Below the pieces are notes generated by a model, which worked only from the letters and a program-made list of their open reading frames with translations, did not search any database and was not told the DNA's origin. Both the position numbers and the translations under genes were made by a program. Positions 1-64,000 of a DNA stretch of 64,000 bases are shown here, piece after piece. This DNA comes from Acidobacteriota bacterium. Its GTDB lineage: Bacteria > Acidobacteriota > UBA890 > WLXD01. The stretch is taken from contig CAXWPL010000001.1 in the NCBI GenBank assembly GCA_963666215.2, positions 128,001 through 192,000 of the forward strand. Reading direction: 5' to 3'. Each line of letters starts with the position of its first letter. Position 1 is the first letter of the stretch.

Positions 1-252
1 CTTGCGATAGTTGTCGGGGAGATCCTTGGGATCGTGCTTGGGAAAATCTTCGAGGTTGAGCTCCTGCGACGCGGCCCCGACCGTGGTCGCGGCCAAGAGC
101 TCGCCACCCAGTCGAAACTCCGTCGGCCCCGGCGACGCGATAGCGACGACCAGCAAGCCAAAAAGGGCGAGGACGCCGAGCGCTGGCACAGTGCGTCGCC
201 CGCAGCGCGCCTGCACGGGCCGCGAGGTATTAGATGACCTGAGGGCGAACAT
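1..252 (-). CDS. Partial gene (5' end), exported or membrane-anchored hypothetical protein running off the window
   Basis: ATG at 252 preceded by an AGGAAGG RBS. The frame stays open to base 1: MFALRSSNTSRPVQARCGRRTVPALGVLALFGLLVVAIASPGPTEF..., a basic N-region followed by a hydrophobic stretch. Not in the ORF track because it has no stop. Confidence 0.6.
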   Translation of the reverse strand, partial: MFALRSSNTSRPVQARCGRRTVPALGVLALFGLLVVAIASPGPTEFRLGGELLAATTVGAASQELNLEDFPKHDPKDLPDNYRK

Positions 253-412
253 GACCACTACCTTCCTGTCGCTCGGGGAGTCTCGACGGCCGTCCGTCGA
301 CGCAAGCAGCGGGACCGAACGAACGCCGGCCCGGGCGCGCTTTGGTCGCCGTGTTGGGGTCGCGACGCCTGCGGCCCGGAGCTGCGATTGCCGCTGACGA
401 ATCAGCTGGCAA

Positions 413-1588
413 TTATACGCCGCGGCCGTCGACCAAGGCCTCGACCCGCCGCGCGTTGTGATCCCACGTACGTTCTTCTAGGACGCGAGCCCGACCCCTT
501 TGGCCGACTCGCTGGCGCAACGATTCGTCGTTCACGAGCCGCCGCACGGCGTCGGTGAGCGCCTCCTCGTCGTCGGGCGGGAAGGTCAGCGCGTCAACGT
601 CAGGCTCGACAACGTCGAGGATGTTCGCCGAGTGCGGCGCCACAACCGCGGTGCCGGCCGCAAGATACTCGAGCAGCTTGAGCGGGCAGGCGTAGAACGT
701 CGTCTTGGGGCTGACGGTGATATCCATCGCACCCAGGTACGGTGGGATCTCGGCATGGTCGACACGACCCGTGAACACAACCCGCGCCGGTCCGCACATC
801 TCGGCAGCAGCCGCGCGGAGCTCCGGCAAAGCGGGACCGTCTCCGACCACCAACAGCACGACCGGCGGCCGGGCACCGTCTCGCTCGCGGGCGATCTTGT
901 CAACTGCTCGCAACAGGCCGTCGACCCCGTGCCAGGCGCGGATGAAGCCGACGAAGCCGACAACGACCGCGTCGGGCTCGATACCCCATTGCGCCCGGAT
1001 AGCCTCACCGGCAGGGGGCTCGGCGTACAGCTCAGTGTGAATTGCGTTCGGAATGACCTCCACCGGAGTCTCCACGCCCTGCTCCAGTAGGTAATCGCGC
1101 AGCGGACTCGACACCACCAGCAGACGGTCCGCCGCGTCGAAGCAGGCGCGTTCCCACGCCTTGGCCAGGCGTTCGAAGTGCAGCCCGCGGAGCTCGTCGC
1201 CGGATCGCTCCAGCGCCAGCGGCGCGTTCACCTCGAGCAGCAAAGGCACTCCCACCGCTCGAGCCGCTGCCACAGAAGAGCGCGTGTACACGGCATGTCG
1301 CGCGTAGACAACGTCGGGTCGCGTGGCGAGAGCTCGCCGCCGCCCGCGCATTGCATCGAGATGGCCGTACACAACCTCGCCGAGCTCGACAAGCGCCCCC
1401 GGCGCCATCGACAGCAGCGAGCTCAGCCGCGTGCGGCCGCTCACGGCGCCGGGGTCGACGATCGAATCGCCCCCTGGAGCGTGGACGTCGACAGCGTGAC
1501 CGCGCGCGCGGAACGCGTCGATCATCGCCCGGATGTGCACTCCTTCCCCGCCGTCGCCAAGCGATCGGTGCATATAGAGGATGCGCAT
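413..1588 (-). CDS. Glycosyltransferase family 4 (GT-B)
   Basis: MRILYMH..GGEGVHI N-terminus; VIPNAI, GFVGFIRAWHGVD, VVGDGP, FTGRV and PLKLLEYLAAG motifs. Confidence 0.92.
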   Translation of the reverse strand: MRILYMHRSLGDGGEGVHIRAMIDAFRARGHAVDVHAPGGDSIVDPGAVSGRTRLSSLLSMAPGALVELGEVVYGHLDAMRGRRRALATRPDVVYARHAVYTRSSVAAARAVGVPLLLEVNAPLALERSGDELRGLHFERLAKAWERACFDAADRLLVVSSPLRDYLLEQGVETPVEVIPNAIHTELYAEPPAGEAIRAQWGIEPDAVVVGFVGFIRAWHGVDGLLRAVDKIARERDGARPPVVLLVVGDGPALPELRAAAAEMCGPARVVFTGRVDHAEIPPYLGAMDITVSPKTTFYACPLKLLEYLAAGTAVVAPHSANILDVVEPDVDALTFPPDDEEALTDAVRRLVNDESLRQRVGQRGRARVLEERTWDHNARRVEALVDGRGV

Positions 1589-1615
1589 CAGCTTTGTCCC
1601 TCGTGCCCCAGCAGG

Positions 1616-2617
1616 CTAGATCCAACCGCGGCGCGCGCGCCAGTTCCAGAACGCATGGCGCAACGGATATGAACGGCTAAGAGAACGGCGCACCGCCCAT
1701 TCGCCACCCGGCACGGCCGGCAGGCGCGGCAGGCACATCGGGTCCTCGAAGCTCGCCCCGGCGAGCAGCGCAAACGACGCTTCGTACGTCTGTGCAGCGG
1801 CGTCGCGTACGCGCGCGTCGTGACGGCCATCGGGATAACTGAGCACGCGCGGACGCACACCCGTGTTCTTCTCGATTGCGGCGCTCGAGTCGTCCATCTC
1901 GCGCGCCAGCGTGTTGTCGTCGAGACGCGTCATGTCGTGGTGCGACAGTCCGTGGGAGCCGAGCTCCAGATAGCCATCGCAGCCCAGGGCAGCCGCCTCT
2001 TGCCAGTTCAGAAAACGGTGCGTGTCGGGCGCCCGGCCGTCGGGCAGCTCGCCCCCGAGCGCGGCCGCGAGCTCTTGGAGCATCGGCACGCGCTCCTCGG
2101 TTGGCGCCGCCAAATAAAGGTCTTTGAAGCGATCGCGGAGAATTTTACGCTCAGCAAGGTGGGTCAGGAGGAACAACTGGTCCCGCCAGTCGACCTCATC
2201 GAGGCCCGAGCGCTCAATGAGCCAGTCCAGCGTCAAGTACCAGGGCCAACGATGCGCGCCGATGTAGTCGACCGCCAGGAACAGCACGCTAGGGACGCGA
2301 TGACGCCGCAAGATCTCGGCCGCCAGCTCGCTCAGCTTGTAGCCGTCGTCGAGCGTGACCAGCACCGCGTCGCGCGGCGAGGAGATCTTGCCGGCAACAA
2401 CCTGCAGGTACTCATCGAGGCTCAGCGGTCGACAGTGTGTAGCCAGGTAGCGGATCTGGTCCTCGAACTCAGCGGCCGTAGGCTGGGCGTAGAAGAAGAG
2501 CGCGTTGTCGGGCCGGCTCGGGAGCACCGTGTGAAAGGTCAGCACCTTGGGCTGTCGCTTGCCGGACATCGTCGCGCTCACGCCTCGAGGTTGGGCACGC
2601 ACGACAGTAGCGGACAT
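1616..2617 (-). CDS. Polysaccharide deacetylase (NodB/CE4 family)
   Basis: VTLDDGY, GSHGLSHH and SYPDG catalytic/metal motifs. Start uncertain (ATG 2617 or 2569). Confidence 0.88.
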   Translation of the reverse strand: MSATVVRAQPRGVSATMSGKRQPKVLTFHTVLPSRPDNALFFYAQPTAAEFEDQIRYLATHCRPLSLDEYLQVVAGKISSPRDAVLVTLDDGYKLSELAAEILRRHRVPSVLFLAVDYIGAHRWPWYLTLDWLIERSGLDEVDWRDQLFLLTHLAERKILRDRFKDLYLAAPTEERVPMLQELAAALGGELPDGRAPDTHRFLNWQEAAALGCDGYLELGSHGLSHHDMTRLDDNTLAREMDDSSAAIEKNTGVRPRVLSYPDGRHDARVRDAAAQTYEASFALLAGASFEDPMCLPRLPAVPGGEWAVRRSLSRSYPLRHAFWNWRARRGWI

Positions 2618-2817
2618 GGGGCCGAGTCGCGCGCGCGCCGAAAGGTATACCCGCTGGCGCAACAGAAGCGCACCCCCTTTCTGCCAGCCGAACACCAGAA
2701 CAGGATCTGGCTCGGCTCCGAGGCCGTCTCACGGACGGCGCTTCCCGCCAGCTCATCGACGAAGCACAGAGCGCGAGGGAAACAGGGCGGTATGACCACC
2801 GCTTCGCGGTGCGCGAG

Positions 2818-4713
2818 ATGAACTGGCAGCTCGACGTGCTGCGCGGGCGGAGTGTGCTGCAAGCCGTGAAGAGCCCCGAGCTGGTCGCCGCATGGAGCGA
2901 GGCCGCTGCCGCCGACCCGAAATCGACATGGTTTCAGGAGCCGACATTCGTCCGCGCCTGGTTCGCCGCCTACCATCGCAGCTTCGAGCCCATCCTCGCG
3001 CTCGCCCGGCGCAACGCCGACAACCGCGTTGTCGGGCTGCTGGCCGCTGGGCTGTCGAGCGGCGGCGACAGGCTGGTGCACGCTGGCGCCAACCACGCCT
3101 GGTATCACGGCTGGATCGCGGCGCCTGAGGTCGAGGGGGACTTCCCGGCGGCAGCGACGACCGAGATCCTGCGCACCACCGGCGTTCGCACCTGGCGTTG
3201 GAACTACCTTCCCCCGCGAGCTCCCGCCGACTGGGCCGAGGGCGCCGCCGGAGGTGCGATCATCGGGGAAGAACGCTCGCCGATCTGGGAGCTGAACACA
3301 CAAGACGCGATCGACCGCCATCTGCAAAGCCGCAGCCTGCGCAACTACATCAACCGTTATCGTCGCCGCGGCGAGCTGGCGCTCCGACGCGCGGCGACGA
3401 CAACCGAGGCCCATCGCTGGCTCGACCTGCTCGCCCCTTGGTGCGACCTACGGCACGGGGCCGTCCACGCCGACCTACCGTTCCGCGACGATCCCTACAA
3501 GCTGCCTTTCCACCAAGAACTGATCGCGCGTGGCGCGGCGGGCATGCAAAGCGATCCTTCGGTGCTGACCTCGGCGTTATTGCTCGACCACCGCGTGCTC
3601 GCGGTACATCTCGGAGCCTTCGACGGGACCCGCCTCTACCTCGGCTTGCACGGATACGACCCGACCGAGGGAAAACAATCTCCGGGTACCATCCTGCTGA
3701 TCGAACTGGCACAGCAGGTTGCCGCGCTGGGCGGCACAGAGATCGATATGACGCCCGGCGGTGAACCGTGGAAGGAGCGCTGGGCGACCCGAAGCGAGCC
3801 GGTCGCGCGCGTGGAACTGCACGCAACGGCTGCGCGCAGGGCGGTTGCACGTGCTCACCGCGGTCTACGGGAACAGGCCAAGCACGTCTTGAGCAGCGTT
3901 GGAGTCGCGCCGAAGCGCAGGATCGCTGCGGGCGGTCTAGAAGAGCCAGATTCGAAGTCGCGGCCTCGATCCCCCGAGCGGCACGCATTGTTCGAGATCG
4001 AGATCGAGAACACGATCGCGCAGCAGCCGAGTCCGGAGCCGCTGCCGACGGCCATCCTGGAGGGTGAGCGGGCTCGCGAACACCACGCCACGCGACAACC
4101 GGAAACGGTCGCGAACAACCCGAGTGACGAGAATGCCCCGAGGGCAGACTGGCTGTCATCGCTCATCGACTTCGCGACAACTCGACCACGCGGCGAGATG
4201 TCGAGCCTTCTCGGAAACGCGCTCACCCGCCTCGACAAGGGTTGGCTGCCGCTCTGCTCAACGAACAGGTCAGGCTTGCTGGCGACCATGGCCTGGCTAC
4301 AGCCGGCGGAGATGAGCGCTCAGCTCAACCCCGATGTCGGCCTTGCGGAAGCGGCCCCGAGCATCGCAGATCCGAGTTCGATTCGTCTGACCCGCGGCCC
4401 GATCGCAAAGAAGAAGGCGTTTGCGGGCGGCGCAGCGCCCTGGATTGAAGTGCCGAGCGAGGTGGCGATGTTGTTGATCGCCCGGCAGTCAGGATCGGCC
4501 GCTGAGGGGAGTCGGACAGATCGGGAAGACCAGGAAGATCAGGTAAGGGACCCCGACCCGGCACGGCTGCTGCTCGCGGCGGCGGAACGCTCGGGCCGCT
4601 CACGACTCTGGATCGTGGCCGACCGCGACACGCGTCTCGGAGAATGGCTCGACAACCACGGCGCCCGGATCGACCTCGCCGAGCTCGTGAATCACCACGT
4701 GGAGGCTGCGTGA
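2818..4713 (+). CDS. CelD/BcsL-type GNAT (Acetyltransf_6) protein with long C-terminal extension, paralog 1
   Basis: STWFQEPTFVRAW, YHGWIA, GYDP..SPGTILL, IDMTPGGEPWKERWAT are typical of the family. Confidence 0.82.
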   Translation: MNWQLDVLRGRSVLQAVKSPELVAAWSEAAAADPKSTWFQEPTFVRAWFAAYHRSFEPILALARRNADNRVVGLLAAGLSSGGDRLVHAGANHAWYHGWIAAPEVEGDFPAAATTEILRTTGVRTWRWNYLPPRAPADWAEGAAGGAIIGEERSPIWELNTQDAIDRHLQSRSLRNYINRYRRRGELALRRAATTTEAHRWLDLLAPWCDLRHGAVHADLPFRDDPYKLPFHQELIARGAAGMQSDPSVLTSALLLDHRVLAVHLGAFDGTRLYLGLHGYDPTEGKQSPGTILLIELAQQVAALGGTEIDMTPGGEPWKERWATRSEPVARVELHATAARRAVARAHRGLREQAKHVLSSVGVAPKRRIAAGGLEEPDSKSRPRSPERHALFEIEIENTIAQQPSPEPLPTAILEGERAREHHATRQPETVANNPSDENAPRADWLSSLIDFATTRPRGEMSSLLGNALTRLDKGWLPLCSTNRSGLLATMAWLQPAEMSAQLNPDVGLAEAAPSIADPSSIRLTRGPIAKKKAFAGGAAPWIEVPSEVAMLLIARQSGSAAEGSRTDREDQEDQVRDPDPARLLLAAAERSGRSRLWIVADRDTRLGEWLDNHGARIDLAELVNHHVEAA

Positions 4714-6656
4714 GCCCGCCCGCTACGAACTGGGAGCTCGAGAGGCTGGAAGGCGACGGCGCCCGTCGGCTGCTGTCACACGCCCGGCACCTCGAAGCCT
4801 GGCAAAGACTGGCTGAGCGTGATTCCAAGTCCACCTGGTATCAGGAGCCGACGTTCGTCAACACCTGGTACGCGGCCTACGCGAAGAGCCACACGCCGCT
4901 GCTGCTGCTAGGGCGCAGGAGGGGATCCCCCAACGATACGGAGGAAAGCAGTCTGCTCGGAGTGTTGCCTCTGGCCATCGGCGCCGACGGCACCATCGTT
5001 CACGCTGGCGCACATCAGTGTGAGTACCACGGGTGGATCGCCGACTCGGCCATCGAAGGCGATTTCCCTCGTCGATGCATCGCCGAGGTGATGCGTCACG
5101 ACCGACCGCAGCGTTGGCGCTGGCGCTACCTGCCGCCCGGCTCGCCAACCGACTGGATCGAGGAGCTCGAGCACCACCCGGAGGCACACGGTGTTGCTGC
5201 CGCGCACTGGGACACGGTCGACGTGCCGCTGCTCGACGTCACCAACACCGACTTCATTGCCGCAAGGAGACGCAAGCGGCTCGGCAGCTACACCCGTAAG
5301 TTGACGGCCGCCGGCCTGCGTTTCAAGCGCGTCGATTGCGTAGATCGCGCAATCCGGGTGGTCGACGAGATGGCCGCCTGGTGTGACCTGCGCCAAGGAG
5401 CGGCGAACGGCGACATGCCCTTCGCCGACGACATCGCCAAGCTGCCTCTGCACCAGGCATTGGCGGCAAACACTTCCCAGGCACACGTATCGGCGTTGTG
5501 GCTCGGCAAGCAGCTACTCGCAGCTCACGTCGGCAGCTACGACGGTCGTGAGCTAACGATGGGCGTACAGGGCTACGACCCCGCCTACGGGCGCTACTCG
5601 CCGGGCAAGATCCTGGTGTTCGCAATGGCTGACGACCTGCGCGAGATCGGCGGACGCGCGATCGACCTGACACCTGGTGGCGATCCCTGGAAGGAAGCGT
5701 TCGCGACCGAACATCGGAGCATCTCGCAGCTCGAGCTCGTACGCAGAAAAACAGATGTGCTCCGTGATCGCACGACGGCCGCGCTTGAAGGTGGCGCGCG
5801 GCGAGTCCTCGCGAGAGCGGGAGCCGACACCGCCACGCTGCGCGGACGCACCATCGAGGTACGGCGACGCCTGACAGTGCTTGCAGGAGGTGGCGAGTCG
5901 GGAGCCGATGCCGGCGGCGTGGCTCATCTCATCGAGCTTCCGCTCGCCGCGATCGGAAGCAGGACCAGCTCCCCCGCACATGACACCGACGACGGCGCGC
6001 TCGACGCCGTGCTTCGACATGCCGCTGACATGCCGAAGGAGCGGCGCCCGAGGTTCCTCGCCGAGGTCCAGCGTCGACTGAGCGCCGGCTGGCAGCCGCT
6101 GGTCGCGAAGCAAGCGCCGAACCACCTTCACACCGATGATCTCGAGGGCGAGGACGACACGACCAGACGGAATCCAGCGTGCGTCGACCAGGGCAGCCTC
6201 GGCAACAGCGGTCTGCAACGCCTGGCCTGGCAGCCGCCGCTCAACACACGAATCGATATCGCCCACCTCGACAGCCCGATTGTGGTGCGAGGCCAGGCCT
6301 CCGCGTCCGCGATGCTGGTCCCCGAGGACGTGCTTTTCATCGAGCTCGCGTACGTGTCGGACGAACTTGCCACAGGGCTGACCGAGCTCGCTGGCGGGTC
6401 GATCAAGCTCGATGAGCAGGTCGACGCTCTGGCCGCGGTTGGCGGAGAAGGCAGACGCGCCGCACATCTCACGTTTGACGACTGGCTCGTCGAGCTCGTC
6501 GAGCAGTCGCGGCGGCTGCCCCCAACGCCGGCAACCAGGCTCTGGCTCGCCGTCCGTAGTTCGGCCACCGAGGCCGTCAGCTCGCTGCGCGCTCGCGGCC
6601 GCGCCGTAGACTGGCCCGCGGAGGCCAAGGCCGAGCGAGCTCGAGCCGCCAGCTGA
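4710..6656 (+). CDS. CelD/BcsL-type GNAT protein, paralog 2
   Basis: GTG 4710 overlaps the upstream stop (GTGA). STWYQEPTFV, YHGWIA, GYDPAYGRYSPGKIL, IDLTPGGDPWKEAFAT. Confidence 0.82.
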   Translation: MSPPATNWELERLEGDGARRLLSHARHLEAWQRLAERDSKSTWYQEPTFVNTWYAAYAKSHTPLLLLGRRRGSPNDTEESSLLGVLPLAIGADGTIVHAGAHQCEYHGWIADSAIEGDFPRRCIAEVMRHDRPQRWRWRYLPPGSPTDWIEELEHHPEAHGVAAAHWDTVDVPLLDVTNTDFIAARRRKRLGSYTRKLTAAGLRFKRVDCVDRAIRVVDEMAAWCDLRQGAANGDMPFADDIAKLPLHQALAANTSQAHVSALWLGKQLLAAHVGSYDGRELTMGVQGYDPAYGRYSPGKILVFAMADDLREIGGRAIDLTPGGDPWKEAFATEHRSISQLELVRRKTDVLRDRTTAALEGGARRVLARAGADTATLRGRTIEVRRRLTVLAGGGESGADAGGVAHLIELPLAAIGSRTSSPAHDTDDGALDAVLRHAADMPKERRPRFLAEVQRRLSAGWQPLVAKQAPNHLHTDDLEGEDDTTRRNPACVDQGSLGNSGLQRLAWQPPLNTRIDIAHLDSPIVVRGQASASAMLVPEDVLFIELAYVSDELATGLTELAGGSIKLDEQVDALAAVGGEGRRAAHLTFDDWLVELVEQSRRLPPTPATRLWLAVRSSATEAVSSLRARGRAVDWPAEAKAERARAAS

Positions 6657-6703
6657 CCGTCAGCGGCGCGCCGCCATGACCGGGGTACGTGAGTCACCGT
6701 GAG

Positions 6704-8407
6704 TCATCGCGTCATCGGATCCCGATACTCGCCGAACGTCCGCCGCAGCCGGTGCGCCACCTCCCCGAGTGTCGCCTGCACTCGCACCGCGTCGAGAATG
6801 ACTTCAACAAGGTTCGTATCGCCCGCGGCGGCTCTGTCGAGGCGATCCAGCCCGCGCTCAACTGCATCGGTGTCGCGATCGCGCCGCAGCCGCTCGAGCT
6901 CTTCGGCCTTACGCTCGTCGAGACCCTCGGGGATCTGCTGCAGGGCGATACCTTCGCCCGGGGTGCCATCCTCACTGTTGCCACTCTTCGGCTCTTCGCG
7001 AAAGCGGTTGACCCCCACGATGGTGCGCGCGCCCGACTCCACGTCGAGTTGATGTGCGTAGGCGGCTTCCTCGATTTGCTTCTGCACCCACCCAGCGTCG
7101 ATGGCCTCAACCATGCCGCCGAGCTCATCGATACGCTCGATCAGCTCAACCGCCTCAGCCTCGAGGTCGTTGGTGAGCTGCTCGATGGCGTAGGAACCGC
7201 CGAGGGGGTCGGCGGTATCGCCGGCGCCGTGTTCGAACGCCAGCAACTGCTGCGTGCGCAGCGCAGTCCGGGCCGAGTCTTCGGTGGGCAACGAGAGCGC
7301 CTCCTCCATACCGTTGGTATGCAGCGATTGGGCGCCGCCGAGAACGGCCGCGAGCGCCTGCACCGAGACTCGAACAACGTTGTTGATGGGCTGCTGGGCG
7401 GTTAGCGTGGAGCCCGCCGTTTGAGCATGGAAACGCAGCCGCAGGGAGCGCGGATCGCGCGCTTCGAAACGCTCGCGCATGATGCGCGCCCAGAGGCGGC
7501 GCGCGGCGCGGAACTTGCCAACCTCCTCGAGCAGGTGGTTGTGGGCGTTGAAGAAGAAGGACAGCCGTGGCGCGAAAGTGTCGACGTCGAGGCCGGCGCG
7601 GAGCCCTGCGTCTACATAGGCGATGCCGTTGGCAAGCGTAAAAGCGATCTCCTGCGCCGCGGTCGAGCCCGCTTCGCGGATGTGGTACCCGGATATCGAG
7701 ATGCTGTTCCAATGTGGTGCCCGGCGCGCACAGAAAGCGAACACGTCGGTGACCAGTCGCATCGACGCGGCCGGTGGATAGATGTACGTACCGCGGGCGA
7801 TGTACTCCTTGAGAATGTCGTTCTGCACGGTTCCGCGCAGAGAATCGAACGACAGCCCACGACGTTGCGCCACCGCGCAGTACAGCGCCAGCAGAGTTGC
7901 GGCGGTAGCGTTGATGGTCATGGAGGTCGTGACCTGCGACAGGTCGATGTCGCGCAACAACACCTCGATGTCGGCCACCGAGTCGATCGCCACCCCCACA
8001 CGGCCCACCTCGCCGCGAGCCATTTCGTCGTCGGAGTCGTAGCCGATCTGCGTGGGCAAGTCGAACGCGACCGACAGACCCGTTTGACCGTGGTCCAGCA
8101 AGTAATGGAAGCGCTGATTGGTCTCCTCGGCGGTGGCGAAACCGGCGTACTGCCGCATTGTCCAGAGCCGTCCGCGATACATGGAGCCGTAGGCGCCGCG
8201 GGTAAAGGGATGCTCGCCCGGGCTGCCGATCGACTCCTCCGAGTCGGACGGCCGATCGCTGGCCGAGTAGAGCGGCGCCAACCGGCGCTCTCCGGAGGCG
8301 CGTCCGGGTGCCACACGGAGGCTCTCCGAGGGCGCCTGCTCAGCCTCGCCTGATTCCCCCGCGGCGCCGCCGCCACCCGTCGCGCTCGACGTTTCAGCCC
8401 TGCTCAT
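6704..8407 (-). CDS. mcmA: Methylmalonyl-CoA mutase, substrate-binding large subunit (no B12-binding domain)
   Basis: [58 protein letters not shown] 8407 chosen because the upstream ORF extension is not homolog-like. Confidence 0.92.
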
Positions 8408-8695
8408 GGCGGCCGAGATTACCACGCTGCCGCGCCGCTGCTCGGAGTCCGCGGATGACCGCTGTTGGCCACAGGGAGACGCGAGGCAGCGTCTGAGAGA
8501 ACGGCCATTTTCGGGTTGCTCAACGCATTCCGCGACCCGTACGCTCGATTCGGGGAGACCCCCCTCTGCCTCCGGCCGCGCACTGACGCGCATCGCAGCA
8601 TCGCCAGTCTGACCCAAGAGAGCCCGCCTGACCTCGGAGCGGCGGGCGAGTTTTGAGAGAGCTCGGGCCCCGACCCGAGCCCTCGGGGACCGAAC

Positions 8696-10726
8696 GTGGG
8701 CAACTTCTTGGTCGTCCTTGGCGATTGCAACCCGGGCCAGAGCGACCGCGAGCGGCCGCAAGCGCAGGCGCACTTCGAGGCTGGGCTGCACGTCGCGGCC
8801 GAATGGCTCGATCAGCGTCCGCGAAGCGCGCATGTGGCCGACGACGTATGCGTCGCTACGTTCGCACGGCACAACGGCAGCGGTGGTCGGCTCGCGGTCG
8901 ATCCGGATCCGCGCAGCGGCGGCTGGCTACTGATGGCGGGCTCCTGGGTGCACCGCGACGGCTTCGGCGAGGGAGACGAGCACAGGCTGCTCGAGCATCT
9001 GCAATCGCTAGGTCGCGCCGACCCGCCAGACGCGCCCGATCCGACAAGCAGCACGCGCGAGATCGCGCCTGAGGTCCACCACGGGGTACGTGAGCTGGCG
9101 CGCGGCTTCGACGGACAGTTCGTGCTTCTCGCGGGCGGCGTCTGCGGTACGCGCCTGCTGATCGTCACCGATCTTTTCGGCAGCTATCGCTGCCACCAAC
9201 GGCACGACCTGCCTGGTGTGTTTGCCACCTCCGGCTCATCGTTTCTCCTGGCCTCGCTGGCCGCCACTGATATCGATCCGGTGGGCACGCAGGAACTGCT
9301 GTACAGCGGAGCAATCAACGAGACCCGCACGCTCCACCGACAGGTTTCAAAGCTCGACGGCGCTCACATCACCACCTTCGGGCGCCGCCTGCGGCCGCGT
9401 AGCCAACGCTACTGGAGCTATGGCGAGCTGCAGCCGGAAACGATGGGGCGCGGCGAGTCTGTCGAACGTTTCGCGGCAGCCCTCCGAGGCGCGTCGAAGT
9501 CGATCGTCACGAACTTCCCACGACCAGTCTGCGACCTCACGGGTGGATACGACTCGCGCGCCGTCTTGGCCGGCCTCCGCAGCGCGAACGCGCAGCCCGC
9601 CACCACAGTCTGTGGCGCCGACTCCGACATCGACGTCGCGCTGTCACGCAGGATCGCCGAACAGCTCTCGCTGCCGCACCGGTGTATCGCACGCGCCGAC
9701 TCCACACGCCTGAGCGATCTGAGCGCGGCTCTCCCGTACACCGACGGTGAGTACGACAGTCTGGAGTATGCCAGCATTCTGCGCGTACACCACGAGCTCG
9801 CCCAGACCCACGACGCCAGCATCAACGGCTCTTTTGGCGAGGTCGCGCGAGGCTATCGCTTCGATCTCCTGGCGCCGCGTCTCGGCGCCAGGCAGCCTCT
9901 CGACGCTCGTCGAGTGGCGCGACGCCAGTTCGCGGCGACACCGCACACGGCGGAGCTGTTCGCTGCCGGGGAGCGGCTCGATCTCGCGGAACACACAGCC
10001 GAAATCGTGGAACGATGTGTCGGCGACTACGGTGGCGCACCCAATACTTTCCAGCTTCACATCGCCTACCTCGAAATCCGCATGCGAGGCTGGCAAGGCC
10101 GCATCGCATCGAGCACCAACCGCGTCTGGCCGCTGTTTTCTCCGCTGATGTTCCGACCCGTAATCGAGGCCGCTCTCGAGACCCGCAGCGTCGATCGACG
10201 ACGCAGCTTGCTGGTGCGTCGAATGCTGGCGGATTTCCATCCACTGCTGGCGGCGTTGCCGGTGACCGAGGGTTATCCCGCAGCCCCGATGACGCGACGC
10301 AACGCGCATCGGTTCTGGCCGCTCCTGAACGTCGCCGCAGGAGCATTGGGACGTCGCTTGCCCTTCGGAGGAGCCCTTGTGCGACGTCTCGCCGATCGTG
10401 GCGCAAACGCCGCCGGCCTCGCCGCGGCGGCACAGCGGGCTGCGCAGAGGCGACAAGGTCTGATGACGGAGCGCGACTCGAGCCCGATGACCCAGCTGGT
10501 AGCAGATCCGACCTCGGCGCTGAGCTCGATGCTGGACGCCGAAGGCTACGCCGCCTTCATGCAAGCCGCCGCGCGGCCCGAGTTCGGCTACGACGCGCAG
10601 TGGCGCAGGCTTGTCACAATTGAGCACACCTTCGCCGAGCTCGCCGTGGCAACAGCGGTCGCGCGCCGGGTTTACGAGGCCAAGGTCGGTTCGCCGATCG
10701 AAACAACGGTGCGCCACATCGCCTAG
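8696..10726 (+). CDS. Asparagine synthetase B-like ATP-dependent amide ligase lacking catalytic Cys1
   Basis: FDGQF, TDLFG, RYW, PP-loop [22 protein letters not shown] motifs. Confidence 0.75.
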
Positions 10727-10818
10727 CTGGTGGCTAGCCGCCGCATCTTCCCGCCAAACAGACGGTGTGGGTGCAGCAGCTCAACACCCGTCCGCGCGCG
10801 GCCTGCTAGCCTCCTCGC

Positions 10819-11298
10819 ATGTCCGATCGACTCACTCATCTCGACAGCAGCGGCAGGGCCCGCATGGTGGACGTCGGCGCCAAGCCGGCGACTCGGCGCC
10901 AGGCTACCGCCTCCGGCCTGCTGCGGATGTCGGCGGCAACGCTGGCGAAGGTGACGGGCGGCGAAGTGCCCAAGGGGAACGTCGTCGAGGTGGCGCGCAT
11001 CGCCGGAATTCAGGCAGCCAAGCGCACCGCCGAGCTCGTTCCCCTCTGCCATCCGCTGCCGCTGGCTCACGTGGACGTTCAGGTCGAACCCGAAGCTGAC
11101 GGGCTGCGCGTGAGCGCGACGGCCGCCACCGTGGGGCCGACCGGAGTTGAAATGGAGGCGCTCACGGCGGCTTCGGTGGCTCTGTTGACGCTCTACGACA
11201 TGTGCAAATCGATCGACAAGAGCATGGTAATCGACAGCCTCAGGCTCGAAGCCAAGAGCGGCGGCCGCAGCGGCGACTGGACCCGGACAACCTCCTAG
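10819..11298 (+). CDS. moaC: Cyclic pyranopterin monophosphate synthase
   Basis: [53 protein letters not shown]. Confidence 0.97.
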
Positions 11299-11379
11299 CT
11301 CGCAGCCAGGCCCCCCGACTGGCCCGACCTTCATCAACGGTCTGCCAGCGGCGACCTGGCAAGCACCCGACGCGCGGCC

Positions 11380-11669
11380 ATCTACGGCCACCAGCGCGGT
11401 ACGTGAACGCCCGTGCGCACTCCTGGGAAAACTTTTTTTCAGTCGACCGGACGACCCACTGACCCGTCCGCTGCGGCGCGCGGCCAACCACGGACACGCT
11501 CGTCCGGGGCGAATCGGCGACGGCAGGAGGCGGGAGCCCGTGCCGGTCGATCGGCACCCGACACCGCAGTGACGATGGAGAAGCCGCGTTCAACGAGCCC
11601 CGCCCGCAACTCATCGCGGCCCGGATGGCGATCGTAGAGCAACACTCGTGCGGTGCGGTCGTGGTCCAC
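11380..11669 (-). pseudogene. Possible degenerate or frameshifted single-domain receiver-like gene
   Basis: GTG after GGGGGA. RVLLYDRHPGRDELRAGLVERGFSIVTAVSGAD resembles REC beta1-alpha1-beta2. The continuation appears in other frames (RRFAPD, VSVVG, LKK/VFPGVR). Boundaries are approximate. Confidence 0.3.
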
Positions 11670-11949
11670 ACGTCCCCCGGCTATGTCGGCACCCAAGAAA
11701 ACCTTCGATCGCGGAGGACGGCTCGGTGCGTCTGAGTCCCTCCGACTCCCGACCACGCTATGGGAAGTCATTTACACACTGCAATCCAAAAAACTTCCCT
11801 GACCGAGGAAACCGCGGAAGCCAGATGCCAGGAGTTGCGTTTGATGCGCTTGAGTGACTTGTGAAGACCAATGATGGGAAAATCAGTTCCTGAAATCGGC
11901 GAGTAGACGATCGGTGTGAACGCCACTCGGCGAAGCCGCCGACCGCCCG

Positions 11950-13002
11950 TCAACAGGCGCTGAGCAACTCACGAACGGTGGCCGGCCAGCGATGTTCGGC
12001 GGCGACCGAGGCGGCGGCCGTCCCCATCGTCGTAGCCCCCTCCGTGTCGCTCAGAACACCGAGCGCGGCGGCGAGCGCGGCGGGGTTCGGCTCCACCACG
12101 AAACCAGTGTGACCATCTTCGACCAGCTCCGCCGGACCGCCCGAATCGGTGCAGGTCAACACAGCCTTGCTCGACGAGAACGCCTCGAGCGTGACCAGGC
12201 CGTAGTCCTCTGCGCGGGCCCCGTTATAGACAGCGCTACAACGAGCCAGCTCATCGAGAAGGCCGCCCTCTCCAACTCGCCCGAGGAATTCAACCCGATC
12301 GCCGATCCCCAGCTCGCCGGCCAGCTTGGCGAGCGCGTGCTCCTCCGGGCCGCAGCCCGCGACCCTGACCCGCAAGTCGGGGAGCTTGGCCGCGGCTCGG
12401 ATCAACAGGTCTATGCGCTTGAGCGGGGTGAGACGTGCCACCGCCAGCACGGTGCCGTCGTAGCGGTCGCAACGGTAGGGTCGAGGCGGAGCCGGGGGAT
12501 ACAACACGCGCGCCTCAACTCCGCCCCAACGGCGCAAGCGATCGGCAATCGTTTGGGACTGCGCGAAAACCGGCAGCCGATGTAGCGCTCGCGTGTCGAT
12601 CGCCGTTAGCAAGCGTCGCCGCGCCCCTTCTACCAAACGGCCGCGCGCGCCAAGCGTGGCCCGGAAATCCGGCCACAGGTCGTAGTACTCCCGCATCCGG
12701 TGATTGAGCCAGACGACGTGCCGAGGATGGCGAACCATGTACGACGGAAAGCGCAGGCTGATGACGCGATCCACAGGCGCTCCGTCACCGGTAACTTCGA
12801 CGTCGGTCCAGCGGGTGGCCAGATAGGCCGATAGCTGGCGTCCGAAACGATTCTGGGGCGTAGTCCAGACTTCGGCCTCGTGCCCGGCGGCGCGCAGCGC
12901 GTGCCGGAGAGCGCCTGCAATGACACGATGGCCGCCCTCGACGAAGGGAACGTCAGAGGTCACGACCAGGACGCGCGAGGTGGGGTTCTGCGGCTCACTC
13001 AC
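11950..13002 (-). CDS. Glycosyltransferase family 4
   Basis: VPFVEGG, ARLTPLKRID, FLGRV, EDYGLVTLEAFSS, DSGGPAELVEDG. A TAGAAT -10 lies upstream at 13063-13068. Confidence 0.92.
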   Translation of the reverse strand: MSEPQNPTSRVLVVTSDVPFVEGGHRVIAGALRHALRAAGHEAEVWTTPQNRFGRQLSAYLATRWTDVEVTGDGAPVDRVISLRFPSYMVRHPRHVVWLNHRMREYYDLWPDFRATLGARGRLVEGARRRLLTAIDTRALHRLPVFAQSQTIADRLRRWGGVEARVLYPPAPPRPYRCDRYDGTVLAVARLTPLKRIDLLIRAAAKLPDLRVRVAGCGPEEHALAKLAGELGIGDRVEFLGRVGEGGLLDELARCSAVYNGARAEDYGLVTLEAFSSSKAVLTCTDSGGPAELVEDGHTGFVVEPNPAALAAALGVLSDTEGATTMGTAAASVAAEHRWPATVRELLSAC

Positions 13003-13095
13003 ACGTTTGGCGCCTCGATCGACTGAGCGAGAGGCCCACCGAACCGGGCGTTCCCGGATCGCATTCTACCGGCCAGGAGCGTCCTGAGAAGCCCT

Positions 13096-13119
13096 GCTTG
13101 TTGCAAAAAAGTCACAAGC
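13096..13119. promoter_or_regulatory. Putative enhancer (UAS) for a sigma-54 activator
   Basis: GCTTGT-N12-ACAAGC inverted repeat about 110 bp upstream of the -24 element, followed by an AT-rich IHF-like tract. Confidence 0.45.
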
Positions 13120-13226
13120 GCGTCCCGTAAGTTGATGCAGGAATGCCACCAAGCGGCCGGCGGCGAGACCCCATGAGTTAGTGTAAGTTACTGAGTCTAA
13201 ATATGTTGATGGCTTTTCTTCAGGTC

Positions 13227-13242
13227 CGGCACAGCCTTTGCT
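13227..13242 (+). promoter_or_regulatory. Sigma-54 (-24/-12) promoter of lpxC
   Basis: CGGCAC-AGCCT-TTGCT, exact GG-N10-GC spacing, 33 nt before the ATG. Confidence 0.7.
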
Positions 13243-13275
13243 TGCAGTAGCTACGAACCCGGCCGGAACCACTCT

Positions 13276-14184
13276 ATGACGTTGACTCAGAAGACAATAC
13301 GCCGCGACATCTCTTCTGCGGGCATCGGTTTGCACTCCGGGGAGCGCGTTGAGATGCGCTTGGTGCCAGCAGCGGCCAACAGCGGCATCCGCTTCCGGCG
13401 TGTCGACCTCGGTGGAGAAGAGATTCCGGTCGCTCGCGAATACCTCGACCAGACCTCGTACGCCACACGCTTGCGCAACGGTTCAACCGTCGTCAGCACG
13501 GTTGAGCACGTGCTGGCCGCTGCCAGCGGCCTCGGCATCGACAACCTGATCATCGAGCTCAACGGCGAGGAAGTGCCCATCATGGACGGCTCCGCCGGGC
13601 CGTTTGTGTACCTGATGCACGAAGCCGGCGTCCGACGGCAGCAGGCGCCACGGCGCTACATCAAGATCACAGAGCCGTTGCGAGTGGAAGAGCCGAACAA
13701 GTTCATGGCGATCTATCCGGCAGAGCGGCTGAAAATCTCGTACACGATCGACTTCGATCACCCCATGATCGGAGTCCAGCGCGAAACCTACGTCGTCACG
13801 CAGAGCGCCTTCACCCGAGAACTGGCGCCCGCTCGAACGTTCGGCTTTCTGCGCGAGGTCGAGTACATGAGGTCGCAGGGCCTGGCCCTCGGCGGCTCGA
13901 TCGACAACGCCATCGTCGTGGGCGACAACTCGATTCTGAACCCGCAACTGCGCTTCCCCGACGAGTTCGTGCGCCACAAGATCCTCGATGCGATCGGCGA
14001 TCTCACTCTGCTCGGCGCGCCTCTGCTCGGCCACGTCGTGGGCTATCGAGCAGGGCACAGGATGCACGCCGCCCTCGTCGAGGAGATCCTGTCGCAACCG
14101 CAGGCCTGGCGCCTTGTCACCTGGGACGACATCGTCTACGAGATGGCGGTTCAGCGGCCCACGGCGGCTCTCGCTACCGCCTGA
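13276..14184 (+). CDS. lpxC: UDP-3-O-acyl-N-acetylglucosamine deacetylase
   Basis: GIGLHSG, STVEHVLAA, EVPIMDGSA, ARTFGF, RHKILDAIGDL, AGHRMH. Confidence 0.97.
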   Translation: MTLTQKTIRRDISSAGIGLHSGERVEMRLVPAAANSGIRFRRVDLGGEEIPVAREYLDQTSYATRLRNGSTVVSTVEHVLAAASGLGIDNLIIELNGEEVPIMDGSAGPFVYLMHEAGVRRQQAPRRYIKITEPLRVEEPNKFMAIYPAERLKISYTIDFDHPMIGVQRETYVVTQSAFTRELAPARTFGFLREVEYMRSQGLALGGSIDNAIVVGDNSILNPQLRFPDEFVRHKILDAIGDLTLLGAPLLGHVVGYRAGHRMHAALVEEILSQPQAWRLVTWDDIVYEMAVQRPTAALATA

Positions 14185-14375
14185 GCGACCACCAAGGACC
14201 AAGGGATCGGCTCACGCAGTGAGTCTCGGCCGCTCGCGTCCCTTCGAGCTGACGTCGGACGGCGCGCGGTGACTCGTGAGGCCCCGTATTCGCCGCTTCG
14301 CCTGCTACCATGGCGCCACGCGCCACGCTTGATCCCAGCGCGCGCCCGCAGTACACCCATCGGCCGTTTGCTCCC

Positions 14376-16622
14376 ATGACCTCCCTGTCTCGCGACGACG
14401 CCCGTCGCCGCCAATTGCATCGCCGCTTGATCGTCGTCGGCCTCGCGACGGTGGCCGCGGCATTCATCGGCGTTGAGATCATGGTGCAGCGATCGGCGGC
14501 CCTGCCGCTGGTCGTGTCGAACATCTTGCTTCTGCACGCGATCACTGTGGTGAACATCCTCCTGGTGCTCGTGCTGCTGTTCGTCCTCGGACGCAACCTG
14601 GTCAAGCTCTACGTCGACCGGCGGCACGGCAAGCTCGGATCGAAGTTCCAAACCAAGCTGATGGTCACCTACGTCGGGCTCGCGATGGTACCCACGGTGA
14701 CGCTGTTCATCGTCGGCAGTGACTTCATCGACATGAGTGTCGATCGATGGTTCTCGCGTGACGTCACCGAGATCAACAGCCAGGCACGGGAGCTCGTGCA
14801 GCAGGCCTACGCTCTACAGGAGGGGCAGCTGCTGGACCTGGCGCGAGGAATCGCGGGCGACATCACGGATGAACGCCTCGTGACAACCAGCGCCTGGGCG
14901 CTTCTTGACCGCAACCTCAAGCGCCTGGTGGACGGTGAACGCTTCACCGTCGACGCAGCGGTTTTCTACAGCGAGACCGAGCGGCCACGCTCGACCATCG
15001 TTCCGCCCAATAGCCTGCTGGCCGAGAACGAAGCCGAGCTCGAGCTCCCGGCCACTCAAATCCTGCTCGCGAAGTCCGGACAGGCATTCCCGCTGCGAGT
15101 CGAGCTACCGGACGGCACGGTGCTCATTCAGGCCTGTGTGCCTGTCTTCGCGCCAACCGGCCAAGCTGTGGACGGCGTTCTGGTGCTGAGCCGGCTGGTG
15201 GATCCTGCACTCACGCAGAGGGCCGGAGCCATCCAGCAGCTCTACGCCGACTACGCCCAGGGCGCAATGGAGCGCGGCCCTATCGGTAACGCATACCAGC
15301 TCACCTTTCTGCTGCTGAGCCTGCTGATCATCTTCGGTGCGGTGTGGATCGGCCTCTACCTGGCGCGCGGTGTCACCGTGCCGATCCAGCGTCTTTCCGA
15401 GGCGACTCGCGCCGTGGCGGCCGGCGACCTGGAACATCGAGTCGAGGCGACAACGAATGACGAGCTCGGCATGTTGATCGACTCGTTCAACGGAATGACC
15501 GAAGACCTGCTCTTCGGCCAGACGAAACTCGAGCAGTCGCGATGTGACCTCGAGAAGACGGTGGCGGAGCTCGACGAGCGCCGCAGCTACATGGAGTCTG
15601 TGCTGGCAAATATCGCGGCCGGTGTCGTCTCGATGAACGCCGCCGGGGCGATCACGACTTTCAACCGCGCCGCCGGGGAGATGCTCGGCAAGGAAGCCAG
15701 CGAGGCGGTCGGGCGGTCGCACGAAGAGGTGCTTTCGGGAGAAAACTTCGCCGAGCTGCGCACACTCATGCGCCACGCCGGCCCGCGCGTCGCCGGGCTC
15801 GACGAGGAGCTCTCGGTCGAAGTCGGGGGGCAACGGTTGACGATCGCCGCGCACTGCTCGAGCCTGCGTGACAGCGGCGGTGCCTATCAAGGAACGGTGG
15901 TCGTACTCGAGGATCTCACCGGCATGATCCGCGCGCAGAAAGCCGCTGCCTGGCGCGAGGTCGCAAGGCGCATCGCACACGAGATCCGTAACCCGCTGAC
16001 GCCGATCCAGCTTTCGGCCCAACGCATCGCGCGACGCTACCGCAAGGCGGCCGGCGCCGAGGCCGAGCACGCCGTAATTGAGGAAGGTACACGAACGATC
16101 CTGCAGGAAGTCGACAGCCTCAAGGGTCTGGTGGAAGAGTTCAGTCGCTTCGCGCGCATGCCGTCGGCGAAGCCTGTCGAGGCTGATCTCCACGGAATCG
16201 TCGCCGACAGCTTGCTCCCATACCCGGAGCTCTACCCCGAGATCGAGATCGTTCGCGAGCTTGCGGCGAGCCTGCCGCGACTTCACGTCGACCCGGAACA
16301 GATGCGGCGTGCCTTCACCAACCTCTACGACAACGCCGCCAAGGCGATGGAGGGCCGCGGCCGGCTCTCCGTTCGTACGGCGTACGACAACGATCTCGAG
16401 GTCGTCCGGATCGAGGTGGCCGATAACGGTCCGGGCATCGCGCCCGAAGACAAGGACCGGCTGTTCGTCCCCTACTTCTCGCGCAAGCGCGACGGCACGG
16501 GGCTTGGCTTGGCGATCGTGCGACAGATCATCGCCGACCACCGCGGCTATGTCCGTGTGGTCGACAATGTGCCGCGCGGCGCCACGTTCGTCATCGAGCT
16601 GCCCGTGAACCGAGCCTACTGA
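14376..16622 (+). CDS. ntrY: NtrY-like sensor histidine kinase (TM, HAMP, PAS, HisKA, HATPase)
   Basis: AWREVARRIAHEIRNPLTPIQLSA H-box, DNGPG, GTGLGL. An extended -10 TGcTACCAT at 14303-14311 favours the start at 14376 over 14310. Confidence 0.88.
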   Translation: MTSLSRDDARRRQLHRRLIVVGLATVAAAFIGVEIMVQRSAALPLVVSNILLLHAITVVNILLVLVLLFVLGRNLVKLYVDRRHGKLGSKFQTKLMVTYVGLAMVPTVTLFIVGSDFIDMSVDRWFSRDVTEINSQARELVQQAYALQEGQLLDLARGIAGDITDERLVTTSAWALLDRNLKRLVDGERFTVDAAVFYSETERPRSTIVPPNSLLAENEAELELPATQILLAKSGQAFPLRVELPDGTVLIQACVPVFAPTGQAVDGVLVLSRLVDPALTQRAGAIQQLYADYAQGAMERGPIGNAYQLTFLLLSLLIIFGAVWIGLYLARGVTVPIQRLSEATRAVAAGDLEHRVEATTNDELGMLIDSFNGMTEDLLFGQTKLEQSRCDLEKTVAELDERRSYMESVLANIAAGVVSMNAAGAITTFNRAAGEMLGKEASEAVGRSHEEVLSGENFAELRTLMRHAGPRVAGLDEELSVEVGGQRLTIAAHCSSLRDSGGAYQGTVVVLEDLTGMIRAQKAAAWREVARRIAHEIRNPLTPIQLSAQRIARRYRKAAGAEAEHAVIEEGTRTILQEVDSLKGLVEEFSRFARMPSAKPVEADLHGIVADSLLPYPELYPEIEIVRELAASLPRLHVDPEQMRRAFTNLYDNAAKAMEGRGRLSVRTAYDNDLEVVRIEVADNGPGIAPEDKDRLFVPYFSRKRDGTGLGLAIVRQIIADHRGYVRVVDNVPRGATFVIELPVNRAY

Positions 16623-16638
16623 GCGAGACTGACCGACG

Positions 16639-18015
16639 GTGGCAGCCAGCATCCTGGTCGTTGACGACGAGCCCAACGTACGCGCCTCGCTCTCCGCCGC
16701 CCTGAGTGACGAGGGCTACGCCGTTCAGGTTGCGGGCAGCGGTGAGCTGGCCTTCGCCATGCTCCAGCGTCAGAGCTACGATCTGGTGCTGCTCGACGTC
16801 TGGCTGCCGGGGATGGATGGGCTCGAGGTCCTCGAGCAACTCCAGCATCTGTACCCCGGAAAAGCGACCGTGATGATCTCCGGGCACGCGAATATCGAGA
16901 CTGCCGTGCGCGCCACGAAGCTGGGGGCGTACGACTTCATCGAGAAGCCCGTTTCGCTCGAGCGCCTGCTGTTGGTGGTGGGCAACGCGCTCCGCCAGCA
17001 CTCGCTGGTACAGGAGAACACGCGCCTGCGCGCGGAGCTCAGCGAGCAGGTGGAAATCATCGGCGAAAGCGAGGGGATCATCGCGCTGCGACAACAGGTG
17101 GATCGCGCGGCGCCGAGCAACGGCCGCGTGCTCATCTTTGGCGAGAACGGCACCGGCAAGGAGTTGGTCGCGCGCCGTATTCATGCGCTGTCGCGGCGGT
17201 CCCAGGCGCAGTTCGTCGAGGTCAACTGTGCCGCGATTCCCGAGGAATTGATCGAGAGCGAGCTGTTCGGTCATGTGAAGGGGTCATTCACCGGGGCCGT
17301 CGGCGACAAGGCCGGCAAGTTCGAGCTCGCCGACGGCGGGACGCTGTTCCTCGACGAGATCGGCGACATGAGTCTCAACACGCAGGCCAAGGTCCTGCGA
17401 GTGCTCGAGGAACAGCGTTTCGAGCGCGTGGGGTCGAACGATACCCGCGAGGTCGATGTACGAGTCATTGCCGCCACCAACAAGGATCTTCGGCAAGAGA
17501 TCGAAGCTGACCGCTTCCGCGAGGACCTCTACTACCGCCTCAACGTCATTCCGTTTTCGGTGCCGCCGCTGCGACACCGGGCTACCGACATCCTGCTGCT
17601 CGCCGACCGTTTCCTTCGGCTTTTCTCGGCGGAGTACGGACAGCAAACGAAGATCCTGGCACCCGAAGCCGTCGCACTGTTGACGGAGCACTCGTGGCCG
17701 GGGAACGTCCGTGAGCTGCGCAACGTCTGTGAGCGCCTCGTCATCATGGCGCCGAACGAAACGATTGGGCCCGATGAGATCGCACCCACGATCGGCGCCG
17801 AGCGCTCACCGGAGCCAGTCGATGTCGACGGCCTGTCGCTCAGGGAGGCGCGCGAGCTGTTCGAGCAGCGGCTGATTCTCGCTAAGCTGCGTGAGTACGG
17901 CGGCAGTGTGCGCAAGGCGGCCGAGGCGCTCGATGTGGAACGCAGCAACCTCTACCGCAAGCTCAAGGCGTACGGAATTGACGCTGGCGAGCTATCCGCC
18001 GGGACCGAGGGCTAG
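16639..18015 (+). CDS. ntrX: NtrX-like sigma-54-dependent response regulator
   Basis: REC (VVDDE, LLDVWLP, MISGH), [31 protein letters not shown]-terminal HTH. Confidence 0.88.
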
Positions 18016-18915
18016 ACCATGGATCGCGTTCTCGAGAACGCGATCCACGGGCAACTGCGGCAGTTGTAGATGGTGCGCTGCCGCGGCCGTCACCGAAGCG
18101 GATGGAACGAGTCCGACGAGCTCGGTTTCGAGCACCTCGGTATTGAGCTCGGCCGCCGCAGCGCGGACGGCGTCGACCGCCACATGCAGCGGCGTCGTCT
18201 CGGGATCCTCGATATTCATCGAAACCTGTACGAGCGAGCGGGAGCTCAACGCCACGCCCATGGCCTTCACACCCGCTAGACCGCCCGACGACGCGCGCAC
18301 GCGGCGCGCCACCGCGCGGGCCACGGTCAGATCGCCGCTGGCCAGGACGACATTGTAGGCAATCAACGCCTGTCGGGCACCGATGGCCGTCGCGCCGGCC
18401 GTAGGATGGGGAGTCGTTGGACCGTAGTCAGGCCGCCACGCTGGATCGCGCATGCGCTCCTCGAGGCCCTCGAACTGGCCCCTCCGCACGCTGCTCAGGT
18501 CGACCCGCCCGGGCTCGGTGGCAGCGGCTCGGTACAGGTATACGGGCAAGCCGATGCGCTCGCCGACCCTGGCCCCCAATCGCCGTGCGACGTCGATGGC
18601 GTCCTCGATCGTCGAGCCATGGCGCGGCAACGGGACGAACGGACATACGTCCACCGCGCCGATCCGCGGGTGCACTCCTCGATGCTGACGCAGATCGACA
18701 TGCGCCACGGCGACGCTGTAGAGCCCCGTAAGCGCGTCCAGCAAAGCGTGCGGCGGACCGACCAACGTGTAGACGGTCCGGTTGTGGTCCACATCGGGAT
18801 GGACGTGCAGCAGCGTCACGCCAGGAGATGTCGCGAGCGCGTCAGCCAGCAGACGCAGTACACCACCGCGTCGACCCTCACTCACGTTGGGAACACACTC
18901 GATGAGACGCGACAA
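17992..18915 (-). CDS. ftcD: Glutamate formimidoyltransferase (stand-alone, no cyclodeaminase domain)
   Basis: LIECVPNVSEGR, DHNRTV, HRGVHPRIGAVDVCPFVP, GATAIGAR, VQVSMN, ELVGLVP. TTG start at 18915. Confidence 0.93.
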   Translation of the reverse strand: MSRLIECVPNVSEGRRGGVLRLLADALATSPGVTLLHVHPDVDHNRTVYTLVGPPHALLDALTGLYSVAVAHVDLRQHRGVHPRIGAVDVCPFVPLPRHGSTIEDAIDVARRLGARVGERIGLPVYLYRAAATEPGRVDLSSVRRGQFEGLEERMRDPAWRPDYGPTTPHPTAGATAIGARQALIAYNVVLASGDLTVARAVARRVRASSGGLAGVKAMGVALSSRSLVQVSMNIEDPETTPLHVAVDAVRAAAAELNTEVLETELVGLVPSASVTAAAAHHLQLPQLPVDRVLENAIHGLALGPGG

Positions 18916-19206
18916 GACGCCAGCTCCTGGTGCAGATGAGGACTCCGACCGGAAGCCCGACGGAGGCATGGCAAGGCTCCGCCAGGACTCCCTGCCGAGC
19001 AACGTTAGTTGACCGCAGCCACAGAATCGACACAGCCACCTCGACCGCCCACCCAGGCACACGGCTCGCTGGCGAGCGCAAACTTGCACAACAATGCACA
19101 GCTCTGCGTTGACCGACAGTGCACTGAGTTGCTACCATCTCCCGGGGCGAATTGGACGCAGCATTATTGTTGTTGGGGGGCCGTAATTCATCTGGAGTGC
19201 GGCTGG

Positions 19207-19851
19207 GTGAAGTGTCCGAAGTGTAATCACGTTACATTCGACCACCTCGCGTGCTGCCCGCGTTGCCAAGCCAGCTTTCAACTGGCACGTCGGCTAACGC
19301 AGCGTCGCGACCCACGTCGACGCATCGTGATTCCCGGCGAGCGCACGCTCGAAGCTCAGCGCACCGGCCAACCGCCACTTCTCGACCCGAGCGAGGCGAA
19401 CGAGCTGACTGCGGCCGACGCCGCCGTTGACTGCGCCGCGCCAGCACGCGAGCCGCTGGCGCCGAGCTCCGCCGATACCGGCCGGAGCGCCCCGAAGGTT
19501 GACGATCCGGCCGAGGCCGAGATCTACACCGAGGTCCGCGCCAAGGCCAATGTTTCGGTCCACTCCGAAGCACTCGCCGAGGCCAATTCCGTGACCCAAG
19601 CGGAAGCGCTCGCCGAGGCCAATGTCGACGCCCAAGCCGAAGCGCTCGCCGAGGACACGCCAGAAAGCGCGGCCGCCGAGGCCCAAGCCGTCGACGCCAG
19701 GCGACTCAAAGAGCTCATGATTCGCTCCAGCCGCGCGCGGCGCCGCCGCACCGTGACGTCAACACGAACGGTGGATCCCCCCCCTACCCGATTGGTACGC
19801 GCCGGACGCCGGCGTCGCGCCCGAGACGCCTCGCCGCGATGCCGCCACTGA
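19207..19851 (+). CDS. Hypothetical protein with N-terminal zinc ribbon and disordered Ala/Glu-rich body
   Basis: GTG after GGAG; KCPKC-x9-CCPRC. The true stop is probably 19879 if the C8 run at 19777-19784 carries one extra base. Confidence 0.65.
   Translation: MKCPKCNHVTFDHLACCPRCQASFQLARRLTQRRDPRRRIVIPGERTLEAQRTGQPPLLDPSEANELTAADAAVDCAAPAREPLAPSSADTGRSAPKVDDPAEAEIYTEVRAKANVSVHSEALAEANSVTQAEALAEANVDAQAEALAEDTPESAAAEAQAVDARRLKELMIRSSRARRRRTVTSTRTVDPPPTRLVRAGRRRRARDASPRCRH
19540..19654 (+). repeat. Imperfect 36-bp coding tandem repeat (about 3.2 copies)
   Basis: Units start at 19540, 19576, 19612 and 19648 (gccgaggccaat...gaagcgctc), encoding AEANxxxQAEAL. Confidence 0.85.
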
Positions 19852-19881
19852 ACGGACACCGACACCGAGGAGGGCCTGAAC

Positions 19882-22776
19882 GTGGCACCTGACCGAACGA
19901 ACCTCCGCCCGACCGAGACTCCGACACCCCTGCACGCCCACCCGAGCTACGGCGCGGCCAACGGAACCAAGGGCGGCCCAGCAGGCGGCGAGACCAACGC
20001 CGACTGGCGCGAGCAGCTCCGCGACCGCGTCAAGGAGATCCGCGCGCGCCGCCTCGCCGACGCGAACGATAGTGGCGACCTCGATGAGGCCGCCAGATGG
20101 CGTCGACGCGCAGACGCTTTGGCGAGCGAGCTCAAGGGCAGTCCAATGGCGGAGCTTGAAGCGCCGATTGCCGCGTCCGGCACTCTGCCAACAGATCCCG
20201 TGGTCGTAGTAGCGAATCCGAGCGACCCTCCTCGAGCCGATCAGGTGCCCATGGCCGCTCCTCCGGAGCTGGAGGCGCCGACGCCCGAGTCCGAAATCAT
20301 CGATCTGGTCGACGCACTGATCGACGGCGGTATGGAGGACGGGTTCAGCGACCGGTCGCCAGATTCAGTCGATGCACTCGGCCCGGTGCCGAACGCGATG
20401 GCCCACATCCACCAGCCCGACGCGGAACCTATCCGAGCCGAGGCTGATGGAGTCGAGCCCGTCAGCGACGCCCACGGCCTGCAGTCTACGCCGCAGCCCC
20501 CGGCTGAGGTAGACGTGGACGGCTCGGAGCGCCCGAACACTCACGAGAACCTGGGCGACCTCGACCTGGGAGACCTCCGCGAAGCAGGGAGCATCATCGG
20601 CATCGGTAGCGACGCGGCGGCGACCACCCGAGGCTCGAGTACTCTCCTACGTCCGCTCGATCTGATGGCAGACGAGCGGACGCCGCGGATCGGAACGTCG
20701 CCTATCGAGATGGCTTCCCCAGACGTCCACCGGTCGGAGTTGGCCGCGTCGCTCGACGACACGCCTCTGCTGGACATTTCGACACCTCTCGCAGACCCGG
20801 TACCCTTCAGGGAGGAGGCGCCTCCCGAGATCGAGGACCTGCGCTCGCTCGACGACGTGCTCGAGCCTCTACCTACCTTGTTCGACACCAGCACCGACCG
20901 CGTGACTCGGCGCAACGAAGACACGGGTAGCGACACCGAGACAGCGACGCACGCGACCGACCCGTTGGTGTACGACGTCGATGGCAGTCTCGACACCGAT
21001 CTGGAGACCAGCCCCGACCTCAACGAGGCGGCGATCGTCGACGAAGCTGCCGTGCTTGAGGCCGAGCCCCCCGACCCCGAGGGAACCGCCTCCACGGCAG
21101 CTGACCAGGCGGCTCCGGCGAACGACCCGATGACGCACAAGGGCGACGCGAGCTGGGGCGACGCTGATACGGGCTTCGGCGGCAATATCGCCGACCTCCC
21201 CGCCTGGGCACGCCCGCACGCGACGCCCCGCACGCGGCTCGACACAGGCCTCAGCTCACTCCCCTATCAGGAACGTCCCGTTACGCGGCCTCCGGAGTCG
21301 AGCACGGACGACGGCTCGCGCGGCCCGTTGCTCCCGACCGCTCGAACGGCTGCAGCGGTCAGCGCGGAGAAGACGAGCGAGCGCGGTCCGCTCGACGGGT
21401 TGGAACAGGGAGAACCGGTTGACCTCGCCCAGCCGAGCTCGACTCAAACAGTGCCGCTTCCAACAACGACAGCGAGCAATCCAGCGATCGAAGAGACCCC
21501 GTTGCCAGCCAGCCACCGCCCGGCTGCGCTCGAGGCCACCGCTTCGCCGGAAGCCGACAACGTGGCCTTCGACGCTTTCGACGCCGTCATGGCACCAGCC
21601 GTGGCGGGAACCCTCCTCGACCCGGCGAGCGATCTCGGGGACCACAGCTTCCGAGCAATCGAAGAGCTGGCGCGCGAGACTGTGGCCGCACAGCCGGCTG
21701 AGCTCGTGGAGATGGCCGAGCTCGACACGTCGGCGGCACAACAGCCGGAAACGACCTCCGCCGGCCTGGAAACATCGCTGCAGCCAACCCCGGAGGAAAC
21801 CGCGCCAAGCACTGGCAGCGCCCCCGCCGAATCACCGGGTTCGGCGATAGACGATCGCCTTGGTGAGCTGGCGGAGTACTCACCAGATGCGGAGGACACT
21901 CACCTGATTGGCGAATTCGTTGGGCGGACCCGCATGCCGCGCGCAACGAAGCCTGCGCCCTCCACCGACGACGGTCATTCCAGATCTTTGTCGGCAGCCC
22001 AGCAACTGCTCGAAGAAGCCGGCCGATCCTTCGGCGTGGGTGACGAAATCGAGCCGTCGATGTACCTGTCGGACGCGGCGCCAGCCGAGCCCACCGCGCA
22101 ACCCCTTTCTGCGCCCAGGACGCCGACCGAGTCCTCCACGCCTCCTCCGGCTACGGAGGAGCTTGTCTCGCGCCAGTCCGTCGATCTCCCGAGTGTTCCG
22201 GAAGATCGCGGTGAACGTGAAAGGCCGTCGGTAACGCCGTCGCCGCCCGACGCGATCATGGGCCTCGACGACCCGGAGGGCTACGAATCGGCCCCCTGGG
22301 GACTCGGCGACCCGACAGACTCCGACGCCGAGCGCGTCGGCGACCCGCACGGCGACCTCCTGGATCCGTCGGCGCCTGTCAGCGATCGAGTGTTCTCGGT
22401 GCTCTGCGACTCGCTGGTACTTGCCGCGATAGGCCTCCTCCTCATGTTCGCGGCCGCGAACGCCGCAGGAACCGGTGCTGGCCAGGTGGTGGCCAACGCG
22501 CCGGTGCCGTTCGCCGTCGCCTGGGTACTGTTCGGCTTGGTCTACGGAGTGATGTTCGTGGGGACCACGGGACAGACTCTGGGCAAGATGGCCATGAACG
22601 TTCGGGTGATCGGCAGCGACCGGTTCCGGGTCGGCTACGGCCAGGCGGCGATTCGCGCTCTGGGGTACACGGCCGCCGCATTGCCGTTGGGCCTCGGACT
22701 ACTGCCGGCGCTACGGGACCCGCAGCATCGCGGTCTCCACGACCGCCTGAGCGGCACGCGCGTCGTCAAGGCCTAG
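19882..22776 (+). CDS. RDD-family membrane protein with very long acidic disordered N-terminus
   Basis: AGGAGG RBS before GTG. C-terminal RVFSVLCD, GQTLGKMAMNVRV, RGLHDRLSGTRVV. Confidence 0.85.
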   Translation: MAPDRTNLRPTETPTPLHAHPSYGAANGTKGGPAGGETNADWREQLRDRVKEIRARRLADANDSGDLDEAARWRRRADALASELKGSPMAELEAPIAASGTLPTDPVVVVANPSDPPRADQVPMAAPPELEAPTPESEIIDLVDALIDGGMEDGFSDRSPDSVDALGPVPNAMAHIHQPDAEPIRAEADGVEPVSDAHGLQSTPQPPAEVDVDGSERPNTHENLGDLDLGDLREAGSIIGIGSDAAATTRGSSTLLRPLDLMADERTPRIGTSPIEMASPDVHRSELAASLDDTPLLDISTPLADPVPFREEAPPEIEDLRSLDDVLEPLPTLFDTSTDRVTRRNEDTGSDTETATHATDPLVYDVDGSLDTDLETSPDLNEAAIVDEAAVLEAEPPDPEGTASTAADQAAPANDPMTHKGDASWGDADTGFGGNIADLPAWARPHATPRTRLDTGLSSLPYQERPVTRPPESSTDDGSRGPLLPTARTAAAVSAEKTSERGPLDGLEQGEPVDLAQPSSTQTVPLPTTTASNPAIEETPLPASHRPAALEATASPEADNVAFDAFDAVMAPAVAGTLLDPASDLGDHSFRAIEELARETVAAQPAELVEMAELDTSAAQQPETTSAGLETSLQPTPEETAPSTGSAPAESPGSAIDDRLGELAEYSPDAEDTHLIGEFVGRTRMPRATKPAPSTDDGHSRSLSAAQQLLEEAGRSFGVGDEIEPSMYLSDAAPAEPTAQPLSAPRTPTESSTPPPATEELVSRQSVDLPSVPEDRGERERPSVTPSPPDAIMGLDDPEGYESAPWGLGDPTDSDAERVGDPHGDLLDPSAPVSDRVFSVLCDSLVLAAIGLLLMFAAANAAGTGAGQVVANAPVPFAVAWVLFGLVYGVMFVGTTGQTLGKMAMNVRVIGSDRFRVGYGQAAIRALGYTAAALPLGLGLLPALRDPQHRGLHDRLSGTRVVKA

Positions 22777-22953
22777 CGGCCTAGCGCTACCTCCGGCGCC
22801 CCGTGGGGCGTGGCCAGACCCAGTAGCGGCTGCAGAATGGCACGACGCATCTTTCGTGCCGCTTGCCAGCGGGGAGCGCGAGTTGCCAGCCACGCGCCGT
22901 GCCAAGCGGGTGAGCCCGAACGAGCCTCGAACTCTTCGGGGCCGGTTCGCGCT

Positions 22954-24603
22954 CTAGTGGCGAAAGTGTCGCGCGCCGGTGTGGACCAGGGCGAGGCCCA
23001 ATCGGTCGGCAGCCGCGATAACCTCCGGGTCGCGCTTCGACCCACCTGGCTGCACGACTGCGCTCACCCCTGCCTCGGCGAGCGACTCGACGCCGTCGGC
23101 GAAGGGGAAGAAAGCATCGGAAGCCGCAGCGGCGCCGCCGAGCTCATGTCCGGCCTCTCGCGCCTTCCAGACGGCGAACCGACACGAGTCGACGCGGCTC
23201 ATCTGGCCGGCGCCCACGCCCAAGAGCTGCCCGTCGCGGCCAACGACGATGGCGTTGGAACGCACCGCGGGCACGACCGACCACAGGAAACGAAGGTCGG
23301 CGTCTTCTTGCGGCGTCGGCCTGCGGACGCTGACACACTCCCAGCGCTCTCGACCTTCACCTCCGGCCCCGCAGGCGACTCCGGCTCCGGGATCGCGCTC
23401 TTGTACGAGCAGGCCTCCCACAACGCCACGCAGCTCGAGATCGTCGGCGCTGGTCATCGACAATGGCGCGGCTGGCTCGGGAACACGTAACAGCCGCAAC
23501 GCGGCTTTGGCGCGAAGCACCTCGAGAGCCTCGGAACTGAAGTCCGGGGCAACAACGACCTCGATGAAGGTACTGGCGATTTCGTGTGCGGTTTCTTCAT
23601 TGACGACTTCGTTGAGGGCAACGATGCCTCCGAACGCGGAGGTCGGATCGGTGGCACGCGCTTTGACGTAGGCGGCAGCCAGGGTGGGCGCCGTGCCGGC
23701 ACCGCACGGGTTCATGTGCTTGATGACGGCGGCGCCTGGCTGCGGCAACCATCTGGCCAACATCCACGCCGCGTCCGCGTCGAGGATGTTGTTGTACGAC
23801 AGCTCCTTGCCGTTGAGTTGTTCCGCGGCGGCGATGCCCGCGGCGGTGTCGGCGGGCACATAGAACGCCGCGCGCTGATGGGGATTCTCGCCGTAGCGCA
23901 GGACCTGCCGCCGCTCGAAGCTGAACTGCAGCCGCTCAGGCAGCGCATCGCGTTCGGGCGTGGCCGTGGTCGCCACGGCGGCGGTGGCAGAGGCGACGGC
24001 GCCTGAGGACGCACCGAGATACTGCGAAATCGCGGCGTCGTAGGCGGCCGTGTGGGCGATCGCCTTGGCAGCCAATCGCCGCCGTTCGCCATGCGACGAC
24101 TCGTTAGCATCACCTCCATCGCCGTCGATCATGGCCAGGGCCGCCGGGTAGTCGGCCGGATCGACAAGAACGATCACGCCGGGGAAGTTCTTGGCCGCTG
24201 CGCGCAGAAGCGCGACCCCACCGATGTCGATCTGCTCGAGAGCGTCGGCGAAGCTGTGCTCCGGGTCGGCGATGGTGGCTGCGAACGGGTACAGGTTCAC
24301 GACCACGACGTCGATCGGCGCCACCGACGCAGTCTCGAGCTCCTGCATCTGCTCGCCGACCTCCCGGCGCGCCAGAATCCCGCCGAAGATCTTCGGATGA
24401 AGCGTCTTCACGCGGCCGCCCAACATTTCCGCCTGGCCCGTGACTTCACCGACTTCGGTCACCGACACACCCGCATCTCGCAGTTGACGCGCCGTGCCAC
24501 CGGTTGACAGAAGGGTCAAGCCGCGATCATGCAACGCGGCCGCGAATTCATCTACGCCCGACTTGTCGTAGACAGACAGCAATGCGGTACGTGCTTTCAT
24601 CAT
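22954..24603 (-). CDS. purH: AICAR transformylase/IMP cyclohydrolase
   Basis: ALLSVYDK, GRVKTLHP, RYGENPHQ, KHMNPCG, GAGQMSR, ASDAFFPF, RHFRH. Confidence 0.97.
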   Translation of the reverse strand: MMKARTALLSVYDKSGVDEFAAALHDRGLTLLSTGGTARQLRDAGVSVTEVGEVTGQAEMLGGRVKTLHPKIFGGILARREVGEQMQELETASVAPIDVVVVNLYPFAATIADPEHSFADALEQIDIGGVALLRAAAKNFPGVIVLVDPADYPAALAMIDGDGGDANESSHGERRRLAAKAIAHTAAYDAAISQYLGASSGAVASATAAVATTATPERDALPERLQFSFERRQVLRYGENPHQRAAFYVPADTAAGIAAAEQLNGKELSYNNILDADAAWMLARWLPQPGAAVIKHMNPCGAGTAPTLAAAYVKARATDPTSAFGGIVALNEVVNEETAHEIASTFIEVVVAPDFSSEALEVLRAKAALRLLRVPEPAAPLSMTSADDLELRGVVGGLLVQERDPGAGVACGAGGEGRERWECVSVRRPTPQEDADLRFLWSVVPAVRSNAIVVGRDGQLLGVGAGQMSRVDSCRFAVWKAREAGHELGGAAAASDAFFPFADGVESLAEAGVSAVVQPGGSKRDPEVIAAADRLGLALVHTGARHFRH

Positions 24604-24795
24604 CTCGTTCCCGTTGGGTCCAGCCCGAAAGCGCGCACTCTATCGTGAAATTCCCAGGTGCTTTTGCCTCGAGGTCGTCCACCCGAAATCGAGCAGGCAA
24701 CAGGTTCGCCAACGCCGGCCCGAAACCACCGGAACGCGTCAGCCATGCCTGGCGAAGCGCGCGGAAAACAACGCTACTCGCAGCCTCTGCCCACG

Positions 24796-25077
24796 CTAGT
24801 TCCACTCAATCGCCCGCACTACGTCCGCGCCCAGTTCAGCCTGCAGGCTCTCCAGCAGCTTGTCTTGTAGCTCCTCGAGCACGGGTCTCCAGGCCTCGTC
24901 GACCAGCGCCATACGGAGCCTGCCGCGCTCGAGTGCGATCGGCCGCGCGCTGTCGGCAACCCCCTCGCCCGCCGCCGAGCGCCATGCACCGTCGAGCAAC
25001 CGGGCGCGAGCATGGGGGTCTTCGACCCAGGTGGCGATGGCGCCGACCAGCCCCGCTCCGACCCTGTGAAAGCTCAT
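24796..25077 (-). CDS. DUF721/DciA-family protein
   Basis: W..AAGE.VA..ARP..LE.G.L......W...L pattern, about 93 aa; start overlaps the queA stop. Confidence 0.7.
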   Translation of the reverse strand: MSFHRVGAGLVGAIATWVEDPHARARLLDGAWRSAAGEGVADSARPIALERGRLRMALVDEAWRPVLEELQDKLLESLQAELGADVVRAIEWN

Positions 25078-26294
25078 GGGAGAATCAACATCGCGTCACC
25101 GTAGGAGTAGAAACGATAACCAGACTGAATGGCCAGCTGGTACGCCTGTCGCAGCTGCTCAACACCCATCAGGGCGCCGACCATGAGCAACGGGGTGGAG
25201 CGCGGCAGGTGGAAGTTGGTGATCATGGCATCGACGACGCGGAAGCGGAAGCCGGGACGGATGAACAGATGGGCCGACGCCGGCCCGGCGAGCGGGCCCG
25301 TGCCGTCGCCGCTGACCACGGCGCTGTGCTCGAGAGCTCGAACCACGGTCGTGCCGACCGCTACGATGCGCCCCCCCGACTGCCGTGTCTCGTGAATCGC
25401 GGCCACCGTCGACTCGGGAATTTCGTACTCTTCCGGATCCATGCGGTGATCGTCGACGAACTCCTCCGTGACGGGTCGAAACGTTCCGGGCCCCACGTGA
25501 AGCGTCAGGCTCACGACCGCGATATCGCGCACTGCGAGGCTTTCGAGCACGCGCTCGCTGACGTGAAGCCCGGCGGTCGGCGCAGCGACCGCTCCTTCCG
25601 TTCGAGCGTAGACCGTCTGATAGCGCTCACGATCGAGCTCGCGGCGCGCTGCGGTCGCCTCGGGCGAAATGTAGGGAGGCAGCGGCATGTCGGCCACCTG
25701 GTCGAGGAACGCCCTCACATCGAGTCCGCCGCGGAAGCGCAACTGACGCACGCCGCCCGCCTCCTCGGAAATCACCTCGACCGTCTCGCGGTTCGCCGCC
25801 GGGCTACCGGTCTCCATTCGCGCCGCGCCGGGAGTGAGGCCAGACTCGAGGTCGATGTGCTCGCCCGTGCGAACCCGGCGGGCTGGACGTACGAGCGCGC
25901 GCCAAATCGCCGCCTGTCCATCGACGGGCCCGAGCAGGAGCAACTCGAGCTCGCCACCGGTCGCTCGCCACGCCCGCAGGCGTGCCGGCACCACGCGCGC
26001 GTCGTTGACAACAACGAGGTCGCCGGGCTGCAACAGGGCCGGCAAGTCGCGAAAAAGATACTTGCGGGCGTCCATATCGACGCTGGCGGATGGCCTCACC
26101 CCGGAGTCGCTCGACCCACCGGCGTTGCCGGCGGAACTCCGTCCGGCGGCGCAGTCGGAGGCGAAGCCCGCCGCGCCTCCGGATCCTCCGGATCCACGAT
26201 GCGCAACTAGCAGGCGGCTCTGGTCGCGCTCGGCGAGCGGCGCCTGCGCGATAGCCTCACGCGGTAGCTCGTAGTCGAAATCGCTGAGGCGCAC
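25074..26294 (-). CDS. queA: S-adenosylmethionine:tRNA ribosyltransferase-isomerase
   Basis: FDYELP..IAQ, PLPPYI, YQTVYA..GAVAAPTAGLH, AVGTT, TNFHLPRST, YRFYSYGDAM. Confidence 0.97.
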   Translation of the reverse strand: MRLSDFDYELPREAIAQAPLAERDQSRLLVAHRGSGGSGGAAGFASDCAAGRSSAGNAGGSSDSGVRPSASVDMDARKYLFRDLPALLQPGDLVVVNDARVVPARLRAWRATGGELELLLLGPVDGQAAIWRALVRPARRVRTGEHIDLESGLTPGAARMETGSPAANRETVEVISEEAGGVRQLRFRGGLDVRAFLDQVADMPLPPYISPEATAARRELDRERYQTVYARTEGAVAAPTAGLHVSERVLESLAVRDIAVVSLTLHVGPGTFRPVTEEFVDDHRMDPEEYEIPESTVAAIHETRQSGGRIVAVGTTVVRALEHSAVVSGDGTGPLAGPASAHLFIRPGFRFRVVDAMITNFHLPRSTPLLMVGALMGVEQLRQAYQLAIQSGYRFYSYGDAMLILP

Positions 26295-26299
26295 GGAGC

Positions 26300-27340
26300 C
26301 TACCAGAACTGCGTTTGCCCGTTCCCGGACTTCCCTCGAGCTCGTGGCAGCGGCAGCCCGAAATGATCGTAGGCGCGGGCGGTCGCGACTCGCCCCCTGG
26401 CAGTCCGCGCCAAGAACCCTAGCTGGATCAGGAATGGCTCGAAGATGTCCTCGATCGCTGCTTTGTCCTCTCCGACCGCCGCCGCGATGGTGTTGAGCCC
26501 TACCGGGCCGCCGCCGAAATCGTTGATGATCGCCAGCAGAACTCGCCGATCGATCTCGTCGAAACCCAACTTGTCGACCTCCAGCCGAGCCAGTGCGTTC
26601 TGTGCGAGCACGCGATCGATGCGGCCCTCCGACTCCACCTCGACATAGTCGCGTACTCGTCTCAAGAGCCTGTTCGCCACTCGTGGCGTGCCTCGCGACC
26701 GCCCGGCGATCTCGGCTGCACCTTCTTCGGTTATCGGCACGTCGAGCAGCTCCGCGGAGTTCTTGACGATCTGCGCCAGCTCCTCGGCGGAATAGAAGTC
26801 GAGCCTCGAGACTATTCCAAAGCGTCCGCGCAACGGCGAGGTGAGAAGCGACGGGCGAGTTGTCGAGCCGACGAGCGTGAATGGCGACAGGGGCAACTTG
26901 ACCGAGCGTGCGCTCGGCCCCTCGCCGATCACGATGTCGAGCTGAAAATCCTCCATTGCGGGATAAAGAACCTCCTCGATCGCCGCCGACATCCGATGAA
27001 TCTCATCGATGAACAGCAGCGACCGCTCCTCCACATTGGTCACGATCGCCGCGAGGTCGCCCACCTTCTCGATAACCGGGCCCGACGTGCCCTTGAGCTC
27101 CACACCCATCTCGTGCGCGATGATGTTGGCGAGCGTCGTCTTGCCGAGTCCCGGCGGGCCGAACAGCAGCACGTGATCGAGCGGCTCGCGCCGCTTCTTG
27201 GCCGCCGCAATGAACACCTTGAGGTTGTCGACCACCTTGCGCTGGCCAACATAACGGTCGAACGTGCGCGGACGCAGCGTGACGTCGAAGCGATCGTCGT
27301 CGGCAGCGGTGTTGCCCGGACCCACCAGTCTTTCGTTCAT
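26300..27340 (-). CDS. ruvB: Holliday junction branch migration helicase
   Basis: [42 protein letters not shown]. Confidence 0.98.
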
Positions 27341-27386
27341 CGCGCCCGGTTCGAGTTGTTTGTTGGAGTTGGCATAGCCGATGCAA

Positions 27387-27974
27387 CTATCTTGAAAGGG
27401 CCTTCAGAGTCTGCCGCAGCAGCGCCTCGAAACTCTCCGCCGCGTCCTCATCGACCGAGGCCAGCGCCGATTCTGCGTCGCGCTGTTTGTAGCCCAGATT
27501 CAGAAGCGCCGACAGTACGTCGTCGCGCGCCGGCGACCCCGCCGACACAGCGTTTCCCGCGGCAATCCCCATCTCCGCGACCTTCTCGCGCAGCTCGAGT
27601 ATCATGCGCTCCGCGGTCTTACGACCGACCCCCGGGATGCCGGTAAGCTTCACGACGTCGCTGCCCGCAATGGCGCCCATCAGAACGTTCGGCTCCATAC
27701 CCGAAAGAATTGTGATCGCCAATTTAGGGCCAATGCCGGAGACGCTGATGAGCGCCTCGAAAAGGCCCTGCTCGGCCGCGCTGCGGAAGCCGTAGAGCTC
27801 GAGTGCGACGTCGCGCACGTGGGTGTGTACCCGTAGCGATACCTCCTCGCCCGGTTGCCCCAGCTCGTAGAAAGTGGAGAGCGGAATCTGGACGAGGTAG
27901 CCCACACCACCGACCTCGACGACAATTCCCGAGGGTTCCTTACGGCTCAGACGCCCACGTAGCGAGCCAATCAT
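27387..27974 (-). CDS. ruvA: Holliday junction DNA-binding protein
   Basis: [41 protein letters not shown]. Confidence 0.97.
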
Positions 27975-27993
27975 CGCCTGCGTGCCGGGACGT

Positions 27994-28506
27994 TCACGAG
28001 CGCACGGCCCGCAGCCGCTCCACCCGTCGCCGCAAGGGCTCGGAATGCGCGTGTGCCAGAGCGATGGCGAGTGCGTCCGCCGCATCCTGAGCCGGCGCTT
28101 TGGGCAGCGCGAGAAGCATCTTCACCATCGCTACGACCTGACCCTTGTCTGCCTGTCCGTAGCCCACGACGGCCTTCTTGACGGCCCGCGCACCATACTC
28201 GAAAACTTCGCAGCGTTCGGCCAATGCCACCATGAGGGCGCCGCGTGCCTGCCCGAGTACCAGAGCCGATCGCGCGTTCTTGGCCGTGAAAATCTCCTCG
28301 ATCGCTGCATCCTGCGGCTGATAGAAATCCACGATCTCGGTGAGCCGTCGGTGCAGTTCGACGAGCCGCCGAGCGAGAGCATGACCCTTGGTCGGTCGGA
28401 TAACACCGTAGTCGAGCGCGGAAATACGATTGCCCTCGAGCTCGATCACGGCGAAACCGGTGGCCACGGAGCCGGGATCAACACCCAGAATCCGGGTTTT
28501 CGGCAC
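27994..28506 (-). CDS. ruvC: Crossover junction endodeoxyribonuclease
   Basis: ILGVDPG, AIEE, LGQARG, VKKAVVGYGQADK, DAADALA. Confidence 0.97.
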   Translation of the reverse strand: MPKTRILGVDPGSVATGFAVIELEGNRISALDYGVIRPTKGHALARRLVELHRRLTEIVDFYQPQDAAIEEIFTAKNARSALVLGQARGALMVALAERCEVFEYGARAVKKAVVGYGQADKGQVVAMVKMLLALPKAPAQDAADALAIALAHAHSEPLRRRVERLRAVRS

Positions 28507-28521
28507 GCAGCTAACCGCTCT

Positions 28522-29277
28522 CTAGCCGGCCTCAGCCAGCTGCTCGATGACCTCCGGGTCGATATCGGCGTTCGCCCACACGTTCTGCACGTCGTCGTTG
28601 TCGTCAAGCTTTTCCATGAGCCTGAGACATCGCTCGGCGTCACGACCGCGGAGGTCCATCGGCGTCTGCGGCACCATCACCAGCTCCGCACTCAGAGACT
28701 CGACTCCCCCCGCCTTCAGCGCTGTCTGCACCGCGTGAAACGTGTCCGGGGCGGTCAGCACCTCATAGCCGCCATCCTGGGTGCTGACATCGACGGCTCC
28801 AGCCCCGAGAGCGATCATCAGCAGTCCCTCCTCGTCGACGCTATCGGCATCGATCAAGAACGCGCCCACCTGCTTGAACATCCAGCCGACACTGTTCTGC
28901 TCGCCCAAATTGCCGCCGGCCTTCTCGAAGATCTTGCGGACCTCGGCAACGGTCCGGTTGCGATTGTCGGTTGTAGCATCGACCAGAATCGCGACACCGC
29001 CGGGCCCGAAGCCCTCGTACGTGATCTCTTCGTACGCTAGGCCCGCAATCTCGCCGGTGCCGCGCTTGATGGCGCGCTCGATGTTGGCGCCCGGCATATT
29101 CTCGCGCTTGGCCGAATCGATGGCCGTGGCCAGTCGAGCGTTGCTGTCGGCGTAGCCACCACCCATCCGCGCGGCAACCGTGATCTCTTTCACCAGCCGC
29201 GAGAAGATCTTGCCGCGCGAGGCATCGTTCGCCCCCTTCTTGCGCTTGATCTTCGACCACTTCGAGTGTCCTGACAT
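28522..29277 (-). CDS. yebC: YebC/PmpR family protein
   Basis: MSGHSKW, NIERAI, YEGFGPGG, TDNRNRT, DDVQNVW. Confidence 0.96.
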   Translation of the reverse strand: MSGHSKWSKIKRKKGANDASRGKIFSRLVKEITVAARMGGGYADSNARLATAIDSAKRENMPGANIERAIKRGTGEIAGLAYEEITYEGFGPGGVAILVDATTDNRNRTVAEVRKIFEKAGGNLGEQNSVGWMFKQVGAFLIDADSVDEEGLLMIALGAGAVDVSTQDGGYEVLTAPDTFHAVQTALKAGGVESLSAELVMVPQTPMDLRGRDAERCLRLMEKLDDNDDVQNVWANADIDPEVIEQLAEAG

Positions 29278-29531
29278 GCGCTACTCGCCGTCTCTGCCCC
29301 GTTTTCGAAGCTGAATTCGCATGATGCTACCACGCGTCGCCATCGCACCCCGCGTCACGTGGGCCGCGCTCGTGTTCGCGCTCGAGAGGCTCGGTGAGCT
29401 CCCGCTGACAGCCCCGTCTTCGCTCGTGTGAGTAGACTTGCGGAGTCCAGACTCGAAGACGTTCTCGGATAGTCGGCGTTGCCGACGCGCTGCTCGAGAT
29501 CGGCCTCCGTCTCCATCCGACCTAGCGACCC

Positions 29532-44380: not shown

Positions 44381-46974
44381 TTGCCCTCCATCGCCGCGGC
44401 CAGCGAGCTGGCCCAAGCCCGGTAGAGATCGTTGCACGAGTGGTCGAGCAGGCCTGATCCGCCGCCACGGATCGTCAGACGCGGGGCCAGGGGCCCGCAC
44501 GCAGGAGAAGCCGCGCTGCGCGTGTTGGAGCGATCCGAGCCATCCGAACCAGGCTCCGCCGGGCCGGGCCCGGTCGAGCTCTCCAACTCGAGCGCGTCGA
44601 CCCCGGTTACGTGACCGATCCGCACGGCCGGGACCTCGAGCTCAGCAGCGAGGCGCTCGAGCTCGGCTTGCTGTTCGCGAGCAACGCTCGCAACCACCCG
44701 AGTCGGCCGCTCGCCAAACAGGAGCGCCGCGATCTCCACGTGGTTAGCGTGCGCGTTGACGCCTGGCAGTTCAAGGTCGGCGCCCAGCAGCGAGAGGCCG
44801 ATGTCATCGATCCCTTCAAGAACTCCCGAGGCCTGCTGGGCGTCAGTTCGCTCGGCATCGGCGCCGTGGAAACAGCACTCGGCAAGCGCTACCGCCAGGC
44901 CACCGTCGGCACAATCGTGGGCGCTGTGCAGCAGTCCGTCGGCCGCGGCGGCGACCAGCAGCCGCTGCAGACGGGCCTCCAGGCCGAGGTCCAGACCGGG
45001 CACCGCCCCCGGCCGGCTCTCATGAAACAAGCGAACGTAGGCCGACCCTCCGAGGCCGGCGTCGTCAATCTCCTCCCCTGCCACAGCAGACTCGCTCGAC
45101 GACCCGTCGAACGCGCCGAGAAGCCAGACGGAGTCTCCTGGGCGCTGAAACCCCGACGGCACCGACATGGCGCCATCGGCCAGAAGTCCCAGGGCACCGA
45201 TCACGGGTGTAGGGAGAATCGGGAGCTCCACGGTTTCATTGTAGAAAGAAACATTACCCCCGGTCACTGGTACTCCGAGCTCACGACAAGCCTCGCTCAT
45301 GCCTGCCACGGCGGCTGCGAACTGCCCCATGCGGTCGGGCTCTTCGGGCGAGCCGAAATTGAGGCAATTCGTGATTGCGAGGGGCTGGGCGCCGGTGCAC
45401 GCGACGTTGCGGCAGGCCTCGGCTACGGCAAGCGCGGCGCCGCGGCGGGGATCGAGACCGGCAAACCACGGGTTGCCATCGAGCGAAAGTGCCACTGCCC
45501 TCGGTGTGCGCTCGAGGCGCACCACGGCAGCGTCACCACCCGGACGCTGGATGGTGTTGAAACGAACCGTCTGGTCGTATTGCTGAAAGATCCAGCGTTT
45601 CGACGACAGCGTCGGGTCAGCGACTAGAGCCAGCAGAACGTCGACGGCAGCGATCGGCTCGTCAAGCGAACCACCAGCATCCGTGCCGCCCTGCGAGTCA
45701 GCGGCCACGGGAGCCGTGAATAGATCGCTCGCGCGGAGCTCCGGATGCTCGGCAGGCGGCGAAAACGGCCTGTCGTAGCACGGCCCCTCCTCGGCAAGCG
45801 ATTGCGCTGGGACGTTGGCTACGAGCTCGCCACCTTCGAGAACCCGTACATTGCCGTCGTCCGTGACGCTTCCAACCACCACGGCGTCGAGCTCCCACTT
45901 GTCGAACACGCCGAGCACCTGTTCGAGGCGGTCGGGCTCGCACACCAGCATCATGCGCTCCTGTGACTCCGAGAGCATGACCTCGTAGGCGCTCATATCG
46001 GCCTCGCGGCGAGGCACCTTGGCGATGTCGATCTCCATGCCGGTGCCAGAGTTCGACGCCATCTCGCTGGTGGCACAGGTGAGGCCAGCACCGCCCATGT
46101 CCTGCATGCCCACGAGGAGCCCGCGTTCGCAGATCTCCAGGCATGCTTCCATGAGCAGCTTCTCGGTGAACGGATCACCCACCTGCACCGCTGGGCGCTT
46201 CTCGGTTGCCTCGGCGTCGAACGTGGCGGAGGCCAACAAACTCACGCCGTAGATGCCGTCGCGGCCGGTCTTGGCGCCGACGTAGATCACCGGATTTCCC
46301 ACACCGTCGGCGCGCGCTTTGACGATGTCGTTTGCCGCGACCACACCGAAGCACATGACGTTGACCAGCGGGTTGTGGTCGTAACTCGAGTCGAAGTAGA
46401 CCTCGCCACCCACTGTCGGGACGCCCATACAGTTGCCATAGCCGGCGATCCCGCCGACGACGCCCTCCAGGAGGAAGCGATTCTTCGCGGTCTGCAGCAG
46501 TCCGAAGCGCAGCGAATTCAGCAACGCCAGCGGCCGGGCTCCCATCGTGAAGATGTCCCGCAGAATGCCTCCGACGCCCGTGGCAGCGCCCTGGTAGGGC
46601 TCGATGTACGACGGATGGTTGTGACTCTCGACTTTGAACACACCGGCGAGACCGTTACCCAAGTCGACCGCACCGGCGTTCTCTCCAGGCCCCAATAGAA
46701 CCGCCGGCCCGTCGGTGGGCAGCGTGCGCAGGTGCACCTTGCTGCTCTTGTACGAACAGTGCTCCGACCACATCACCGAGTACATGCCGAGCTCGGTAGC
46801 GTTAGGCGATCGCCCGAGGATGTGGCAAATGCGGGCGAATTCCTCGGCGGTCATGCCGTGCTCGACGGCGCTCGTCTCGTCGGCCACAGCTCCGCCGGCG
46901 ATTGGCGTTGCTTGCGCTGTGTCAGAGAGAGGCGCGGTTAAGGCTTCGACGACGTTGGAGCCCGTGTTAGACAT
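44377..46974 (-). CDS. purL: FGAM synthase subunit PurL (small type)
   Basis: [55 protein letters not shown]. Confidence 0.97.
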
Positions 46975-47773
46975 CGAGCGCGACCTCCGGCTCACCCTGG
47001 AGGACCTGCTGGGTCTGCTGGGCAAGCGACGCCTGTCCCGTGCCGGCCGCTGACGCGAGCGGTTGCTCGTCGGAGATCGACCGCCGAGCGACGATCGCCT
47101 CGCGCAGCGAATTGAAGATGTACCGGCCGTCGTCTGAGCCCAACGCGGGCTCCATGCAACGCTCCGGGTGCGGCATGAGTCCCATCACCCGGCCGCTCTC
47201 ATCGCTGACCGCGGCAATGTCGTTGACCGATCCGTTGGGATTGAATCTCGATGCACGCTCACCACGCGGCCCGCAGAAGCGCATCGCGATCTGCCCGTTC
47301 TTCTCTAGGCGCTGGGCGGTAAGCTCGTCCACATAGAAACAGCCTTCGTAGTGCGCCATGTTGAGCCGCAGCACCTGGCCTTCGGCACAGGCTCGGGTGT
47401 AGGGCAGATCGTTGCGCTCGACCCTCATGAGCAGATCCTGACACCGGAACTTGAGCCCGGCGTTGGGCATCAACGCACCGGGTAGCAACCCGGCCTCCAC
47501 GAGCACCTGGAAGCCGTTGCAGATCCCGAGCACCATGCCCCCGTCAGCGACGTAGCGCTCCATGGCCCCCATCACAGGCGAGAAGCGAGCCAACGCGCCG
47601 GCGCGCAGATGATCACCGTACGAGAATCCACCGGCGATGATCAGCGCCTCGTAGCGGCTCAGATCGGTGTCGCGATGCCAAACGGTGCCGGCCTCGAGCC
47701 CGACGAGACGCGCCGCGTGCACGGCATCCTGCTCGCAGTTACTGCCCGGGTAGTAGACGACGCCGACGCTCAT
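46967..47773 (-). CDS. purQ: FGAM synthase glutaminase subunit
   Basis: PGSNC, GGFSYGD, GICNGFQ, NPNGS, MPHPER. Confidence 0.97.
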
Positions 47774-48045
47774 GCCGCGTCGCCTCCCGTACCGACGGAA
47801 GAGTCGAGGAGCTGGGTGTCGAATGTCTCGATCACCGGGTTGGCGAGTAGCTCTTCGGCCATTGCGCGCAGCAATCGCTCAGCCTCCGCCCGGTCTTCAG
47901 TGGCGAGCTCGATGTCGAAGACCTTCCCCTGCCGCACATCGTCAACCTGCTCGTAGCCCAGATTGCCGAGCGCTTTCGCGATCGTCAGTCCCTGCGGGTC
48001 GAGCACCTGTGCCTTGAGCCGCACCAGCACACGCCCTTTCACCAC
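47770..48045 (-). CDS. purS: FGAM synthase subunit PurS
   Basis: VLDPQG, VRQGK, LLANPVIE. Confidence 0.96.
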   Translation of the reverse strand: MVKGRVLVRLKAQVLDPQGLTIAKALGNLGYEQVDDVRQGKVFDIELATEDRAEAERLLRAMAEELLANPVIETFDTQLLDSSVGTGGDAA

Positions 48046-48177
48046 CCACCTCGCATTTGATATGCCCCTGGTTGCCGTTGCCAGGCGCTAACGGCCAATG
48101 CCCTTGTCGGCAGCTCGCCACCCACGGATCGTGATCCGTCGCCAAGTCCGCTCCTGCCCGAGCTGGTTCTGTGCTCG

Positions 48178-49485
48178 TCAACCACCATCTCGCACCCCGA
48201 GAACGCGTTCGAAAATGTGATCGACGTTGGCCAGCGAGGCCTCCAGATCGAACACCTCGGCAAGCTCGCGATCGTCCACGACCTCGCCGAGCTCCTCGTC
48301 GGCGGCCAGGACGTCGCGGAAGGCCTCGCCACTCTCCCAACACCGCATAGCGGAGCGCTGCACGATTGCGTACGCCTGCGTGCGGATCACGCCGCGCGCG
48401 ATCAAACGCTCCAACAAACGACTCGAGAACACGAGCCCATTGGTGAGTTCGAGATTGCGCTGCATGTTCTGCGGATACACGCGCATTCCCTCCACCACGC
48501 CCGCGAGTCGATGGGTCATGAAATCGACCAACAAGCACGCATCCGCGAGCGCTACACGCTCGGCCGACGAATGCGAGATATCGCGCTCATGCCACAGCGC
48601 GATGTTTTCGAAGCCTGTTCCCGCGTAGGCGCGCACCAAGCGAGCGAGCCCCACGAGGTTCTCGCACTTGATCGGATTGCGCTTGTGGGGCATCACCGAC
48701 GAGCCCTTCTGACCAGCCCCGAAAGGCTCCTCGACTTCTCGGATTTCAGTTCGTTGCAAGCCTCGGATCTCGGTTGCCACGCGCTCGATGGCCGCGGCGG
48801 CCAGAGCCAAGACCGATAGGAGCTCAGCGTGGCGGTCGCGTGGCACGACCTGAGTCGAAACCGGCTCGATCTGCAGGTCCAGAGTGCGGCAGGCGAGCTC
48901 TTCGACGCGAGGATCGACGGTGTTGTACGTGCCTACGGCGCCGGAGAACTGACCGAAGCTCACCATCTTGCGAGCCCGCTCGAGACGCTCGCGGCAGCGC
49001 CGGAACTCCTCGTACCAGCCGAGTACCTTGAGGCCGAAGGTAATCGGCTCGGCATGGATGCCGTGGCTGCGCCCAACCATCGGCAAGCTCTTGTGCTCCT
49101 GGGCCAGGGCTCGCAGCACCTCCAACAACCGATCCCACCCTACGAGGATCAGATCTATCGACCGCCGACAGCGCAGCGCCAGCGATGTATCGAGCACGTC
49201 CGACGACGTCAGTCCAAGGTGGAGGTAGCGCGCAGCGTCGCCCACCTGCTCTTCGATCGCCTCGAGAAAAGCGATGACGTCGTGGCCTGTACGGCGCTCG
49301 ATCTCGAGCACACGCTGCGCGTCGGGTGGCGCGGCTTGGCGAAGGGTCACGATCGCTTCGGCCGGTACTGTACCGAGCGTCGCCATGGCTTCGGCAGCCG
49401 CGAGCTCCACCTCGAGCCACGAGGCGTAAATCGCCGACTCGTCCCAAAGGCGAGCCATCTCCGATCGCGTGTAGCGGGAGATCAT
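48178..49485 (-). CDS. purB: Adenylosuccinate lyase
   Basis: MISRY, HDVIAF, GLTSSD, GRSHGIHAEP, GSSVMPHKRNP, ERDISHSS. Confidence 0.97.
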   Translation of the reverse strand: MISRYTRSEMARLWDESAIYASWLEVELAAAEAMATLGTVPAEAIVTLRQAAPPDAQRVLEIERRTGHDVIAFLEAIEEQVGDAARYLHLGLTSSDVLDTSLALRCRRSIDLILVGWDRLLEVLRALAQEHKSLPMVGRSHGIHAEPITFGLKVLGWYEEFRRCRERLERARKMVSFGQFSGAVGTYNTVDPRVEELACRTLDLQIEPVSTQVVPRDRHAELLSVLALAAAAIERVATEIRGLQRTEIREVEEPFGAGQKGSSVMPHKRNPIKCENLVGLARLVRAYAGTGFENIALWHERDISHSSAERVALADACLLVDFMTHRLAGVVEGMRVYPQNMQRNLELTNGLVFSSRLLERLIARGVIRTQAYAIVQRSAMRCWESGEAFRDVLAADEELGEVVDDRELAEVFDLEASLANVDHIFERVLGVRDGG

Positions 49486-49814
49486 CGAGCTCTCGTCGCG
49501 GCGACTCGTAGCGCCGTGTGACGGTGAACGAAAAGCGGACTGGGCGTGGTGACTCGCGGCAGAGAACGATGCGAGTCGGGGGCGTCGACCCCCCCTGACG
49601 TCGCCATTCTAGGACCACCCGCCGCCGGGCGCGAATCGGTTACTGGAAACCGGCCTGTTGAGACGTCGGGCGGGCCGCCCGAGGCGCCTGGGGAACCGGT
49701 AGAGCTTGGCCGTATCGACCCGGGCACAGGGTCTCAGGCCGGCCGCCGACAGCCGCGGCAGGCGGGGCGACAGCCGCCGATCAAGCCATCGAGCGCCCGC
49801 CGAGATTCGCAGAA

Positions 49815-51170
49815 TCAGCCGGGAGACCTCATCGGCTGCGCCCGCGATACGTCGTGGAGCTCGGGCGCCGCGTCGAAGCCCAGCGACTCGAGACGACCGC
49901 TGAGATCCGAGGTGATGTCGGTGTCGGCGTCACGCCCACACAACACGCCTACCGACAACGCCGCCGGGTCGAAGAGCTCGCGACCCAGTGCCTGCACCTG
50001 CTCGAGGCTGACGGCGTCGATCTCGGAAAGGATCTCCTGTAACCCGATTGACCGGCCGAACGAGATCTGCTGGCGCGCCAGATTCGACATGCGGCTGGAG
50101 CTATTCTCGAGGCCGAGCATCATGCTGCCCTTGACGTGATCTTTCACACGCGTCAACTCTTCGCTCTCGATCGGCCGATCGCACAGCGCTTCGAGCTCGG
50201 AGGCGACCAATTCGAGCACCTTGCCCACCGCGTCGCGCCCGGTCGCCGCCGAAATCCACACGTAGCCGGCGTCCGCGTAAACGCCAATGCTGGAATAGAC
50301 GTTGTAGGCGAGCCCATGCTCCTCACGGATCACCTGGAACAAACGCGACGACACGCTGCCGCCGAGCAGCGTGTCGAGAAGGTGAAGGGCGTATCGGTCG
50401 GTGCCATTCGCCGAACGCCCGGGGCCTGCGACGTAGAGGTGCGCCTGTTCGAGATCATGGCGCGTGAGCAGCATGCAGTGGCGACTGGCAACCGGCGCCT
50501 CAGTCTTCTCAGGTGGCGGTGAGGCCTCGCGTCCTCCAAGAAGCCGATCCGCGAGGACCGTGAGCGCCTCGTGGTCGACGTTGCCGGCGGCGGCCACGAT
50601 CAGCTCAGAAGGACTAACGCTCTCGAGGTAGGCGCGCAGCTGTTCGGGGCGCAGAGCGGTAACGGTCTCGCGCGTCCCCAGGATGGGTCGGCCTAGCCCA
50701 TGTCGAGGCCAGAATCGCGCGGCGAAACGCTCGTAGAGAACCTCCTCTGGAGAGTCGTCAACGCCGGCGATCTCCTCCAGAATCACTCCACGCTCGATCT
50801 CCATATCGTTGCTTGCGAGGCGAGGATCGCCCACGAGATCGGCAAGAAGCTCGAACGCGCGTTGCAGGTTCTCGTCGAGGACCGTGGCGTAGTAGCAGGC
50901 GTGCTCCTTGGCGGTGAACGCATCCAGTTGCCCGCCCATGGCGTCGATCTCCAGCGCGATGTCGCGCGCCGAACGCGAGACCGTGCCCTTGAACAACATG
51001 TGCTCGAGGAAATGCGCAGTGCCGCCGAGCTCGGCCGCCTCGTCGCGCGACCCGCGGGTAATCCACAGGCCAAGAGAAACCGAACGCACCGCGGGCATGC
51101 GCTCGCTGACCACGGTGACACCGTTATCGAGCACAGTTGCACGGCCCACACGGGCGAATGTCTCGGTCAT
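49815..51170 (-). CDS. M16 (pitrilysin-family) zinc peptidase
   Basis: LDNGV, GSRDE, HFLEH (HxxEH), SSRLFQVIREEHGLAY. ATG at 51170. Confidence 0.93.
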   Translation of the reverse strand: MTETFARVGRATVLDNGVTVVSERMPAVRSVSLGLWITRGSRDEAAELGGTAHFLEHMLFKGTVSRSARDIALEIDAMGGQLDAFTAKEHACYYATVLDENLQRAFELLADLVGDPRLASNDMEIERGVILEEIAGVDDSPEEVLYERFAARFWPRHGLGRPILGTRETVTALRPEQLRAYLESVSPSELIVAAAGNVDHEALTVLADRLLGGREASPPPEKTEAPVASRHCMLLTRHDLEQAHLYVAGPGRSANGTDRYALHLLDTLLGGSVSSRLFQVIREEHGLAYNVYSSIGVYADAGYVWISAATGRDAVGKVLELVASELEALCDRPIESEELTRVKDHVKGSMMLGLENSSSRMSNLARQQISFGRSIGLQEILSEIDAVSLEQVQALGRELFDPAALSVGVLCGRDADTDITSDLSGRLESLGFDAAPELHDVSRAQPMRSPG

Positions 51171-51237
51171 GCCGGTGGGCGCTCTGACGTTAGCAATGCT
51201 CGGTGACTCACCACCGCCGCGTGTACAGCTGGTTGCG

Positions 51238-52155
51238 CTAGGCTTTCCCGAGTAACCACAGCATGATCGCCTTCTGCGCGTGCAGCCTGTTCTCCGCTTG
51301 ATCGAGCACCACCGAAATGTCGGAGTCGAGCACCTCGTCGGTAACCTCCTCGTTACGGTGTGCCGGCAAGCAATGCATGAAGCGTGCGCCGGCGTTGGCC
51401 TGCGACATGAGCTTGGTGTCCACCTGGAAGCCCTCGAATCGCGCCAGCTTCTCGGCCCCACCTTCCTGGCCCATCGAGACCCACGTGTCGGTGTAGACGG
51501 CGTCGGCACGGGACACCGCAACCATGGGATCGGTGCCGACTTCTATCGTGGTGCCGGCAGCGGAGGCCATCTCCTGGGCGCGCGCCACAATCCCGGCGTC
51601 GGCGGGGTGCTCGGCGGGCGTGGCGACCGCGACGTTCACTCCGAACAGCGGCCCGGCGAGCATCAGCGAGTGCGTCATGTTGTTGCCGTCGCCCACGTAG
51701 GCGAGCTTGAATCCACCGAGATCGCCGAACTGCTCGCGCAGCGTGAGGTAGTCGGCCATGACCTGGCACGGGTGCAGCAGGTCCGAGAGTCCGTTGATCA
51801 CCGGCACGGTGGCATTCGCCGCCAGCTGCTTGATGTCGTCGTGAGCGAAGACCCGCGCCATCATGATGTCGAGGTAGCGGGAAAGCACGCGCGCGGAGTC
51901 GGGAATGGTCTCGCCACGCCCGAGCTGCAAATCGCTCGACGACAAGAACAACCCCGTGCCGCCCAGTTGGCTGATGCCGACCTCGAACGAAACGCGCGTC
52001 CGAGTGGACGGCTTCTGGAAAATCATGCCGAGCGTGAGACCGGCACAGGCATCGCGGAACGATTCCGGCCGTTGCTTGACGTCGGAGGCCAGTCCCAGCA
52101 GCCAGGCCAAGTGGTCGGCGTCGTGATCGGCGACGGAAATGAAGTGGTCGAGCAT
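51238..52155 (-). CDS. argF: Ornithine carbamoyltransferase (probably catabolic ArcB from context)
   Basis: FQKPSTRTR, HPCQ, YVGDGNN, WVSMG, FMHCLP, QAENRLH. Confidence 0.95.
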   Translation of the reverse strand: MLDHFISVADHDADHLAWLLGLASDVKQRPESFRDACAGLTLGMIFQKPSTRTRVSFEVGISQLGGTGLFLSSSDLQLGRGETIPDSARVLSRYLDIMMARVFAHDDIKQLAANATVPVINGLSDLLHPCQVMADYLTLREQFGDLGGFKLAYVGDGNNMTHSLMLAGPLFGVNVAVATPAEHPADAGIVARAQEMASAAGTTIEVGTDPMVAVSRADAVYTDTWVSMGQEGGAEKLARFEGFQVDTKLMSQANAGARFMHCLPAHRNEEVTDEVLDSDISVVLDQAENRLHAQKAIMLWLLGKA

Positions 52156-52267
52156 CGTTCGGTCTCCTGCGGCTGGCTACGTCAGCCTTGACGGGTTTGC
52201 TTGGCGGCTTCGAATAATCTCGAAGAGTGTTGGCCGGGGACGGTCCCCGTTGCCGGATAGCTGAGCT

Positions 52268-53413
52268 TCAACGTTCGGGCTTCGTCTCGAGAGCCCGAGA
52301 GTCGTCGGAATGCACTCGGGTGCCAGCATCGCCGACCATGGCCTCGCTGAGGCAGCTTGCCGAGGTGATCAGAACCTCGCTGCGGGTTCGCTCGGCGAAG
52401 TCGGCGGCGGCCGAGATCTTCGGGCCCATGCTGCCGGGCGGGAATTCACCCGCTGCCACGCGCGCACGCGCCTCTGAAACACCCAGGTGCTGCATGCGGC
52501 GCTGACGTTTCGTCCCGAAGTCGGAGTAAACCGCGTCGACAGCCGTCAGCGAAATCAGCAAACCAGCGCCCACTGCTTCGCCCACGAGCGCGGCCGTGTG
52601 GTCCTTGTCAACAACGCCGTCGACGGCGCGCCACGCTGGCGCGTGGAAACTGCCGCTATCTCCTGACATGCCCGTGTGAACTTCGGAATCGGCGCTCGTT
52701 CGCAGCGGTACCCGCCGCCGAACACCGGCGAGCACACCGCTCGGCAGCTCGAGCCCTTCGCCCGAGCGCACCAACGGAATGCCGCCACCGCCACCGGCGA
52801 TCACAACCGCGCCAATCTCGACGAGCTGTCGAACGAGGTCGGCGTTGAGCAATCGAAGCGGGCGCGGCGACGGCACGACTCTTCGCCAGCCCCGTCCAGC
52901 ATCGGAGATCATCTTCCAACCCCAGTCCTGCTGCAGCGTCGCCGCCTGCTCTTTTGAATAGAAGGGGCCGATCGGCTTGGTTGGCGCCCTGAGCCCGCTG
53001 TCATCGGCGTCGACTTCCACGAGGCTCAACACCGCGGCCACCGACCGTTCGGCACCCCGGCCAGCAAGCGCGTTGCGGACCCCGAGCTCGATGAGGAAGC
53101 CCATGCTTCCCTGTGTAGCCCCGACGTGCCCGGCCAGGGACATCGGCTCGACCTCCGTGGCCGAGTAGCGGTCGCGCAGCAAAGCAGCGCCGACCTGCGG
53201 GCCGTTGCCGTGCACCAGCACTAGCTTGGTCTCGGTGCCCAGCGCATCAAAAACCCTCTCGACGGCTTCACGGGCAAGCTGCGCTTGGAACAACTCCGAC
53301 TCGTTGCCGCGCGGACTGAGCGCGTTGCCGCCGAACGCCACGACCACCGGGCCGCCAGCCGCGGCGGCCACGCACCCGCCCACGCTCGGATGCAGAGCGC
53401 CTGCGTCACGCAC
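52268..53413 (-). CDS. arcC: Carbamate kinase
   Basis: VVAFGGNA, HGNGPQVG, PTKPIGPFY, WRRVVPSP.P, GGGGIP, VDKD, GSMGPK. Confidence 0.95.
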   Translation of the reverse strand: MRDAGALHPSVGGCVAAAAGGPVVVAFGGNALSPRGNESELFQAQLAREAVERVFDALGTETKLVLVHGNGPQVGAALLRDRYSATEVEPMSLAGHVGATQGSMGFLIELGVRNALAGRGAERSVAAVLSLVEVDADDSGLRAPTKPIGPFYSKEQAATLQQDWGWKMISDAGRGWRRVVPSPRPLRLLNADLVRQLVEIGAVVIAGGGGGIPLVRSGEGLELPSGVLAGVRRRVPLRTSADSEVHTGMSGDSGSFHAPAWRAVDGVVDKDHTAALVGEAVGAGLLISLTAVDAVYSDFGTKRQRRMQHLGVSEARARVAAGEFPPGSMGPKISAAADFAERTRSEVLITSASCLSEAMVGDAGTRVHSDDSRALETKPER

Positions 53414-53438
53414 GCCGATGCTTCAGCTGTCCGGGCTC

Positions 53439-54765
53439 TCAGCCGGCCGACTCGACGAACTTCGCCAGCGGCTCGGACAGCGTCGGGCTGCCGATCTCCT
53501 GCAATTCGTAGGTAACGCGCAGCGCCGGCACGTCGATGTTCACAAGAGCGCGAAGGTCGATCGGCGTTGCGATGACCACGAGGTCGCACGGGGTAGCGTT
53601 GATCGTCGCCTCGAGATCGCGGATCTGCTCGTCGCCGTATCCCATCGCCGGGATCACCACCTCGGTCTGCGGGTACTGCTCGAAGGTTTCCGCGATGCTT
53701 CCGACGGCGTAGGGATGAGGATCCACGAGCTCCGCGGCCCCGTGCTTCATCGCCGCCATGACCCCGGCACCGTACTCCATCTCCCCATGAGTGAGCGTCG
53801 GTCCGTCCTCGATGACGAGCACCCGCTTACCCGAAATCTGCTCGGCTCCCTCGACAAACAGCGGCGAAGCACCGTCGACGACTGTCGCACCTGGATTGAC
53901 CTCGCGAATGTTGTAGCGAACCTCGTCGATGCCTTCTGGGGCCGCGGTATCGATCTTGTTGATCACCACCACGTCGGCGCGACGCAGGTTGGCCTCACCG
54001 GGGTGGTGGGTCATTTCATGGCCTGGCCGGTGAGGATCGACGACGACGATCTCGAGGTCCGACTTCACCAGTGGAAAGTCGTTGTTGCCGCCGTCCCAAA
54101 CGATGATATCGGCCTCTTTCTCGGCCTCGGCGACGATCGCTCCGTAGTCGACACCGGCGTAAACAACAACGCCTCGGCGAATGTGGGGCTCGTACTCCTC
54201 GCGTTCCTCGATGGTGCACTCGTGGGTGTTCAAGTCCTCGAGGGTCGCAAAGCGCTGAACCCTCTGCTTGACCAGATCGCCGTACGGCATCGGATGGCGA
54301 ATCGCCACCACCCGCCTTACCCATCCCCTGCAAGATCTCCACGACACGCCGTGTCGTCTGGCTCTTGCCGCAGCCGGTGCGGACGGCGCAAACCGACACG
54401 ACGGGCACCTGCGACCCAACCATGCCGTGCTTGGCGCCGAGCATCCGATAGTCGGCGCCAGCGGCGATGACACGCGAGCCCAGATGCATTACGTCCTCGT
54501 GGGAGACGTCGCTGTAGGCGAAGACAGCCTGGTCGACATCGTGATCCTCAATCAACTGCTCGAGGTCGTCCTCGGCGTAGATCGGGATACCGTCGGGGTA
54601 CAGATCGCCGCACAACTCGGCAGGATACGTGCGGCCGTCGATGTCGGGAATCTGCGTAGCGGTGAACGCGACGACTTCGTAGCGCTCATTGTCGCGGAAG
54701 TAGACGTTGAAGTTGTGAAAATCGCGACCGGCAGCACCCAGAATCAATACGCGTGAGCGTTCCAT
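53439..54765 (-). CDS. arcE: Arginine synthetase ArcE-like P-loop NTPase (COG2403, cDPG-synthetase-related), split by one extra base near 54315; 441 aa if corrected
   Basis: ORF 54016..55146 supplies ILGAAGRDFHNFN, AFTATQIP, FAYSD, AVRTGCGKSQT. ORF 53439..54473 supplies RHPMPYGDL, TIEEREEYE, WDGGNND, EDGPTLTHG, PAMGY. Junction ATG GGT AAG (G) CGG GTG. Confidence 0.85.
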
Positions 54766-54961
54766 AGAGAAAGAGTCCCCTTGAGCGATGAAGTGACGGA
54801 GTCCGGACCGCGTCGTCAGGGGAACACGGAACCCGCCGCGTTCGGGACACATGCGGCAGAAGGCACGGGAACGCGTCGCGTACCACGTTAGCACCGGCCG
54901 AGAAATGGGGTCAAACGAGCCCTCCGATCGCTGAGATCGTCTCGGCATATGTCTCGATGGC

Positions 54962-55522
54962 CTATTCGAGACGGTGTACGAGCCCACCGGGCCAGACAGC
55001 ATAGCGTCCCAGGCAATCAGCCGCACCACGCCGGAACCACGCACGCGCCTGAGCGTCGACGAGCAACCCGGCGACGCCGGCAATCGGCTCGAGCTGACGC
55101 GCTGCGCCGCCAGGGCCAACCACGAGGGAGATTCGCACGGCGACACCGCGACCCAAGATTGTCGTGCTCGGCGTCGAGGTGAGCGGAGGTATCGGGAAAT
55201 GGCGCAGCGCCGCGTCCAGCGCCGGCGGTGAGGCAGAGGTCAGCACGCCCGCAGCTCCGGCGCCGTTACCGTTCAGCAGCTCGACCGCCGCTGCGGTCGG
55301 GACCAGTCGCGCATCATCGCCAATCAGGCGCTCGATCTCCAGAAGAGTGGCGCCGCAAAGGGCCCGGGCTTGCGCGCCGTCAGCGTCGTAAGCGCCGGCT
55401 TCGTAGGCAACAAACGTCTCCGCCAGCAACATTGCCAGCAACACAGACATCGTGGCGGTGGCGGCCACAACCGTCAGTAGGGCGGCTCCCGAGTGCGTGC
55501 AATCACGGGCAGTGTCAGCCAC
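54962..55522 (-). CDS. PilX/GspK-like minor pilin
   Basis: G|AALLTVV hydrophobic helix lacking Glu5; last gene of the minor pilin set. Confidence 0.6.
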   Translation of the reverse strand: MADTARDCTHSGAALLTVVAATATMSVLLAMLLAETFVAYEAGAYDADGAQARALCGATLLEIERLIGDDARLVPTAAAVELLNGNGAGAAGVLTSASPPALDAALRHFPIPPLTSTPSTTILGRGVAVRISLVVGPGGAARQLEPIAGVAGLLVDAQARAWFRRGAADCLGRYAVWPGGLVHRLE

Positions 55523-56366
55523 CGATGCGAACCGATCTCCGTACGACGCGTAGTGTCTTCAGCGACCCTGCGGACGTCTCCGACGTGCCCGGTAGGCCGA
55601 GCGTCATGGAGATCTCCAAGTCCAGCAGACGGGCTGGAACGTCGCCGCTGACCTGTAGAACCTGCATCGACCAGCTCGAAAACCCGTCCGCGAGCGGCTG
55701 CCACGGGCCCGCGCCGTTCCGACGACGCAGGCTGAGTGTCGCCAGCGGGCCCACGCTCACGCCTTCAACGACCGCGTATTCCCGCAGCACCAGCGGCTGC
55801 AGCGCCCGCGGCACTCCCCATGCGTCGATCGAGCTTTGCTCGTCACCCCAGGTAATGAGCAGCCTCGACAGGCCGTCGATCGCTACGACTCGTCCCGCCG
55901 GAGCCGGGCTCGCGACCGGGTGACCCGGTTGTCCGAGAGCCGCCACCATGCCGACGACGACGACCTGCGGCAAGGGACGAGCGGTGAAGAGGTTCGCGCC
56001 GGCCAGCGCAACCTCGAGCGTCGGGCCGTCTGGGACCAGCAGTCGCAGCGACTGTCCGCCCGCGGCTACAACCGGGACCCGAGTGCCCTCGAACGTGATC
56101 GAGGCACTCCCCTCCAATCCGTCACCAGCTCGCTCCACGTCGGCAACGACGGCAGCGAGCGTCGCACGAGCGAGCGAGGTAGCAGCCAGCCGCCTCTCCA
56201 ACGTCGCAGCGGCCGAGCCGCCGCCCACGACGAGAGGCAGAATCGCCGCCGCGAGCAGCCCGGTGCACGCCGTCGCCACCAGCAACTCGAGCAGGCTCGT
56301 CCCGTGCACGCGCTCGTCGGCACACGCCACTGACGCCACCGCGCCGCCCGTTTCAGATTCGCCCAC
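55515..56366 (-). CDS. PilW/GspJ-like minor pilin
   Basis: G|TSLLELLVA prepilin motif; GPWQPLADG..MQV near the C-terminus. GTG start immediately after the upstream stop. Confidence 0.65.
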   Translation of the reverse strand: MGESETGGAVASVACADERVHGTSLLELLVATACTGLLAAAILPLVVGGGSAAATLERRLAATSLARATLAAVVADVERAGDGLEGSASITFEGTRVPVVAAGGQSLRLLVPDGPTLEVALAGANLFTARPLPQVVVVGMVAALGQPGHPVASPAPAGRVVAIDGLSRLLITWGDEQSSIDAWGVPRALQPLVLREYAVVEGVSVGPLATLSLRRRNGAGPWQPLADGFSSWSMQVLQVSGDVPARLLDLEISMTLGLPGTSETSAGSLKTLRVVRRSVRIGG

Positions 56367-56367
56367 C

Positions 56368-56841
56368 TCAGCGCGCCACCAAGAGCACCGCGTGAGCAGC
56401 CGTGGCGCCCGGCCCAGTCGGCTCGGAAATACCCGAGGCACGTGGTCCGCACGCAGCCTCAACACGGAACCAGAGGAGCACACCCTGCTGCACGAGCTCG
56501 ACCCGCCGCCAGCAACGCGGGGCTCGGCAGTCGAGTTCCTCCGTCGGCGAGACTGCGGCCACGTCGTCGACTGTGGCGAGGGCGCCGTCAGGGCCAGCTG
56601 CCCCGATCGGCTGCCAACCAACAGGATAGACAAGCGCGGGATGCGCGGCAGCGGCGGCGCTCTGCGCGCCTTCGAGAGCGCAGGCGGCATCCTCAGCGCG
56701 CGCAACGCGCTCCACGGTGGCGGTCAACACCGAGCCGATCGCGATCAGTCCCACACTGAGCAGCGCCAGGGCGACAACCACCTCGAGCAGGGAGAAGCCG
56801 CCGCGTTCGAGGTGCGGTGACGCCAACCTCCATCGGGCCAT
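56368..56841 (-). CDS. PilV/GspI-like minor pilin
   Basis: RGG|FSLLEVVVALALLSVGL. Confidence 0.7.
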   Translation of the reverse strand: MARWRLASPHLERGGFSLLEVVVALALLSVGLIAIGSVLTATVERVARAEDAACALEGAQSAAAAAHPALVYPVGWQPIGAAGPDGALATVDDVAAVSPTEELDCRAPRCWRRVELVQQGVLLWFRVEAACGPRASGISEPTGPGATAAHAVLLVAR

Positions 56842-57059
56842 CGCCCGTTGCAACGAGGCGCTCGGACCCGTTCGGGTCGGAGGTCGAGACGATGGGCGGT
56901 GGCGGCGAGGCCAAGTTCGATCGGCAACGGGATTGCGCATGACAATCCCTTTAGATGGTCACCGCCCGTCGCTTTCCTGGGCGCTGGGATGGCGTCGGAG
57001 AATCAATCATCAAACCGAGCGCAAACACCGCCGCGTCGATGCTCCTGCTCCAGGCCGTG

Positions 57060-57599
57060 CTAGTAGCCGTAGGCCCACATCGAGACTTCGACCCGTCCCG
57101 TCGCTCGATTGAACTCGACCTCGAAGGTGTCGCCGATCGAGTTGCTCAGGTACACCGCGTCGGTGGCGGCGGTGCTGTCGCCGAGCGTACCGTCGGGATG
57201 GAAGAACAACTCGGCGCCGGGAACGTCGATGGGCCCGCCAGAAGGTCCGCCGCTGAACGTAACCCCGAAGGGCAACCCTCGCGGGACAGCGTCGAGCAGC
57301 GTCCCGGTGGCGGCGTCGCCCTCGAATAGGCTGAAGGTCCCCGCGCCCACGTTGAACGCGATCGAGAATTCATCGCTCTGGCTGACGGCGCGCATGCGTT
57401 GCAGCTGTATGGTCGTGGCGATCTCTTGTGCGGCTGAGCGCGTGCGATAGCGATCGAGCCACGACTGCATGGCTGGCAGGCCGATCACTACGAGAATTCC
57501 GATGACCGCCATGGTCACGATCAACTCGATCAAGGAAAAGCCGCGCTGGCCGCCGCCAAGCGTGGAGCTCCACTTCGTCCGGGCGCGAAGCACGCTCAT
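57060..57599 (-). CDS. FimT/GspH-like minor pilin
   Basis: QRG|FSLIELIVTMAVIGIL; F.PDG and TGRV C-terminal motifs; GGAGG RBS. Confidence 0.8.
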   Translation of the reverse strand: MSVLRARTKWSSTLGGGQRGFSLIELIVTMAVIGILVVIGLPAMQSWLDRYRTRSAAQEIATTIQLQRMRAVSQSDEFSIAFNVGAGTFSLFEGDAATGTLLDAVPRGLPFGVTFSGGPSGGPIDVPGAELFFHPDGTLGDSTAATDAVYLSNSIGDTFEVEFNRATGRVEVSMWAYGY

Positions 57600-57971
57600 G
57601 GTACCGCCTCCTATGGATCATCCACCCACGCTGTGGAGGCGCGGCATACGACGTCACCGGTCGTATCTGCCTCCCAGCCTCATACTCGAGGCGAGTGTAG
57701 GCAGCGGCATGCAACGCTCCGCAGGCAAAAGCAACCCTCGGCAACACCTTGCCGGACAAGGGCAGAAGCCCGCGGTCGAGGCGGGCTAGCCCCGGACGAG
57801 TCGGGCAGATCGTGGAAGGTCCCGGCCGATTACGGAGACGCGCACCCAGCGAGGGCCTGCCAAGGACAGCGCGAACTCGCGACCGTCGTATCGAGGCAAG
57901 CGACGGCCAGGCGAGGCCAAGAGGTCAGCCGTTGAGATGCCCCGACGCCGGTTCGCGTCGCGTCGCTGGAC

Positions 57972-58754
57972 TCAAACGACGGGGGCGAATGTGGCGACGT
58001 ACCAGCGCAGAATCTCGGGACCGTAGGCGTCGACGATGACGGCGCCCATTGCCAGGAAGGTCCCGAAGGGCAGCGCGTACTCCCAACCGCGGCGACTGAG
58101 CTTGATCACCAGCACGCCAATCAGGCTACCGGCCAGCGAGCCAATGAAGATCGTCGTGAGCGCACCCTTCCAGCCAAGGAAGGCACCGATAAGCAACATC
58201 ATCTTGATGTCACCCATCCCCATCCCCTCGCGTCCTCGCATCTTGAGGTAGAGGTACGCGACAGCGTAGAGCACTCCCCCTCCAAGTAACGCGCCCAGGA
58301 TCGACTCGAGTGGCACTCGCCGCGGATCGGCGAACGAAAGGGCCAGCCCCAGGAGGGTACCCGGGAGCGTGATGATGTTGGGCAGGATTCGGTGGTCAAT
58401 GTCGATGAGCGACAAGACCAGCATCGTGTAGCCAAAGAGCGTGCTTGACGCCGCGCTCCATCCGGGCCCCCAGCGCCACAGAGCGAAACCGAGGATCAAC
58501 CCACCGGCGAGCTCAACGAGCGGATAGCGCACGGATATGGCTATGCCGCAGTCGCGGCACTTGCCGCGCAGCGCGAGCCAGGAAAACAGCGGCAGATTGC
58601 GGTACCAGGGGATCGGCGCCTTGCAGCTCGGGCACGCGGACCGCGGCACGATGTTGGCACCCAGCGGAACACGATGAATCACCACGTTGAGGAAAGAGCC
58701 GAACAGCAGGCCGAACAGGAAGCCTGTGCCCACGAGTACGAGGCCCGGGCTCAA
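57972..58754 (-). CDS. pilD: Prepilin peptidase/N-methyltransferase
   Basis: GSFLNVVIHR, CPSC and CRDC, RYPLVE, DIDHRILP, MGMGDIK, LPFGTFL. Confidence 0.96.
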   Translation of the reverse strand: MSPGLVLVGTGFLFGLLFGSFLNVVIHRVPLGANIVPRSACPSCKAPIPWYRNLPLFSWLALRGKCRDCGIAISVRYPLVELAGGLILGFALWRWGPGWSAASSTLFGYTMLVLSLIDIDHRILPNIITLPGTLLGLALSFADPRRVPLESILGALLGGGVLYAVAYLYLKMRGREGMGMGDIKMMLLIGAFLGWKGALTTIFIGSLAGSLIGVLVIKLSRRGWEYALPFGTFLAMGAVIVDAYGPEILRWYVATFAPVV

Positions 58755-59632
58755 CGGTCGGCCCTGCTCTGCGAATCACGCGGATCGGCAACGCGACCGG
58801 TTACCGGATCGTACGAATAGCGGGCGCCGGCGGGCGTCACCGGCAGGCCCGAGATGTAGCCGGTCTGCAGAAGATTCTCGAGCGCTCCAGGGGGTCTTCC
58901 CCGGTCGGTCCGATACTGAGCGATCGCCGCCTCGAGGGCCCCCATGTCGATCTCGATCTTGAGATCGTAGGTGTGCTGCCAGGCGATGTCGACAACACGC
59001 TCGTCTCCGTCGGCCGTAGCCGCGTCATGGATCTCGAGCCACATCGACAAAGCTCTCGTCTTGTCGCCGGCGTACTCGTTCATGCCGGCCAAGATGCGAC
59101 GCAGCGTCGCGGGGGAGCCGGGAACCGCGAGAGCGAGCTCAAAGTACTCCGAGGCCCGCGCGAAGTCCTCGAGGTCGAGCCAGCAGTAGTAGCCGGCCTC
59201 CATCGGCAGCAGCCATTCACCCGGGTTCTTCGCGGCACCCTTGTCGAGCAGGTCGAGCGCCAACTCGGGGTCGGACATGTCGGTCGCCATCACCAGAGCG
59301 CCGGTCAGGTAGGCGTCGAGGAAAAGCGGATCAAGATCGGTGATGACGTTGAAGATGCGCCAGATATAGCGTCGGCCCTCAGCGCTTCGATGGTGCCCGT
59401 AGTACTGCAGGCTCCACAGGTAAATCCCGTCGGCCAGAACCGTCTGAAAGCCGAGGCTGGTGGCCTGCATGTACTGCCCGCTCGGCAAGAACAGGAGCGA
59501 ATCTTCAATCGGCCAACGCCCGCGGCGGAAGTCAATTGAGCGCTGCGGCAGCACCCACCCGCCAACACAGAGCACCAACAGCGCCCAGAGGCCGATCGTG
59601 CGAACCACCTCACCGGGCCGAGCGGCGCTCAT
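58751..59632 (-). CDS. TPR-like pilus-associated protein (PilG/XapA-like role)
   Basis: N-terminal TM, LAD..YL..LQYYG, ITDLDP.F...Y, helical repeats, pilin-like C-terminal segment. Confidence 0.65.
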   Translation of the reverse strand: MSAARPGEVVRTIGLWALLVLCVGGWVLPQRSIDFRRGRWPIEDSLLFLPSGQYMQATSLGFQTVLADGIYLWSLQYYGHHRSAEGRRYIWRIFNVITDLDPLFLDAYLTGALVMATDMSDPELALDLLDKGAAKNPGEWLLPMEAGYYCWLDLEDFARASEYFELALAVPGSPATLRRILAGMNEYAGDKTRALSMWLEIHDAATADGDERVVDIAWQHTYDLKIEIDMGALEAAIAQYRTDRGRPPGALENLLQTGYISGLPVTPAGARYSYDPVTGRVADPRDSQSRADR

Positions 59633-60399
59633 ACGAGATCACGACGGCGAAACAGAATGGCTGCCAGCGTCAGCATGCCCGCCGTATAGGCGGCGGCATA
59701 GGCGGTGGCGTCGAGCACGTAACCGGGCGCCAGTGGCAGCTCGTAGACAACGCGGCTGCGAACGTTGAACGTCTCGAGGTCGGGAATCCCGTAGTAGAGA
59801 ACCGTCACGAGTACCCGAGTCAGTGGCGAGGGCACGCGCGCGGCGAAGTCCGCGAACCCCCACGATAGGTGGCCCACCACGTAGGTCGCCAACGTGAAGA
59901 CCGCGGCCAGGATGGGGGTCGTGAAGCTGGAGAACACGAGCGCCACAGCGGTGACGATCGACAGCTCCAGGTAGGTGAGCACGATCGCCGGCAGCAGGTG
60001 CGTCGGCGCCACGCCGCCCTTCGACCACACCATGCCGAGATAGAACACGGACATCAGGCCAAGCACCACGCCCAACGTCATCATCAAGCCGATGTACTTG
60101 CCGAACAGGAATTGCCAGCGCGCGACGGGCTTGGCCAATACGGCGTAGATCGTGCGCTTCTCGACCTCCTTGTGGACCAGGGTGATGCCAATGAAGACCG
60201 CGATCAGCATCCCGAAGACGGCAAGCGCCGCGAGGCCGACGTCGGTGACAATCTTGAGCTCGCTCCCCACGGTCAACCACGACAGCACGGTGGACGAGGC
60301 CATCAGCAGAACCGCGAACATCACGAACAGGACGAGGATCCGGTCGCGGACAGCTTCCCTGAAGGTGTGTACCGCGATGGCAGACAGTCGATCGATCAT
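59629..60399 (-). CDS. ABC-2 type permease (PilI-like)
   Basis: TFREAVRDR, EVEKRTIYAVLAKPVARWQFLFGKY, multiple TMs, FRRRDL end. Confidence 0.88.
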   Translation of the reverse strand: MIDRLSAIAVHTFREAVRDRILVLFVMFAVLLMASSTVLSWLTVGSELKIVTDVGLAALAVFGMLIAVFIGITLVHKEVEKRTIYAVLAKPVARWQFLFGKYIGLMMTLGVVLGLMSVFYLGMVWSKGGVAPTHLLPAIVLTYLELSIVTAVALVFSSFTTPILAAVFTLATYVVGHLSWGFADFAARVPSPLTRVLVTVLYYGIPDLETFNVRSRVVYELPLAPGYVLDATAYAAAYTAGMLTLAAILFRRRDLV

Positions 60400-61340
60400 G
60401 CGGTCGACTCCTCAGCAAGCTCGCCAGAGTCGCTCGCGCGCACCGCATCAACGAAGTATTCCTCCAGCGTCAGCCTGTGGGGTGTTACGAGGACAACGCG
60501 ACCACCGCTCCCCTTGACCGCGTCGAGCCAGTTCCCGAGGCCCTCCTCAGATTCGAAACGGTAGTACGAGCGCTGGCCCTGTCGAGCGTGCAGCGGAAAC
60601 TCCTGTAATGCCGCCTGATCGGCGTCCTCGCACGCCGCCTCCCAATAGCGCACCTTCTCCTCGAGGAGCTCGTCCACGGAGCTCTCGCGCACGATACGCC
60701 CGCCGAACAGGAGCCCCACTCGATCGCAAAGCGCCTCCGCATCGCCCAGGATGTGGCTGGAAAAGAAGATCGTCGTGCCGTGGTTCTTGAGGTCGACGAT
60801 GATGTCCTTGATGTCGCGACGGCCGATCGGATCGAGCCCGCTCATCGGCTCATCGAGTATGACGAGCTCGGGCTCGTTGATCAGCGCCTGGGCGAGACCG
60901 ATGCGCTGCAGCATGCCCTTGGAGTACTGCCTGATGGGGTTGTCGGCGCTGGCGGTCATGCCGACGGTCTCGAGCAGCCTTGCCGTGCGCTTGCGACGCT
61001 CCGCAGCTTCGATTCCGAACAGGCGGCCGAAATAGTCGACGAGCTCGCGACCTGTCAGATGCGGGTAGAAGTAGGGTTGCTCGGGCAAATAGCCCACGAG
61101 CTGCCGGGCTTCTGGCCTTGCTCCTCCAACCCCAAACAGCTCGATGTCGCCCTCATCGGGCGTGAGCAGCCCGAGAAGACACTTTATCGAGGTGGTCTTG
61201 CCCGCCCCGTTCGGGCCGAGAAACCCATAGACTTCGCCGCGCTCGACGGTGAGCGTGACGTCATGCAGAACACGTCGCTTGCGCAGCCAAAAGCCGTGCG
61301 GCAGTGACTTGGCTACGTGGCGAAAACGAACGATCGCCAT
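60396..61340 (-). CDS. ABC transporter ATP-binding protein (PilH-like)
   Basis: GPNGAGKTT, YSKGMLQR, LDEPMSGLDP, SSH. Confidence 0.93.
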   Translation of the reverse strand: MAIVRFRHVAKSLPHGFWLRKRRVLHDVTLTVERGEVYGFLGPNGAGKTTSIKCLLGLLTPDEGDIELFGVGGARPEARQLVGYLPEQPYFYPHLTGRELVDYFGRLFGIEAAERRKRTARLLETVGMTASADNPIRQYSKGMLQRIGLAQALINEPELVILDEPMSGLDPIGRRDIKDIIVDLKNHGTTIFFSSHILGDAEALCDRVGLLFGGRIVRESSVDELLEEKVRYWEAACEDADQAALQEFPLHARQGQRSYYRFESEEGLGNWLDAVKGSGGRVVLVTPHRLTLEEYFVDAVRASDSGELAEESTA

Positions 61341-61510
61341 CGAGAACCACCCCTACGCGCTGGCGTTTCGGAGAGGCGCACAAGCGCCCTATCGCGCGCA
61401 ACAAGTCCACCCACTCGTCGGCACCGAAACGCGACTCATTTTCGAACACTAGCCTATCAAAACCCACCGCAGATTGCGGTCGGAAGACACTGCTGCGGCC
61501 GATCTCCGGC

Positions 61511-61552
61511 AAAAAGAAAGCCGGGCTCCCGAGAAACGGGAGCCCGGCTTCT
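61511..61552 (-). terminator. Intrinsic terminator after the major pilin gene
   Basis: AAGCCGGGCTCCCG-loop-CGGGAGCCCGGCTT stem followed by TCTTTTT on the minus strand. Confidence 0.9.
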
Positions 61553-61578
61553 GTCCAGCGCCTAGCTATGCCAGGTGC

Positions 61579-62004
61579 TTACTGACCCGTCGGAGCCTGC
61601 GTGAACTGCCCGTTCGTCAGGATGAGATCGGAGGTGTACGGATCGTTGATCCACGGCGACGGCGGCGCGGGGCCCGTGGCACCGTCGGAACCGTTCGACG
61701 TCAGCGTGTACGTGACTCCACCGGCGTACGTCCAGGCGGTACCCCAGCCGTCGGCGGCCGGCGTGACCTGCATGTAGGTCGGCTGCAAGTTCGCCAGGGC
61801 CGTCGGATACGTGCCGAGATCGACTCGGTAAGTCCCGTTGGCCGTGGCGATGTTGCGCATGTCAGCCATCGTGCGACGCTGACGGCCACGGTCGATGGCG
61901 TCCAACAGCTGCGGCACCGCAATCGTCGCGATGATGCCGATGATCGCGACAACGATCAGCAGCTCGATGAGAGAGAAACCGCCTTCTTGGCGCTTGAGGT
62001 TCAT
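61579..62004 (-). CDS. pilA: Major type IV pilin with GspG-like head domain
   Basis: EGG|FSLIELLIVVAIIGIIA; DGWG...Y..YTLTSNGSDG; GGGAGGA RBS; own sigma-54 promoter and terminator. Confidence 0.8.
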   Translation of the reverse strand: MNLKRQEGGFSLIELLIVVAIIGIIATIAVPQLLDAIDRGRQRRTMADMRNIATANGTYRVDLGTYPTALANLQPTYMQVTPAADGWGTAWTYAGGVTYTLTSNGSDGATGPAPPSPWINDPYTSDLILTNGQFTQAPTGQ

Positions 62005-62094
62005 CTGGATCCTCCCGTGGGGCGCTGCCCCGTTGTTGTCGCCCGACCGAATCCAGCCGGGAACGCATTATCAATCATTCTTGCCCCCAAAAAG

Positions 62095-62111
62095 AGCAAG
62101 CAACATGCCAA
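62095..62111 (-). promoter_or_regulatory. Sigma-54 promoter of the pilin gene
   Basis: TTGGCAT-GTTGC-TTGCT with exact spacing; very AT-rich upstream tract at about 62140-62215. Confidence 0.85.
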
Positions 62112-62306
62112 CCATTGCATAAACTCGACATAGGATGGAAGAAATTATTTATACACATTATTAATCACTTCGAGATATGCATGTAAAGTGTTTGTTCTCA
62201 ACGACTTAGATACGATAGAGCCTTTTCTTTCGATCGCCTCACACGCGCGGGCAACGCTCATGCGTCGAGGTACTCCGGAGGTGGCGCCTGACGAGTTGAC
62301 GTTTTC

Positions 62307-62324
62307 TGTCAGTTCCGAGTGACA
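62307..62324. promoter_or_regulatory. Putative PilR enhancer site
   Basis: TGTCA-N8-TGACA palindrome with further GTCA/TGAC half-sites nearby, about 200 bp upstream of the -24 element. Confidence 0.5.
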
Positions 62325-62331
62325 AGAACCG

Positions 62332-63798
62332 TCATTTGTCACTCGTTGTCCCCGCCGCGTGCTCCCACCGCGGCTCCGACCGGGAGGGCTGGGGCTCCAG
62401 CTTCTTGAGGTAATAGCGAAACGACCGGAAGGAAATCCCGAGAAGCTCAGCTGCGCGGGTCTGCACGCCGTCTGCGCGCTCCAGCGCTTGCAACATCAGA
62501 TCGCGGCGCACATCCTCGAGATGCGCATCGAGATCCAGCCCGTGAGCGGGCATCGAAAACGCGGCTGCCGCTCGACGAGCGCTGGCGGCATCGGCGGCGA
62601 CCGGAGACTCGGCGGCGGCCAGCCGCACGAACGCCGGTAGATCCTCGAGCTCGATCGTCGCACCGCGAGCCATCGTCACCGCGTGACGGACCGCGTTCTC
62701 GAGCTCTCGCACGTTGCCCGGCCAATCGTAGGCGCACATGTAGCGCGTGGCTTCAGCCGAGAAAGAAGTCGCGCGGTCACCAGCTTCGGGACGCAAATCA
62801 GCCAGGAAATGTTCAATGAGCAGGACTAGGTCGGTCGGTCGCTCGCTCAGAGGCGGGAGATCGATCTGAATGACGTTCAGGCGGTAGTACAGGTCCTCGC
62901 GGAAGGTGCCGCCAGCGATCTCGGTGCGCAGCTCCTTGTTTGTGGAAGCAAGCACACGAACGTCGATCGCGCTCTCGACCGTGGATCCCACCCGACGGAC
63001 CCGGCGATCCTCGAGAACTCGCAGCAGCTTCGGCTGCATTTCGAGAGGCATATCGCCGATCTCGTCGAGCAGAATCGTGCCGCCTTCCGCCGCCTCGAAC
63101 AGGCCTTGTTTGTGGCGGTCCGCTCCGGTGAAGGAGCCCTTGACGTGCCCGAACAGCTCGCTTTCCAACAACTGGGCCGGCAGCGCCGCGCAGTTGATCG
63201 TCACGAACGGGGCAGCCGCACGATCGCCGTTGTAGTGAACGGCGCGCGCGACGAGCTCCTTGCCGGTGCCGCTCTGCCCGGTAATCAATACCGTCGAAGT
63301 CGAGCTCTTGACGCGGTGAATCAGGTCGAAAACTCGCTGCATCGCGCGCGAGGCACCCACAATGTTGTCAAAGCGATGTCGATCGGCGAGCTCGTCTTTC
63401 AGAAAGAGGTTCTCGCGCTGCAGCGCCCGACGCTCGACAGCGCGTCTGACTCGCAATTTCAGCTCGTGAAGATCGAACGGCTTGGTAATGTAGTCGTGGG
63501 CGCCGAGCCTTAGCGCCTCGATCGCCGAGTCGGCGGTAGCGTGCGCCGTGACCAGAATCACGTCGACATCGGGCACCTGCATGCGCAGCTGCCGCAGGAG
63601 CTCAATGCCCCCCATCCCTGGCATGCGTATGTCGGAGATGACAACATCGAAGGGCTGCTCGGCGACCGCCGCCAGCGCCGCTTCGCCGCTAGCAGCCGTC
63701 TGAACCTCATACCCCTCGCCACGGAGGGCTATCGCGAGCATGTCGCGCATGCTCCGCTCGTCGTCAACAACCAAGACTTGCTTCAACTCGACCCCCAT
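62332..63798 (-). CDS. pilR: PilR-like sigma-54 response regulator
   Basis: [49 protein letters not shown]; directly upstream of the pilin. ATG at 63798. Confidence 0.85.
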
Positions 63799-64000
63799 GG
63801 CCTGGGCGTAATCGCGCGCCGCGGCTGAAGCGGACACTGACAATATACGGAGACGGTCACGCCACCGGCCAATGCCGGATTTCCTGCCAACCGAGCTCGC
63901 CAACGAGGGGGCTTCACGCAGCGTCCAGCATTGCCGGCGACACGCCCACCGATGTCTCAGAGAGCGGCGCCTCGGCATCGGTTGCTGTGACTACCCGAGC

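What the first reader, a model, noticed from the sequence alone, without database searches (positions are those of the whole stretch)
51238..54765. arcE-arcC-arcB operon: ATP-conserving arginine synthetase pathway without arginine deiminase, hidden by a frameshift
Seen: three tightly linked minus-strand genes. The first is a P-loop protein split over two ORFs that rejoin after removing one base; it is followed by carbamate kinase and ornithine carbamoyltransferase. No arginine deiminase (arcA) is in the window. Known: motifs such as GAAGRDFHNFN, RTGCGKSQT, RHPMPYG, WDGGNND and EDGPT mark the COG2403 family, usually annotated as GTPase or cDPG synthetase. Its Thermococcus kodakarensis member ArcE was shown to convert Arg + ADP + Pi to citrulline + NH3 + ATP reversibly. 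Inference: this bacterium degrades arginine with two substrate-level ATP per Arg, against one for the ADI pathway, or makes arginine from citrulline without ArgG/ArgH. Automated annotation would miss it. I know of no characterised example in this lineage.
Basis: partly seen in the sequence, partly recalled or inferred. Interest (0 to 1): 0.85.

Follow-up and report, generated by a model that had tools for sequence, protein, structure and literature searches.

The report
Frameshifted arginine synthetase gene cluster
This bacterium carries the known ATP-saving arginine-breakdown gene arcE next to carbamate kinase and ornithine carbamoyltransferase, but in this strain arcE is split by what looks like a real one-base insertion, so the pathway is probably switched off here.

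Summary
On the minus strand lie an arcE-type P-loop gene in two frames (54765-54316 and 54314-53439), a carbamate kinase and an ornithine carbamoyltransferase. Dropping one base at 54315/54316 gives a 441-aa product.

The family is the published arginine synthetase (ArcE) family. It is only remotely like cDPG synthetase. The paper already reports it as widespread in bacteria, Acidobacteria included, and this scan has met such operons many times.

The frameshift does not look like an assembly slip. Contigs from four public runs (three studies) cross the site without a gap, and three of them are slightly different strains. A near-identical strain in the protein collection has an intact 441-aa allele, so the break is polymorphic. 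Alleles of this species also carry residues never seen at three conserved positions, which fits relaxed selection.

The genome has argG, argH and carB, no arcA, and no second OTC. The "arginine without ArgG/ArgH" reading is therefore unnecessary. The two-ATP pathway is most likely inactive in this strain.

No direct alignment to TK2200 was possible. Interest is low: a known pathway with a broken member. One loose end is that breaks recur at the same loop in other taxa.

The parts
54316..54765 (-). arcE, N-terminal part (codons 1-150, M1 to K150): N-terminal domain plus strand 1, P-loop (RTGCGKSQT) and helix 1 of the nucleotide-binding domain
   Evidence: It is 63-77% identical to the same part of 19 relatives. 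Pfam and NCBIfam give no hit.
54315..54316 (-). Site of the extra base: one G too many on the coding strand, AAG-G-CGG. It falls between K150 and R151, in the loop between helix 134-147 and strand 152-156 of the model.
   Evidence: position; secondary structure; no gap at this place in contigs of 4 runs.
54016..54314 (-). Out-of-frame continuation of the N-terminal ORF: about 99 aberrant codons (AGGGDSPSDAVRR...) up to TGA 54018-54016. It overlaps the C-terminal part.
53439..54314 (-). arcE, C-terminal part (R151 to G441 plus stop). Gene callers start it at GTG 54311 (290-aa products P0124, P0121).
   Evidence: Pfam gives only a weak cobW/HypB/UreG nucleotide-binding match.
52268..53413 (-). 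Carbamate kinase (arcC). The frame is open from 53413. The database product P0125 (367 aa, 99%) implies a start at GTG 53371. It carries an insert of about 40 aa (roughly 52619-52750) after the GGGGIP motif.
   Evidence: AA_kinase 84.7 bits. TIGR00746 266.9 bits, under the cut-off of 358..
51238..52155 (-). Ornithine carbamoyltransferase (arcB/argF), 305 aa. It is the only OTC found in the genome.
   Evidence: TIGR00658 378 bits against a cut-off of 281; the second hit is pyrB.

Best explanation
The locus is a bacterial arginine synthetase cluster, arcE-arcC-arcB, in an Acidobacteriota genome. arcE sits in its ancestral place, between pilin-like genes and an M16 peptidase/purB. A carbamate kinase-OTC pair of a type foreign to the closest relatives has been inserted behind it.

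In the sequenced strain arcE carries a genuine one-base insertion after codon 150, inside the nucleotide-binding domain. The expected products are a 150-aa N-terminal piece with a ~99-aa nonsense tail and, at best, a 290-aa C-terminal piece restarted at a GTG. I infer that this allele is inactive or nearly so, and that arcE is under relaxed selection in this species. In this strain the first, ATP-conserving step (Arg + ADP + Pi -> citrulline + NH3 + ATP) is then not running.

OTC stays intact and works with carB, argG and argH. Carbamate kinase also stays intact.

Shown: the gene order, the family, the extra base in DNA of several strains, the intact allele, and the gene content of the genome. 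Inferred: loss of activity, relaxed selection, and the biochemical reaction itself, which is taken from the Thermococcus enzyme.
For: Family:
- 62-78% identity over the full length to homologues in 231 of 401 same-phylum genomes and in 80 loci of many bacterial and archaeal phyla.
- The solved cDPG synthetases give only 28.8 bits and 16% identity.
- The model (pLDDT 90.6) has LpxK 4EHY among its top structural neighbours. The paper named the same neighbour for TK2200p (section read).
- Carbamate kinase lies directly downstream of arcE in 23 of 80 diverse loci, and both CK and OTC in 6 of 80.

Frameshift is real:
- Contigs of X7, X9, X10 and X11 (3 studies) span 54315 with 0 gaps.
- X9-X11 differ from the window by 2-4 substitutions, so they are other strains.

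Polymorphic and decaying:
- The 90% cluster holds an intact 441-aa allele (P0122), two 290-aa forms, a 283-aa form and a 294-aa form.
- M37 (P0122), K215 (P0123) and H253 (window) sit where 89, 93 and 91 of 96 homologues have T, E and Y, and none has the new residue.
- The two substitutions seen in arcC are synonymous. arcE has one synonymous and one non-synonymous substitution.

Context:
- No arcA.
- argG and argH are adjacent, and carB is present.
- There is a single OTC and a single CK.

Synteny:
- Five relatives have pilin-like genes, arcE, M16 peptidase and purB with no CK or OTC in between.
- The window's CK is at most 47% identical to relatives' CK (55% in G014). Its OTC is 35-42% identical (70% in G014, 56% in G021).
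Against: - Inactivity is not shown. The break lies in a surface loop, and a GTG with an AAGG just upstream could restart the C-terminal part.
- An intact allele differing at only 4 of 441 residues exists, so the break is recent. It could be rare in nature.
- The sequencing technology of the four runs is not on record. If they share one technology with the assembly, a systematic error would repeat. I judge this unlikely, because a 5.4-kb contig at word depth 2.1 needs very accurate reads.
- The relaxed-selection argument rests on 5 amino-acid differences among 5 alleles. Some could be assembly errors.
- No direct comparison with the characterised TK2200 sequence could be made.
Confidence: 0.6

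Rival explanations
1. The split gene still works. Either the two pieces (N-terminal 150 aa plus tail, and a C-terminal 290 aa restarted at GTG 54311) assemble into an active enzyme, or some ribosomes shift +1 at AAG-G and make the full-length protein. In that case the two-ATP arginine pathway runs in this strain.
For: - The break is in a loop between helix 134-147 and strand 152-156.
- AAGG precedes GTG GTG at the junction, and gene callers chose that GTG as a start (P0121, P0124).
- Breaks at the same junction recur. G193 is one of only 5 genomes with in-contig disruptions among the 308 arcE-bearing genomes sampled.
- Of the 14 database proteins fetched, 7 to 9 leave the frame within about three residues of this junction.
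- arcC and arcB remain intact.
Against: - Apart from G000 itself, 25 of the 26 close relatives with arcE read it in one frame. G012 alone is broken, and at other places. The frameshift is therefore not a conserved recoding signal.
- No stop or rare codon follows AAG, and there is no long homopolymer for transcriptional slippage.
- The split falls inside the P-loop domain and leaves a ~99-aa nonsense tail on the N-piece.
- The spacing between AAGG and the GTG is only 3 nt.
- G193 has no start codon before M159.
- The window strain has gained H at the Y253 position, which is Y or F in 96 of 96 homologues.
- The database search that found the other junction breaks was biased towards that site.
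Confidence: 0.18
2. The extra base is a sequencing or assembly artefact. The organism has an intact arcE and a working arginine synthetase pathway.
For: - An intact allele (P0122) exists at about 99% identity.
- The genome is in 5 long contigs, which suggests long reads.
- An uncalibrated scan flags 120 frame-switch junctions. The one that was read (L174) is a shift in a C-rich run at a gene's 3' end.
- The junction is G-rich (CAGGGGATGGGTAAGGCGGGTGGTGG).
Against: - Four runs from three studies, three of them different strains, carry the same base with no gap row at all over 3.7 kb.
- The inserted G lengthens a run from 1 to 2, which is not a typical homopolymer error.
- The split form occurs in at least four assemblies, one of them on a 38-kb contig.
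Confidence: 0.15
3. The protein is not an arginine synthetase but a cDPG synthetase or a GTPase of other function, and its place beside arcC and arcB is incidental.
For: - Sources name homologues 'predicted GTPase' or 'cyclic 2,3-diphosphoglycerate synthase'.
- The closest solved structure is cDPG synthetase.
- No bacterial member has been assayed. The two literature searches found only the two Thermococcus papers and a database paper.
Against: - Identity to cDPG synthetase is 16% and the score 28.8 bits, against 630-780 bits within the family.
- Carbamate kinase follows the gene in 23 of 80 loci from many phyla.
- Among close relatives, the genomes G001 and G005, which have an arcA next to CK, lack arcE. 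This matches the complementary pattern in the paper.
Confidence: 0.05

Closest known systems
Arginine synthetase pathway of Thermococcus kodakarensis (ArcE TK2200, ArcB TK0871, ArcC TK2158). Michimori, Yokooji, Atomi 2024, PMC11032458: abstract and sections 6, 8, 12 and 15 read. PMC13260591: abstract only.
   Same: - It has the same three enzyme families.
- arcA is absent.
- arcE lies next to arcC and arcB, which the paper reports for some genomes.
- It is a P-loop fold with LpxK 4EHY as a structural neighbour (against section 8 of the paper).
- Acidobacteria are already listed as holders.
   Different: - Here arcE is interrupted by a one-base insertion in the sequenced strain.
- argG, argH and carB are present, whereas T. 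kodakarensis lacks them.
- The carbamate kinase has an insert of about 40 aa and falls below the curated cut-off.
- The TK2200 sequence could not be obtained with the tools, so identity to it is unknown.
Cyclic 2,3-diphosphoglycerate synthetase of Methanothermus fervidus (PDB 8ORK, 8ORU)
   Same: It is the closest solved structure (Foldseek E 2e-19). There is weak sequence similarity over residues 204-329.
   Different: Identity is 16%, the score 28.8 bits and the TM-score 0.41-0.47. The gene context (CK, OTC) has nothing to do with cDPG.
Classical arginine deiminase pathway (arcABC)
   Same: The two downstream enzymes are the same (OTC, carbamate kinase). Close relatives G001, G003 and G005 have a near-cut-off arcA directly beside their CK.
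   Different: This genome has no arcA. Its only relative of that superfamily is a 279-aa dimethylargininase-like ORF.
Earlier ArcE operons noted by this scan on other DNA (for example e1-951247, e1-751790, e1-949473)
   Same: The gene trio and the reading are the same. Two of them are from Aminicenantes, which belongs to the same phylum.
   Different: None of those notes mentions a frameshifted arcE.

Membership tests
ArcE / arginine synthetase (TK2200 family) | Full-length (~440 aa) homology with the family's conserved blocks (GAAGRDFHNFN, GxGKS P-loop, RHPMPYG, WDGGNND, EDGPTLTHG) | tested here: met
   All blocks are present, spread over two frames. They are invariant in 17 sequences. 178 of 441 positions are at least 90% conserved in 96 homologues.
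ArcE / arginine synthetase (TK2200 family) | Sequence similarity to the characterised T. kodakarensis enzyme, and grouping with it in a tree against cDPG synthetases | not testable with these tools
   No tool returned the TK2200 or a Thermococcales sequence. The one genome-contig scan gave 80 loci with no Thermococcus among them. Indirect support: 62-67% identity to archaeal homologues (Aciduliprofundum, Thermoplasmatales, Bathyarchaeia).
ArcE / arginine synthetase (TK2200 family) | P-loop NTPase fold resembling LpxK (PDB 4EHY), as reported for the TK2200p model | tested here: met
   The model has pLDDT 90.6. 4EHY is rank 3, E 4.6e-10, TM-score 0.63 on the target. Paper section 8 was read.
ArcE / arginine synthetase (TK2200 family) | Genomic link with arcC/arcB and a distribution complementary to arcA | tested here: met
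   CK and OTC lie directly downstream. CK lies behind arcE in 23 of 80 loci. The genome has no arcA. The arcA-bearing relatives G001 and G005 lack arcE, while G003 has both.
ArcE / arginine synthetase (TK2200 family) | An uninterrupted reading frame giving the whole enzyme | tested here: not met
   There is one extra base at 54315/54316, also present in contigs of 4 runs. The feature is met by allele P0122 of a near-identical strain.
ArcE / arginine synthetase (TK2200 family) | Catalysis of Arg + ADP + Pi <-> citrulline + ATP + NH3 | not testable with these tools
   This needs an enzyme assay.
Cyclic 2,3-diphosphoglycerate synthetase | Close sequence similarity to the solved M. fervidus enzyme | tested here: not met
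   28.8 bits, E 5.5e-6, residues 204-329 only. 16% identity in the structural alignment.
Cyclic 2,3-diphosphoglycerate synthetase | Presence of the partner enzyme 2-phosphoglycerate kinase in the genome | not tested
Carbamate kinase (TIGR00746 arcC) | Score over the curated cut-off | tested here: not met
   266.9 bits against 358.25, and NF009007 262.6 against 266. The match is cut in two by an insert of about 40 aa. Pfam AA_kinase is met. The nearest database homologues (52-61% identity) are 317-373 aa.
Ornithine carbamoyltransferase (TIGR00658) | Score over the curated cut-off | tested here: met
   378.4 bits against 280.85, and NF001986 404.9 against 306. The blocks STRTR, HPCQ, SMG and HCLP can be read; their role as OTC motifs is recalled.
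Programmed +1 ribosomal frameshift (prfB type) | A shift site with a stop or slow codon in the A site and a Shine-Dalgarno-like element about 3 nt upstream, conserved among orthologues | tested here: not met
   GCG follows AAG, and AGGGG lies 6 nt upstream. Apart from G000, 25 of the 26 close relatives with the gene read it in one frame, as do all 80 diverse loci. The prfB features themselves are recalled.

The most novel reading that the evidence does not exclude
The loop after the P-loop helix (G149-K150-K/R151) is a recurrent break point of arcE genes in unrelated lineages. It is broken in this species, in the one-contig genome G193, and in seven to nine database proteins of other taxa, among them two pairs of related but distinct organisms that share the break. 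This could mean that a two-piece ArcE with an internal restart is viable. It could also mean that the site acts as a mutational on/off switch for the ATP-conserving step of arginine breakdown.
Probability: 0.1. Interest if true: 0.5.

Novelty: new member of a known kind. Interest (0 to 1): 0.2.

Why it matters
The pathway itself was published in 2024 and is known to be widespread, so another bacterial arcE-arcC-arcB cluster adds little. The locus adds three things:
- A natural, apparently recent loss-of-function allele of arcE that coexists with an intact allele in one species. This suggests the ATP-conserving step is dispensable for this organism.
- A case of operon assembly, in which a foreign carbamate kinase-OTC pair was inserted behind a vertically inherited arcE and replaced the lineage's own pair.
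- A reminder that Pfam and NCBIfam still have no model for this family, so it is labelled 'GTPase' or 'cDPG synthase'.

For genome-scale metabolic reconstructions of this organism, arginine fermentation should not be assumed.

Tried and rejected
- **Direct comparison with TK2200.** No tool gave a Thermococcales sequence. The Atlas only says 'putative GTPase'. So no tree with TK2200 and cDPGS was built.
- **Habitat.** No habitat is claimed.
- **Genome-wide frameshift load.** My codon-bias scan flags 120 same-strand frame switches and places the arcE one 4 nt from the true site, but it is uncalibrated.
  - I tested the five strongest with Pfam. Three are pairs of different complete genes in which the upstream frame stays open past its last domain. 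Two had no informative match.
  - The one that I read (L174) is a shift near the 3' end of a nucleoside phosphorylase gene.
  - The scan therefore cannot be used as a pseudogene count.
- **Promoter and terminator scans.** These were at chance level.
- **Hotspot test.** Of the genomes with two or more matches, G158 proved to be an N-filled gap. G094, G114, G212 and G332 are genes cut by contig ends, and the extra matches in G054 and G155 are partial second copies at contig ends. The second phylum sample had no in-contig frameshift in 77 arcE-bearing genomes. The unbiased evidence for a hotspot is thus 2 of 5 disrupted genomes, roughly p 0.07 by my rough estimate.
- **Complex prediction on the two halves.** Not run, because a pass would only restate the fold.
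- **Second literature search.** It mostly returned unrelated 'Arce...' words.
- **Supplements.** The supplementary figures of PMC11032458 (S2B gene neighbourhoods, S10/S11 distribution and tree) could not be seen. They may already show Acidobacteria clusters.
Full report
**What is there**

Three genes lie head to tail on the minus strand of the window (G000:C1:128001-192000).
- The first starts at ATG 54765. It reads MERSRVLILGAAGRDFHNFN...VCAVRTGCGKSQTTRRVVEILQGMGK and then runs into about 99 nonsense codons (AGGGDSPSDAVRR...) up to TGA 54018-54016.
- In another frame, the stretch from 54314 to the stop at 53439 reads RVVAIRHPMPYGD...WDGGNND...EDGPTLTHG....
- In 19 of 19 relatives' loci the two parts are one frame, joined as GK[K/R/D/S]V..(I/V)RHPMPYGD. 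The products whose start could be set are 436-449 aa.
- A piecewise comparison shows that codons 54765-54316 (150 aa) plus 54314-53442 (291 aa) equal a 441-aa database protein, P0122, at all but four residues. Exactly one G on the coding strand at 54315/54316 is extra.
- The second gene (53413 or 53371 to 52268) is a carbamate kinase. The third (52155-51238) is an ornithine carbamoyltransferase well over the curated cut-offs.

**Which family**

- Pfam and NCBIfam have no model for the first protein apart from a weak cobW/HypB/UreG match. Sources call its homologues "predicted GTPase" or "cyclic 2,3-diphosphoglycerate synthase".
- Against all PDB sequences the only hits are cDPG synthetases, at 28.8 bits over residues 204-329.
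- A confident model (pLDDT 90.6) finds cDPG synthetase first (16% identity, TM-score 0.41-0.47) and LpxK 4EHY third.
- Michimori et al. 2024 (PMC11032458; abstract and sections 6, 8, 12, 15 read) describe ArcE in just these terms. It is only remotely like cDPG synthase. Its model resembles 4EHY. It is often near arcB or arcC, complementary in distribution to arcA, and widespread in bacteria including Acidobacteria.
- The family is strikingly conserved. Identity to P0122 is 54-78% among the listed matches of 231 of 401 same-phylum genomes and 77 of 401 genomes of a second phylum. It is 62-70% in 80 loci from many phyla, archaea included. The tally 231 of 401 includes one unpublished genome, G166.
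- Carbamate kinase follows arcE directly in 23 of those 80 loci, OTC in 7, and both in 6.
- I could not obtain the TK2200 sequence, so membership rests on these indirect lines. I put it near 0.9.
- The phylum is Acidobacteriota. Source names on hits and the titles of the best loci say so, and two same-phylum genomes coincide with such titled loci.

**Is the frameshift real?**

- Contigs built independently from four public runs of three studies were laid on 51200-54900. Each run has a contig across 54315, and no inserted or deleted letter is listed anywhere in the 3.7 kb.
- X7 is identical and may be the source. X9, X10 and X11 differ by 2-4 substitutions, so they are other strains carrying the same extra base.
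- The technology of the runs is not on record. A 5.4-kb contig at word depth 2.1 argues for very accurate reads.
- The 90% identity cluster of the C-terminal part has five members:
  - two 290-aa forms that start at the GTG just behind the break, one of which is the window's;
  - a 283-aa form;
  - a 294-aa form starting MGKRVV, which lacks the extra base here but is not joined to its N-terminal part;
  - the intact 441-aa P0122 on a 44-kb contig.
- The break is therefore polymorphic within the species.

**Signs of decay**

- Among these alleles, three substitutions hit conserved positions with residues seen in none of 96 homologues: M37 in P0122 (T in 89 of 96), K215 in P0123 (E in 93 of 96) and H253 in the window (Y in 91 of 96).
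- Two further differences (positions 303 and 355) are at variable positions.
- Forty per cent of positions are at least 90% conserved. Three of five changes at such positions is what neutral change would give.
- Between strains, arcE shows one synonymous and one non-synonymous substitution. arcC shows two synonymous ones and arcB none.
- The numbers are small, but they point the same way as the frameshift.

**Genome context**

The genome has 5 contigs, is 65% G+C and is 91.7% complete.
- It has no arcA over the cut-off. The only relative of that superfamily is a 279-aa dimethylargininase-like ORF.
- argG and argH are adjacent, and carB is present.
- The window's OTC is the only one; the second hit is pyrB. 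The window's CK is also the only one.
- argB gave no match and argC none over the cut-off. Ornithine may not be made de novo.

**History of the cluster**

- In five relatives (one of the same family, four of the same order) the order is pilin-like genes, arcE, M16 peptidase, purB, with nothing between arcE and the peptidase. In the window the CK-OTC pair sits in that gap.
- The pair is foreign to the close relatives. CK is at most 47% identical, 55% in G014, and none of theirs has the insert. OTC is 35-42% identical, except 70% in G014 and 56% in G021. Most order-level relatives keep their own CK and OTC side by side elsewhere.
- Three relatives have a near-cut-off arcA beside their CK, and two of these lack arcE.
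- More distant Acidobacteriota have arcE-CK-OTC with OTC 46-66% identical.
- I infer that a CK-OTC module from such a cluster was inserted behind a vertically inherited arcE and replaced the lineage's own pair.

**How it most likely works**

- In strains with the intact allele the three enzymes would carry out the published pathway. Arginine plus ADP and phosphate gives citrulline, ammonia and ATP. OTC then gives ornithine and carbamoyl phosphate, and carbamate kinase gives a second ATP.
- In the sequenced strain the first enzyme is cut inside its nucleotide-binding domain, between helix 134-147 and strand 152-156, and is most likely dead.
- OTC then serves arginine synthesis with carB, argG and argH. 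The carbamate kinase is left without its feeder.
- My confidence is 0.6 for this reading, 0.18 for a working split or recoded gene, 0.15 for an artefact, and 0.05 for a different function.

**A loose end**

- A search with the N-terminal ORF including its nonsense tail found proteins of other taxa (52-66% identical) that enter the same wrong frame.
- I fetched the 14 whose match covered at least 74% of the query, out of 25 with more than 62%.
  - Seven leave the frame within about three residues of the same junction (P0245, P0246, P0248, P0250, P0255, P0270, P0329), and two more probably do (P0257, P0264).
  - Three leave it 9-25 codons later.
  - One is an internal repeat and one is unclear.
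- That search favours this site.
- In the unbiased samples, 5 of 308 arcE-bearing genomes have in-contig disruptions. Two of them, the window and G193, break at this junction; G193 has an extra A in GGTAAAAAAGG.
- This may be a mutational or sequencing weak spot in the G-K-K codons, or a place where a split is tolerated. I could not decide.

**Verdict**

This is a known pathway, reported in this phylum and met repeatedly by this scan. Here it has a naturally broken first gene. It ranks as a new member of a known kind, and interest is low.

Noticed in passing
window 52619-52750 (approx.), inside the carbamate kinase gene: The carbamate kinase has an in-frame insert of about 40 aa right after the GGGGIP motif. 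None of the 28 relatives' kinases has it. The nearest database homologues, at 52-61% identity, are mostly long too (349-373 aa for four of five, against about 315-330 for ordinary ones). The insert pushes the protein under the curated arcC cut-off.
   Followed up: partly
window 51238-53413 against 49815-51170 and 54962-57599: The CK-OTC pair is inserted into an otherwise conserved neighbourhood (pilin-like genes, arcE, M16 peptidase, purB). It is only 35-47% identical to the CK and OTC of close relatives, which sit elsewhere in their genomes. This looks like replacement of the lineage's own pair by a foreign module.
   Followed up: partly
L078 (G193:C1) around 528329-528342; database proteins P0245, P0246, P0248, P0250, P0255, P0270, P0329: Other arcE genes are broken at the same G-K-K junction after the P-loop helix. 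P0248/P0250 and P0270/P0329 are pairs of related but distinct sequences that share the break. The cause is unknown: a weak spot for mutation or sequencing, or a tolerated split.
   Followed up: partly
whole genome G000: argB gave no match and argC none over the cut-off, while OTC, argG, argH and carB are present. The organism may depend on outside ornithine, citrulline or arginine. The genome is 91.7% complete, so absence is not proven.
   Followed up: partly
G000:C5:742419-743258 (L003:1234-2073, minus) and the neighbouring L003:2142-3092: A 279-aa dimethylargininase-like protein (111 bits, far under the cut-off) lies next to a 4-hydroxyproline epimerase (414 bits, just under the cut-off of 450). 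It could be another source of citrulline.
   Followed up: no
L174 (G000:C2:216706-219791), local about 1400-1480, minus strand: A pyrimidine-nucleoside phosphorylase gene loses its frame in a C-rich run a few codons before its end. The expected ...PLVLERHA-stop, overlapping the ATG of the next gene (a nucleoside transporter), lies in another frame. It is one of 120 frame-switch candidates from an uncalibrated scan.
   Followed up: partly
L045 (G012:C6) 8776-10084 and G203:C12:14897-15929: arcE is also broken in two other genomes of the phylum, at other places: at least two frame changes in G012, and several deletions in G203.
   Followed up: no
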